Assembly (NCBI GenBank): GCA_964016885.1
Contig: OZ024741.1
Span: 280,364,001 to 280,428,000 of the forward strand
Length of the DNA stretch: 64,000 bases
Direction: 5' to 3'
From: Eledone cirrhosa
Lineage: Eukaryota
Shown here: positions 1-64,000 of the stretch, piece by piece
Numbering within the stretch: position 1 is the stretch's first letter
Layout of the letters: every line of letters begins with the position of its first letter
Position numbers and translations under genes: made by a program
Notes under the pieces: generated by a model
Database searches by the model: none
What the model saw: only the letters and a program-made list of their open reading frames with translations
Told to the model about the DNA's origin: nothing

Positions 1-477
1 GCAAAAATGTTGCTGTATTTAGTCAGATCGATATCTCTGATTTGGATTTACTTGGATTATATAAAACATGTTTTGGAGAGATGGGCTCCCTCAGGTTTTA
101 AATGCCCAAGAAATGCTGTACGTCAAGACTCCATCAGGGGTTACGAAACCATGCGTGCATATAAATGTGTAAATATGTCACACAAATATGACCTGTTTAC
201 ATATCTATATACTCAATGGTGTGTATTATACACACACATACATTGTCACTGTTAATTCTGCTTACACAATTGAATTTACTGAAATACTTATGTCATATTA
301 GTAGATAATTCTGTTTATGATATTCTGGTCAAGCATCCTGTGGTTTGTATATAACACGTTGCCTTTTGCAAATACTGTTTGCAACTTTGCATTGCATTGC
401 TAGAGGTTTACTGCTCTAGTAAGCCATTTCTGTTGACTCTTGTACATCTCCTATGTGAAACTTTTGTTTTAATAGCT

Positions 478-1720
478 ATCATCATCATCATTTTTACGTC
501 CACTCGTCACGGTCCTTCGTCATCTCCACCGTGAGCTTCAACGATCTGAGGTCTGTCCTCACCACCTCCGCCCATGTTTTTCGTGGTCTACCTCTACCAC
601 GTCTTCCTTCAACTGGCATTTCCTGGCACTTCTTCACCCATCGGTCATTCTCCATGCGCATCACATGTCCATACCACCTCAGTCTCCTCTCCTGTACACT
701 AAATTCTATCCCTCTCAGACAGTTTCTCTCTCAACACATTCATGCTGGGTCGTTCACGCACATTGACATTGCACATCCAACGGAGCATGCTTGCCTCATT
801 TTTCTCCAGCCGTCGCATATCCTCTGCAGTTGCTGCCCATGTCTCACTACGATGCAGCATCGCGCTCTTCACACAGGCATCATACAACCGGCCTTTCGTA
901 CGCAGGAAGAAACCCTTCTTCGTCAGCAGAGGAAGCGGCTGCCTAAACTTCTTCCAACCCGTCCTTATTCTAGATACTATGGCCTCGGAACACCCTCCTC
1001 CCATGCTAATCTGATCTCCTAGGTACTGGAAGCTATCCACCACTTCTATAGCACCCTCCTGCACCATTTGAAAAATGTGTCTATCAATGCGACTTCTACT
1101 GTCTAATTTCCCTGTACATCTGCATACGTAGTTTTCCCTACCTGTTAGTTTGCCTGCTATCCCGCTACATCTCTTGTGTACCCAGGATCAGCATTGTGTG
1201 CATTTTATAGAATTTATGCCAGTTCCTTTTCTGCATATCGAACATGGCAATTTCCCTAACGGAATCAGTTTTGTCCTCTTTTCTACTCAACACTTTTGTC
1301 TTAGCTAGGTTCACTCTGTCCTCTTGCTTCCAACTGCTGTTTCCATAGCCAGAATTTATTCTCTAGCTCCTCTACTGATTCTGCTATAAGAACCAGATCG
1401 TCAGCATAGAGAAGTTCCCATGGACAGCCAGTCTTAAACTCCTCTGTTATGGCTTGGAGGACTATAATGAACAAGAGCGGGCTGAGGACCGAACGTTGAT
1501 GTACTCCTATTTGTATCTGGAATTCCTCACTAAACACCATTCCTACCCTGACTTTACTGAGAGTACCTCTGTACAAAGATTCCACTGTCCTCACAAGCCA
1601 TTTCTCAACACCTAGTTTCCTTAGGGACCACCAGATGACAGATCGGGGTACCCTATCAAAGGCTAAGTATAGTGGCTTATTTTTCTCTAAGAACCTCTCT
1701 TGCAATTGTCTCATCAAGAA
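478..1720 (-). mobile_element. 5'-truncated, decayed RTE-clade LINE (RT, PHD insert, C-terminus, (ATG)n tail), probably intronic to KDM3
   Basis: Broken ORFs carry RT motifs (LAFDRVPR, SVLSPLLF, LLYADDL, FQYLG). The (ATC)n tail starts at 478. It closely resembles the copy at 27217-28231. Confidence 0.9.
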
Positions 1721-2087
1721 GGTTATAGAGAGACTTATGTTTTATTTGGTGGCACTCATTTTTCAATCTACAAAACTCTCAGCATTACAGTTGCCATGCT
1801 GACCAGTACATTTAACAGACAACTTATAGCCAGCCTTATAACTTTTCTTTTGGTGCTCATTTAGTCTGCTTAGTTACATGGTCAATTATTGGTGTGTGTA
1901 TTAGAATATACCAAGTAGTGTAAGATAAATTGCAGCTAGTGTTTTGGGCCCTTTAAGTAAAAATCTACAGCTTATCTACAAGTATGCATGTTACTATAGA
2001 TGAATAAACATGGTATACTATAAATATTGACATTTGTACTAGGTGTTAACATTAAATTCTGTGTAATCTTTTTTTCTTTCTTTCTAG

Positions 2088-2183
2088 AATCACATCCTGA
2101 GCACGAGTGGCTGACATGTAGTGCTAACAGACAACATCATGAACCAGAGAAATTAATGCTGACTCAGATTATACCTTCCAGTG
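2088..2183 (+). CDS. KDM3: KDM3/JMJD1 JmjC lysine demethylase, internal exon (first one visible in this window)
   Basis: Acceptor tttctag, donor gttagt. Encodes SHPEHEWLTCSANRQHHEPEKLMLTQIIPSS, a KDM3-type motif. Phase matches the next exon. Confidence 0.85.
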
Positions 2184-2292
2184 GTTAGTATTATTCTTTT
2201 GCATTCTTAACTATATCACTTTTTGTAAACATAAATGCTTAACATTCTGAGTATATTTCATTTTTAAATAACAATTGTAACCTTTTTCATAG

Positions 2293-2396
2293 CACTTTGG
2301 GACCTTGGAAAACGTGCTCATGAGATAAGAAAGAAATGGAACATAAAAACTGAATGTAGCTGTGAAAGAAACTTATCCAAAAATGGTGTGAATCAG
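2293..2396 (+). CDS. KDM3: KDM3 exon
   Basis: Acceptor catag, donor gtaagt. Encodes ALWDLGKRAHEIRKKWNIKTECSCERNLSKNGVNQ. Confidence 0.85.
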
Positions 2397-2493
2397 GTAA
2401 GTTTTTTTTTTTTTTTGTTGTCTTTATATCTAGAATTCAGAAATTGCTTTTCTTAATGCCAATCTAATGTTTTTTTCAAATTTTATCATTTAG

Positions 2494-3171
2494 GAAGCTA
2501 ATCAAGAAACTGAGAATCATGTTTCCTCTGAGAATACCAAGATACCAAATGGTACAGAAGATAACTGCAATAGTGGTAAGAACAAGAAGATGCGGACGTC
2601 CCAACCAGAAAAACACTCCAATTACAACCCTGATGCCAATTCTCCACTATGTCTTCTAGCAGATGTTGCTATGAATTCTGAAAACAGTCGAGATCGCACT
2701 GATCCACTGCTGAATAAGAAAGAATCTGAAGAGAAAAAATCCAATACTGAAGAGCCCCTCTCCCCAAATGCTGGAGGTGCTGACAAAAAGACCCCTGGTT
2801 GCTCCACCTTGAGAGAACTCTTGACAAAAACAGCTGGTAAAGTAAAACCAGGAGCTGATAGTAAGAAATCTTCTAAACCAAAAACTGTGAGGGACACTCT
2901 TGAAGATATTATTCAATCTGTAGTTGGAAAGGCCTTTCCTAAAGAGAATGAAACTGTTCCAATGATGAAGTTAATGCATTATATACCTCGCATGGGCCCA
3001 CGAATAATAGCTCGTGAGATTCCAATATTAAAACACACTTTGACTGAAACCAGTGTCCTCTATCCAGACGTTCCTCATTCTTGGCTTTGTGATGGTCGCT
3101 TACTTCGCTTACATGAACCAAAACATAAGAATAACCTCCCTATTTTTCAAGAGCAGTGGAAACTGGGCTGT
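2494..3171 (+). CDS. KDM3: KDM3 large exon (226 codons)
   Basis: Acceptor tttag, donor gtaagt. Contains PLCLLADVA, an LxxLL box (STLRELL) and PHSWLCDGRLLRL...FQEQWKLG. Confidence 0.92.
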
Positions 3172-3275
3172 GTAAGTTATTTTTTATTAGCCTTAGATAT
3201 GTATCAATTTTTTGCTTTTTAAACCCATGCATTTTGAAGTTCAAATTTATTTTATTTTTTCCTTTCACTTTCTAG

Positions 3276-3447
3276 CCTGTGCTTGTCTCTGGTGTACAAA
3301 GGTATTTGAAATCTAAAATTTGGAAACCTGAAAGCTTCTGTGAACAATTTGGTCATATAGACAATGACTTGGTAAACTGTCGTACAGGAGATGTTTGGAT
3401 TGGACATTCAATGAAAGTTTTCTGGGATGGTTTTGAATATATAAGAA
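3276..3447 (+). CDS. KDM3: KDM3 exon
   Basis: Acceptor tctag, donor gtaagt. Encodes PVLVSGV...WKPESF...DLVNCRTG...FWDGFE. Confidence 0.92.
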
Positions 3448-3719
3448 GTAAGTACTTTGAAGACATTTTGTTAGTTTAGTAGATGTGTTGAACAGATGGT
3501 GGATCAAACTCTGTAGCAGTAGCTCGAGTGAGATGTACATGGAATAATTTCTGAGAACTAAGTGGTGGGCTAATGAAACTAAATGGAAAGTTAAATGTTG
3601 CTTGTATGAGAAGCTATGGCAAAATGAAGTGTCATGTGGCCTACAAAGCTAACCTCTAACTGGGAAAATGGCTTTAAAACACTTTTTTAAAGAGTTTTGG
3701 ACCTCAGTTCCAATGGTGA

Positions 3720-3950
3720 GTGTTTAAGTTCAAATAACAATGAAATCGGTGTGCAAGTGGTTGAGCATCACACACACGTGCACCGTTAATGTAGTTTTCA
3801 GTGAGGTTCAGCATGTCACAGTGACAAGCTGAATCATAGGGCCAACTCATTTTCCCAGCTGAGTGAAATAGTGCCTTGCTCAAGAACAAAAGGTGTCACT
3901 GGGAAGTGAAATTATGATCATGAGCTGAACACTCTAACCACTAAGCCAGG
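3720..3950 (-). mobile_element. Old tRNA-derived (CORE-like) SINE in a KDM3 intron; relatives at about 11065-11175 (+) and 48220-48400 (+)
   Basis: A-box-like ttagtggttag head followed by a shared ttgagcaagrcactttatttcac...actcagctgg segment. Confidence 0.55.
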
Positions 3951-4061
3951 TATTTTCACTTAAATGCAATGTTCCTTTATAAATTAGTTACTAATTTTTT
4001 TTTTTAAACAATTTATTAATCTTCAATGTTTATTTATATTTTATTTTTTGGTATATTTCAG

Positions 4062-4283
4062 AACGTCTTAGGGATAAAAATAATGATCCAATGCTTTTAA
4101 AACTAAAAGATTGGCCTCCAAGTGATGATTTCAGTGATATTCTTCCTCAGAGATTTTTAGATTTGATGCAGGCACTTCCTCTTCCAGATTATACAAATCG
4201 TTTAGGAATATTGAATTTATCTTCCCGCCTTCCAGATTTTCTGGTGAAACCAGATCTGGGACCAAAAATGTACAATGCTTACG
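4062..4283 (+). CDS. KDM3: KDM3 exon (start of JmjC region)
   Basis: Acceptor ttcag, donor gtaaat. Encodes LKLKDWPP...[24 protein letters not shown]. Confidence 0.95.
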
Positions 4284-4465
4284 GTAAATATATTTTATAT
4301 TATTAGTGAGATACTAGAGCGATTATGGAAAAGTCATTTTTACATCAACTTTTCCATATTGGCATTGGTTGAACGGGATGTTTTGAGGCAGTGTTTTACA
4401 TCCGGATTTCCTTCCTAGCACCAACCCTTTTAGTTACGTCTCATCATATGTGGGAATACATTTGA

Positions 4466-4627
<162 letters not shown>

Positions 4628-4993
4628 TAACCAACTGAAACTCTGCCATATATATATTTAAAACTGAAAAATATATTTTTGTCTCCGTCTAATGCAAAAG
4701 AAAAAAAAAGAGCTATGGGATGAGTGCACACATTATGTATTCTGGGAACCCAAACAGTAAATGTTAACGATTGGCAACTGGAATGTTACAACCATTACAA
4801 ATAAGGAGTAAGAATTAGTGGAAGAGGCCGGAAGTTAACGGCTAGATTTACTGAAGGGTTCCTCAACAAAGTTCTGTCTCTGTATACCTTAGATTTGAAA
4901 CCATGCCAAATGCATATATTTTTATATGTATATTTCTTTTTATTTATAAATATATATTTTTAGCTGAGAATATTCTTTTGCTTTTCTTTTCAG

Positions 4994-5133
4994 CTGCCCT
5001 TAAAGCTATTGATGAGGCAGACTGTGATATTATTACGAAGCAACGGGTAAGAGAAGTCAATGAAATCCCAGGTGCACTCTGGCATATTTATTGTGCTGAG
5101 GAAGCTGATAAAATTAGAGATTTGCTAAATAAA
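4994..5133 (+). CDS. KDM3: KDM3 exon
   Basis: Acceptor ttcag, donor gtaagc. Encodes PGALWHIY...DKIRDLLNK. Confidence 0.93.
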
Positions 5134-5235
5134 GTAAGCTATTTTCTATTTTTAACCCAGTGTCCAGTTAAATTAAATAGTATATTTGTTAATATATGAT
5201 CTGATTCTATATTTATAATTTCTTTTTCTCCCAAG

Positions 5236-5412
5236 GTTGGGAAAGAAAATGGTCAGCAGGTCGAACCTGATCATGATCCTATTCATGATCAGAGCTGGTA
5301 TCTGGATTCTGAACTGCGGGACCGTCTTAACAAAGAATATGGCGTCCACGGTTACACCATTGTGCAATGTCTGGGTGATGCTGTGTTCATTCCAGCTGGA
5401 GCGCCTCATCAG
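5236..5412 (+). CDS. KDM3: KDM3 exon with distal catalytic His
   Basis: Acceptor ccaag, donor gtgagt. Encodes [12 protein letters not shown]...[16 protein letters not shown]. Confidence 0.95.
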
Positions 5413-5515
5413 GTGAGTGTTGTAAACAATAGAGCACAGAGGAGAAAAAAATACACAAACAAGTTGCTTTAGTTTCCTATATATTTGCTTACACAATTTC
5501 CTTGTGGTATTCTAG

Positions 5516-5650
5516 GTACGAAATTTGCACAGTTGTATCAAAGTGGCAGAAGACTTTGTCTCACCAGAACATTTGAATCACTGTTTCCGCATGACTCAGG
5601 AATTCCGTCATTTATCAGATTCTCACAGTAATCATGAAGATAAACTACAG
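5516..5650 (+). CDS. KDM3: KDM3 exon
   Basis: Acceptor tctag, donor gtaatt. Encodes [19 protein letters not shown]...HEDKLQ. Confidence 0.95.
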
Positions 5651-6343
5651 GTAATTTTTCTTTCTCAACTTTGAAATTTAGCTAGATAATTTCCTAAAAT
5701 ATGATTGTAAAGTAATCAGTTAACATTAAAGAACTATTATTAACTAGTTATTAACAGTAAAAATTCACTTCACATGTGCTTATTAAAACACCAAAAGATA
5801 ATAAATTTTTGTATTCTTTAGAAAAGTGGTTTATAAAAGATGGTAGTTTTTGTATGGACCCATAACACTTAATGGAGTCCTAGGGGCACCATAGTGACAT
5901 ACAGCATGTCTTGAGCATTTCAAACCTGGTGGAGCTCATCCCCTCTCTTGCCAATATCTTAGTGGAGAGAAAGAGTGCTACTTTTTTCTTAACTTCAACA
6001 GGATGAAAAGCAAAATTAACCATGGCAGGATTTGAATGCAGAACACAAGGGGCTGGAATGAATACTGCAAAGCATTCTATACAACCTTCTAAGGGTTCTG
6101 TCAGTTTGCTGTTGATATCCTATAATTCCAGAAAAGTTCACTTTTAATTTAAGTATACATTCAGAGTATACATTCAGCTAAAAGCCAACTGTTAACAATG
6201 TTCACACAGTTTTATCAATTTAAAAGTTAACTAAAAATCTATAATTAAAACTCTTATAAAGGCATGCTGCCTTTATAAAAGATTATAGATACTTATATAA
6301 TGAGATTGTTGTCTACCATTGAAATTGTATTGTTTTTCTTCAG

Positions 6344-6412
6344 GTAAAAAATATCATTTATCATGCTGTGAAAGATGCTATTGCTGTCCTTGATCAGAAA
6401 CCCGTGGAATGA
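6344..6412 (+). CDS. KDM3: KDM3 terminal coding exon
   Basis: Acceptor ttcag. Encodes VKNIIYHAVKDAIAVLDQKPVE followed by TGA. Confidence 0.93.
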   Translation, partial: VKNIIYHAVKDAIAVLDQKPVE

Positions 6413-9100
6413 AATCCTGTTAACCAGTGCTGTGCACATCTTGCTATTTGTTTCTGGCTGGTTTTGTAAACAATGACCAAGACTGGCTGGACAGAGAAAT
6501 TCTGAGAAACCTGCCAGCCATCCATACCAAGTGACATCCCACCTACACTGCCAAAGTCACTCCTGGCACTTTTTTTTTTTTTTTATCTGTTATTGCATTG
6601 TTATTAAAAACCGTCTTTGTCCTTGTCAAATCCTGCTAACTCTACTACATCCTACTTTATGTTGTCAACTTAAATGGTTGCAAGAAGTCTTTCAATTTTG
6701 AATTTGGATTCCTGGACAAAACAAGTTGCATGCTTTGCATAAATTGTGATACCTCTACATTCATGCAACTACAGATATTCCACAAATATTTGATTCCTGA
6801 CAGCAAAACTAGAAATTAATCAAGGATGAGGCCAGATGGTGTGCAAGATAATAGAGCAAAAATTGGAGTTTATCATTTTTTTTTATTCATTTCCTGGCTG
6901 TGGAAACAAGTTAAAACATCATTGAGTATATAGAATTATTTTTGCCAATGTCAGGACTGTAGAGGACCTTGGAGCAGTTATCTATTTGTCAGCTATGTTT
7001 CATGCACCTGGCACTGAGTAACAGCAGTGCTTGTGCTGGCCACACTTTCTGCGATCTCATCTCATGGCATTGAACTACCACTACCACCCTCTTGATTATT
7101 TACCAAAGATAACCTCTATTTCTTTCAAAGTCATATGATCTCTAGTAACATAATTCACTGAGGGTTTATTTACTATTTTAGTCTAACAAATAAATGAATT
7201 CTCTACATTCGGTGATATTGGCTGGCTGTCCTAAAAGTCCATCACAGCCTTGTGTGAGCAGTCAGTTGACAGTTGTAAATTAATTAAAAATGCACTCTTA
7301 TCAGACTTTTCAGCAGAAAATATCTGTTAACTGTCTCCATCATTTCTACAACCTATGCCACCATCATTAAAAAAAAAAATACATAATTAAAAAAATAAAA
7401 ACTTTGTAAGAGTTGTTTAGAGCATGATGTGGCCATTCATTGATCACCCGCCCCCCTAGCTTTCTGTCATTTATTTCATTTGTCATTAATAAAACTGGTT
7501 GTTACTATTGGTTCCAGTTCCTTTTTGTGTTGCCTTCATTGTGATGAGGGCAGCATTTCACATAATGAAGCAGGGAAAAATTTGGGGCAGGGAAAGTAAA
7601 CTGCTTATCTTTGTTTTGTTTTTTCCCTTGAGACTCTCATTGGTTGTACTTTAACAGTTCCTCTTTGAGGGCAACACTTCGAACTTGGACTGCTTTCATG
7701 GTTGGTCTGTGCAGGTCAGTATTGCATTAGACCTATTAAGTAACGTCCTTTCTTGTTACACCCAGACCCCTCCAGACACATACTGCCACATGAACTCGGC
7801 ACAATTTCACCTAACAACATTGAACTTTTCCTCTTTTTGATTCATTGTTTTGAGAGCAACCAGAAGGATGGCCGGTATTCTAGCCTTTTGTAAAACTATA
7901 GAAATATTTTTATATCAAATGTCGCAGATGTCACAATGTTCAAGTGACTGAAATGTTATCACATATGGCTAGAATCCTAGAAAGAACTTGTTCAACCATT
8001 CTTAAAAATAAATTCACTGATATAAAAGTTTGTGTTAAATTTTATTTTACTTTCTTTGTACACTTCCCTAGTTAGAAGAACCAATTTCTTGTTTCTACAA
8101 ATCACCTGTGTTAACATCAGTTTACTCAAAATTGATACTGCACTACCCACCCATTTTTGTATCTTCAGACGAAATTGAGAACACACACTATATTTTCTCT
8201 AACATCCTTATTCTATAATAGTTTCAGTTATTTAATTTTTTAATGTAGAATTTGTGTGAAATTATGAAATGTCCACCAGTTTAAACAGTGAGGAAAACAA
8301 CTTTTGTTGTTTGTTTTTCTCCTTGTAATTTATAAATTGACTTTAATGGACATTCTAACAGGAAATAGTGATTAGGTTGGACAGTTCACCTAGGCACAAG
8401 TTTATGCTGTCTTGAGAAACAGTTTAGATTTTGTATCATTTCTATTATGTTTTTACCATCCTTTCATGGATGAGGTCTTGGGATACGTTTTACTATTTTG
8501 CAATGTACTTCTGAAGATATTTTTATGCATCAATGGATACTGTCACAAAGGTAGCACCAAAATCGCCATCAGTTAACACTGGTTTAACATGGCCAACTGT
8601 AAAACAGCAAATAACCAATAAACCTACTAGTTCTATTTGTGAGGAAACCTGTTTGTGAGTGGCAGTCTCAGTGCCATTGGTAAGGAACCCTGAACTCATT
8701 TAAGATTGAAATTGCTTCATTTCTCTTTTAGGTTTTTGGGTGCCTTGAGTAGATTCTACTATTGCAACTACACACCCAGTTTCCTTCATGCCCATGTCTT
8801 TTTTTTTTTCTGTAAGTGTTAAAGCCAGGTATCTGCCACATTGATGTCGGAATTCAATTGTGCTAACTTCTTTTGCGTTGATCTACCCAGTACACTCAGT
8901 TGGTGGTAGGAAGAAAACTTGCCAAACAATGTCAGAACTGTTGGCTGTGTCAAAAACATGATAGCCAAAATAAATTCCAATGCAAGGACTTCACCTAGTA
9001 GTTAGGGGTAGGTACAGTATAGGTGACGGGAGAGTTGGGATCGTATGAATAAAAGTGGTATGACCAAGACAGCACATCTCAGTCAGAAGGTGGAATATCG
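6413..9100 (+). other. Putative long KDM3 3'UTR with several candidate poly(A) signals
   Basis: No recognisable SINE or LINE for about 3 kb after the stop. AATAAA occurs near 7394, 7488, 8618 and 9048. The true end is unknown. Confidence 0.45.
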
Positions 9101-11429
9101 CAACACTATCTTGGATATGGAAGTAATATACCATTGTGGCTCTTAGCTTTGGTGTGGGTTTGTAACGGTGATGAACCCTTACTGAATCTGAAGACCAGTC
9201 TTTGTTAAATTTTTTTTTTTTTTTTTTATGTGTTCAAGAGATTTTAAAGGGCAAGGCCTGCTTGTCCCCAGAAGCTACTAAAATGATTGGTCCCGGGAAG
9301 AACATCTGACTATAACATTTTCAAAAATGTCTGTCTATCTCATGCCAGCATGGAAAAACTGCCACGAAAAATGTTGCTGTTCATGTTTAAAGGGTTTGTG
9401 CTTAATTTTTCTCCATATGTTTAGTGGTAGCCTGAGACAAGATTTGGCATGGTTTCTAGGCTGAACTTTGTGGAAGGTTTGATAGACATATGACTTTAAT
9501 TGGACATTGTTGATGGTGGCAAGGTCAGTCATTGATGTATTGCAGGAAGTCTGGTAGAAAAAAAGACTTCAGGGTTACATCAATTGATAGTGTGGTGTAG
9601 TGTTTTCTATTGGCACATGTAGTTGTGCTAGTGACACGAAGAATTACCCAGTTCACCCTCTAAAGTAGTTGGGTTGGTGACAACAACAAAAGGACCTGGT
9701 CCATCTTGTAACGTCCTACTAATGCTACAATAAAAAAAAAAAAGTGCCCAATCCACACACAGCATTGATGTTAGGAAGGGCATCCAGCTAGAAACTTCTG
9801 TATGAGCAAGATATGGGGGTCACATAATCTGATTTATCTCACAAGGACAACTAACTTTTGTCAGTGTGGAAACGACATTGATTTGGCGTTTTTTTGTTTT
9901 GTTTTTGTTTTTTTTTTTTTTTTTTGTTTTTTTTTTTTTTTGTTTTTTTTTCTTCTTCCTGTAAAATCTCATGGGACAAGCTGAACAGTAGATTTATCTT
10001 GACAAAAGCTATTCTGGTAGTCATTAAAATTAGATTCAAGTTATTGGATGGTTTTAATAGTTGTCTCGATCACCTTTTAAGATATTCACATTGAATGTAA
10101 TGTCAGGAGTTAAGGTCAGAAAATGGAACACACTAAAGAGTTTGTGGATATAGGCTATATATTTGGGGTGTGTAGTTTAACACTTGATACTAAACTCCTG
10201 TGATATAAAATTGCTTTCAGGTGTTTTTATTTATCTAAAAGACTTCCATAATTTTATCTAAGTGCTTTTATAAAGTTATGCCCTAAACACCAACTAATCT
10301 AGTCACTAGGCCAGCAATTTGTGGCAAGGTGAAAGTCGATTATATCAACCCCTGTGCTTATTTTACCAATCTGGAAGAATGAAAAGCAAAGTTGACCTTA
10401 GTAGGATTTGAACTTTGAATGTAGAAAGTTGTAACTAAATACCACAAAGCATTTTGTTCTACACTCTACCAATATTGCCATCCTGCCAGCAAGTTATATT
10501 ACTAAATATTTCCAAATTAATGATTTTCAGAATTATTTAAAAATCATAAGCAATGTCGTACATTAGAAATATAGTAATGGAAGGACAAAGCTGGTAGCCT
10601 TGTTAGTTTAACCATTTCACAACTGCATTTCTAAAGATAACTCCATTTTAATTAACGAATTTTGAGGGATTTACTAAAATTATTTCATTACGAAGATAGT
10701 AACTTGATGTAAGTTCTTATATAAAATTGTTGGAAGATTATAATTTAAAGGGGATGATTTTATTTTATAGGAACTGAGCTGTGTTGGTAACTAAAGGGTT
10801 AAGTAGCTAGGGTGTGGTTGCTTTCGCATTAAATATACATGGTGATGAGGGGGTGGAGATTTACCTCGTATGTGGAAGTTGGATGTAAAGGAGGAAGTAT
10901 TGGTCACTAATATCAAGGTTAAGAAAAAGAATGATACATTTAAAAAGATGGGGCAGTCATGGCTGGAATGTCTGATCAAAGACACTGGCTGTGCATCTAC
11001 GATTGCATTATTCAATATATCTTGAAGACAATAGTGTGATTTAGCTACCTGCCAGAGTGAAGGTGTGTAGTTTAGTGGTTAGAGAATCGAATTCGCAATT
11101 GTGAAGTTGCGAGTTCGATTCTCAATCTGGTGATATGTTACGTCATTGAGCAAGACATTTTATTTCACATTTTTCTTTATGCCAGGAGTTGCAACTAGTA
11201 GATAGTATCACCAATGGAAACGTTGACTTTGAAATACGGGTTAGTTTTCCGCCTGTATGGAGAAGAGAGACAGTGCACGAGAATAGAAACTTAATCTCTA
11301 TTAATCAAGGTTGCTGCACATACCTGACCTGGGAGCCGGCCCATGACAAGGCTTGCAAATATGTGGAGTAGAGATCTCTCATTGCTTATGGAGAGCAAAA
11401 GGAACTAAAGAGGAAAAGTATTTATATAT

Positions 11430-11603
11430 GTTAGTCTTGGTTCAATTGTGGGTAACCACAGTAAGTAAGGTACTCAATACGTTAGTAGAGTGTAAACATG
11501 TTTAATATAGAAATGGCTTCTACGGGACTAGAGCTGTTTTATTCAAAAGAAATCATCAGGAAAGCTTTCTAGTCCTGTAGAAGCCTTTTCTATATTAAAC
11601 ATG
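11430..11603 (-). mobile_element. Penelope-like terminal-repeat remnant with inverted repeat and degenerate hammerhead
   Basis: Inverted repeat 11497-11531/11569-11603. The minus strand reads CTGATGA-TTTC-TTTT-GAAT-AAAAC-AGCT-CTA, then the tail GTATTGAGTACCTTACTTAC. Short TA runs lie on both sides. Confidence 0.6.
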
Positions 11604-12371
11604 ATATATATATTTATAACTGCTGAGGGAGTTGTAGGGGCACCATATTGAAATATGGCATTTTAAAAACCTGGCAGACCCCCCTCCCATCTCTCAATGT
11701 CTGAATATAGATTTCTTCCAGAGAAGGATTGAGAAAGAGATATAGCAGAAGAATTGACCCTAGTACAAGACTGGTACTTTTTCATTGACCTCGAATGAGC
11801 AGAGCATTCCATTTGACATTCTAACGATTATGCCTATGTGTATATATATATTTTCACTGAACATTTGAAGACGTGATAAGTCTATTGAATAAAAGGTTTG
11901 TAGCTAATCAACTGGAAGTGAAATTACATCTCCAAACTCGTGCTTCACACACGCCTTTAACAGAGTATGTAATTACCACTTACCCCACTAATTATTTCAT
12001 AAATCGAGCCGACGAGAAAGTCTTTACTTACTCCCGGTTCTCGGATAATCGTCTCCATCTCCTCACTTATTAAATTTTGCTAATCTATCTCCTGCAAAAT
12101 TCTATTTTAATTAGTAGCATTCCTGCGACAATTAATTTTCTTTAGTCATTAAAAAACATTATACATTACAAAAAAGAACATTACAAGAAATCTCATACGT
12201 TATAAAATAAACAGGATGTGTCGGTGGTCTCAATATTTAAACTAAACGACTAATTCTGTTGTTTTTTTCAAAATCAAGGGAGACGACCTAGAAAAAATAC
12301 TGATCCTTCCCCCTCCTATTATTTGGGACGCGAGATTAGTCATTCGACCTTCTGAAATAAATGTGTCTACT

Positions 12372-12860
12372 ATTGGCACAAGGCCAGCAATTGTCCCAGT
12401 GCATTATTGGTGCTTTATTTGATGACTAAGGATGAAAGGCAAAGTTAACCTCGGCGGGATTTGAACTCAGACTGTAAAGGGTTGTAATCTTATGCTGCAA
12501 AGCATGGCGTCCGACCCTACTGCTACTGCCAATCCACCTGAAATAGTGGTCTCTGATTTAGGCACAAGAACAACAATTTTATCGATTTCGTAAGGATGAA
12601 AGGCAAAGGGACGTAACTACATGCCACAAAGCATGTCTGACGCTCTACTAGTAGATAAATTTGCTTCAATTTACTATCCATAACCTGACACATTGAATAT
12701 TGGATTCCCTGCACATAGAAAAATATCGTGGTGGTCATGACTAGAATACTTTTTTTAATTATTAATATTGTTTCTACTTTTAGCACAAGGCTAACAATAC
12801 CCAGTGCATTACTGGTACTTTATTTTATCGACCCCGTAAGGATGAAAGGCAAAGTTCTCG
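12372..12860 (-). mobile_element. Cluster of Meta-domain-like tRNA SINE copies and fragments
   Basis: Reverse complement of the SINE consensus (B-box gagttcaaatc; gcctttcatccttacggggtcgataaaataaagtaccag). Confidence 0.8.
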
Positions 12861-13469
12861 GTAAACGTATAGAATAATGAACCGATGTAAGGGAGGTAAT
12901 TTTTAAAATCGAAACAGTTCAAGTCCTGTAGAAGTCATTTCCATACGAAATAAATATATACCCTCTACGCATGTATTGAGTACCTCCTCATTTCGAAAAA
13001 ACTTTTTTTTTTCAAAATTGCCTCCCTTACGTCGGTTCGTTATTCTATACGTTTACTCAAGTCCAACGTTTTCATTAATGTATTTCGAATGAAAATACCC
13101 AAGTTTCTCAAATAAAATTATGAAGGACAAACATTTTTAAATGTCCAGTTTAGTGTAATAAATCCAAGGCGATTTCTTGCAGTTTGGTATCAAAAGTGTT
13201 AACAAATTTTTAATTGACACTCAACGTCCTGGATGTTTTTTTTTTCTGTAGCGAATTCGATGAGCATGACGAATATGTAATTATCTCCCTTGACCTTAAA
13301 GGTAGTGTCTGCTCCTTTTAAATTGGTATATGTTATATTAAGCCGGAAGTTATCACCATACCATTTCATTCTTTTGAAAAGAGGTCACAACACCCAAATT
13401 TATATATCTTAAGTATGGTCATTTGGTACTCGGTAAAGGTAATTAGACTCATACCAAGGTGTAGATGAT

Positions 13470-13615
13470 TCTCTTCTGAGTATCGAGCATCACTTGGTAT
13501 CGATGCTTCCCAGATGGGCATCAATACGTGAAGCGATAGTTAAATTTGAGCAGGTGGTTGGTCCACTCCTTCTCAAGCCTTGACTTTAAAATGTTGACTG
13601 AGGGTGTTTCAACTG
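13470..13615 (-). mobile_element. CR1/L2-like LINE 3' end fragment
   Basis: Minus strand encodes VETPSVNILKSRLEKEWTNHLLKFNYRF, resembling a CR1-type C-terminus. Confidence 0.5.
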
Positions 13616-15454
13616 TTTCTTACTGTTATGTTCGTTTTACTTTGGTTGTAACTCCTATAACTTGCATTCTACCGGATTTCCTCAAACAACCCTACCCTTC
13701 TTCTTCCACTCATTCATGGGAGAAGTGTTCCTCAAGCACACATTCCAAAGGGTCCTGTCAGTAGCAACTGATACACACAGATCCTCAAGCGAGAGCAGCC
13801 AAGTTCATGGATGTTATCCATATATAATGGAATACTCCTATATTTTACCGGCGAAGATTTGAAACTGAATCTGAGGTTTCTCGCATCTGAGACCACCTAT
13901 TATAGGAGATTTCCCACCATTGTCCTGTCAAGTCAACGATGATAAATGTACATACCACTTGATCTCTGATCCCATCTTCTTGGGAGACAATATTCACATG
14001 GCTGATCATAAATCAACCTCATATACACATCCTTCTAACTATAGCACTATTATAAATACAAGGAGTTAAGGAATCTAAAGGCCAGAAAGACCGAAGCAAG
14101 CAGTCCGTGTTAATGTTAATGATGTAGCAGAACTTTCACTCTATCTCTCTCTCCTGGCCTTTACTGGTTGTCACCTTGTTGGCCACAGACACAGCCAGCC
14201 ATGCCTGCCTGACAGATTGACCACTACTACTATGACAATAATGTATTCTAAGAATAGACACACACACACACACACATAGTAAGTTCATATTGTTTACTTT
14301 CTACGCTCATTCTATTCTTCCTGTCATATTGTATCTGTAAGATACAACACAACTTTTACTATATCGTTTTCTGTGATACATGCATTTACGCTAACTCGTA
14401 GAAGTTAGTCAGCTACTTAATGTAGGAAAAATTCATGTCATAAATATTATTACTTAATGTTCAAAGTGAATATTGTTGTTATAAAATAACTGTTAACAAC
14501 TCACTCATGGCATTATTATTTTCATCGAAACAACCATACTAAGAATAACCAATTATCCGCTACACCTATCTTTTAATAAACTAAACATTTAGTTTCATGC
14601 CACCAACTTTTAATAAACTAAATATCAATTACATATTGGTGTTTATACTATTTTCATTTGATTATACTCTTTCACTTAATGTCAAACATGTATGATTAGG
14701 TGAACTAGTTGTAGCTCTTTCACATATGAAAGAACAGCTTTGAAGTTGTAAATCATTTACCCCTATATGATCGTTCTACCTGCGAGAAATAGCAGCCAAA
14801 TATCCCTCAAATTATTAAACCGGCCATCTTAGAAAGAGAGACACTGGACAATATGATACTAGAACCACACTATATATAGAAAAATTCCAGATGAGATGAT
14901 CACAGCCAGAATGTCTCTGGTCTTAAGCCTGCTCAATTTTTTCACTCAGCTGAACCTCCAAAGATGACTACACAAGCATTTGACCTGCTAAACATAACAA
15001 CCATATACCACTCAAATCGCAACCTACTGTCTTAGAAAAGAAGGACACACGGAATAATGTCATCCTGTGTGCACTGTGCCTGGGGAAAAAGACAGGATGG
15101 TTACAGCTGTATTGCCTTTCATAATAGGCTTGCTTATTTAAGGCTAAGGAAACGACATTGAAGTTAATGGTGCTTTCTATCACTATAAAAGATCAAATAT
15201 TTTAATCTAGTTAATAGGGTTATTAAAATAACATGTATTCTATATTATTGACTGTACAGGTGTTTAAAGCTGTTGAACCAGGTGGCACACAACAGTCAGA
15301 AGACTCTTTCACTGCAAAACTGATAACAGATCTACTTAAAAATAAATATATAATAATATTTTTTTTGTTTTTTTTTTCATAATAAGTCTTTACTTAGAAA
15401 TTTAAAAAAGTATAAAAATATCATTTTATCATAAATACAATAATTAATATCATA

Positions 15455-15957
15455 ACAGATGCACCCAAAACACAGCCACTCTTTATAAATACACTAGTTA
15501 GCAACAACAGATCTACTCCAGATACTGCCACTCTTTATAAATACAATAGTTAGCAACAACAGATCTATTCCAGATACTGCCACTCTTTATAAATACAATA
15601 ATTGGTAACAATAGAACTACTTCATAAATACAATAGTTAGTCACAAAAGATGTATCCCAGACATTGCCACTCTTTACAAATACAATAGTTAGCAACAACA
15701 GATGTGCTCCAGACACGGTCACTCTTTATAAATACGATAGTTAGCAGCATCAGATATGCTCCAGACACTGTCACTCTTTATAAATACAATAGTTAGTCAC
15801 AACAGATGTACTCCAGACATTGCCACTCTTTATAAATACGATAGTTAGCAACATCAGATATGCTCCAGACACTGTCACTCTTTATAAATACAATAGTTAG
15901 TCACAACAGATATACTCCAGACACTGCCACTCCTCATAAATTAGCAACAACAGATTT
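15455..15957. repeat. About 52-bp minisatellite, roughly 9 copies
   Basis: Unit cactctttataaatacaatagttagcaacaacagatntactccagacactgc. Confidence 0.9.
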
Positions 15958-16335
15958 ATTTTCTCATAATAGTCCCGTGAATGTTGCAAAGATTTCTCAG
16001 GATTAAATAATGGTTTGTAGCCTAAATACACAATTGTTTTGCCACTTTTAAAGTCCAGTGTCATGTTGATGTACTTGAAACAACAGCTGGGTGGATGTGC
16101 ATTGATTTTTACAGAGGGTGAGATAACTCTTATCCTGAGTCTGTCGCCAATGGTGATGGTGGTCGTGGTAGTGGTGGGGAGACATCCAGTGTATTCCTCA
16201 CCCTCACATTTCCCTATTGGCAAGAGGCTCAAGGGAAGGGCAACCATAGAAACAGATCCAAATGTAGAGGAGACCATAAGTTTGGGCCTACAATCATAAA
16301 AATAGTATTCAAAGATGGTTGTATTTGCTGGTTAC

Positions 16336-16486
16336 AGGTGTCATCAATATGTTGGTGATAGGTGCACCATCAATATGTTGGTGATAGGTGCACCATCAAT
16401 ATGTTGGTGATAGGTGCACCATCAATATGTTGGTGATAGATGCACCATCAATATGTTGGTGACAGGTGCACCATAAATATGTTGGT
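16336..16486. repeat. 26-bp minisatellite, about 6 copies
   Basis: Unit aggtgcaccatcaatatgttggtgat, containing the palindrome ggtgcacc. Confidence 0.9.
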
Positions 16487-16714
16487 TAAGAGGTGTGTCA
16501 TCCAGTACAAAGAAGCAATGAATGACTCCCCACTTAACTTCTCAGTTTGTTGTTGTAGAGAGCCTGAGTTGCAAATAGAAATAAATACCCAGGTCACATT
16601 ACTAATGTGAGATACCAGAAAATGAATTTACCATTACCAAAACTCTCTGTTCACATGTATGTGACATTTGGACAGTGAAGTAATGTACCAGCATTGACAG
16701 ATTTAATAATAATG

Positions 16715-17432
16715 AGGGTTTCTGATTTAGGCACAAGATCAACAGTTTTGTGGGAGAGGAAAGTTGATTAAATCAACTCCAGTGCATTACTGGTACTTTA
16801 TTCTATTGACCCCACAAGGATGAAAGGCAAAACTAAACTTTGCAGGATTTGAACTCAGAATGTAAAGGGTCGTAACTAAATAATGAAAAACATTACTACC
16901 CTTATAATGCTGGTAATGATTATGATAATAATTATGGTAGGGTCAATTATGATAATTGTTTCTACTGTAGGCACAAGGCCAGCAATTGTTCCAGTGCATT
17001 ACTGGTACGTTATTTTATCAACCCCGTAAGGATGAAAGGCAAAGTGAACCTCGGTGAGATTTGAACTCAGAACGTAAAGGGCCATAACTCTATGCTGCAA
17101 AGCATGGCGTCCGACCCGACTGCTACTGCCAATCCACCGCCTATAATAATAATTGTTTCTACTTTTGGCACAAGGCCAGCAATTACCCAGTGTATTACTG
17201 GTACTTTATTTTATCAACCCCATAAGGATGAAAGGCAAAGTTAACCTCGGCGGGATTTGATTATTATTATTATTATTATTTATAATAATAATAATTGTTT
17301 CTACTTTAGGCACAAGGCCAGCAAATTCCCCATTACTGGTACTTTATTTTATCGACCCCGTAAGGATGAAAGGCAAAGTCAACCTCGGCGGGATTTGAAC
17401 TCAGATCGTAAAGGGACGTAACTATGCTGGAA
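16715..17432 (-). mobile_element. Four tandem Meta-domain-like tRNA SINE copies (full copy at 16953-17141)
   Basis: Repeated aattgtttctact...ggcacaaggccagc...gtaaggatgaaaggcaaag...gatttgaactcag, separated by (AAT)n. Confidence 0.85.
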
Positions 17433-17439
17433 AGTTATA

Positions 17440-17657
17440 ATAATGAAATTGTTGTGTACAGTGCTCAGGTGCACTACAGCTCATCAAATGTGTAGGTATA
17501 GTACATAGAATAATGTACAAATGTCAGGAAAGTGTACAGTGTATGAGTCATGATATACATGTGTGCATGTGTATGGAGGGGAGGATATCAGGTGTAGTTT
17601 TGGCGAATTTCAGGAAGCATTGAAGTTTTGAAGGATGCAGTGTCTTGGTAGCTAGCG
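17440..17657 (-). mobile_element. CR1/L2-like LINE 3' end
   Basis: Reverse complement of 36130-36322. Confidence 0.65.
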
Positions 17658-17975
17658 TAGGGCAATGCCGTTCCTAAGTCCATTAGTTCAAAACCTTCTT
17701 AGCTTCATTGTTAAAATGTAATGTTGGCAATAGGGACGTGTTGACCATGCACTTTGCAGTAAAGCACAAAGGATTATGGGAGTACCGATTATACTTTCAA
17801 TGCTGGATTAAAAAAAACAAACAGTTCAATAAACAAGTGCTACTAGTTCTTGTAAATTTCACATATGACACCTTGCCATCAAATTTGAATCAAATAACAT
17901 TGACAGAATTATCTGTAGATCTACGGTCTTTTAATGTCGCTCATAATGAAATACCATTAATGTTAAGGGCAGTGG

Positions 17976-18358
17976 GTTGGCAGTATCTGTAGAGCATCGG
18001 AAAATATGCCGAGCATCATAGAGTTACGAACCTTTACGTTCTGAGTTCAAAGGTTAACTTTGCCTTTCATCCTTACGAGGTCGATAAAATAAAGTACCAG
18101 TCACGCACTAGGGTCGATTTAATCGACTTTCCCCTTCCTCAAATTACTGGCGTTGTGCCTATACTAGAAATCATTAATGTTATTGGCAGTATCGGTAGAG
18201 TCGGACGCCATGCTTTCCAGCATAGTTACGTCCCTTTACGGACTGAGTTCAAATCCCGCCGAGGTTCACTTTGCCTTTCATCCTTACGGGGTCGATAAAA
18301 TAAAGTACCAGTAATGTACTGTTTAATTGCTGGCCTTGTGCCAAAAAAGTAGAAACAA
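17976..18358 (+). mobile_element. Two tandem Meta-domain-like tRNA SINEs
   Basis: A-box tggcagtatcggtag, B-box gagttcaaatc, central domain, 3' end gtagaaacaat. Confidence 0.85.
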
Positions 18359-18818
18359 TGTTAATGATAAGTGTCAAAGACCAGGGAGAGAACTCTGAAA
18401 TCCAAATTGAATGATTGTGACTACGATGGTATGGTAATAACTTTGGACATGTTTTACTATTATTAGATTTCATCAGCGAAACATAGTCTTACACTCATTA
18501 CCACACTTACAAACACTAATAATTTTTCTTTTTCTTTAACCGATGATTTTTGTGGGGAGGGGAGCTATGTTAAATATATTAGCCTATATTTTTCGAAAAA
18601 TAGACATTCCTTGGAAATTTTCCCATTGTGATATCACGAAATGGGGGAATGATTTTTCTTTTCCAGTTGAAATTTTAATTGATATTTTTTTTTTTTGTTT
18701 TTTTTCTTTTCTTTTGTTCCTTACATTACTATTTCTTTCTGTATAAAAGTGTAAGGGAGATAATTCTTTATTTCTTTAAACAAACAAAATAATTATTTTG
18801 GAATTGTATTTGTCTAGC

Positions 18819-18963
18819 ACAGTCATCGGCAAACTACGACCTGTTTGGCTTTCTGAATGGCACGTGTAATTTCAAAATTGCCCTGAATTTCTTTAGTAGT
18901 GCGGCCCACTTTATGAGCCACATCCTTTACTGTGTACTGCTTGAAAAAGGTTGTCCATGCCTG
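18819..18963. mobile_element. Degenerate hAT-like MITE
   Basis: Ends cagtcatcggcaaactacg and aaaggttgtccatgcctg resemble hAT/Charlie termini. No clear TSD. Confidence 0.35.
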
Positions 18964-19159
18964 AAACTATAGCCCCACATCTAGAGCTCCACATCACCAT
19001 TGCACCCAGTATCGGAGTTGATGGCTGTAAGGCATTGAAATATCATTCTATGGGTCTTTATGGATTGTCATATTCACTAAATGCATCCTCATTTCATTCT
19101 GACAATTTTTCCATTTTTACTTTTTCATGTTTATATTTCATTCTATTCTATATTAACTT

Positions 19160-19422
19160 TAGTATTATAACTATTACTACTATTATTGTCACCACCACTA
19201 CTACTATTAATATAACCATTACTACTATTATTATCATCACTACTACTACTATTATTATAACCACTACTACTATTATTATTATCACCACTACTACCACCAC
19301 CACTACTATTATTATCCCCATTACCACTACTATAATTATCACCACTACTACTAATATTATCACCATTACCACTACTATTATTAACACCATTACCAATATT
19401 ATTATTATTATTATCACCATCA
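19160..19422. repeat. Compound (ACT/ATT/ACC)n trinucleotide repeat
   Basis: Directly visible; it explains the I/T-rich spurious ORFs. Confidence 0.9.
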
Positions 19423-19829
19423 CTAGAAGCACATTTAGCTGGACATACTAGAAGCACATTTAGCTGGACATCAATACCACATTCTTATTTATTCTTACTG
19501 TTCAATTTAACAACTGATATCCACTCAGTTTATTTACCACCATCATCATCTTATACACCATCTCTACTGTTTTCTTATCATTATCATCATCATCATCATC
19601 ATTTTCAGTCATTTATTCACTAGAAGTTTATTGAGCTGGTCACCATACTCCAAATTGTTATTATTATTTTTTTTTCAATTAATTGCTATACACTCACTTA
19701 CCCATTTATTTTATTTTATTTATTATCATTATCATCTGATATCCCATCACTATCTCCTGCTTCTGATCATCATCATCATCTTAAACACCATCAATTCATT
19801 AGAACTTTCCTTAACATCTTCATTGTTCA

Positions 19830-20230
19830 CCTAATCCCAAGAGGGTCATGGAGAAGAGTCATCAAACACTCCTTCCAGTGGGTCCTGTCAGAAGCAACCA
19901 TCTCCATTTGATCTGGTTGATCTCCAAATGAGACCAGCCAAGCTCATGGATGTTATCCAACGATCTTGCTTGGGGTATACCCCTGGGTCTCTTGGTGGTT
20001 GGCTTTGTCCATAAAATCTGTCAAGCAATTCTTTCCTGAGACATTCCAACCACATGCTCGTAACATCAGAGCTGTGATCTCTCAATTCGGAAAAGTATCA
20101 GCTCTACCTGGAGTGACTCTCTGATCTTCAAGCTTCAAATTATTCTTTCCTGAGACATTCTAATCACATGTCTGTAATATCAGAGCTGTGATCTCTCAGT
20201 TCTGAGTAGTGGCTCCATATGGAGCGACTT
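19830..20230 (-). mobile_element. Decayed RTE-type LINE 3' end with an internal duplication; relative at about 13690-14000
   Basis: Minus-strand peptide AWLVSFGDQPDQMEMVASDRTHWKECL. The motif aagytcatggatgttatcca is shared by both copies. 20027-20120 is repeated at 20141-20230. Confidence 0.5.
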
Positions 20231-20637
20231 CACTAGAAATTTTTTTAACATCATCATCATAAATGCCATCAATTCACTAGAAGTTCATTCAGATGATCAA
20301 TTACTATTTACATTATCTCTGTTGGTGCTTCTCTACCATTCATCACCCTCAAACCTTTATTATAGGTTTTTCCACTATTTTTCCCCTCCTTTCTCTGCTT
20401 CTTTCTTTTTATTTTATTTTTCTCTCCTTTATTACTCTTTTACCTGTTCCAGCCATCAAGCTGGGGCCATGCACCGCCCTTGATATTGTATATATTTACA
20501 TACTTATTGTTACAGTTTTGGTTAAACACTCTGTATTTATACAGATATAACTTTATCATGCACTTCGATTGCTAGTGCACTTCTTAATCTCTCTCTCTCT
20601 CTCTTTATATACATACACACACACACACACACATATA

Positions 20638-21887
20638 TCATCATCATCATCATCATCAACGTTTAACGTCCGTGTTCCACGCTTGCATGGGTTTGGACGG
20701 GGGTTTTCCCACTTGAGGCAAGAGTGATTGTCTTGCTCGCATAGGACTGTCTGGCAGGTTTTCTACAGTTGGATGCCCTTCCTAACACCAACCACATTTA
20801 CAGTGTGGGTCTGGGAGGTTTTTACCGTGTTGCCTACACGGCCACATTACAGCGTGGACTGTGTGTTTTTTGTCGTGACACCTACACGATCTCATTTGTT
20901 TCGGCCTGGATGGTGTGGCACCAACATAACTTTACATAGGAGGGGGTGGTGTGGATGGGGAGGGGGTGGTGGGACGGGGGTGTATTTTGTTAGAGATGCC
21001 TACTGGCTGTAGTAGGTTTTACTATGTATTTAGGTAAGGTGGGTCTTCTCTATTACTGAGTACCGCCAAAGGTCTCGGTCCAGTGACATTGTCTTGGAGA
21101 GGTGTAAGTGTGTGAGGTCGGAGTTTATCAGCTCGTCCCAGGATTTTCTAGGTCTACCTATTCCGTGGCTACCGTCTATCTTTATTGCCCTGCACTTTGT
21201 TATACAGCTATCGACTTGCATGCGCATCACGTGTCCATACCAACGTAGCCTTCTCTCGAGTAAACAACATCTGATCCCTCTTATTTCTAATTTTTTCCTT
21301 AGTTCGTTTATGCTTTGCCGTTCACGTATATTACTATTACACATCCAGCGGAGCATGCAAGCTTCATTCCTCTCTAGTCTGCGTATATCCTCTGCACACA
21401 ATGCCCAGGTCTCACTGCCATGCAACATTGCTGTTCGTATGCAGGCATCATACAACCTGCCTTTCATTTTTAGGGAGAACCCTTTAGCGGCTAATAGTGG
21501 TATAAGCTCTCTGAACTTTTTCCATCCAGTTCTGACTCTAGCTACTGTACTTTCAGAGCACCCTCCCCCACTGCTGATTTTGTCACCCAGGTAACGGAAG
21601 CTGTCCACTATTTCTATAGAGCCCTCTGCGCAGTTGTAAGAGCTAGTATTCGGTGGGCACTTGCTGCTACTTATTGCACCAGAGCACCGCCCACATGTAA
21701 AATCTATGTTCTTGGTTAGCTTAGCTGTGATCCCACTACATCTTTTATGCACCCATACTTTGCATTTGGGACATAAAATGGAGTTTCTACCTACACCTTT
21801 CCTACACACTGAGCATGGCCATTTCCCGGTAGGGACCGCCGCCTTATTTTCTTTCCTACAAACTAGAACTTTAGTCTTAGCCAGGTT
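20638..21887 (-). mobile_element. 5'-truncated RTE-clade LINE (second subfamily): open frame with PHD finger and C-terminus, about 390-bp 3'UTR, (ATG)n tail
   Basis: ORF ends at 21030 and contains FRYLG, LERRLRWYGHVMR and GRPRKSW. (CAT)n starts at 20638. Confidence 0.92.
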
Positions 21888-22959
21888 ATATATATATATT
21901 AAAAATTTATATTCTGCTATGTATTGTGTACCTTACTTACTGTGGTTACCCCTGATTGGACCCGGTATACACACACATATAAATATATTTAGTTTAATGG
22001 TATGTAACTTTATATTATTATTGATTCACCAATTTGAACACTTGATGCATAAGTGGGCCAGCTTGACTATGTGGTATTGTATATTTGGTGTTTTACTATG
22101 GTGTTATACTTCATAAGCAGGAGTGTTAATCACACCTCGTTCCTACTCATAATAATTATTATTATTGTTATTATTATATACATATATATAATTTTATTAG
22201 GGCCGAGCCAGAGTCCTGTTACTCTGGACTTTTTCCTTTGTGTTTACATTGTCATCACAACACACACACACATTATGTGTTTATTTTATATTTTCTCCTG
22301 GGAACCTGTCAACGAGAAAGTCTCTACGAAATCGAACCGACAAAAAATAGCAACTAATTTCCGTCAAACTATATCGTTATATGGGAGGGGGCTGTGCATC
22401 CCATTTTTTAGTGGTGGTTCATGGAGCAAAAAAGATTAAGAACCATCGTTTTATTCTTTTAAAAAAGAAAGAACATATTGGACAATGTAGTCCTAGGTTA
22501 TACAAAAAGGTGTGGTGGTCACGTTTGCAATGTTTTTTTTTATATTTTTTTTATAGACTCGTTTAAGGCTGACTTGAGGCTCAGCAACAACTATACTATC
22601 ACTACTTTCTCGATTATATCATAAATATCGACTGCTAGTAACAATTTCATCTATTTATGATATATTACTAATACAGTCACGTCGCCGAAGAGTGGGTCTT
22701 ATGGATTTGCTCGTTCCATATGGCAGGCATAGACGCTGCCAGTTTGCATTAGGTCTTCTTTTAATTGCAGTTAGGTTTGGTAAAAAATCAGTCTTCTTTT
22801 TTTTTCTCTTTTTTATCTGTGACAAGAAACGTCAAATCCCAGTTCTCCAGGGAGCGCGTGCACTTTTACGAATATTAAAAAAGTATTTTTATGTTTATTT
22901 TTTTGCCGGCACTGACTGTCACAATTTTTTCTTCTCACTTTTCATTCATAAACATAAAC

Positions 22960-23406
22960 ATAAATTGTCGGAAGTTACCTCCCTTGTATTTATTTATTTA
23001 TTTATTAAACTAATCTGTGTTAGATCACGTGACCAATAAGGTAGCCATTTTGTATTGGTTTAGTTAGTTGCCTTCCACCCCCAATTCACTTATCTACTCT
23101 TCCTTCTACAAAACCTCTACCTACACACAGTTACACCCACATAAACACACGATTGATACACCCCTCCCTTTCATTACATTTCAGTTCACTATCTCTACTC
23201 TCTGATGTCATCCTCACATTCAGTGCGAATTTTATTATTATTTTTTTTTTCGTCTTGTGCGAAAGTTATAACTGCATTTCTTTCAGCTAATTGATAGACA
23301 GACGTGTAAACACAACAACTGAAGACGAATCAAACCACAAACAAAGGGATATTTACCTACGGGGTACTGCTATCGGTGCAGTACCTTAACTTTTCTCATC
23401 CTAGAG
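22960..23406 (+). promoter_or_regulatory. Candidate Pol II promoter and non-coding first exon
   Basis: CGGAAGT 22969, TCACGTGA 23025, CCAAT 23033, ATTGG 23054, YY1-like GCCATTTTG 23044, TGATGTCA 23203, TCAGT initiators at 23181 and 23220, donor GAG|GTAGGT at 23406. CpG is locally retained. Confidence 0.35.
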
Positions 23407-23800
23407 GTAGGTGAACTAATAAATGACAATAACAGTTAATAATAATAATAATAATGATTTCATTTATTGGCCACAAGGGCCGACATGTAGAGGACAAATA
23501 ATAATAATGCTATTCTGTGTCAACGTTGCTCTATGAGACAACATGTAATGTAAACAGCACTGCACACACGCACTTAACCTGTCAGTTCGATATATTATAG
23601 ACAATATTGTGTTCACTAATATCATTCTAATCCATCAATCGTAACCTGTTTTCTATCAATTCTTAATGACAAATTCCTTCCCATTGAAAATTGTAGCTAA
23701 ACAAAAGCTTTATATATATATAATTTAACGAAGCTAATCGTGTATAATCGGTATAGCTCCAGCTGCTATCGATATAGATATATGTGTGTGTATGTGTATT

Positions 23801-24000
23801 TTAAAAAAAATGACTCCTACATGACTAGTTCTGTCTCCTTTATTAAGAATTTATCTCTGACCAATTCTTAATAAAGGAGACTAGACTAGTCCTGTAAGAG
23901 ACACTTTTTAATAAATTAATATACCTCTATACTTGATGTATTGAGTACCTTGCTTTAATCGTGGTTCCTTTCCATTCTTAACGGAACACCTTACAACGAA
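23801..24000 (+). mobile_element. Penelope-like terminal remnant with inverted repeat, ending in (TA)n
   Basis: Perfect 19-bp inverted repeat 23833-23851/23863-23881 within longer imperfect arms. Shares ctagtcctgta and GTATTGAGTACCT (23938-23950) with the 11430 element. Confidence 0.55.
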
Positions 24001-24022
24001 TATATATATATATATTTAACAC

Positions 24023-24057
<35 letters not shown>

Positions 24058-24351
24058 ACCCGGCTGCATGAACATATGTAAACAAATGGCATTGGAATTT
24101 TCATGAAAATCTCAAACGTTATTATGACATACGTGTATACATACATGTACATATTTGACGGTGTTTATATTTTATGAAAAGTCCAGTATTGAACTGTTTC
24201 TTAATCTGGGAAATATTGGTGGAGTAGCGCTATCTATCTGTGTGAACGACCAGCTAAACAGCTAAAACATTCAAGCTAGTCTGTGTTTAGGCTTAACAGT
24301 TATATATATATATATATATATACCAGCGAGTCGATATTGTATATTGATTTA

Positions 24352-24356
<5 letters not shown>

Positions 24357-24419
<63 letters not shown>

Positions 24420-24432
24420 CATATATATATAA
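24357..24432. repeat. (CA)n/(TA)n microsatellite
   Basis: Directly visible. Confidence 0.95.
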
Positions 24433-25318
24433 ACATGTATGTATGTATGCATTGATTCAGTCCATTTATTCTTGTCTATGTTCATTTTCATTTGTCTGAT
24501 TTACGTTGTTTTTGGGGGAAGGTAGCCCTGCCTTTGGGTAGACGATTACTGTTTATATGAATCCTGGAAAAATCACAAAAGATCTTACAGGAAATCTTCT
24601 ATAATATATAATCTTTTTTCTTTCATTGTTTATTTAGGATATTTATTGACAAACGTGTAATACCTATGTATTGTATTGTCAGTTAACAAAAGAATTGAAA
24701 TATTATTTGTTTAATTACTTTACCAGTTATTTATCGTATATAAACAAGATGTGATATTTTTTTCTTGTGATTTATTTTCCCCTTGGCTAAAATTGTGACA
24801 TTATTTTCGTAGTTGATCGAATAAAGTATGATATGGGCGTTTTCTAAACGTAGCCATCCTTGTGTTTTCAAAAAATTTGTTACTTAAAATATTTAGGTCC
24901 CGTTTTAAAAACGGTGGAGTATTTTATGAAAGGAATTGGTGGCTATATTGAACAGGTGTTGAGAGTACAGAGAAATTCCCTCCCCGATTCGTCTCAACTG
25001 TTTAATGTCGTGTATATATATATAAAATAAAATAAAAGCCATCCGACGCAGGTTGAAGGTGAAGAAATCTATTCGAACTATATTTAGGAATGTCAACACA
25101 CAACATTCGTGATCTATCAAGCAGTAAAAAGATCTTGTCTGTTTTAAGGGGGAATATTTCTTTTATACGAATAGTACTGTACTTTTATACCTCACATCAT
25201 TATATGTACATATTTGTATATTTAAGTGACACATACGTAGCTATGTTTTCACGTATGGCTGTGCTGCCATGTATGTTTATGCATTATGTACACAATTACC
25301 TACATATGCTACGCACAT

Positions 25319-25350
<32 letters not shown>

Positions 25351-25539
25351 GTGTTAAGTATTTCCGTAGAAAAGGCAAAGGAAAGAAGAGTGCTCCATGT
25401 ATTGTACAGAGCTATTTAATTACATAATAAACAACACAATATAATTATTCCATTTCCAAAGGTTTCAAGACACTAGACGATTCTTACAGAAATGTCCAGC
25501 AGCCCATTCATCAGATTATATATATATATATAATATACA

Positions 25540-25909
25540 CCCCAACCCACTACCCCTACTCCATCTTCCCACTCCCAGCAACACCACCCTTTCTCTGTAA
25601 AGTTATGTTGGTACCACAGAACATCCAGTCTAAACTAAAGAGGTCGTGTAGGTGTCATGACAAAAGCACCCAGTCCACGCTATAAAGTGGTCGTGTAGGA
25701 GACACGGTAAAATGGCTCCTAGTCCACACTGTAAATGTGGTTGGTGTTAGGAAGGGCATCCATCCGTAGAAAACCTGCCAGATACAGTCCTATACGAGCG
25801 AGACACGGCAACCCGATCATTCTTGCCTCAAGTGGGACAATTCCCGTCTAACCCATGCTAGCGTGGAAGATAGACGTTGAACGAAGACAATGATGATGAT
25901 GATGATGAT
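25540..25909 (+). mobile_element. RTE 3'UTR-only copy; relatives at 26952-27148 (-), 34554-34920 (-), 44388-44720 (-)
   Basis: Matches 20638-21029 (gtgttaggaagggcatcca...acccatgctagcgtggaa...(ATG)n). Confidence 0.75.
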
Positions 25910-26123
25910 ATAAACACACATACGCACACATATAACATATTGAGATGATTTAAATAGATTTAAATCATTTAATAACCTTACAAATGTTTCAATACAAATA
26001 ATTTAACCAATAGCTGATATAACAATAAAGGAAAAAAAGGGAAAAGTATATAACAAAATATCATCAAATATTGTACATCTTCAGAGGCAATATAAATTAT
26101 AAAAACAATGTGTGTGTATCTAT

Positions 26124-26163
<40 letters not shown>

Positions 26164-26293
26164 GTAAAAGTTCTATTTAAATTGTTGGGATACAACAAGC
26201 AAATATTTTTATAACTGATATAAAGCACTCAACAAGTATTTGAAGTAAACATACGATATTAACAAATGGAAACTATATTTATAAAACTATATT

Positions 26294-26358
26294 TATTTCA
26301 TTATACATATTTCAAGGACACCAAGTTAAATTATGGTGTGCTTTCATCAGATAAAATA
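26294..26358 (-). ncRNA. Identical hammerhead motif on the minus strand (left arm)
   Basis: Exact reverse complement of 26513-26577. Confidence 0.8.
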
Positions 26359-26512
26359 TAATATAGAGCAGTTTTATAAATAAATATTGACATACCCTTA
26401 AAGAATGCAACCGTTACTGTTGGAAGCTCCCGGGAGCTCCGGACCTTCCAACAGTAACGGTTGCATTCTTTAAGGGTATGTCAATATTTATTTATAAAAC
26501 TGCTCTATATTA

Positions 26513-26577
26513 TATTTTATCTGATGAAAGCACACCATAATTTAACTTGGTGTCCTTGAAATATGTATAATGAAATA
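26513..26577 (+). ncRNA. Type I minimal hammerhead ribozyme motif (core intact)
   Basis: Stem I UAUUUUAU/AUGAAAUA; CUGAUGA 26521-26527; stem II AAG-C-ACACCA/UGGUGU-C-CUU; GAAA 26558-26561; U-AUGU-A; AUA triplet with the predicted cut after 26569. Confidence 0.8.
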
Positions 26578-27216
26578 AATATAGTTTCCATTTGTTAATA
26601 TCGTATGTTTACTCCAAATACTTGTTGAGTGCTTTATATCAGTTATAAAAATATTTGCTTGTTGTATCCCAACAATTTAAATAGAACTTTTACATATATA
26701 TATATATATATATAAATTTTGCATTTTCGTGTATGCATAGTAATATATATGTGTATGTATGTACATGTACACATGAAGGAAATCATGTATTGTCAACATC
26801 TGGTGTCTTGTCCATCATCCACTGCTAATCAGTTCTCTCTCCTGTCACTTTTTACCATAGTTGGGGTATTTATATAAGTTAAAATTGACTTTTTTTTAGC
26901 CAGTTTAACTTGTACACCCTCCCCGTGAGATTTAGGCTTAAATTTAATATATCATCATCATCGTTTTACGTCAATGTCACCACGCTAGTATGGGTTAGAC
27001 TGGTTGTCCTGATGTGGGCAATGCCAGGTCAGGTGACCGTGTCTTGCTCATACAGGAGTGGTTTTGGCTTGGTTTCTACAGCTGGATGCCCTTCCTAACA
27101 CCAACCTCATTTATAGTGAGTACTGTGTGCTTTTTTAACGTGGAACCTATATATATGTATACAATGTAAATGTCCACTTGTTGACCAAGAAACCCTTGAT
27201 GCAAATTAGCTGCCAA

Positions 27217-28231
27217 AGAGAGGAGTTTAAGACTGGCTGTCCATGGGAACTTCTCTATGCTGACGATCTGGTTCTTATAGCAGAATCAGTAGAGGAGCTA
27301 GAGAATAAATTCTGGCTATGGAAACAGCAGTTGGAAGCAAGAGGACTGAGAGTGAACCTAGCTAAGACAAAAGTGTTGATGAGTAAAAAAGAGGACAAAA
27401 CTCTGATTCCGTCAGTGAAATGGCCATGTTCGATATGCAGAAAAGGAACTGGCATAAATTCTATAAAATGCACACAATGCAGATCCTGGGTACACAAGAG
27501 ATGTAGTGGGATAGCAGGCAAACTAACAAGTAGGGAGAAATACATATGCAGTAGATGTACAGGGAAATTAGACAGTAGAAGTCGCATTGATAGACACATT
27601 TTTCAAATGCAGGCGGGTGCTATAGAAGTGGTGGATAGCTTCCGGTACCTAGATCAGATTAGCATGGGAGGAGGGTGTTCTGAGGCCATAGTATCTAGAA
27701 TAAGGATGGGTTGGAAGAAGTTTAGGATGCTGCTTCCTCTGCTGACGAAGAAGGGTTTCTCCCTGCGTACGAAAGGCCGGTTATATGATGCCTGTGTGAG
27801 GAGCGCGATGGTAGTGAGACATGGGCAACAACTGCAGAGGATATGCGACGGCTGGAGAGAGAAATGAGGCAAGCATGCTCCGTTGGATGTGCAATGTCAA
27901 TGTATGTGAATGACCCAGCATGAATGTGTTGAGAGAGAAACTGTCTGAGAGGGATAGAATGTAGTGTGCGAGAGAGGAGACTGAGGTGGTATGGATATGT
28001 GATGCGCATGGAGGATGACCAAAGAAGTGCTCGGAAATGCCAGTTGAAGGAAGACGTGGTAGAGGTAGACCACGAAAAACATGGGCGGAGGTGGTGAGAA
28101 CAGACCTCAGATTGCTGAAGCTCACGGTGGAGATGACGAAGGACCGTGACAAGTGGAGAGATGCTGTGCTGAATAAGACCCATCCCACCCTTGCAAGCAG
28201 GGAAACGCGGACGTAAAATGATGATGATGAT
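27217..28231 (+). mobile_element. 5'-truncated RTE-clade LINE with PHD insert, frameshifted
   Basis: LLYADDL...GLRVNLAKTKV...PHD...FRYL, with an (ATG)n tail. Same subfamily as 478-1720. Confidence 0.92.
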
Positions 28232-28365
28232 ACACACACACAAACAAAAGAGTAGCGACGTTTTAGAATTAAAATAGAAATAGAAGTGTTACCATAACAT
28301 TGATATAGTCTAATAATTGGGTGTATAAACCTGTTCAATGGGTTTATACACCCCATTATTAGACT

Positions 28366-28546
28366 GGTGAATTGGCAGTATCGGTAGAGAGTCGGACATG
28401 CTTTCCAGCATAGTTACGTCCCATTACGTTCTGAGTTCAAATCCCACCGAGGTTAACTTTGCCTTTCATCCTTACGGGGTCGATAAAATAAAGTACCAGT
28501 AATGTACTGGGTAATTGCTGGCCTTGTGCCAAAAGTAGAAACAATT
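28366..28546 (+). mobile_element. Meta-domain-like tRNA SINE (young copy)
   Basis: Full match to the consensus, with A and B boxes. Confidence 0.88.
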
Positions 28547-28569
28547 ATATATATATATATATTATAATA

Positions 28570-28900
28570 ATAATACAAGGACAATTTGTTCGGCCTTCAT
28601 TATGTTTATTGATTAGTGACATGCGTTTCGCTATTGATCACCTCAAGGTTCAATCTGATTTGATCTGACCCAACTCTGGAATCAAAAGCTTGTCGAACCT
28701 CTGCTGTTGTAATTACAACAACAGAGGTCTGACGAGCTTTTGATTAATAGCAAAACGCACGTCACCAATCAATAAACGTAACGAAGGCCTAACAAATTGT
28801 CCTTGTATTATCATATTACTCTGTCTAGATCTACACCTCGCCACTGACGTGCACCTAAACATCAAGTGCTCACCTGAGTGAACCTACAGTAACTTCACAT
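28570..28900. mobile_element. Fold-back Penelope-like remnant with two CpG-decayed hammerheads, flanked by (TA)n
   Basis: Palindrome 28570-28811 centred on ttgtaattacaa. The + strand reads GGT-CTGACGA-GCT..AGC-AAAAC-GCAC-GTC-ACC (28726-28766). The other arm keeps GAAAC-GCAT-GTC. Confidence 0.78.
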
Positions 28901-29499
28901 TATATATATACACACACGCACACATGTAATTATAGCTACAAAGCTATACCAGTGACTCGACAGTCAGTTTTGTGCTTAATGCTCTCTACAGAACCAATTT
29001 TGAAAAGTTCATTAAATATGAAACTCTTTTGTTACTTCTCTATGCACACTCTATCTCTCTTTCACACACACTCTCACATTCAGCTATAAGTAGTAAGTAC
29101 TAGGTCATCACCATGCAGGAGTTCCAGTTGACAGCTTGTCTTAAACTCCCTTGTTATGGCCTAGATAGTTATAATAAACAGGAGGGTGCTAACAATCAAT
29201 CCTTGATGAACACCTACCTGCACATTAAATTCCTCACTTTATGGCATCTCTGTACATGGCATTCACTACTCTCACAAACTATTCAAAGGCCTTCTTCAGA
29301 TTAACAAATACAAAGTAGTGTTTGTTTATTTTAGCTAAGAACTCTTATAGTTGTCGCTTTAGGAAGAGTGCATTAATGGTACCATTCCAAACTGCATCTC
29401 ATCTATATTAATTCTCTTCCTAATCAATTATTTTAAAACTCTCTCTCTGTTGATTTGATCCAGCAGTTTGATCCCTCTGTAGTGGCATTTTTTTTTTTT

Positions 29500-30020
29500 T
29501 TAGCAGTTGTTGTTGCTGCTCCACCAGTCATTGGGTATGACACCATTCTTAACTACATGGGTGATTTTACTTGATATCTTTAGCATTTTAGTATCTGTTG
29601 CTGATATGCCTGATGCTTTCCATGCCTTCATATTCTTACTGGCTATTTCAATCATATAACTTTCATTTTCAATAGCTGGTCCCTCAGTTGGGTCTATTTG
29701 GGGTGGTCTCCCTTCCAAACATCTGTTCTCTCACTCCACTCCAACAGAATCTTCATTCATCTTCATATACTTCTTTGCATTCCAGAACACCTCACACATC
29801 TGATCCTCACATCATAGAAACTTGGCAAACTTGTTGCTTCCAGCTTCCCTCGGTGCTATGTAAACCTGACAGCTAGTTTCTCTTCTAGCAATTTAATATT
29901 GTTCTTTGCTGCTCCCTTTCTTTCAGTTTTTCCAGTCCTGTCTTTGAACATTCATGACTCTATCTACAGAACTATTCCGATTCCATGTAACCTTCTGTCT
30001 TGCTTGCACCTTACTCCAAC
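29500..30020 (-). mobile_element. Decayed RTE LINE internal fragment (region upstream of the RT)
   Basis: Peptide remnants MKAWKASGIS...MLK and GVIPNDW. Confidence 0.6.
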
Positions 30021-31480
30021 TAGAGAGCTTACCTCTTAAAGACCCATATAGCATGAAAATACATTTGCAAGACATTCTTGAAAAGTTCAAAACTGTACTA
30101 TGACTGCATCACATTAAAAATTAAAGTCTTTAAGTTTACTGCAAATTTTCATAATGACCTGTTTACTAGTAAAGATGCTGTAAACATTTGAATTAACAAA
30201 CCACATGAAATCATATTAATAAAACACTCTTGAGAAGTACAAAGCATTAATATGGCTGATTCACATTAAAAATGAAAATATTTGCTCTAATACTGCAAAT
30301 GTTCAAAACAATTTGTCCATAAGTAAAGATACTACTATAAATATTTGAATTAACAATCTTGTTTTTAGATATTTTCTGCTAAATCATAAGATGTTAATGG
30401 TTAATACTACAAATTTTCACAACAATCTGTCCACTAGTGAAGATACTATAAACATTTAAATTAACAAACTTGTTTTGAGATATTGTCTGCTAAACCATAA
30501 CAAGATGTTAATGATTAACAATGGTCTTCAGCAAGTTGTCACATAGAAGCTTACGGTTGTTTTCTATGATATAGATCTCTCTTTTTCTCACTTATCAACT
30601 AGACACTCTCAGAACCTAATGTTTATCAGAGAGATTTCCATACTTTCCTTCTCTAGATTCTCTTGTCTCTTAGTATATATCAATCTTACCCTATAGTCAC
30701 TAATTACTTGTCTATATTGAGTGGTACATTCTTCGTGGGGAAGACTTAGTATTCACAACCATCTGTCTATATACCATTTCATAGTAAGTATGAAGTTTAT
30801 TTATTTGCATGGTTGACTGATTGATAGGTGAACAAGTGGGAACATATTGGTTTCTTAGAGTTAGTGTTGCAGATGCTCATGTTATTTGTATCACAACGGT
30901 ATAACTTAGGCCTATTCATTTTATTTGTCAAAAACATTAAAAAAAAAAAAAAAAAAAAAAAAGGTTGGCCTCCGTTTTAAGTTTGATTGTTAAAGTGAAG
31001 TGTACCAGACATAAATTCATCATACCTTTTACCTCTATCTATATTATATGATTTGGCGTTACGTTGTTTTGTTAAAGTTTAACATTTAACCTGTTTATTT
31101 GCTCTACTGCTCCTTTTAGTTTTAGTTATGTCTTTCCTGATACGTTAGAAAATATGAGTACACACTTTCTTTCTGAAAGTCTTCACCTTATAAATAATGT
31201 ATTTTATTTCGTTAATTCATTTAGGATATCAACTTAGTTATACTGGAACCTACCTTAACACACACTACACCACACCACATCACATCACATTCACTACATC
31301 ATACACACCATATACACCATCCCATCACACACACACATCCGTGTGTATGGGTGATGGTTTTAATAGATCTGACTCACAGTTTGCTGTGAATGTGTAAACT
31401 GACATGTATAACAGTTGTTTTCACAACTAGAGCCTATCATAACCGTTCAACTATCACTTCATTATTAGTTACATTTGATT

Positions 31481-31668
31481 GGCGGTGAATTGGCAGTATT
31501 GGTAGAGGTCGGACGCCATGCTTTGACATATAGAGTTACGGCCCTTGCCATTCTGAGTTCAAATCCCGCCAAGGTTAACTTTGCCTTTCATCCTTACGGG
31601 GTCGATAAAATAAAGTACCAGTAATGCACTGAGTATTTGATGGCCTTGTGCCTAACGTAGAAACAATT
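31481..31668 (+). mobile_element. Meta-domain-like tRNA SINE with TSD
   Basis: Flanked by attattagtta(c/g)atttg, 17 bp with one mismatch. Confidence 0.88.
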
Positions 31669-31786
31669 ATTAGTTAGATTTGTTGACACACTCTTTCGTC
31701 ACTAATTATTATTAATCATAATTGTCGTTATCATCACCATTATCATATGAAGAAACCTCTTTACAAAATTAGTCATGACATGCAAA

Positions 31787-32218
31787 TTTTTTTTTTTTTA
31801 ATAATTATAGATATTTTTAGTTATAATTTCTAAATGTTACAATATTAAAGAAAATGTAAAGGAAGGAGTGAACAACGGAGCCAACACCAGAGCAAAATAC
31901 CCTCAAATACTCTGATCTGTCGGCCAGCTACATTTTTCAACCTGTGGCTTTCGAGAACTTTGGGGGAGTCGGGCCGCTGACTGTGAGTTTCCTCTCCTCA
32001 CTGGCGGCTCGCCTAATAGAGGTAACTGGCGAATCTCGCGAGAGCGCTTCGCTGTTTCAGCGCATTAACCTCGCCATCACCCGAGGCAACGCTGCGAGTG
32101 TGCTGGCTTGCCTCAAAAATCATTAGAGAGGTTGCCCAGTACTCCTCGCGACGCTGCTGTCTTTTGCTCTGGTGTTGGCTCGGTTGTTCACCCCTTCCTT
32201 TACATTTTCTTTAATATT
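31787..32218. mobile_element. CRE-clade (REL-endonuclease) non-LTR retrotransposon 3' end with internal inversion
   Basis: + strand encodes LKYSDLSASYIFQPVAFENFGGVGP...LFQRINLAITRGNAASV. 57-bp inverted repeat 31841-31897/32162-32218. T13 at 31787. Confidence 0.75.
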
Positions 32219-32455
32219 TAAAGAATATATCTTTCTGACAGAATCGCGAGCAATTTATAATGTTGTCTAAGCATTTGTAATGTTATTTATGTATATATTT
32301 AAAACATATTTGTTGTTATTCTACTGTCAATTTATTTATATGCTCTGTTTATATTTTCATTCTGAAAGAATTGCAAACGATTTGTAATGTTATTTATACA
32401 CCTATGAATAACATTTCTAAATTGATAACACTGAACATTATCAACAGCTGGCTTT

Positions 32456-33230
32456 TGGCAGTATCGGTAGAGGGTCGGATGCCATGCTTTGCAGCAAAGA
32501 GTTACGGCTCTTTATGATCTGAGTTCAAATCCCGCCGAGGTTAACCTTGCTTTTCATCCTTACGGGGTCGATAAAATAAAGTACCAGTAATACACTAGAA
32601 AAATTGCTGGCCTTGTGCCAAAAGTAGAAACAATTATATAATGCAATCGAAGGCTGCGAATCAGCAAACTCGTTAGAGTGTTTTGCCGTATTTATTATGG
32701 CTCTCTGCTCTCTGAGTTCAAATCCCGCTGAGGTCAACTTTGTCTTTCATCCTTTCGCGGTCGATAAAAAAACGTACCAGTTCAGTATTGGTGTCTCTTT
32801 CTCGCTTCTTCTCTCTCACTTTCTATCTTTCTTTGGAAGAAATCTGCTGTATACAGACCTGGAGAGAGACGGGCTCCGCTAGGTTTTAAAATGCCTAAGA
32901 AACGCTGTCAATACAGCACCCCTACGACTCATTTAAGAGTTACAGGACCATGCATAATGCAATCGATGGCGAATTGGTAATCGTTAGAGAGATCGGATTG
33001 AATGCTTTACTGTATTTGTTCCGACCCTCGGCGCTCTCTGAGTTCAAATGCTGCCGAGATCAACTTTGCTTTTCATCCTTTCGAGGTTGTTAAAAAAAGT
33101 ACCAGTCTAGGGCCGATTCTCTGCCACCCTCTCTCTCTCTGTAATAAATCGGATGTGCTCAGACATTGAGAGGGGATAGACTCCGCCAAGACACGCCTCA
33201 TGACTCCACCAGGAATTACGGCCCCATATA
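32456..33230 (+). mobile_element. Three tandem SINEs; two are long variants with a CT spacer and extra 3' module (module also at about 30-175, 5855-5960, 36835-36940, 62275-62400)
   Basis: B-box and central domain occur three times. Shared module ggagaga..gggctcc...ggttttaaaatgcc.agaaa.gctgt. Confidence 0.7.
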
Positions 33231-35869
33231 TACCTAATATCACCAATCTACAGAATCAACTGTTATTTTTCATAACAAAAAAAAAAATAAAAGGTTTGGA
33301 AAGAGATTATAAAAAAAACAACCTAAAGATATATCTCATTCCTTGTAATTATTATTTTATTTTTGGCATTCTTTTAAACAAAGTAGTTGTTAATGTTTAG
33401 ACTTTCTAATAGGCACATTATACAGAAGTATTCGTTGGCGACAATCCAACTTAATCTATATATAAATTTCTGTGATTCTGTCACAACACGTAAAGAGAGA
33501 GGAGTAGTTTGACTACCTCATACTACTCCTCTCTCTTTACGTCTGCTGTCTGCGTAAACGTATGTGTGTGTAAAAGGAAGGAAAGGGATGGTGAAAAAAC
33601 TACGAGGTGTGTGAGTGTATGTGTATTTGTGTGAATGTACGTGTTTGTGTGAATGCATGTCTGTCTGTGAGTGTATTTTTGTAAGTGTGTTTGCATGTTT
33701 ACATTTATACACTCATACATATAAATGTATGCACATGCATACATGTGCATATGCATACACATGCGTGTCAGCGTATGGAAAAAAATTCTAGTTCAGTGAT
33801 ATTTCTACCTATTTGGTGATGTAATCCAGGTGCAGGTGTAAATTCTCATCTAATTTTTTTTTTTTCATTTTTCCTCTTCAAAAGAGCCTAACTAGAACTT
33901 CGTTAGTGCTCTAGGGCTAGGAAAACTGTCGAAAAACTCTCACTTCTCAACTCACAACTTAAATTGATATTTTGTGTCTAATTAAACCTTTTGTGATGGT
34001 ATTTCTAATGAAATACTCTCTATTTCAATTACTTATTGAAGAATTTTGAGGGGTTTACTAAAATTATTTCATTACTAAGATAGTAACTTACCGTATACTT
34101 TTTATATAAAATTATGTCAGAAGGTTTTAAATTAAATGGTCATTAAGAATTCAATTTTAACCTATCGTCACTAGCTGGGTCTATAAAATAATTATCAGTA
34201 ATTTACTAGTCCGAGTGCCATCTCCAGTAACTATTCTAGAGAGAAACAGATGTGGTTTACAACATATAATCATCAGAAATCCAATAATTTAGAATTGTTA
34301 GTCTTGTCTAATTTATACCCGCCCCACCAATACTATCAATGACTCTGTGTGACAATGGTGACACATGTTTTATACCAAATCACCCAAGTTTTGTGATACA
34401 AAACTCCCCATTTTAAAATATTCATATTTATATTAAAAACTTTCAATCAAAAAATTTAATAAATTTTTTTTTAGGTTAATTATTTTGAAGATTTTCAAAA
34501 TTAATTCAAACAAATAGGTAGTGTATTTCATTAGATATACAGTAACAAAAGACATCATCACTATCACCCTCATCATCATTTAACAACTATTTTTCCATGC
34601 TTGCCTGATTTAAATGAGTCAGGTCAGGTAACCCACGTCTTGCTCATACAGTTTCTACAGCTGGATGCCCTTCCTAACACCAACCATGTTATAGGGTGAA
34701 CTGGGCGCTTTTTGTTGTGTTACCAGCACGGCCACCTTACAGGATGGACTGGGTGCTTTTTGTCATGTCACCAACAAGACCGCCTTACAGGGTGAACTGG
34801 GCATTTTTTCTTGTCACCAACATGACCACCTTACAAGATGGACTGAGTGCTTTTGTTGTTGTGGCACCAGATCATCACTCAGGGTGGACTTAGTGCTTTT
34901 AGTCATGGCAACAGCATTGTGTAAGGTACAACAAGCCGTACTTGACTAAGTTCTAATTTTTTGCTTTCACTCAGTGGACTTCTGTTGGTTTTGACAATGA
35001 GTGTTTCAGTTGTTCAATTAATATGAGCATGCAACTGATGAAATAATGTTTAAGTGGTGGACTATTCCAGACACATGTACCCTTAATGTAATTCTCACCC
35101 TGTGTTAGGCTGAATCTCCATGAGAAATATGTTATGGGTGCAAGTATCTGTGGAATGCTCAGCCACTTGCACATTAGTTTTGTTGATTCAATCAAGTGAA
35201 AACACAGCTTGTTTTGTCGGCACAGTATGACCAAATAGTTAAGGACTTTGCTTTGCAATCATTGTATCTTGGATTCAACTGCACTGCATGGCATCTTGGG
35301 CCAGTGTCATTTACTATAGCCATGAATCAATCCATTGCCATGTGAGTGAAATTGGGTAGATGGAAACTGGCAGCTTGTCAGGTGAACTGTACCTGTAATT
35401 CAAAGGACCAGCCTTGTCACAAACACTGTCATACTGAATCTTCCTGAGAATTACATTAAGGGTATGCATGTGTGTGTGTGGAATGCTCAGCCACTTGCAT
35501 GTTAATTTTAGGAGCAAGCTGTCCCATTGATGAAACAACTGGAACCTTCATTGTTGAAACCAATGAAGGTCCATCTCTAAATAGTCAACCAAACAACTAG
35601 ATTTGATCCATAGTTTCAACACTCCAATCTTGGTTCAAGTACAATTCTGAAATAATAAACAAACTATGAAACAAATCTGCTACTGGTCTGAACATATTAT
35701 TATTGTTACAGATTAACTTGGTTTTTAGCAGCCACTCTGTAAAGGTGATAAAATAAGTATGAACAATATACAGGATTAAATGAATCAAATAAGCCACTTT
35801 CACCTTTCAAAACAGAAACTTTAATTAGTGTCACCTCAAAGGAAGTAATTACTTTTACTACAAACTTCA

Positions 35870-36322
35870 TCATACTCTAAACGCCTTGCTTCCCTGGGCA
35901 TGGATACATTGAAGCTCCGATGTCTGGCAACTCACTTGGTAAACACCTACAAAATTATTAACCATCTTGCCAACAACAACAACCCTGAGCACCTTTTTGA
36001 CTTCCATGTGTCTACTAACACATGTGGGCATGCCTACAAAGTAGAAAACAGCATAGCTCCCATGTCTTTTGAAAACATTTTTTCATGCTCAGAGTTGCTG
36101 AAGCATGGAACAAACTACTTGCATCAGTTGTTAGCTGCTGAGGCACTGCATCTTTTAAAACCTCCCTGATTCCTGAAATTTGCCAACACTACACCTGATA
36201 TCCCCCTTCCATACACATGCACACACACGTATATCATGACTCATACACTGTTCACTTTCCTGACAATTGTACATTATTCTATGTACTATACATGCACTTG
36301 AGCACTGTACACAATCATTTCA
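35870..36322 (+). mobile_element. CR1/L2-like LINE 3' fragment
   Basis: YSKRLASLGMDTLKLR...TYKII...TCGHAYK...RVAEAWNKL. Confidence 0.75.
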
Positions 36323-36394
36323 TCAAAACCGTCTAACCCATGCTAATGTGGAAGATGGATGTTAAACAATGATGATGATTGTTTGTTTTGACTA

Positions 36395-36730
36395 CAGTGT
36401 AACCTTGCTTCACGAGCACCTTGCATCATGAACAAATCAGTTCACGAACAATTTTTCCGAACATAAAATGTCTGTTGACAAATGGTGCCTTAAGTAACAA
36501 ACATGCAAGCCAGCAACATTGGTTGGCAACAAACTTGGAATACCAACAGGAAAGCATCACTTGTTGTGTTATTAGTTTCTATTGTAATATCTATGTCTTT
36601 CACACACAGTCTCTCTCTCTCTGTATTTCCCTCTTAACATTTTGTATAGAAAAATAGTTTCGGTTTACGAACATTTCAGGTGATGAATGGCCTTCAGGAG
36701 TGAATTAAGTTCATGAACTGAGGTTCCACG
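36395..36730. mobile_element. Tc1/mariner-pogo (Tigger-like) MITE
   Basis: TA-cagtgtaaccttgcttcacga ... ttcatgaactgaggttccacg-TA: degenerate TIRs with TA flanks. Confidence 0.6.
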
Positions 36731-37102
36731 TACTTTGGAATATTAGCATGGTTGGGGGTTCAATCTAAAGTCAAAATAGACAACGTTCAATCTTTTCATT
36801 ACCATATTTTCCATGAAATATATTGAATGTATGTTTGGACCTGTAACTCCTGATGGGGTCATAGGGGCGGCATAATACAACATTTCTGGGGTATTTAAAA
36901 CCTTGTGGAGCCCATCTCCTCTCCAGGCTTATATTGAATGAGTTTCACTTACTGTTGAAAATAACCAAGAATTTGTAGGGTTTTAATAAAATAACTTCAT
37001 TAGGTTGATGTTTAGAACATAATAAAATATATCTATCTATCCCAACTGCTAAGTCATTCAAGCATAAGTTTTCATATAAAATTATAATAGAAGCTTTTAT
37101 AA

Positions 37103-37304
37103 TGCCAGGAAATCCCAGTGGAAGGAAGCCATATTAGAGATAGACCAAGAAAGACCTTGGCAGAAGTGGTGAGAGCTGACTTCAAATTGCTAAGACTCAT
37201 AGATGAGATGACAAAGGAATGTGGTGAGGGGAGAGATGTTGTGTTGAGAAGGACCTATCCAACCCATGCAAGCGTAGAAAAACAGATGTAAAAACGATGA
37301 TGAT
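37103..37304 (+). mobile_element. RTE LINE extreme 3' fragment; another at 49495-49700 (-)
   Basis: Homologous to 28040-28231. Confidence 0.7.
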
Positions 37305-37739
37305 ATGCTTTAATCCTTTTACTGTCATATTTCTAATGAAATACATCATATTTCACTAATTAAGGAAGAATTTGGAGGCATTTACTAAAATTATTATTTC
37401 ATTATTAAGATGGTGCTTGTAATATAACTTATCAAAAGGTTTTTATATCAAATTATGATGAAAGATTATGATTTAAATAGGAACTCTTTACAATGGATGG
37501 TTTTGGTTTCATAGAAACAAAGCTGGTTTTGGGTGGGTTGGTATTAGAAGGGTTAAAATGGACAGTTTTATCAGAGAATCAGTCAGTTTTGTGTGGGTTG
37601 GTGTTAGAAGGATCAAAACTTCAGTGATCAGCTTTACTGTCAACAAATTTTAATTCTATTCAGTAATGTTGCTCCTAGCCAACTCCTCTTGTAGATACAA
37701 CTTCTAATGGAATGGTCTTCACTCTGCATGATACCTTGG

Positions 37740-37979
37740 TTAACCCTTTTGATATCAACCCGGCTAAAACCGGCCATGGTTCTATGAAAAAAACCCACCC
37801 ATTTCAAACTATTACTTTATAAATTTATATCTTCCAACATGATATTATACAAGAACCATATGTTAAGTTATTATATTAGAAATGAAATAATTAATTATTT
37901 GAGTAAATCTTTCAAAATTCTGCATTAATTAATTGAAAGAGAGTATATTGCTTTATAAATATGGTCATAAAAGGGTTAA
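37740..37979. mobile_element. TTAA-flanked piggyBac-like MITE, family 1; relatives at 10608-10802, 37310-37556, 38236-38435, 62595-62830, 63026-63286
   Basis: TTAA-CCCTTT ... AAAGGG-TTAA ends and a shared AT-rich interior. Confidence 0.65.
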
Positions 37980-40943
37980 ATATCTTCTACCACAGCCTCA
38001 TATCAACAGCCAGCTAAAGTATTGTTAGTCAAATATCAAGGATGACTGAAACTGTGGAAGCCCATCAGATGACCTATACCTATTATATGGAGACTAAAGC
38101 CATCAGCTGGTTTAACACCCCCACCCTATTTGACCAATTGTTGCTTTTAGCAGAGTAACTCTGTATCAAGCTTTAAATAATCAGACCATATCTAAAGATC
38201 TTCCTTTTTCTCTGAACAGTTCCAGAAGCTCTACTTAACCCTTTCATGAAATACATTCTATTTCAATTAATGAAGAATTTTGAGGGATTTACTAAAATTA
38301 TTATTTCATTCTTAATGTAAGGTTCTTATATAAAATTATGCTGGAAGATTTTAATTTAAATTGGAAACATTTAAAATGGGTGGCTTTATTTCATAGAACC
38401 AGTTAGTTTTGGCTGAGTTGGTAACAAAAGAATTAAGTGACATAATCACTGTCCTTTCTCCTCTCATGAAGCCCACAAACAAACAATAACAAAAAAAATC
38501 TGCAAAAAAACAGTTTTTACCATTGAAAACTTTTTTTTAATCTTAGATACATTATACCTGAAAAGAAAAGAAAAAAGATAATCACAGCTGGGTCGCATTC
38601 TTTTGAATGAAAAACTGAAGTAATGTAATATATTCATAGCTATTTGTATGAACCTACACTAACTGATTTGTGGTGTTTTGTTTTTGTTGAACATATTTTA
38701 AACTTAAATTTGAAAGGTCATATGAAATATTTTTAGAGTAGTGGTATTGATTATAAAACTAAAAAAACAATAGATACAAGCATAGCTGCACTACACACAG
38801 TACACACACACACACAAACAAACAAACTGAAATAATAGAGCTTTTCATGTAGTGTTCAAAACCCTATCATATGTTGAAAATCTCATGACTATATTGTTTA
38901 TTGTATACGATCCCACCCCACTTCTTTTTAGGATAATAGGGTGTAATTTAAGTGAGATTTGGTTGTTATTTCTAGTAAGTCAAGTGAGTACACCTCATGG
39001 CTCTTGGATTACAATGAAATGAGTGTTCAGGTATTTCATAAGACATGTCAAAGTGTTATATCTCTAGTTGTGACTGAACTACATTTTATAATTCACAAGT
39101 CTAGCAAGTTGTACAAGCAGATTATTTTTTCCAGACTGAGTGAAGAGATTTAAATTTAGTTGTATAATTAAGAAACTAATATAATGGGTTATTCTTTTTT
39201 AATGAATAATTATCAAATTATATAGAAGCTTATTGTTGATATGTTTTTCTTGTATTCTAATCTTGTTCTTGTGTTCTACACAATCAAAACAGAATTGATA
39301 CTTCTCACATGCAATGTCTTATTCTGCTGTAAAAGGGAAGATTGGAAGAATCATTAGAGTGTCAGACAAAATACTGTGTGGCATTTAGTTATGGCCCTTT
39401 ACATTCTGAGTTCAAATCCCATGAAGGTCAATGTTGCCTTTCATCCTTATGGGTCAATGAAATATAGTACCAGTCAAGTACTGGGTTCGATTTAATCGAC
39501 TTTACCCTCTCCTAAAATTACAGGCCTTCTGCTTAAATTAGAAACCATTATTCTGGTGTAAAAACAAATATCTGAAGTTTAAACTGTAGTAATGTAGTAC
39601 AAACAGAGGCTATAGGAGGGGTTGGGGTTCAGTTGGCACATTGGTCTAGGGCTTGGAGAGCCAAAGAGGGAACTGTGGGTATCTGAGCCCCCCCCCCCCC
39701 CAATTTTTTTCATACACCTTAAATTTCTAGAGAAGCCCTCTCCCCTCGTTTCTATGGCCTAAAATCACTTTTGTTCTGCCTTGCAAAATTTCTTCTAGAG
39801 GCCCTATCACAAGTGAGTATTAAGACCCAATATTCAGGTGATACAAAAGCACGGAAATAGAAATTTGTTTTTCACATGTTTTTTTTCCTATTACAGCATG
39901 ATGTAAATGAATACTTCTATATATATCTAGAGCAAATATTTTTAGCTGTTAAATATCTTTAGAAGACTAATCACTGAACTGTGAAATGGGAACAGTTTAC
40001 TGGGTTGAATATACTTAAAGCTATTCTCATTTATGGTTGCTTTCCTTTTGAAGTTTTTTGTTTGATTTGTTTTGTTTTCCAATTAAGCTCATTATAAGAT
40101 AAAAGTATACCAGCAATCTTTTAGTAGAAATCTGGTGAATTCAGGATCAAGCCCTGGCTCTCTTGTATGATAGGCTCAATATTACAATAAGTATCATTGA
40201 ACCCATAGCAGTGGAAATATCTGCCATTAGGATAGAATTGGCCATCACCAAGAATGAACCCCACAGATTGGACTGTCTTCTTGTTGAACCCAGAGTGATG
40301 GAAACATCTGACACTCTGGGACCCTGAACTACCTTCCCACTTACTACAAAGATGGCCACTCACAAGAACAAGCCCTATAAGGTGGACTGTCTTCTTGTTG
40401 AACCTGTAGCTGTGGAAACATCTAGTAATCTGGGACCCTAAACTACTTCCCTACTTGCCATGATTGGGATGGAGTTGCCTGTCCACAAGAATGGTCCCAG
40501 TGAGCTGGACTGGCTCTTTCAATGCATCTCCTTCATTATGCTACAGGGGTGGTGGTGACACAGTTGCAATTCTATCTGCTAGGGCCATAAGACAAGCAAC
40601 AACCACCTGAGGTCATGAGATCTGTCGTTCTGATATTAGTGATACTTTTTATTGACTAATACTCTCAGATTCTTTAACTATTTATTTATTATGTTATTTT
40701 TAGAAAACAAGGATAGAAATTAAATTATTCAGGCACAAAGGGGCTAGTAACTTAAAGGTACTTGGTCCTAAAATACCAAAGAATTGGGGGAAAAAACCAA
40801 GGAAGGAGTGTGGTATAAAACAAATACATTGAAATTTTGTTGTTTTGGGGATTTTTTAATGTTTGTAATTAATTATGTAATTTAGCTATAATTACATTTT
40901 TGTGGGATTATGCCATCATTCATATGATTAATGTTGATATATT

Positions 40944-40978
<35 letters not shown>

Positions 40979-43003
40979 GTATGTAAAGTAATAGTGTTGG
41001 TGCCACAATAAAATGCACCTACAACCTTCGGTAAAGTAATATTGCTGGTGCCATGATAAAATTCACCTTATATACTCTGTGAAGTGGTAGTATTGGTGCC
41101 ATGATAAAATGTACTTAATACACTCCGTGAAGTGGTAGTGGTGGTGCCATGATAAAATTCACTTTCATATAAATGTTTCTGTATGGAATGCGATGCTGCA
41201 TGGTAGTGAAATATGGGTATTGAATAAAGAGGATATGCGAATGCTGGAAAGAAATCAAGTGAAAAATATCATATCTATCATATATTAGGCATTTTTTCTT
41301 GCTCACCTAATTGAACTGATATGATATTTTAACTGAAGAGGTTTCAGTTAGCAATCTGGCATATTAATTTCAAAATCACCCAACTTCTGTAAATATATCA
41401 GGACGATAGAATGGTTAATTAAACTGCAAATTCTGTTGCAGCAGCCATCAAAATCCTGCAGTTGTGGCTGCACTACTAACAGTTACTTTTCTAGTTGTAA
41501 ATCAATAAAGTCAGAGCAACAAAACTTTATACACACATTTGCATATATACATACCGCTTGAACTTAGCCATTTTCAGTACTATATGCTCTTCTCGATTTG
41601 AAATGTTTCTTTCACTGTTTTTATAGAGTAGTGAATTGGCAGAATCGTTAAAGCATCGGCCAAATGTTTAGCAATATTCTGGCTCTTTAGATTCTGAGGT
41701 CAACATTGTCTTTCATCCTTCCAGAGTCAATAAAATAAAGTACCAGTTAAGTTCTGGGGTTGATTTAATCACCTTCCCTTTCCCCCAAATTGCTGACCTT
41801 GTCCCTAAAGTAGAAATCATTATTTTAATAAAGTACCAGTAATGCACTGGGTAATTGCTGGCCTTGTGCCAAAAGTAGAAACAATTATTTTACTGGCTTT
41901 GGTTATTGGACTTGTGGCAATATTGGGAAACTACCTTCAAAGATTTAGCCAATCATATTGGCCCCCAAACTTCTGGTACTTATTTTATTGATCTCTATTT
42001 GTTGAACTGCATCAGTTCATAATGTATTGGTTGAGATTATAACAGAAAAGAAATTGCCCAAAGTGCTGCACATAGATTGAACTAAAAGAATTGTAGTTTC
42101 AAAGCAAACTTCTTAAAGATGTTGCCATGGCTGGATTGTTTCTGATTGGATTTCTCTGTTTTCCCAATGGCTGATGCTGTTAAGCTGTTTGTTTTCATTC
42201 TTTTAACCACTATCCAGCCATATAACCATTTGTCCATCAATGATTTTAATTGTAATTCTCTTTTGTGTTAGTTCTGTATTGTGAAACTTAAGACTTTTTG
42301 ATGAAAACCGACTAAAGTACTTGTCGGTATTAATGGATCTAATCCCAAACCTCTCTCTATTTCTCTCTCTCTCCTGTCCTCTTTCTCTTTCTTTCTCACT
42401 CTCTCTACTGCCCTCTCCCTCTTTCTTTATATTTCTTTCTCTACTGTCCGCCTTTCTCCCTCTTTATCTTTCTTTCTACTGTCTTCCCACTTCCCCCCCT
42501 TATCCTTCTCTCTACTGTCCTCCCACACCCCCTCTTTATCTTACTCTCTCTCTTTCCCTCTCTCACTACTGATCTCTCCCTCTCTCTACTGCTCTCTCCA
42601 TTTCTCTCAATGATGTAGTATTTTATCAATATCTGAATATGTTATTGATCCAGACAACCTCGACATATCTGTAATTCAGGTCATTGACATAAATTATCCC
42701 CATGCTTTTAATGTTGAATCAGCTGCTGGGAGAAAAGTTGAATACATCCCTCCCCTCTCCTGACACCCAGTAATGGTATTTCACACATGATCCGGTTTGA
42801 TCTGGTCCAGTCTAATATTTTCAGTAGAAATTTGTTAATGTGAATTAAACTGAAAACTGGTAGTTGATATTTGATGATGTGTAAAACAAGAAATTCTATA
42901 TTGCCACAATGTTTAAATGTTCCTCTCTTGTATAATTGGTTTTAAGTTCATATCCTGTTGTCACTAGTACTGAGTAAAGAAAGAAAATGTTTATTTAATT
43001 TCT

Positions 43004-43423
43004 TTAACCCTTTAGTTACCAATCTGGCCCAAACCGGTTCTGGTTCTATAAAATAAAACCACCTATTTTAACATTTCCAATTTATATTAAAATCTTCCTA
43101 CATAATTTTATATAAGCACCTTACATTAAGTTACCAATGAAATAATTAATAAATTGAGTAAATCCCTGGAAATGTTTCATTATTTAATTGAAAAAGGGTG
43201 GTGAATTGGCAGTATCGCTAGAGGGTCGGATGCCATGCTTTCCAGCATAGTTACGTCCCTTTACGGTCTTAGTTCAAATCCCGTCGAGGCTAACTTTGCC
43301 TTTCATCCTTACGAGGTCGATAAAATAAAGTACCAGTAATGCACTGGGTAATTGCTGGCCTTGTGCCAAAAGTAGAAACAATTATTTAATTGAAATAGAG
43401 TGTATTTCATTAGAAAGGGTTAA
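43004..43423. mobile_element. piggyBac-like MITE with a nested young SINE (43197-43384, +)
   Basis: TTAACCCTTT/AAAGGGTTAA ends. The SINE is flanked by a 15-bp TSD attatttaattgaaa (43179-43193 and 43381-43395). Confidence 0.8.
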
Positions 43424-43449
43424 TACAATAAAATGGAATTTTACCAAAT

Positions 43450-43985
43450 TAGATTTTTATAATGTTTGCAATAAGAAAAATAAAAAAATAATTATATAGT
43501 GAAGGTAAGAAAAAAGAGTGGAGTGGGGCAGCAGACTCTGCAACCCAGTCTAGGTGATATATTTCAGCTGCAGTCGCTGACAAAATAGCAAAGGCATTGC
43601 CACAGAGAACATCCAGCAACACCTGCTGTATCAGCCACTCCACCTCATGAGGCTCCTTCCTCAGGCAGAATGCACTCCTTTTGCAGAGAAAAACAGCAGT
43701 TTGCAGACCAAGGACACCAAAATTCTCAACAGTAACTAGCACAAAAAAGGAAGCAGTCAGTCAAATCTTGGTATTTGACCATCTTCCTCTTCTCCATGTT
43801 ACAGACAGTAGTACCTGAGAATGTGGCCGAAGTGACACGGTTGGAGGTGGAGAATGTGTTACAGCATATGGTGTACTAGATTAGAGATTTACCTCTCTTG
43901 AACAGGAAGAGAGTTGTCCCATCTAGGTACTAAATTTTATCCCGGGACATCATGCTGAAAGCTACTCACCTTCATTTACCTGGCT
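43450..43985 (-). mobile_element. Decayed CRE-clade retrotransposon 3' end
   Basis: LDGTTLFLFKRGKSLI...KYQDLTD...VENFGVLG...LCGNAFAIL. Confidence 0.7.
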
Positions 43986-45411
43986 GTGTTATTACAAATC
44001 CAAGTAGTTACTTCAAATTTGAAACCCTGAAACTAGAACAGGAAAAGGAAAAACCTTTTTATTAGTCTTTCATTAGTGAATTTCTAATAAAATTAACTGC
44101 CTGTGTGTTTGAATTAATTTGGAGGAATTTAACAAAATGTTAACTGTTTCATTAGTAAGCCGGTATTTAGAACATTACTTAAGAAAACTGTCTAAAATAA
44201 AAATCGTACCCTGCCATAAGTGCTGTTCTGTGTCTCTAGTAAAGGCTCTGAACTAGGTGCAGTCCACCTAGATATCATGCTACCTTGTGGACAAAATCTG
44301 GAATCAAAGAAAACCGGTGATGGTCTACATCACCAGCTTTTGTAATGGGGAACTGAGGAGAGAAATGTCTCTCAAACTACACAATACTCATCATCATCAT
44401 CATTTAACATCTATTTTCTAGCCTTGCAAGATGATCTGTCATGTTATGAGGCCAGACTGGTCAGATGACCATGATTTTGACTTTGTTTCTACAGCTAGAT
44501 GTTCTTCCTAACACCAACCACTTTACAGCATGAACTGGGAGCGTTTTAGCATAGCTCCAGCTCTACCATCTTACAGAGTGGATGTAAGTGTTTTGTTTTT
44601 GATATAGCACCAGCACTATTGCTTTAAAGTGGGGACTGTGTACTTTTTATTGTAGAACCAGAACTACCACTTGACAGAGTTGATTGGATGCATTATCATG
44701 ATACCAGCACTGGGGAGGAGTCATACTACCTGTGGGAGAGGAAGTGTTGAGTCATGAAGGTGGACTAGAAGGGAGTGAGTTGTGTCTGGTGGTATATTGT
44801 GAGATATGCATGACTTTCCATGTGGCATAGGTTGGACAGGGATGTAGGTGAAAGTAGGGAGCCGATCTTTCTTCTATGTTGACATGGAAGGTGGATTGGG
44901 GTTGAAAGGTGGGAAAATGCAGAAAAAAAGATCACATTGGATAATGTGGTCCTAGGTACACCACACTAAGTTTGAATAAAAGACAGGAAAGGGATGTCAT
45001 TGCTGTAATGCCTTTGATCATAGATATGCTGGATCAGGGATGATTTTGGGGTAAACTTGTTAGGTGTGGAAATAAAGCTAACATAATGACACAAATTCTC
45101 CAGGGCATGTTTGATACACAGAAAGCTAACTCATCTACTTAACACATAAACTGAGATAAGCTCCAACAGACCATGATCATTTTTTTTTTTTTATAAAAGG
45201 AGCAGATTAAAACTAGAATAAAATAAAAGTGCAAACGCAACATATTCGTCATACATATTATGTTATGATACTTTAAATTACTATATATATGTGTGTGTGT
45301 GTCCTCTCGCTGTCGACGAGGCGAGATATCAGTTTTCGGGCAGTAACTACCTTCTTAAGTAATAAGTACTAAGCTGAACAATAGTCTTACTAGTCTAAAC
45401 TGGTAACCTCT

Positions 45412-45413
<2 letters not shown>

Positions 45414-45496
<83 letters not shown>
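45414..45496. repeat. (CT)n microsatellite
   Basis: Directly visible. Confidence 0.97.
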
Positions 45497-45500
<4 letters not shown>

Positions 45501-45996
45501 ATAATGAAATATATGGAGAATAGAAATGGTTGTGTAGTTGCTATTTAAAGTAACTTAAAATGAAAACAGTAACAAAACAGCGAAAAAACAACAAACAGCA
45601 ATATGTGAGCAACTATAGGTAGGAAATCCAAGACCACTCGATAAGAGAACTTAAGTTCAAGACTGAGTGGTCGAGAGGAAGGAGAGAGACACACATCATC
45701 GCCGCAGTTGTAAGTGAGAAGAGAACTGCTAAACGGTCAGGCAAGGGGATGAGAGGGAGAAAAGGAGAGGAAGAAAGTGGGCTAAGAGTAGATAGGAAGA
45801 AAGAGGGGTGAGAGTAGAAAGTAGCGAAATAGGTAGGTAGAAGGGGAGAGAAGAATGGTCACAGCGAAAAACATGATGGAGAATAGAAATGGCTGTGTAG
45901 TTGCTTTTTAAGGTAACTAAATCCATTTAATATAACAAAAAATTCTTTAATCTCACAAAGTATATTTTGATAATTGTTATATTAAATGGATTTAAT

Positions 45997-46630
45997 ATAT
46001 CTTTGGATAAACTCCAGTTGTGATATCTTTGGATAAACTCCAGTTGTGATATCTTTGGATAAACTCCAGTTGTGATATCTTTGGATAAACTCCAGTTGTG
46101 ATATCTTTGGATAAACTCCAGTTGTGACATCTTTGGGTGAAACCCAGTTGTGACATCTTTGGGTGAAATCCAGTTGTGACATCTTTGGATAAACTCCCGT
46201 TGTGACATATTTGAATAAACTCCCATTGTGACATATTTGAATAAACTCCCGTTGTGACATATTTGGATAAACTCCCGTTGTGACATATTTGGATAAACTC
46301 CAGTTGGACATATTTGGATAAACTCCAGTTGTGACATATTTGGATAAACTCCAGTTGTGACATATTTGGATAAACTCCAGTTGTGACATATTTGGATAAA
46401 CTCCAGTTGTGACATATTTGGATAAACTCCAGTTGTGACATATTTGGATAAACTCCAGTTGTGACATATTTGGATAAACTCCAGTTGTGACATATTTGGA
46501 TAAACTCCAGTTGTGGCATCTTTGGGTGAAATCCAGTTGTGGCATCTCTGGATAAACTCCAGTTGTGACATATTTGGATAAACTCCAATTGTGGCATCTT
46601 TGGGTGGAATCCAGTTGTGACATCTTTGGG
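45997..46630. repeat. 26/25-bp minisatellite, about 24 copies
   Basis: Unit tttggataaactccagttgtgacata, with blocks of variant units. Confidence 0.95.
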
Positions 46631-46754
46631 TAAAATTAGCATTCATGATGTTTAATCTATCTGTGAAGCTGTATATCTTGCTCAAGGTTTTGTCCCCCTC
46701 AAATAAATATCCCCTTCACTTCTATTGCTACAATTTCCACTTTAATTCAGATAT

Positions 46755-47060
46755 CCAAATACCAAGACATGACTGATCACTTTCTTTTCATACATGTCAC
46801 TGTCCAGTCCTCAGGTGTCCTCACAGTTCAAAATGCCATTTTCTTCAATGAAATTGGGAGCAGTGTAGCCTGCTTGAGGAAGGAGCCCCATTTGGTGAAG
46901 TGGCTGATTCAGTGAGTGTTGCTGGCTGTTGTCTGTGGCAATGCTTTCACCATCTTGTCCATAGGATTGCAGCTGAGATATACCACCTTGACTGGTGTGT
47001 AATGTCTGCAGCTCCACCCTTCTTCTGTTATTTAATTAAATTTTTGTTTTTTTATTGCAA
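46755..47060 (+). mobile_element. Decayed CRE-clade 3' end
   Basis: Homologous to 43500-43790 (gctgaratataycacct.gactgg...gtctgc.gc.ccac). Confidence 0.65.
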
Positions 47061-47081
47061 CTCTTATTTGAAACTTGTTGA

Positions 47082-47299
47082 TTAACCCTTTAATGGTCAA
47101 ACTGGCCAGAATTCTCTACCCTTTTCTGTTGAAACTGGCTGTAACTGGTCACTCAAACTGATGTTAAGGTATTGTTCTCAAAATAAATACTTTCAAAATC
47201 TCATAGATTCGATATTATGTGAGATAATTATGTGAGATAAAGCCTTTACCATGAAAATATAATAGTATATATAGAGTAATGTGAATGCTAAAGGGTTAA
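47082..47299. mobile_element. TTAA-flanked MITE, family 2; second copy at 49031-49238
   Basis: ccctttag...tgctaaaggg TIRs. The two copies align along their whole length. Confidence 0.7.
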
Positions 47300-50200
47300 A
47301 GATTTCCTCTCTGTTTAATGATGTTAAATTCAGTGTCATCTTTCACCCAGCATACATCATAAATTCCCATTACAGCTCTAATGCCAGTGTAGTCATATCA
47401 TCTCTTTTAGACTGACCAACCAATATCCTTCATACCCAGTTACTTTCTCGAGTCAATTTACATTTAACCTTGAATATTTACACTTGGTTTATTTTTTTAT
47501 ATTTTTCATCAATTAATATGATTAAATATTGGAATATATATATATATGTATATATATATTTATGTTAATTGGAAATATCAATAATGACTTGTGGGGGGAG
47601 GGGGGCACTGTCAGCAATTTATTTTTACAGTATTGATTGTTTCAATGTTTGCTGTGGCCATCTTGTTCAAATATTACAAACAAGATATTATTTCCCCTAT
47701 CATTATGTTGTTGTGAGTGTAGACACACACACACACATGTGCGTGCGCACACACACACACATGCGTGTACACATATATTTGTGACTATGGAACTATTTCT
47801 GACTGTTTAATCTAAACTCTCCTGTTTAATTATATATATATAAATAATACCATTACTGCTCTAATCAGTCAACTAACACTCAGCAAACACCCTAAACTGA
47901 ATGCCAACCTGCACCCATGACTCCTACCAAACCAATCTGTACTCACCTTCTAAATTCAACAAATCCAATGCAGCCCACCGATCCTCCCAAACTCAGCTTA
48001 GGCAACTGGAGCGTAACAGCCACCAAAAGGGGAAGACACACGTTATTAAACTGCAGCTGTCATATATAATGTTTGAAAAATATTACAAAATCTACCAATT
48101 CTATTTTCTGAAATCTTTTTACATTTAATTAACTTCTACACTACATCAATATTTTCAGTGGTTGCCTCTTTAGATAATGTGTTATTTCTTTTAAAGAGTA
48201 CATAGTTATTATAACATATATAGTTTAGTGGTTAGGATGTTGGCTCGCAATCGTAAGGTCATGAGTTTGATTTCCAGTGGCTGGTAGTTTCCTTCAGCAA
48301 GACACTTTATTTCATGTTACTCCACTCCACTCAGCTGGTAAAATTGAGTTGTATCTGTAATTCAAAGGGACTGACAGCCTTGTCACTATACACTGTCTCT
48401 GTGGAATACTCATTATATTGATTTCATTAGCAGATAAAGAGAAAGAATCAGCACTGGACTGGTACTTATTTTTTTATCAACCTTGAAATTATTAAAGGCA
48501 AAGTTGACCATTGCAGGATTTGAATTCAAAGCACAAAAATCATATAGTCACAACAAAAATCCTAGTCTTCTACCCAACATTTTAATAGCTGTGTCAGTTT
48601 ACCACTTGTTTTTAACTTCAATGCTTGAACCAATGAAAGAGCCACTAAGCTGTTGCTCAACTTACTACAAATAGCAGCCAAATTTATTTCATAAACTCTA
48701 CCATCCCCAAAAAGGAAAGACACATTGGATAATTTACTCCTTGGTATATATGTAATGGGTTGGTCATGAGTGGAATGATTTTGGTAATAGTTCTGTTCAA
48801 TTAAGGTTAACCAGGGGGCTAAATAGTAACTACATTAGATTAACACAAAATCTATGATGACAATTCTCTATTTTATCTTCTGATCTTATTTATTTTAGTC
48901 TTGACAAGTAAATAGAACAGATCCAATGTCCAATAAAAATATCTAAAAATGCGGTCTCTTAATTCAAATGTTTATAGTTTCTCTATTTCTGCACAGATCA
49001 TTGTATTAGAATAAAGACCTTAATGTATAACCCTTTAGCATTTAAACCTGCCATATCCGGCTAGAATTCTCTCACTTTTTTCTGTTCAAACTGACTGTTA
49101 CCAGCCACTCATACTGATATTAAGGTATTGTTCTCAAAATAAATAATATCAAAATCTCAAAGATTCGATATTATCTGAGGTAAAACCTTTACCATGAAAA
49201 TATAATAGTAAATATAGAGTAATGTAAATGCTAAAGGGTTAATGTAATGTAATAGCGTTTTTTTGTTGTTTTTTTTTTTACTTTTCAAGAAAGTTTTGCT
49301 AATATGGTTTCATGTGGTTTGTTAATTCAAATGTTTAGAGTATCTTTAGTAGTGAACTGATCATTGTGAAGATGTGCTATATTAAAGACTTTAATTTTTA
49401 ATGTAATGTAGTTGTTGTGTTGTTTTTGAATTTTTCAAGAATATCTTGCTAATATGGTTTCAGACTGTACAGGACATAAAATATTAACTGCTTTTCATCA
49501 TCATTTTTATGTTCGTTTTTCCAAGCTCGCATGGGTTGGACGGGTCCTTTTCAGCACAGTATCTCTCCACTCACTGTGTTCCTTCATCTCCTCTGAGTCT
49601 CAGCGATTTGAGGTCAGATCTCACCACCTCTGCCCAGGTCTTTCTGGGTCTACCTCTACTGTGGCTTCCTTCCACTGGCGTTTCTTCACCCTTTTAGTAA
49701 TTCTGTTCTCAGGTACCTGAAATAGAAAGAACTTCAATATATTGTCAAAGGTTTGACTAAACACCTCTTCTCTCATCTTACTGTGATGTCTAATAATTCA
49801 GTCATTGCTTGTTGAAGCCATTAACCAAGGACTCGTTAAATTTTTATATTCTTTTATTGGTTTCAGTCATTGGAGTAATCATATTGAAATACTTGCTTTA
49901 GGACGGGTTTCTTTTCTGATGACCTTCTGCTGTCCAGCTCTCCTGAGAGATTCTTACCACTTATTGGTTTCAGTCATTGGAGTAATCATATTGGCTTATC
50001 ACTACCTAGGTTTGGTTGATTACAATGACTACAGTACTTAATGTCCTCTACCACATCAAACCTCATTAACAAGACATTCTCGAAATGTACAAAACAACAC
50101 TATGACTGCAACACGTGAAAAATTAAAATTTTTACTCTATAGCACTGTAATTTTCATAATGATCTGACCAATAGAGGCTATAAACATTTGAATTAACAAA

Positions 50201-50469
50201 TTGATTTCAAAATATTTTTTACTAAATCAATTTAAGGTTAAGCTTTGAACTTAGAACATAAGAGTCGTAACTAAATAGCCACGAAGTAGGTTTTCTGTGT
50301 ATAGCTTTGTACAATATATCATTAAATAGTTTGATATATATGACGAAAAGAATTCATGGTTTACAATAATATTACATACACACGCACACACACGTAAATC
50401 GTGACAGAGACTTATAAATGTTGGTAATCATATCTGGGATATCAATGACATAACTGAGACAATGGAGGA

Positions 50470-51260
50470 TGACACACTACACCTAAGTAAGAGTGGTGTT
50501 TCAGCTGCACCCCATGGACAAAATAGAAAAGGCATTGCTGCAGACAATGACCAGTGACACACACTCTCTACAACAACCACCACATTTCATGGGGCTCTTT
50601 CTCAGATGGGCTACTGTAATTCCGATTTTATGGAGGAGCTCAGCTGTCTGGGGTCGACGATGCCCGAGATATCAATGGTGATCAGTGCAAAGAGAAAGCG
50701 GCCAGACAAACAGCAGTACTTGCTTATCTTCCTGTCATTTGCATTGCAGGCCATGGTACCAGGGTTTGTAGCTAAAGTGACTATGGTGGAAGCGGAGAAC
50801 CTGATGCAGTATGTTGTGTCCCTGATGAGAGATTTACCTCTCCTGAATGGGAAGAGGGTAATTCTGTTGTGGTGCTTGCTGTCTCCATGGTCGGAGCTTA
50901 CTGGCTCAAGTTGTGATGGGAAGCCAGCTGTTTCTAGGATTTTTCTCATTGTCTCTCTGACAGCATGATAGTGGATGCAGGCCTAACTCGTCAACTACAT
51001 CACAACAGTGTTGAATCACTCCAATGTGAGTACACTTGTCATCAAGAAGTGTACCGGTTGTTGAGGAGGGCACAGAATTGAGCCACATGCCACTGTTTGG
51101 CTGCAAAGCAGAATAGAGGCAGGCGACGTGGGATTGGTCTGAGCAGGACTCGATCCGCCTGAAGGAAGACCTGCAATTGATGTCGTCCCCATTACGTTCG
51201 ACAATTGATATTCTTTCTTCAATAAAAGCTGGAAATATTTCCATTAAATAACTTTCCAAG
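50470..51260 (-). mobile_element. Decayed CRE-clade fragment (zinc knuckle and REL endonuclease)
   Basis: SGMWLNSVPS..GTLLDD, VDELGLHPLSC, LEPV...FPFRRGKSLIRDTT. Confidence 0.72.
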
Positions 51261-52902
51261 AAAACTATTGAACCGCTACTAGAAATCTCTCAAGCCACAA
51301 TCTACTGATCTGTGTTTAAATAATAATAAACACATCCATATTGTTCATGAGGGTTTTTTTTTCTTTCTCATGTCTGATAAATATAGCATTTGCCTTGACC
51401 TGTTTTTTATTCTCTATTTTTTCACTCTTCAAACAAATCTTTTCTTGTCCTTCACTGCATATCAGTTTTTCTCTCAGTCCAGATAAACATTGTGGGAACT
51501 ATTTGCTTTTATATACTCACACACACACACATATAGCTTCTTACAAAACTTACTATGGCTATACTGCTACTTAAGTCAGTGTTATTGTTAAATATTCTTT
51601 TATTCGGTTCCTTCTGTTTGTTTTTTTTATATATATTTATTTGTGTTCAGCAAGACATGTCACTCTTGAGTATTATAGAGAAAGAGAGAGCGAGCATGAA
51701 ACCTAAAGTTGCGCATTAACCTTTCATGTGTATGAATCATAATTTTCTTGACTATTATTTATAGTGATTGATTGTTAGTACTTTTATTTTTTGTGTTGGG
51801 ACTCTCACACTTCCAAATTTCAAACCATCCCAGTGCTTCAATAATTTGTAAGATTTATTTCATTAGAAATATGGTTGAATCTTCTTACTTATGGCAGGCA
51901 GGAAGTTAGTGGGTGGCAGAATTGATTGCTTCAGAAGATAACATGTCTTCTTTTCTTTTTTTTACTTTCCTTTACATTTTGAATTCAAATTTAACTTTTA
52001 TTTAACTTTACTTTTTATCCTTCTGGTCAAGAGGAAACATCAAATTCATATTGAAGGCAATTAAATGAATTGTATTCTGGTGTTAAGTGGTGGATTGGTA
52101 GAGTTGTTGGAATATCACATTGAATGCTTTGTGGTTTTCACTTTAGCTCTCTATATTCAAATCTCACTGAAATCAACATTGTCTTTTGAAATAAAAAAAA
52201 TACCAATCCAGTGTTGGGATTGATTTTAATATCTCCTAAAGTGGTAATAAGTAATTTAATAGCTTCTGAAACGGTCACTAATTTGCTGCTTCATGACAAT
52301 GAATCACAGTCTATAATTTTTTTCTTGAAATAGTGTCCCAGATTTGTTTGTTCTATTAATACAATGAGCCTTTATATCAACTTCTAACTTAGGCACAAGG
52401 TCAGAAAATTTGAAGGAAGTGTAAATGTCTCAACAGCACCTCTAAATATGTACTTTAGTGCTGGTGATTTAGCCAATAAACACTTCCAGTACACACTGTA
52501 AAGTGGTTGATGATAGGAAGGGCATCCAGCCATTGAAAACCTGCCAAACAAAGGGTCAGAAGGACTCTTTAGCAGTGTCAAACATAACAATCTCCCAAGT
52601 TCTGATGCTATGCTAAAATGCACCCAGTACATTCTGTAAATTGGTTGTTGACAAGAAAGGCATTCAGTCATAGCAATGTTTTCAAACAAAGGGTCAAGAG
52701 TACTCTTCAGTTGTGTCAAAGACATGACAACCTACCTAATACCAGTGCCATGATAAAATGCACTTCGTAAACTCTGTAGAGTGCAGGACGTTCTAGTCTG
52801 TGACAACCCGTTCAACCCTTGCTAGCAAGGAAAATGGCCATTAAAGAATGATGAGGATTCTCTTTCTCAAAAAAATATGTGGCTTTGTGTCTGTTAGAGA
52901 TC

Positions 52903-53065
52903 AGGGTCGGACGCCATGCTTTGACGCATAGTTACGGCCCTTACCATTCTGAGTTCAAATCCCGCCGGGGTTAACTTTACCTTTCATCCTTACGGGGTTG
53001 ATAAAATAAAGTACCAGTTATGCACTGGTAAATTGCTGGCCTTGTGCCAATAGTAGAAACAATTA
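52903..53065 (+). mobile_element. 5'-truncated Meta-domain-like SINE
   Basis: Consensus match from gggtcggacgccatg to gtagaaacaatta. Confidence 0.85.
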
Positions 53066-53075
53066 TTTATGGTAG

Positions 53076-53227
53076 CTTGCCAGAGCAGATTGTAGAACAC
53101 ATACTGAATAAATGCCCAGATCTCTGTCCACCTGAGAATATGGACTTCACACGCCCTAATCCCACTACTTTGAGCTGGTTGCAGTACCTGAAGGATGTCA
53201 CATGATCATTGTCTCATACAAAAGAAG
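53076..53227 (+). mobile_element. Vingi/Ingi-like LINE extreme 3' end with 7-bp TSD
   Basis: Encodes LPEQIVEHILNKCP...LSWLQYLKDVT*, then the tail catacaaaagaag. Flanked by atggtag (53069-53075 and 53228-53234). Confidence 0.6.
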
Positions 53228-54302
53228 ATGGTAGAAAGTTCTGGCTATTTACTTTCTGAGTTCAAATCCTGCCAAAGTCAATTTTTCTTTTCATCCTTCT
53301 GAGGTTTATAAAATTAAAATAAAGTACCAGTCAAGTACTGTGGTGAATGTAATTGAATTTCTCCTCCCCATAACATGTGTTTTTGTGTCTAAATCAGAAA
53401 CCATTATTTATGGCAGGAAGTAATCTAATACATAACCCACAGGTCAATAGTCCATCACCCTAAACATAATGAATGTGTATGGTTAACAAACATGTGTTCC
53501 TATTGTGGAGTGATTTGGGGGTAATTTAATATCTCCTAAACTGGTAATAAGTAATTTAATAGCTTCTGAAACAGTCACTAATTTGCTGCTTCATGACAAT
53601 GAATCACAGTCTATAATTTTTTTCTTGAAATAGTGTCCCAGATTTGTTTGTTCTATTAATACAATGAGCCTTTATATCAACTTCTAACTTAGGCAGAAGG
53701 TCAGAAAATTTGAAGGAAGTGTAAATTTGATGAAATCAACTGCAGTATTTAACTGGTACTTTATTTAATCAACTTTGGAATGATGAATGGCAAAGTTGAT
53801 CTCAACAGGATTTGAACTCAGAATGTTAAGAGCTAGAACAAATACCACAAAGACATTTTATCCAACACGTTACCAATTCTACCAGTCCACCAGCCTCATT
53901 GAACCTATATCTTACACAGTCAATTGGTTGCCCCCCCCCCCCCCCCCCCCATCATTAAAAAAAACATATGCTAAAAATCTTCATAAAGTGTCTGTTATGG
54001 GGGAGGTATAATATCAGACTCTGGGCATTAAGAAAACATAGGAAAAGAATGACAGTGGTATTGGCTAGAGCTTTCTCCCTTATGTTAGGTGATGCAGTTT
54101 CATGTGGTATAAGATGTTGAGAGTTTTACAGCTATTATTCAAATTTTTAAAAAAGATTTCTTGACCATGAATGTTGAAAACCACATTGTTTGAAACCATG
54201 CAAGACATGGACCCACTGTATATTGGTAGAGGTAAAATGGCCAAAGGAATAAAATATCAAGATCATGTGTTATTATTGTTTATCTAAATGTCAGTCAGTC
54301 AG

Positions 54303-54672
54303 CATCATCACCATCATCGCTATCATCATCCATCATCACCGTTATCATTGCCACTATCACCACCACTACCACCACCGCTACCAACATCATCATCACCACC
54401 ACCAACACCACCACCACCAACATCATCACCACCACCAACACCACCACCACCATCATCATCACCACCACCAACACCACCACCATCATCATTACCACCATCA
54501 TCACCACCATCATCACCACCACCATCATCACCACCACCATCATCACCACCACCATCATCACCACCACCACTATCATCACCACCACCATCATCACCACCAC
54601 CACTATCATTACCACTATCATCATCAATACCATCACTATCATTACCACCACCATCATTACCATCACCATTAC
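54303..54672. repeat. (CAT/CAC)n compound microsatellite
   Basis: Directly visible. Confidence 0.95.
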
Positions 54673-55116
54673 TGCACTATGTTGAAGCACTCTTCCAGGT
54701 GCTCGGGTGCACTGGTGGCCTGCTTCTTGCTTATAAACATTTTCACACTCTACTGAGTGCATTTTATCATGGCACCTGCACTTGGAAGGTTGTCATGACT
54801 TTGATACAACTGATGAGTCCTCTCAACCCCTTTGTTTGGTAGGTTTTCGACTGCTGGATGCCTTTCTTATAACAACCATTTTACAGTGTGTTCAAAGGAA
54901 TTCCATTTATGGCCATTTGGCCTTTTTTTCCCCAGCATAATATATCTAGGTTTGCAGTTTTCAATACATTATTCCTTTTTTAATTCAGCAGTGTGATTTG
55001 AGGGAGATTTGGCTCCTATTTCTTGCAGGTCAAGTGACCACATTGAGTCCTTTAAAATCAATTGTAAATAATCCTTCATTGACTCACTGTAGATAATTGA
55101 AATTCATGGTAGATAA

Positions 55117-56887
55117 CACCGTGTAACAACAAATTTTTTTTTCTCTGTTCCTGGCTTGTAATCACTTTTTTTGTGTTGCTTAGGTCCCAAATAAATAAAA
55201 AAAAGTGCTATTAAACAGTTAAAAGTTTGGGTTTGTAAAAATTCTAAGCTATTCACTAGAATTATTTGTATGCTGGATTTTACGTTATATGTAAGTTTAA
55301 TTTGCTTAAGTTAAATGATTTTTTATATATGTTTCAGGGTAAATTAAAATTATGAAATAAAGAGTAATACCTAAAGAAAATTATAAAAGTGCAATAAAGT
55401 ATAAAATTGTTAAAAAGTGGATTAAAGAGATTTATTGATACTGGGGTACCAGAAAAAGTTCCTCGCTTCCCAAACCAAAAAGAAGTCAATGACTTGGTCA
55501 GGGATATGGGTCTGACCAAGTCCAATGCAGAGCTATTCGTCTCCAGGATGAAGCAGTGAAACTTGGTCAAGGAGGAAGTGCAGGTGACAAGTCAGAGAAA
55601 TCGACACAAACCTTTCTCAGGCTTTTACACTCTTAGGGATGGCTTCTGCCATGACGTGCCTGGACTGTTTGACGTTATTGGGGTGCCCAAGGAGTAGCGG
55701 CTATTTATAGACAGCTCCACCACAAGTTTGAAGGCTGTCCTCCTCCACAATGGAAACAAGTTCCTGACACTGCCCCTAGCTCATTCAGTCTGCCTGAAGG
55801 AAGATTACTACAGTGTGGAAGTCCTCTTGGAAGCTCTGCAATACAACCAGTACAATTGGGAAATCATTGGAGACTACAAGATGGTGGCTTTCCTGCTTGG
55901 ACTCCAAGGATGCTTTATCAAATTCCAATGCTTCCTCTGCCTTTGGGACAGCAGAGCCACCTCTGACCACTACAAAAGAAAGAACTGGGAGCAGCGAACA
56001 GAATTTGTAGTTGGGACCCGGAACATCATGTGGGAGCCACTGGTTGATCCCAGGATTGTGCTCATGCCGCCACTGCACATTAAGTTGGGGTTGATGAAGC
56101 AGTTTGTGAAGGCTCTCAACCAAGAATCAGCCGCTTTTAAGTACCTTCATGATTTCTTCCCCAAGTTATCTGAGGCCAAAATCAAAGGTGGAATTTTTGT
56201 TGGACCTCAGATAAAGGTGTTTGAGTCTACCGAATTCTCCAATAAGCTCAATAGGATTAAGAGAACAGCATGGAACTGTTTTAAGGCAGTTGTTAAGGGC
56301 TTCCTGGGCAACTACAGAGCTGAAAACTACCAGCAACTGGTGCAGGATCTGATAAAGGCTTTTGGCGCCATGGGATGCAGGATGTCGCTTAAACTCCATA
56401 TCCTGGACGCTCACCTGGAAAAATTCAAGGACAATATGGGCACCTACTCAGAAGAACAAGGCGAACGATTCCACCAAGATGTGAAAGAGATAGCGCGGAG
56501 GTACCAGGGCCACTACAATGAAAAAATGATGCGGGACTATATCTGGGGGTAGTGCGGGAATGCGACCTGGACTACAACCGCAAATCCAGGAAATCCAGTC
56601 ATTTCTGACTTGTATAAGTTGCTTTATAAGTGTTATTTGTTTTTACTTGTTTGCTTTTGATAAGCTTGTGTAATAAAATAAATATATACTCTGTTGATTT
56701 AATTATATGAACTGATAAATTTTAAAAAAATGTTTTTTCTTGAAAAATATGAAAATTTCGAAATATCAAACTCCTGACCACAAACCCAAACTTCTGATTA
56801 AATAAAAGTGTTTTTTTTATAATAATGGGATATAACAAACCAGTAAATGACACTTAGAACCGGGGAACAAAAATATGTTACACGATG
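55117..56887 (+). mobile_element. Chapaev3-type (CMC) DNA transposon, internally deleted
   Basis: Termini CACCGTGTAACA/TGTTACACGATG, longer degenerate subterminal inverted similarity, 3-bp TAA TSD, and a transposase remnant inside. Confidence 0.8.
55452..56608 (+). pseudogene. Chapaev3-like transposase pseudogene (N-terminus missing, stops and frameshifts)
   Basis: PRFPNQKEVNDLVRDMGLTKSNAEL..KQ*, LFIDSSTTSLKAVLLHNGN, PPLHIKLGLMKQFVKAL, SEEQGERFHQD. Confidence 0.85.
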
Positions 56888-57639
56888 TAATTTGTTTCTC
56901 TAGCCAGGACATTTTATTGTACCTTCCCTAGCTGTGATAATATTTTGAGGAAAAGTTGCCTACACTGTATTAGCATCTTAACTAGAGAAAGAAATTTCTC
57001 TCTCTTTCTCTCTTTCATTTTTTTCTTTCTCTCTTCTCTCTCTCACTTGCTCTTTCTCTTTCTTTTTCTCACACTTACTCTCTTTCTTTCTTTCTTCCTC
57101 TCCCTTTCTCCACCCCTTTCTCTATCCCCCTCTTCATTCCTCTCCTACTTAATGTTATAAACACCAGATCTAATGGAATGGACCTTCATCAGTTTCCACG
57201 ATCAGTATTCTAGATGTTTAACCAATGGAACATCCTACCCATGGAATGGGCAGGATGTTCCATTGTCACTGGTTGAGTATTCCACAGACACATGTTGCCG
57301 TTATCGTAATTCTTAGGGAAATTCGGCATGACACAATGTCACAAGGCTGACCCTTTTGAATTACAGGTACAGTCCATCCAACAGGCATCCAAACATTTTC
57401 TGTCTACCCAATTTCACTCACAAGGCATGGGTTGACTCGAGGATCTAATGTTTGCGAAGTGAACTTAACCATTCAGCCATTGCTGTGTTCACATAGAATG
57501 GATGTTTTATTTCCCCGGTTTATGAGTTTGTATCTTTTTTTTTTTTTTTTTTAATAATTAGAATTTTTCATATGAAATATTATTTTCAAAAGTATTATCA
57601 ATCATCGCAATTAAATAGTAACAGTTACAAAGTAAGGAG

Positions 57640-57915
57640 TTAGTACTATAAGGTGCAGAAAAGGTTAAGTAATCATATTGATGTCCTCCCCACAGCCCCG
57701 GCGGACAGAATGGAGAAGGTGTTTCCTCGGAGGATGGTAAGGGAGACATACTGGAAGAGCCATTCCAACTCGCAAGGCTCACACCTGCGGATGGCCAGCT
57801 CAGCAGCTATGGTGGCAGGGAGGTAACCCTAGGGCCAAGGACACCAGAAGTCTCCACTGCCAAGGGTACGACCGCAGACCTGTCTGAGAGCGACTGGTAT
57901 TGTATCTTGTTTTCT
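57640..57915 (-). mobile_element. CRE-clade 3' end, third subfamily
   Basis: QYQSLSDRSAVVPLAVETSGVLGPR...ELEWLFQYVSLTILRGNTFSIL. Confidence 0.7.
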
Positions 57916-58459
57916 CAATTACAATGTTCTTTGAACAAGAAGCTTATTCCAGCTTCTGTAAAAGTTCCTGCTTCCTGCTTAAACAAAAAAAAAAAAACAC
58001 TGTCACTACCAGCATCACCTCCTTTTCTTCATACATCCACCTCCCAATTAATATATCTTTGTAACTTGTGTGTGTTAGTTTAGAAATCAAGTTAATCAGA
58101 ATAGAATCCATATTCTACAAGTGAAACACAAATCTATCAGTTGATAAAAAAAAATATAAAACTGAAAATCTCCTGGAGAATAATAAACAGGAGGAAGAGG
58201 AGGAGGAGGAGGAGAGTTCAGTTTTGAATATATATATTTCTTTTTGTTTTGTTCAACAAGAAATACCTTTTTTTTTTCATCTCATGTTTGGTTATAATTT
58301 TGGTTATTTCTTTGTCCCTGTATTTACTATTGATTCTCCTCACCTATTTCGTTTTTCTCACTTTTTTCCTCCTCTCATTTCCTTTTCTTTGTATTAAACC
58401 TCTACACCTCAAAACTACAAATCAAATAGGACATTTTTATACAAGTAAAATGGGATGAA

Positions 58460-59033
58460 ACTTTTATAGAAGTCAAATAGAGCTAGACTTTTATAGCAGT
58501 CAAGTAGAGCTAGACTTTTATAGAAGTCAAATAGAGCTAGACTTTTATAGAAGTCAAATAGAGCTAGACTTTTATAGAAGTCAAATAGAGCTAGACTTTT
58601 ATAGAAGTCAAATAGAGCTAGACTTTTATAGAAGTCAAATAGAGCTAGACTTTTATAGAAGTCAAATAGAGCTAGACTTTTATAGAAGTCAAATAGAGCT
58701 AGACTTTTATAGAAGTCAAATAGAGCTAGACTTTTATAGAAGTCAAATAGAGCTAGACTTTTATAGAAGTCAAATAGAGCTAGACTTTTATAGAAGTCAA
58801 ATAGAGCTAGACTTTTATAGAAGTCAAATAGAGCTAGACTTTTATAGAAGTCAAATAGAGCTAGACTTTTATAGAAGTCAAATAGAGCTAGACTTTTATA
58901 GAAGTCAAATAGAGCTAGACTTTTATAGAAGTCAAATAGAGCTAGACTTTTATAGAAGTCAAATAGAGCTAGACTTTTATAGAAGTCAAATAGAGCTAGA
59001 CTTTTATAGAAGTCAAATAGAGCTAGACTTTTA
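58460..59033. repeat. 27-bp minisatellite, 21 almost identical copies
   Basis: Unit acttttatagaagtcaaatagagctag. Only copy 2 differs (2 substitutions). Confidence 0.97.
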
Positions 59034-59679
59034 GTTTGCATATGAGAACATGTTGGATCAGTACTAGAAAACGATCAACCATTGACTGCAAAGAGCTGAA
59101 AGATAGAAGATAAAATCTTTGAAATTATTTAAATATTCAAAATCGATTAGTAATTAGCTATTAATATATTAATTAAATTATCATAAGAAATTTCTAATGT
59201 TTTTACAATTGTTTATCTACATGTCAACCTTGATCCAACAAGTTTATAATTACAGGTCCACTGAATATAAACAAAATCTTTGAGTACATGGAAGCTAGGA
59301 AAATATTCAACAAAAGAAACTTCCCTTCTTACCTATTTTCTTTTTCGTCTAACATAATCTGCCTCCCATTTCAATTTTTTTTTTTTCCTTTTTTCCCCTT
59401 AAAAAATTATTTTTTCTTATTACTTGTCAAAAGCTCATTTTCATTATCCATTGTAACGAGTACTCAATACTTTCCATAGTCTGTCATGGCTTACAACTCT
59501 ATATGGATGTTTAAATTGATTAAATAATTAAATATAGTTTGGCCTTGATCATCTCAACTTTTATCAGCTATTCTGTAGGTGTGACTATATGTTATGTCCT
59601 TCCTATTGTTAGACTGTGTTTGGAATAAACTTTTACTGCTATTTCTTATGAGTCAAATGATCAAATTTACTTCTCAAAG

Positions 59680-60144
59680 TGGGTAGACCAAGAAAAACCT
59701 GGGACGAGATGATAAAAACTGACCTTGCCCACCTACACCTCTCTAAGACAATGACACTGGATCGAGACCTTTGGCGCCATGCAGTTGTACAGAAGACCCG
59801 ACTACTATTGCATACAAAACTACAGTCAGTAGGCACCTCTTAACTCAATGTACACCCCACTTCCACAACCTACCACACCCTCCCTCTCCCGTTCCGTCCA
59901 CTATGTCGATGACACAACAGTCCACACCGTAAGGTGGCCGTGTAGGAGACACAGTGAAAAGGCTCCCAGTCCACACTGTAAATGTGGTTGGTGTTAGGAA
60001 GGGCATCCAGCTGTAAAAAACCTGCCAGAGACGCTTCCGTGCGAGCGAGACACGGTCTCCTGACCATTCCTGCATCAAATGGAACAAAACCGTCTAACCC
60101 ATGCTAGCGTGGAAGATGGACGTTAAACGATGATGATGATGATG
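59680..60144 (+). mobile_element. RTE LINE 3' end (second subfamily); tail-only copy at 60444-60497
   Basis: GRPRKTWDEMIKTDLAHLHLSKTMTLDRDLWR, then the 3'UTR and (ATG)n. Confidence 0.85.
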
Positions 60145-60249
60145 TTCAATAAGTATTGATACATATGGGAGCAATTAATATTCTAAAAAAAAACTCTATT
60201 CAATAGACCAGGAAATGTATTTTAGTTTAAAGATATTGTTCCTCCTGAT

Positions 60250-60366
60250 TAAACCATTAAAATAATATTTAGGTCTTGTAAATAGCCCTTTCCTTTTGAC
60301 TAAACCATTAAAATAATGTTAAGGTCTTGTAAATAGCCTTTTCTTCCTAATTAAACCATTAAAATA
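60250..60366. repeat. About 51-bp tandem repeat, 2.3 copies
   Basis: Unit taaaccattaaaataatrttwaggtcttgtaaatagcc. Confidence 0.8.
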
Positions 60367-63300
60367 TCTTTAAATGTCTATAAAGGAGGCATCTAATAAA
60401 ATAATGGACAAGAACATGTTTTAACCCTTTTGTTAACATACCCATCTAACCCATGCTAGCGTGGAAGATGGATGTTAAACGATGATGATGATGATGATCC
60501 CTAATGAAATACATTGTCTAAAGTTTTCAGTTAATTTTGAAAATAATCAAGAATTTGGAAGGATTTAATTATATAACTAACTTTCTCTTTATTTAGCTGG
60601 TGTTTGGAACATAACCTAACAACAAATTATGGTGGAAGGTTTTTAGATAAATATAAAAATGATATCATTATTGAAAATAATGAAACAGGATCAAAAGTGT
60701 TAGAGAAGAAAGGATAGAGTGATGGAAAGGAAATGAGAGAAAGGAGAGTGTTAGAGAAGGAGGGAGAAAATGATAGAGAGGAAGTGAGAGAAAGAAAGTG
60801 TAAGAGAAGGAGCGAGAGGATGATAGAGAGGAAATGAGAATGAGACATAGAGAAAGAATCAAACCCAGTACAGATCTGGTACTTTAGTTATCACCCTCAA
60901 AAGAATGAAAGGCAAATTTGAATCGGTTGGATTTGAACTCTGAGAGCTGAAGTGAGTACTGCAAAGCATTCTATCTCATATTCTAATGACTGACAATTTG
61001 CCATCTCTTTTAATGTGTTTATAAAAATCTAAAACCCTTCCATCATAATATTATGTAAGAACTTTTGTTAGCCTACACTACAAAGACCAGCTTAATAACA
61101 AGAAAGTTAGTTTTGTCAATAAATCCCTGGAAATTATTATCAAAATTAAAGCAGTATCTCTGAGCTGTGTCCTTCTCAGCTGCATCCTGCGGGACAAAAT
61201 GGTCCCAAATATGAGACTTTAACTGTATTATTTTGATATATTTTATTTTATTTTGCTTATATAGCTGACAAGCTTATACAGTCCCAGACCAAACATCTAG
61301 AGCAGTAAACTTCAATGATAAAAAATCTCAGCCTTGAATTGTGGGAGGTTGTTATTTGTTAGATCTGTGCAACTTCTGCTTTACTAAAGGGAAACCTGTC
61401 TCTTTTAATGGGAAACTGCAATCTGCAGGAGGAGTATGCAACCTTATCAGTGTTAGCTATTGAAAGGCCAAAATGACAGAGTTATTAAACTGTACTAGGG
61501 TTAAAACCCCTAATTTACAACAATAGCCAACAATAGTTTAATGCTGTGACTGTAGGATCTTTTTCTCATTTCAAGCTGGTTTTTACCAGTTTATATAAAG
61601 TTTTTTTACAGCATTCTCTTGTATTCTGTCTTTTAAGAAACCTGATAGGAACTAGATTTATTTTCTATTTAATCATCTCTGTTTGTTATTGTGTAGTATT
61701 TCTGTTTTCTTTCCTTCAGTGTTTGACCTTGTTTTATTTATGTTTCTGTTTTTGAACATTGTCTCTCACAGTTCTATTTTCTTTGTCTTTCCTATCAACA
61801 CAGTTTGACCCTTCTATCATATACAAATTGTTATCTCTAGGCAAAATAAATTGTCCATATTACATTTACAATGTAATATGGACACACATTCTTTAATTCT
61901 TTTAGTGGTTTTAGTCATTATTAGATTGTGGCCATGCTGGGGCACTGCCACCATGATTAGATGATCGTATTGACCCCAGTACTTATATTTTTTCAAATCT
62001 GGTATTTATTTTATCAATCTCTGTTTGTTGAACCTCTAGGTTACAGGACATGAACACAGACATGGATATGCACACACACACACATACACACATACATGTG
62101 TATGTATATCCATATATAAACCAACTTCTACAGTTTTCCTGTACCAAATGCAAGACTATAGTAGAAGACACTTGCCCAAGGTGCCATGTATGGAACTGAA
62201 TCTAAAAGTTTATTTTTTTCCAAAATATTTGTTCTAAATATTTTCTTTGCTCTTCAACATTGAGTAAAGAATATGTAAGCATGGTCCCATAACTCCTGAG
62301 GGAGTCATAAGGGTGATGTATTGACGTACAGCGTTTCTAGGGTGATTTTTAAAATCTGGCGGAAACCTTCTCCTTTCCAGGTCTGAATGTAGCATATTTC
62401 TTACAGAAAAGTATAAAGAATAAGAGAGAGGAAGTAAGAAAGAGATATGGAGGAAGAATTGACCCCAGCACAATGTCTTCTTTTACTATTGTGATCTTTC
62501 CTTAGTCCTTAATTAGGAACTAACTTCCTTCTATTTTTTGTGGGGGAAGGGAGTGAACAGCAGTAAAACAGGCAACATTCAACTTTATCAGTTTTAACCT
62601 TTTCATTGCCATACGTTTAAGAAAATACTTTTTATTTTGATTAATTAATGAAAAATTTGGGAAATATTTAATAAAATTATAATTTTATTAAGACAATATT
62701 TGTAACATAATATGTTCTAATATAGAATTATGTTGGAAAGTTTTAATTTAAGTAGGGACCCTTTAAAATGGGTTGTATTGTTTCATAACACAGAGTTGGT
62801 TTTGGATGGTTTAGTATCAAAAGAACTAATCTTTGTATAATAGAATTGTTAACTTTAAAAAATAGCATTTAGCTGTAAAATTTGATGCTTTGAAATTCCT
62901 GCAGTTTATAGACAAATCAAACTGATATTTATGAATATTTCCACCATTTATTTTTGAAGGGAAACATATTTCAACACTATTTGAATTATAAATACTCCAG
63001 TTTGGTCAGTAGTTTGATGTTTTTAAATCTTTTGATACCAAACTGACTGAAATCAGCACTGGATCTCTGATATGAAGCTGTATATTTTAAGATGTTTATA
63101 TTTGTCTGAAAATATTCCATCTTAATTTTATGCAAGAATCTCCGTTATGTTCCAAACACTAGTGTAATCATGAGACAGTTAGTTACATTATTAAATCTAT
63201 CTAAATTCTTGGATCATTAAAAAGAAATATGTGAAAAATACATGAGCAGTGTCTTTCACCAGAAATATGGTAACAAAAGGGTTAACAAATCCAAAATAGT

Positions 63301-64000
63301 AGCACGGGATCCATGTTTTTAGGTATCATCTGTTCAATTACACAGAGTACAATAACTGAGAGTTCTTTACTTGGTTGTGGAAAATGTTTTATTTCCCCAT
63401 GTAAAAAGTATATGATAAATGCACCCAGTGCACTTTGTTAAGTGATTGGTGACAGGAAGGGCATCCAACTGTAGATATCTTTCCAAACAAAGGCTCATGA
63501 GGATTCTTCAATTGTGTCATGGACATGACAACTTCCCTAGTGTTGATGCCACAATAAAATGCACTTACTAGAGTGCGGGATGGTTTGATGGACACCCCCT
63601 ATCCCCAACCCACCTGGATATTAGTGGCTATGCTTGAATATTAACTGGTCTGTGAGGAAATGTCCAACCTTTACTAGCAAGGAAAACAGATGATGACAAG
63701 GATGTCAATTGAAATCTCAGTTTCCTGTTCCTTGTTAATTCAGGAGTTATTTGTTGTATTGGTAACAGTTGTATAATGCATGTATGTCACCATCATCATT
63801 TAACGTCTATTTTTCCATGCTTGCATGGATTAGATGAAACAAATACTGCAAAGCATTTTATCTAATGTTCTAACGACTCTGCCAGTTTGCTGCCTACACC
63901 CACCTTGTATATGCACATATAAATTTCATATATTTCTATTTTGTTTTTCTCCATGGGTTGGCTGATTATGCAAATTCTGAATATTTTATTATAAATTTGT

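Follow-up and report, generated by a model that had tools for sequence, protein, structure and literature searches.

The near-perfect inverted repeat at 26164-26693 (530 bases), which lies between two (TA)n runs in the 64,000-nt stretch of DNA that we analysed (the window), is probably a head-to-head pair of hammerhead-bearing end modules from one insertion of a Penelope-like element (PLE), that is, a 5'-truncated copy together with an inverted copy, and likely a dead-end by-product of that insertion. We observed the anatomy of the palindrome, a family of related repeats in public sequencing runs, junctions of its members with (TA)n, head-to-head junctions at variable positions and covariation in stem II of the hammerhead. 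The module may come from the end of an autonomous PLE or may itself be a short element that is non-autonomous. A first-pass annotation had described the locus as an 'ORF-less fold-back ribozyme element'. The locus is indeed ORF-less, folds back and sits in (TA)n; the varied junctions and solo copies of the family speak against a unit of its own design. The features are as follows.

26141 to 26163, no strand: left (TA)n target run of 23 nt, preceded by a (CA)n run.
26164 to 26436, minus strand (sense of the hammerhead): left arm, a 273-nt terminal module with its 5' end at the apex and its 3' end at (TA)n, as judged from family depth.
26164 to 26250, minus strand, mirrored at 26607-26693: optional 3' extension of ~88 nt, recognised from copies that end at 26251-26261 in (TA)n.
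26270 to 26283, no strand: 14 nt present in the left arm only, likely the family state, with a probable right-arm loss between short direct repeats.
26276 to 26382, minus strand: extended stem I of the left ribozyme, with a 13-bp distal helix (26370-26382 with 26276-26288) that holds the mirror of TATAAAA (26372-26378).
26294 to 26358, minus strand: type I hammerhead motif of 65 nt, cut predicted at the mirror position 26302.
26425 to 26444, no strand: GC-rich apex with nested palindromes of 14 bp (26425-26438), 8 bp (26433-26440) and 6 bp (26438-26443).
26437 to 26693, plus strand: right arm, a 257-nt inverted copy without the 14 nt after stem I and without 2 nt at the apex.
26493 to 26499, plus strand: TATAAAA, a possible TATA box whose bases also serve as 5' strand in the distal helix of stem I.
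26513 to 26577, plus strand: identical type I hammerhead motif of 65 nt, cut predicted after 26569.
26694 to 26714, no strand: (TA)n target run on the right, in which any target-site duplication would be indistinguishable.

The palindrome and its placement in (TA)n, both claimed in the first-pass annotation, were found where it had put them. With the arms drawn as in that annotation (26164-26426 and 26445-26693, 249 bp on the right), they are set apart by a single substitution, at 26243, and by an indel of 14 nt at 26270-26283. The best axis of symmetry lies at 26436/26437 and yields 255 identities, 2 substitutions and indels of 2 nt and 14 nt over 257 aligned positions. The 18-nt 'spacer' between the annotated arms belongs to the palindrome itself as its decayed apex, and there is no true spacer. 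The distance between the two hammerhead cores, which lie on opposite strands, is 171 bp. We found no ORF in the six frames of the arm, and neither a second copy of the arm nor a tandem arrangement of it in the 64-kb window. The palindrome had been called young; a recent origin is plausible, and gene conversion could also preserve the identity of the arms.

The two 65-nt hammerhead motifs are identical and divergent, with the layout that had been described for them. Each consists of an 8-bp stem I with one G-U pair, the core CUGAUGA (26521-26527), a stem II of nine pairs and one C-C mismatch (26528-26557), GAAA (26558-26561), and a stem III of 2 bp with a 4-nt loop, the triplet being AUA. As in a type I hammerhead, the invariant core (CUGANGA, GAAA, UH) and three helices are present, and the end of stem I is open. 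A strict type I descriptor, demanding at least 8 pairs in stems I and II, matched none of 100 block-shuffled windows and a loose descriptor matched two of 100; a still looser pattern search was uninformative, giving 4 matches, with as many in 44 of 100 shuffles. In the Rfam/Infernal scan that the first-pass annotation had proposed, no hammerhead model reached the gathering score in the window, nor E<=10 in searches of 651 and 121 bases. A match to MIR9481 within the element reflects the hairpin only. The first stem II pair is A-U here and in both variant classes of the family, in contrast to G10.1-C11.1 in the metazoan PLE consensus. The missing Rfam match and the A-U pair speak against the description 'apparently intact'. 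To judge from its sequence, the motif is genuinely a type I hammerhead, of the sort that PLEs carry, and a predicted ribozyme.

Stem III had been described as palindromic. Its 8-mer does pair with itself, with two G-U pairs, but the dimer duplex is weak at only -2.2 kcal/mol. Because the two hammerheads sit on opposite strands, no transcript of the locus holds two sense copies, and we discarded a dimer in cis on these grounds. Folding of a single arm placed the active ribozyme fold ~5 kcal/mol above the free ensemble.

Although the cores are identical, the two ribozymes differ in the outer part of stem I. The left-arm stem I region folds at a z of -3.35 (0 of 200 shuffles), the right counterpart at -2.24 (4 of 200). 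One substitution and a 14-nt length difference separate the arms, as the first-pass annotation had noted, but its '14-bp duplication' in the left arm is less likely than a deletion from the right arm, because the left form completes the 13-bp helix and has the highest family depth. In run X1, the bin that holds the 14 nt (26260-26295) reaches a depth of 1.95 million, the highest of all, compared with 0.25 million in its right-arm counterpart (26584-26619), whereas other mirrored bins differ only ~1.4- to 2.5-fold. The family base at 26288, which makes up 97% of X1 depth, retains the distal stem I pair as U-G. Loss of the 14 nt from the right arm thus appears most likely. A TATAAAA does precede each core, at 26493-26499 and its mirror, and the same letters form one strand of the distal stem I helix.

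Words of the element occur in 10 of 13 listed public runs, from organisms A-G and six studies. Sequences were compared at 80% likeness for X1, X4 and X5 (contigs) and X11 (raw RAD reads); X6-X10, with small shares, entered in the run count only. X1 may be the source sample. None of the listed runs that carry words of the element is an RNA run. Exact-motif scans of two metagenome collections and of prokaryote genome and viral collections gave 0 matches, as expected for an animal repeat. In X1, the median of the summed depth is 392,000 over the arms, compared with 13 on the right flank, which is unique. The resulting ratio of ~3x10^4 (extremes 10^3-10^5) is a rough guide rather than a copy number, and we read it as 'thousands or more'. 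The existence of further copies, on which the earlier annotation had staked its proposal, is borne out by this high-copy family in several organisms.

The shape of the family argues for retrotransposition. Depth in X1 is greatest across the hammerhead and to its 3' side and declines toward the apex, where it is 5-20 times lower than in the hammerhead region; such a gradient is the pattern of 5'-truncated retrotransposed copies. One X1 record holds a solo copy (26256-26364), which begins shortly ahead of the hammerhead and passes into ~900 nt of unlike DNA, and in an X5 contig the arm exits near the apex into a (GA)n run. Many family copies in X1, X5 and X11 end at 26251-26261 straight into (TA)n (24 of the 579 loose ends being listed), so that the family has short and long 3' ends ~88 nt apart. 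The predicted cut site is 124-138 nt from the long 3' end and ~41-51 nt from the short one.

Eighteen distinct joints were visible (15 of 49, as listed, and 3 more), comprising 1 strand switch, 3 joints within the arm and 14 across the centre. The centre-crossing joints, which make up 14 of the 17 same-direction joints, use 14 different pairs of points, and in 5 of those listed both sides fall upstream of the hammerhead. The joints have short sides of 21-39 nt, and some of those placed in stem I, itself an inverted repeat, may belong elsewhere; the seven or so away from stem I plainly join two differently truncated arms head to head. We read the palindrome as an insertion by-product because junctions are cut at many places and solo copies exist, and its geometry as made afresh at insertion rather than selected because the junctions vary. 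Both arms of the locus share bases that are in the minority in the family: the other base accounts for 98% and 90% of X1 depth at 26413/26458, and for 69% and 75% at 26368/26503. The arms would therefore derive from one template or have been homogenised later.

These data also bear on whether the palindrome is real. No record of X1, X4, X5 or X11 spans the locus itself, which speaks for a fold-back artefact of sequencing or assembly. However, the arms differ at four places, the mirror stops at (TA)n with unrelated flanks outside, and two independent X1 contigs, diverged by 14 and 12 letters in ~100, span the palindrome centre. As a class, such palindromes are not an assembly artefact, and we regard an artefact of either kind at this locus as extremely improbable. 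Hardly more credible is a fold-back DNA transposon of the MITE kind, with TA as its target and a captured hammerhead inside. Tc1/mariner-type MITEs have long inverted arms and TA flanks, and both are present here; the two 3' ends, the 5'-truncation gradient, the solo arms and the variable centres are at odds with fixed terminal inverted repeats. The solo arms, two 3' ends and variable centres largely exclude this reading.

The hammerhead fold is under selection in the family. Variants within the 65-nt motifs (6 rows at 5 distinct sites, among the 40 of 170 variant rows listed) all fall in stem/loop II, a clustering with a chance of ~0.02 if the rows were a random draw, and none of the 12 of 28 indel rows listed touches the hammerhead core. 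Two large classes of X11 loose ends were compared with the window by visual inspection. In one, at least 8,348 of 10,024 reads carry both changes that turn the pair 26533-26552 from C-G to U-A; in the other, at least 2,247 of 5,285 reads turn 26529-26556 from A-U to G-C. Furthermore, the free core position N7 varies in these classes and stem II gains two pairs at the loop. The RAD reads of X11 may stem from few loci; the same substitutions are common in X1 contigs. The C-C mismatch at the fourth stem II position (26315-26347 region) is kept in both major variant classes, and its retention amid compensatory changes in its neighbours hints at a structural role. The hammerhead would have been inherited from the parent's terminal repeat, where selection would act on it. 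The covarying long stem I and the conserved C-C mismatch define a hammerhead variant overlooked by Rfam.

An endonuclease-bearing PLE protein acting in trans could account for the locus. The protein would nick (TA)n, and reverse transcription would start ~125-140 nt past the hammerhead cut site, or ~40-50 nt past it in other copies, and would run to the GC-rich short palindromes at the 5' end of the module. The second arm may then have been copied from the same template by snap-back self-priming at the apex palindromes, as proposed in the available text of PMC3846280, and we lean moderately towards this route. The other route, to which we give a smaller though substantial chance, is a second cDNA primed from a nick in the opposite strand, as the accessible part of PMC11167929 would allow.

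Insertions of this form are known. In Pen1-Pen6 of Adineta vaga, according to PMC3846280, inverted pLTRs meet head to head, the junction carries palindromes and TATA motifs occur; the arrangement is read there as self-priming. PMC8557442 gives, in the legend to its Fig. 2, a PLE scheme with inverted 5'-truncated copies, and reports tails and (TA)n targeting. The same paper also presents Penelope-13_HM, which has a 5'-truncated copy in inverted orientation and bears one and the same hammerhead on either strand. For Schistosoma mansoni, PMC4209133 reports pairs of minimal hammerheads, one on each strand, at distances of 100-700 bp, and it describes a bracovirus-borne PLE with a second hammerhead motif on the opposite strand. 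Further background on the subject is found in PMC8969392.

Our locus shares with the insertion units of endonuclease-positive PLEs the head-to-head terminal modules of ~200-270 bp, the palindromes at the junction, the TATA-like motif, the optional 3' extension and the AT-rich target. The copies of the family are 5'-truncated with an adjacent inverted copy, head to head and with variable junctions; the hammerhead lies in a terminal repeat near the 3' end (~50-200 nt from it in PLEs), and insertion is in (TA)n at the locus and in the loose ends of three runs. A partial head-to-tail tandem that forms a direct pLTR, as PLEs can have, is absent from this locus and from the joints listed. In contrast to the known units, there is no ORF between or beside the arms, and both arms carry the long 3' end: the extension is ~88 nt on both, compared with a tail of 30-40 bp in PLEs, often present at one end. 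This extension, the lack of an Rfam hammerhead match and the partial set of listed joints are points against the PLE reading. A Pfam scan of 150 of the 178 reading frames of the window (at least 62 aa) found no GIY-YIG domain, which also counts against it, the only matches being LINE-type RT/PHD pieces and a JmjC exon.

The parent PLE could equally belong to the clade Hydra, Neptune, Nematis or Poseidon. The module resembles Hydra-clade PLEs in its sense hammerhead ~100-200 nt from the 3' end, its (TA)n targeting and the extra base on each side of stem II; these PLEs, however, have a stem III of 3-4 bp and a GUH-type triplet, compared with 2 bp and AUA here. Hydra-1_Obim, a Hydra-clade family of Octopus bimaculoides presented in the available portion of PMC8557442, has a different hammerhead, with stems unlike those of our element. 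Eight arm motifs had no match in the Naiad, Chlamys and Hydra consensus sequences accompanying the accessible part of PMC8557442, apart from one unrelated GC-rich 12-mer, and arm motifs had no relevant match in those supplements of PMC4209133 that were at hand; in such supplement searches, 70-letter line breaks may hide a motif.

The minimal hammerheads of metazoan PLEs, as far as the available text of PMC4209133 describes them, agree with ours in the CUGANGA/GAAA cores, the long stem II, the tiny palindromic stem III/loop 3 and the U-rich or AU-rich flanks, and are mostly found in ORF-less truncated copies. The palindromic 15.2-16.2 and loop 3 and the long stem II of the consensus given there are present in our motif; where the consensus has an unpaired base after A9 and then G10.1-C11.1, ours has A-U in place of that pair. 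The known stem I is 4-5 bp, whereas ours has 8 bp with further extensions of 5 bp and 13 bp in the left arm, and the known first stem II pair is G-C, in contrast to A-U and a conserved C-C mismatch here. The same partial source reports no cleavage by a single minimal motif and low cleavage by dimers. According to the available sections of PMC11167929, an Anolis PLE hammerhead cleaved only with the element's protein, cleavage was not needed for insertion in vitro, and extension in vitro occurred on both strands, with two RT start sites.

A quite improbable alternative takes the arm for a non-LTR retrozyme monomer, present here as a dimer inserted in inverted orientation. Retrozymes, described in the accessible portion of PMC7229834 as tandem 150-400 nt hammerhead repeats that yield circular RNA, are fitted by the length (~270 nt), low GC, single type I hammerhead and high copy number of the arm, and they share with it a short ORF-less unit abundant in molluscs. 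The retrozyme reading overlaps with our own, since the seen part of bioRxiv 10.64898/2026.07.22.740005 argues that retrozymes are pLTR derivatives. Retrozymes, however, form head-to-tail tandems, whereas the element here is inverted: no head-to-tail joint of the arm occurs among the joints listed (15 of 49 and 3 more), a partial view of the family, the window holds no tandem, and 3' ends enter (TA)n rather than another unit. Moreover, the long stem II with its A-U first pair is non-canonical for a retrozyme.

We found no description of this repeat family in the literature; Repbase, Dfam or the library of O. vulgaris may contain it. For cephalopods, the available text of PMC13282606 reports 31 recently active Penelope-like families in Octopus vulgaris and makes no mention of hammerheads in that portion, and the sections seen of PMC6962438 report 235 Hammerhead_1 matches in the giant squid.

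The first-pass annotation had further claimed that read-through RNA would mask the ribozyme, and that this amounted to a built-in switch. Folding predicts the masking: forcing the plus-strand ribozyme costs 83.5 kcal/mol in whole-unit RNA. The penalty is only 5-8 kcal/mol when the RNA starts at or to the right of 26380, and rises to 12 for a start at 26360, 30 at 26340 and 30-84 at or left of 26340. The switch fares less well. The junctions vary among copies, and any head-to-head copy of a folded RNA masks its ribozyme, so that masking looks like an unselected side effect in these models. For a transcript with its single sense copy, we predict poor cleavage of that copy by itself and none when the RNA also contains the other arm.

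This folding behaviour is one ground for an improbable alternative, in which the whole fold-back unit propagates as a non-autonomous element, the palindrome or a one-arm transcript (starting at TATAAAA or the apex) is re-copied, and pairing of the arms is a selected on/off switch. It would explain why both arms are essentially full-length with the same end base, why the predicted dependence on RNA start is so sharp, and why further diverged copies bridge the centre; two junctions have a depth of 54-63, compared with 6-30 in contigs of single copy, so some few junctions may exist more than once. On the other hand, junction points differ from copy to copy, solo copies exist and the apex is far shallower than the hammerhead region, the switch arises unselected in any head-to-head copy, and the TATAAAA belongs to stem I.

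A bolder version, unlikely though slightly less so, holds that the arm is a complete ORF-less hammerhead element of ~270 nt with ~10^4 copies in a cephalopod-like genome, mobilised by a borrowed PLE protein. Its GC-rich, self-priming 5' end would be built for fold-back dimers, thousands of dsRNA hairpins of 100-250 bp would be seeded, and strand-specific folding would decide between self-cleavage and silencing. If so, the fold-back dimers would be near-perfect dsRNA and substrates for ADAR and small-RNA pathways in a lineage known for heavy editing.

Read as a PLE insertion by-product, the locus is a clean, recent example of a known structure and leaves existing knowledge unchanged. An abundant, apparently still mobile family with varied junctions is nevertheless material for the choice between snap-back and two-strand priming, a question that is open in PLE transposition (to judge from the available parts of PMC3846280 and PMC11167929), so that the family should be useful for deciding it. 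The importance would be larger if fold-back copies prove to be a large, edited or diced source of dsRNA.

Elsewhere in the window, an unrelated hammerhead-like motif at 25439-25521 (minus strand) abuts (TA)n, with a 7-bp stem I, CUGAUGA, a hairpin of ~15 pairs, GAAA and a poor stem III; the loose descriptor for such motifs matched two of 100 shuffled windows, and the motif is possibly the decayed end of another ribozyme-bearing family or due to chance. An older palindrome at 28548-28833 starts in a (TA)n run, has arms that are 72-83% alike and contains no hammerhead by our descriptors, and smaller palindromes lie at 23805-23909, 11497-11603, 28307-28365, 33488-33542 and 57223-57265. These may be fold-back insertions of other families.

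No exons were recognised near the element in the window. The nearest recognised gene encodes a KDM3/JMJD1-type JmjC histone demethylase, with exons at 2099-6391 (plus strand), and ends near 6391, ~20 kb upstream; its best named relatives are bivalve and gastropod proteins at ~50-60% identity, and one further relative stands at 78%. The named relatives point to a mollusc, and the landscape, rich in microsatellites and SINEs, looks like that of an octopod. Broken copies of LINE type, which retain pieces of reverse transcriptase and PHD finger, lie at 499-1741, 21033-21932 and 27139-28157, the pieces 499-1453 and 27212-28157 being 92.6% alike. A 284-aa open frame at 55698-56552 (plus strand) has no Pfam match and is protein-like, perhaps a transposon remnant. 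Finally, two minisatellites are very homogeneous, one at 58460-59033 with 21 copies of a 27-bp unit at 99% and one at 46002-46634 with 24 copies of a 26-bp unit at 92%.
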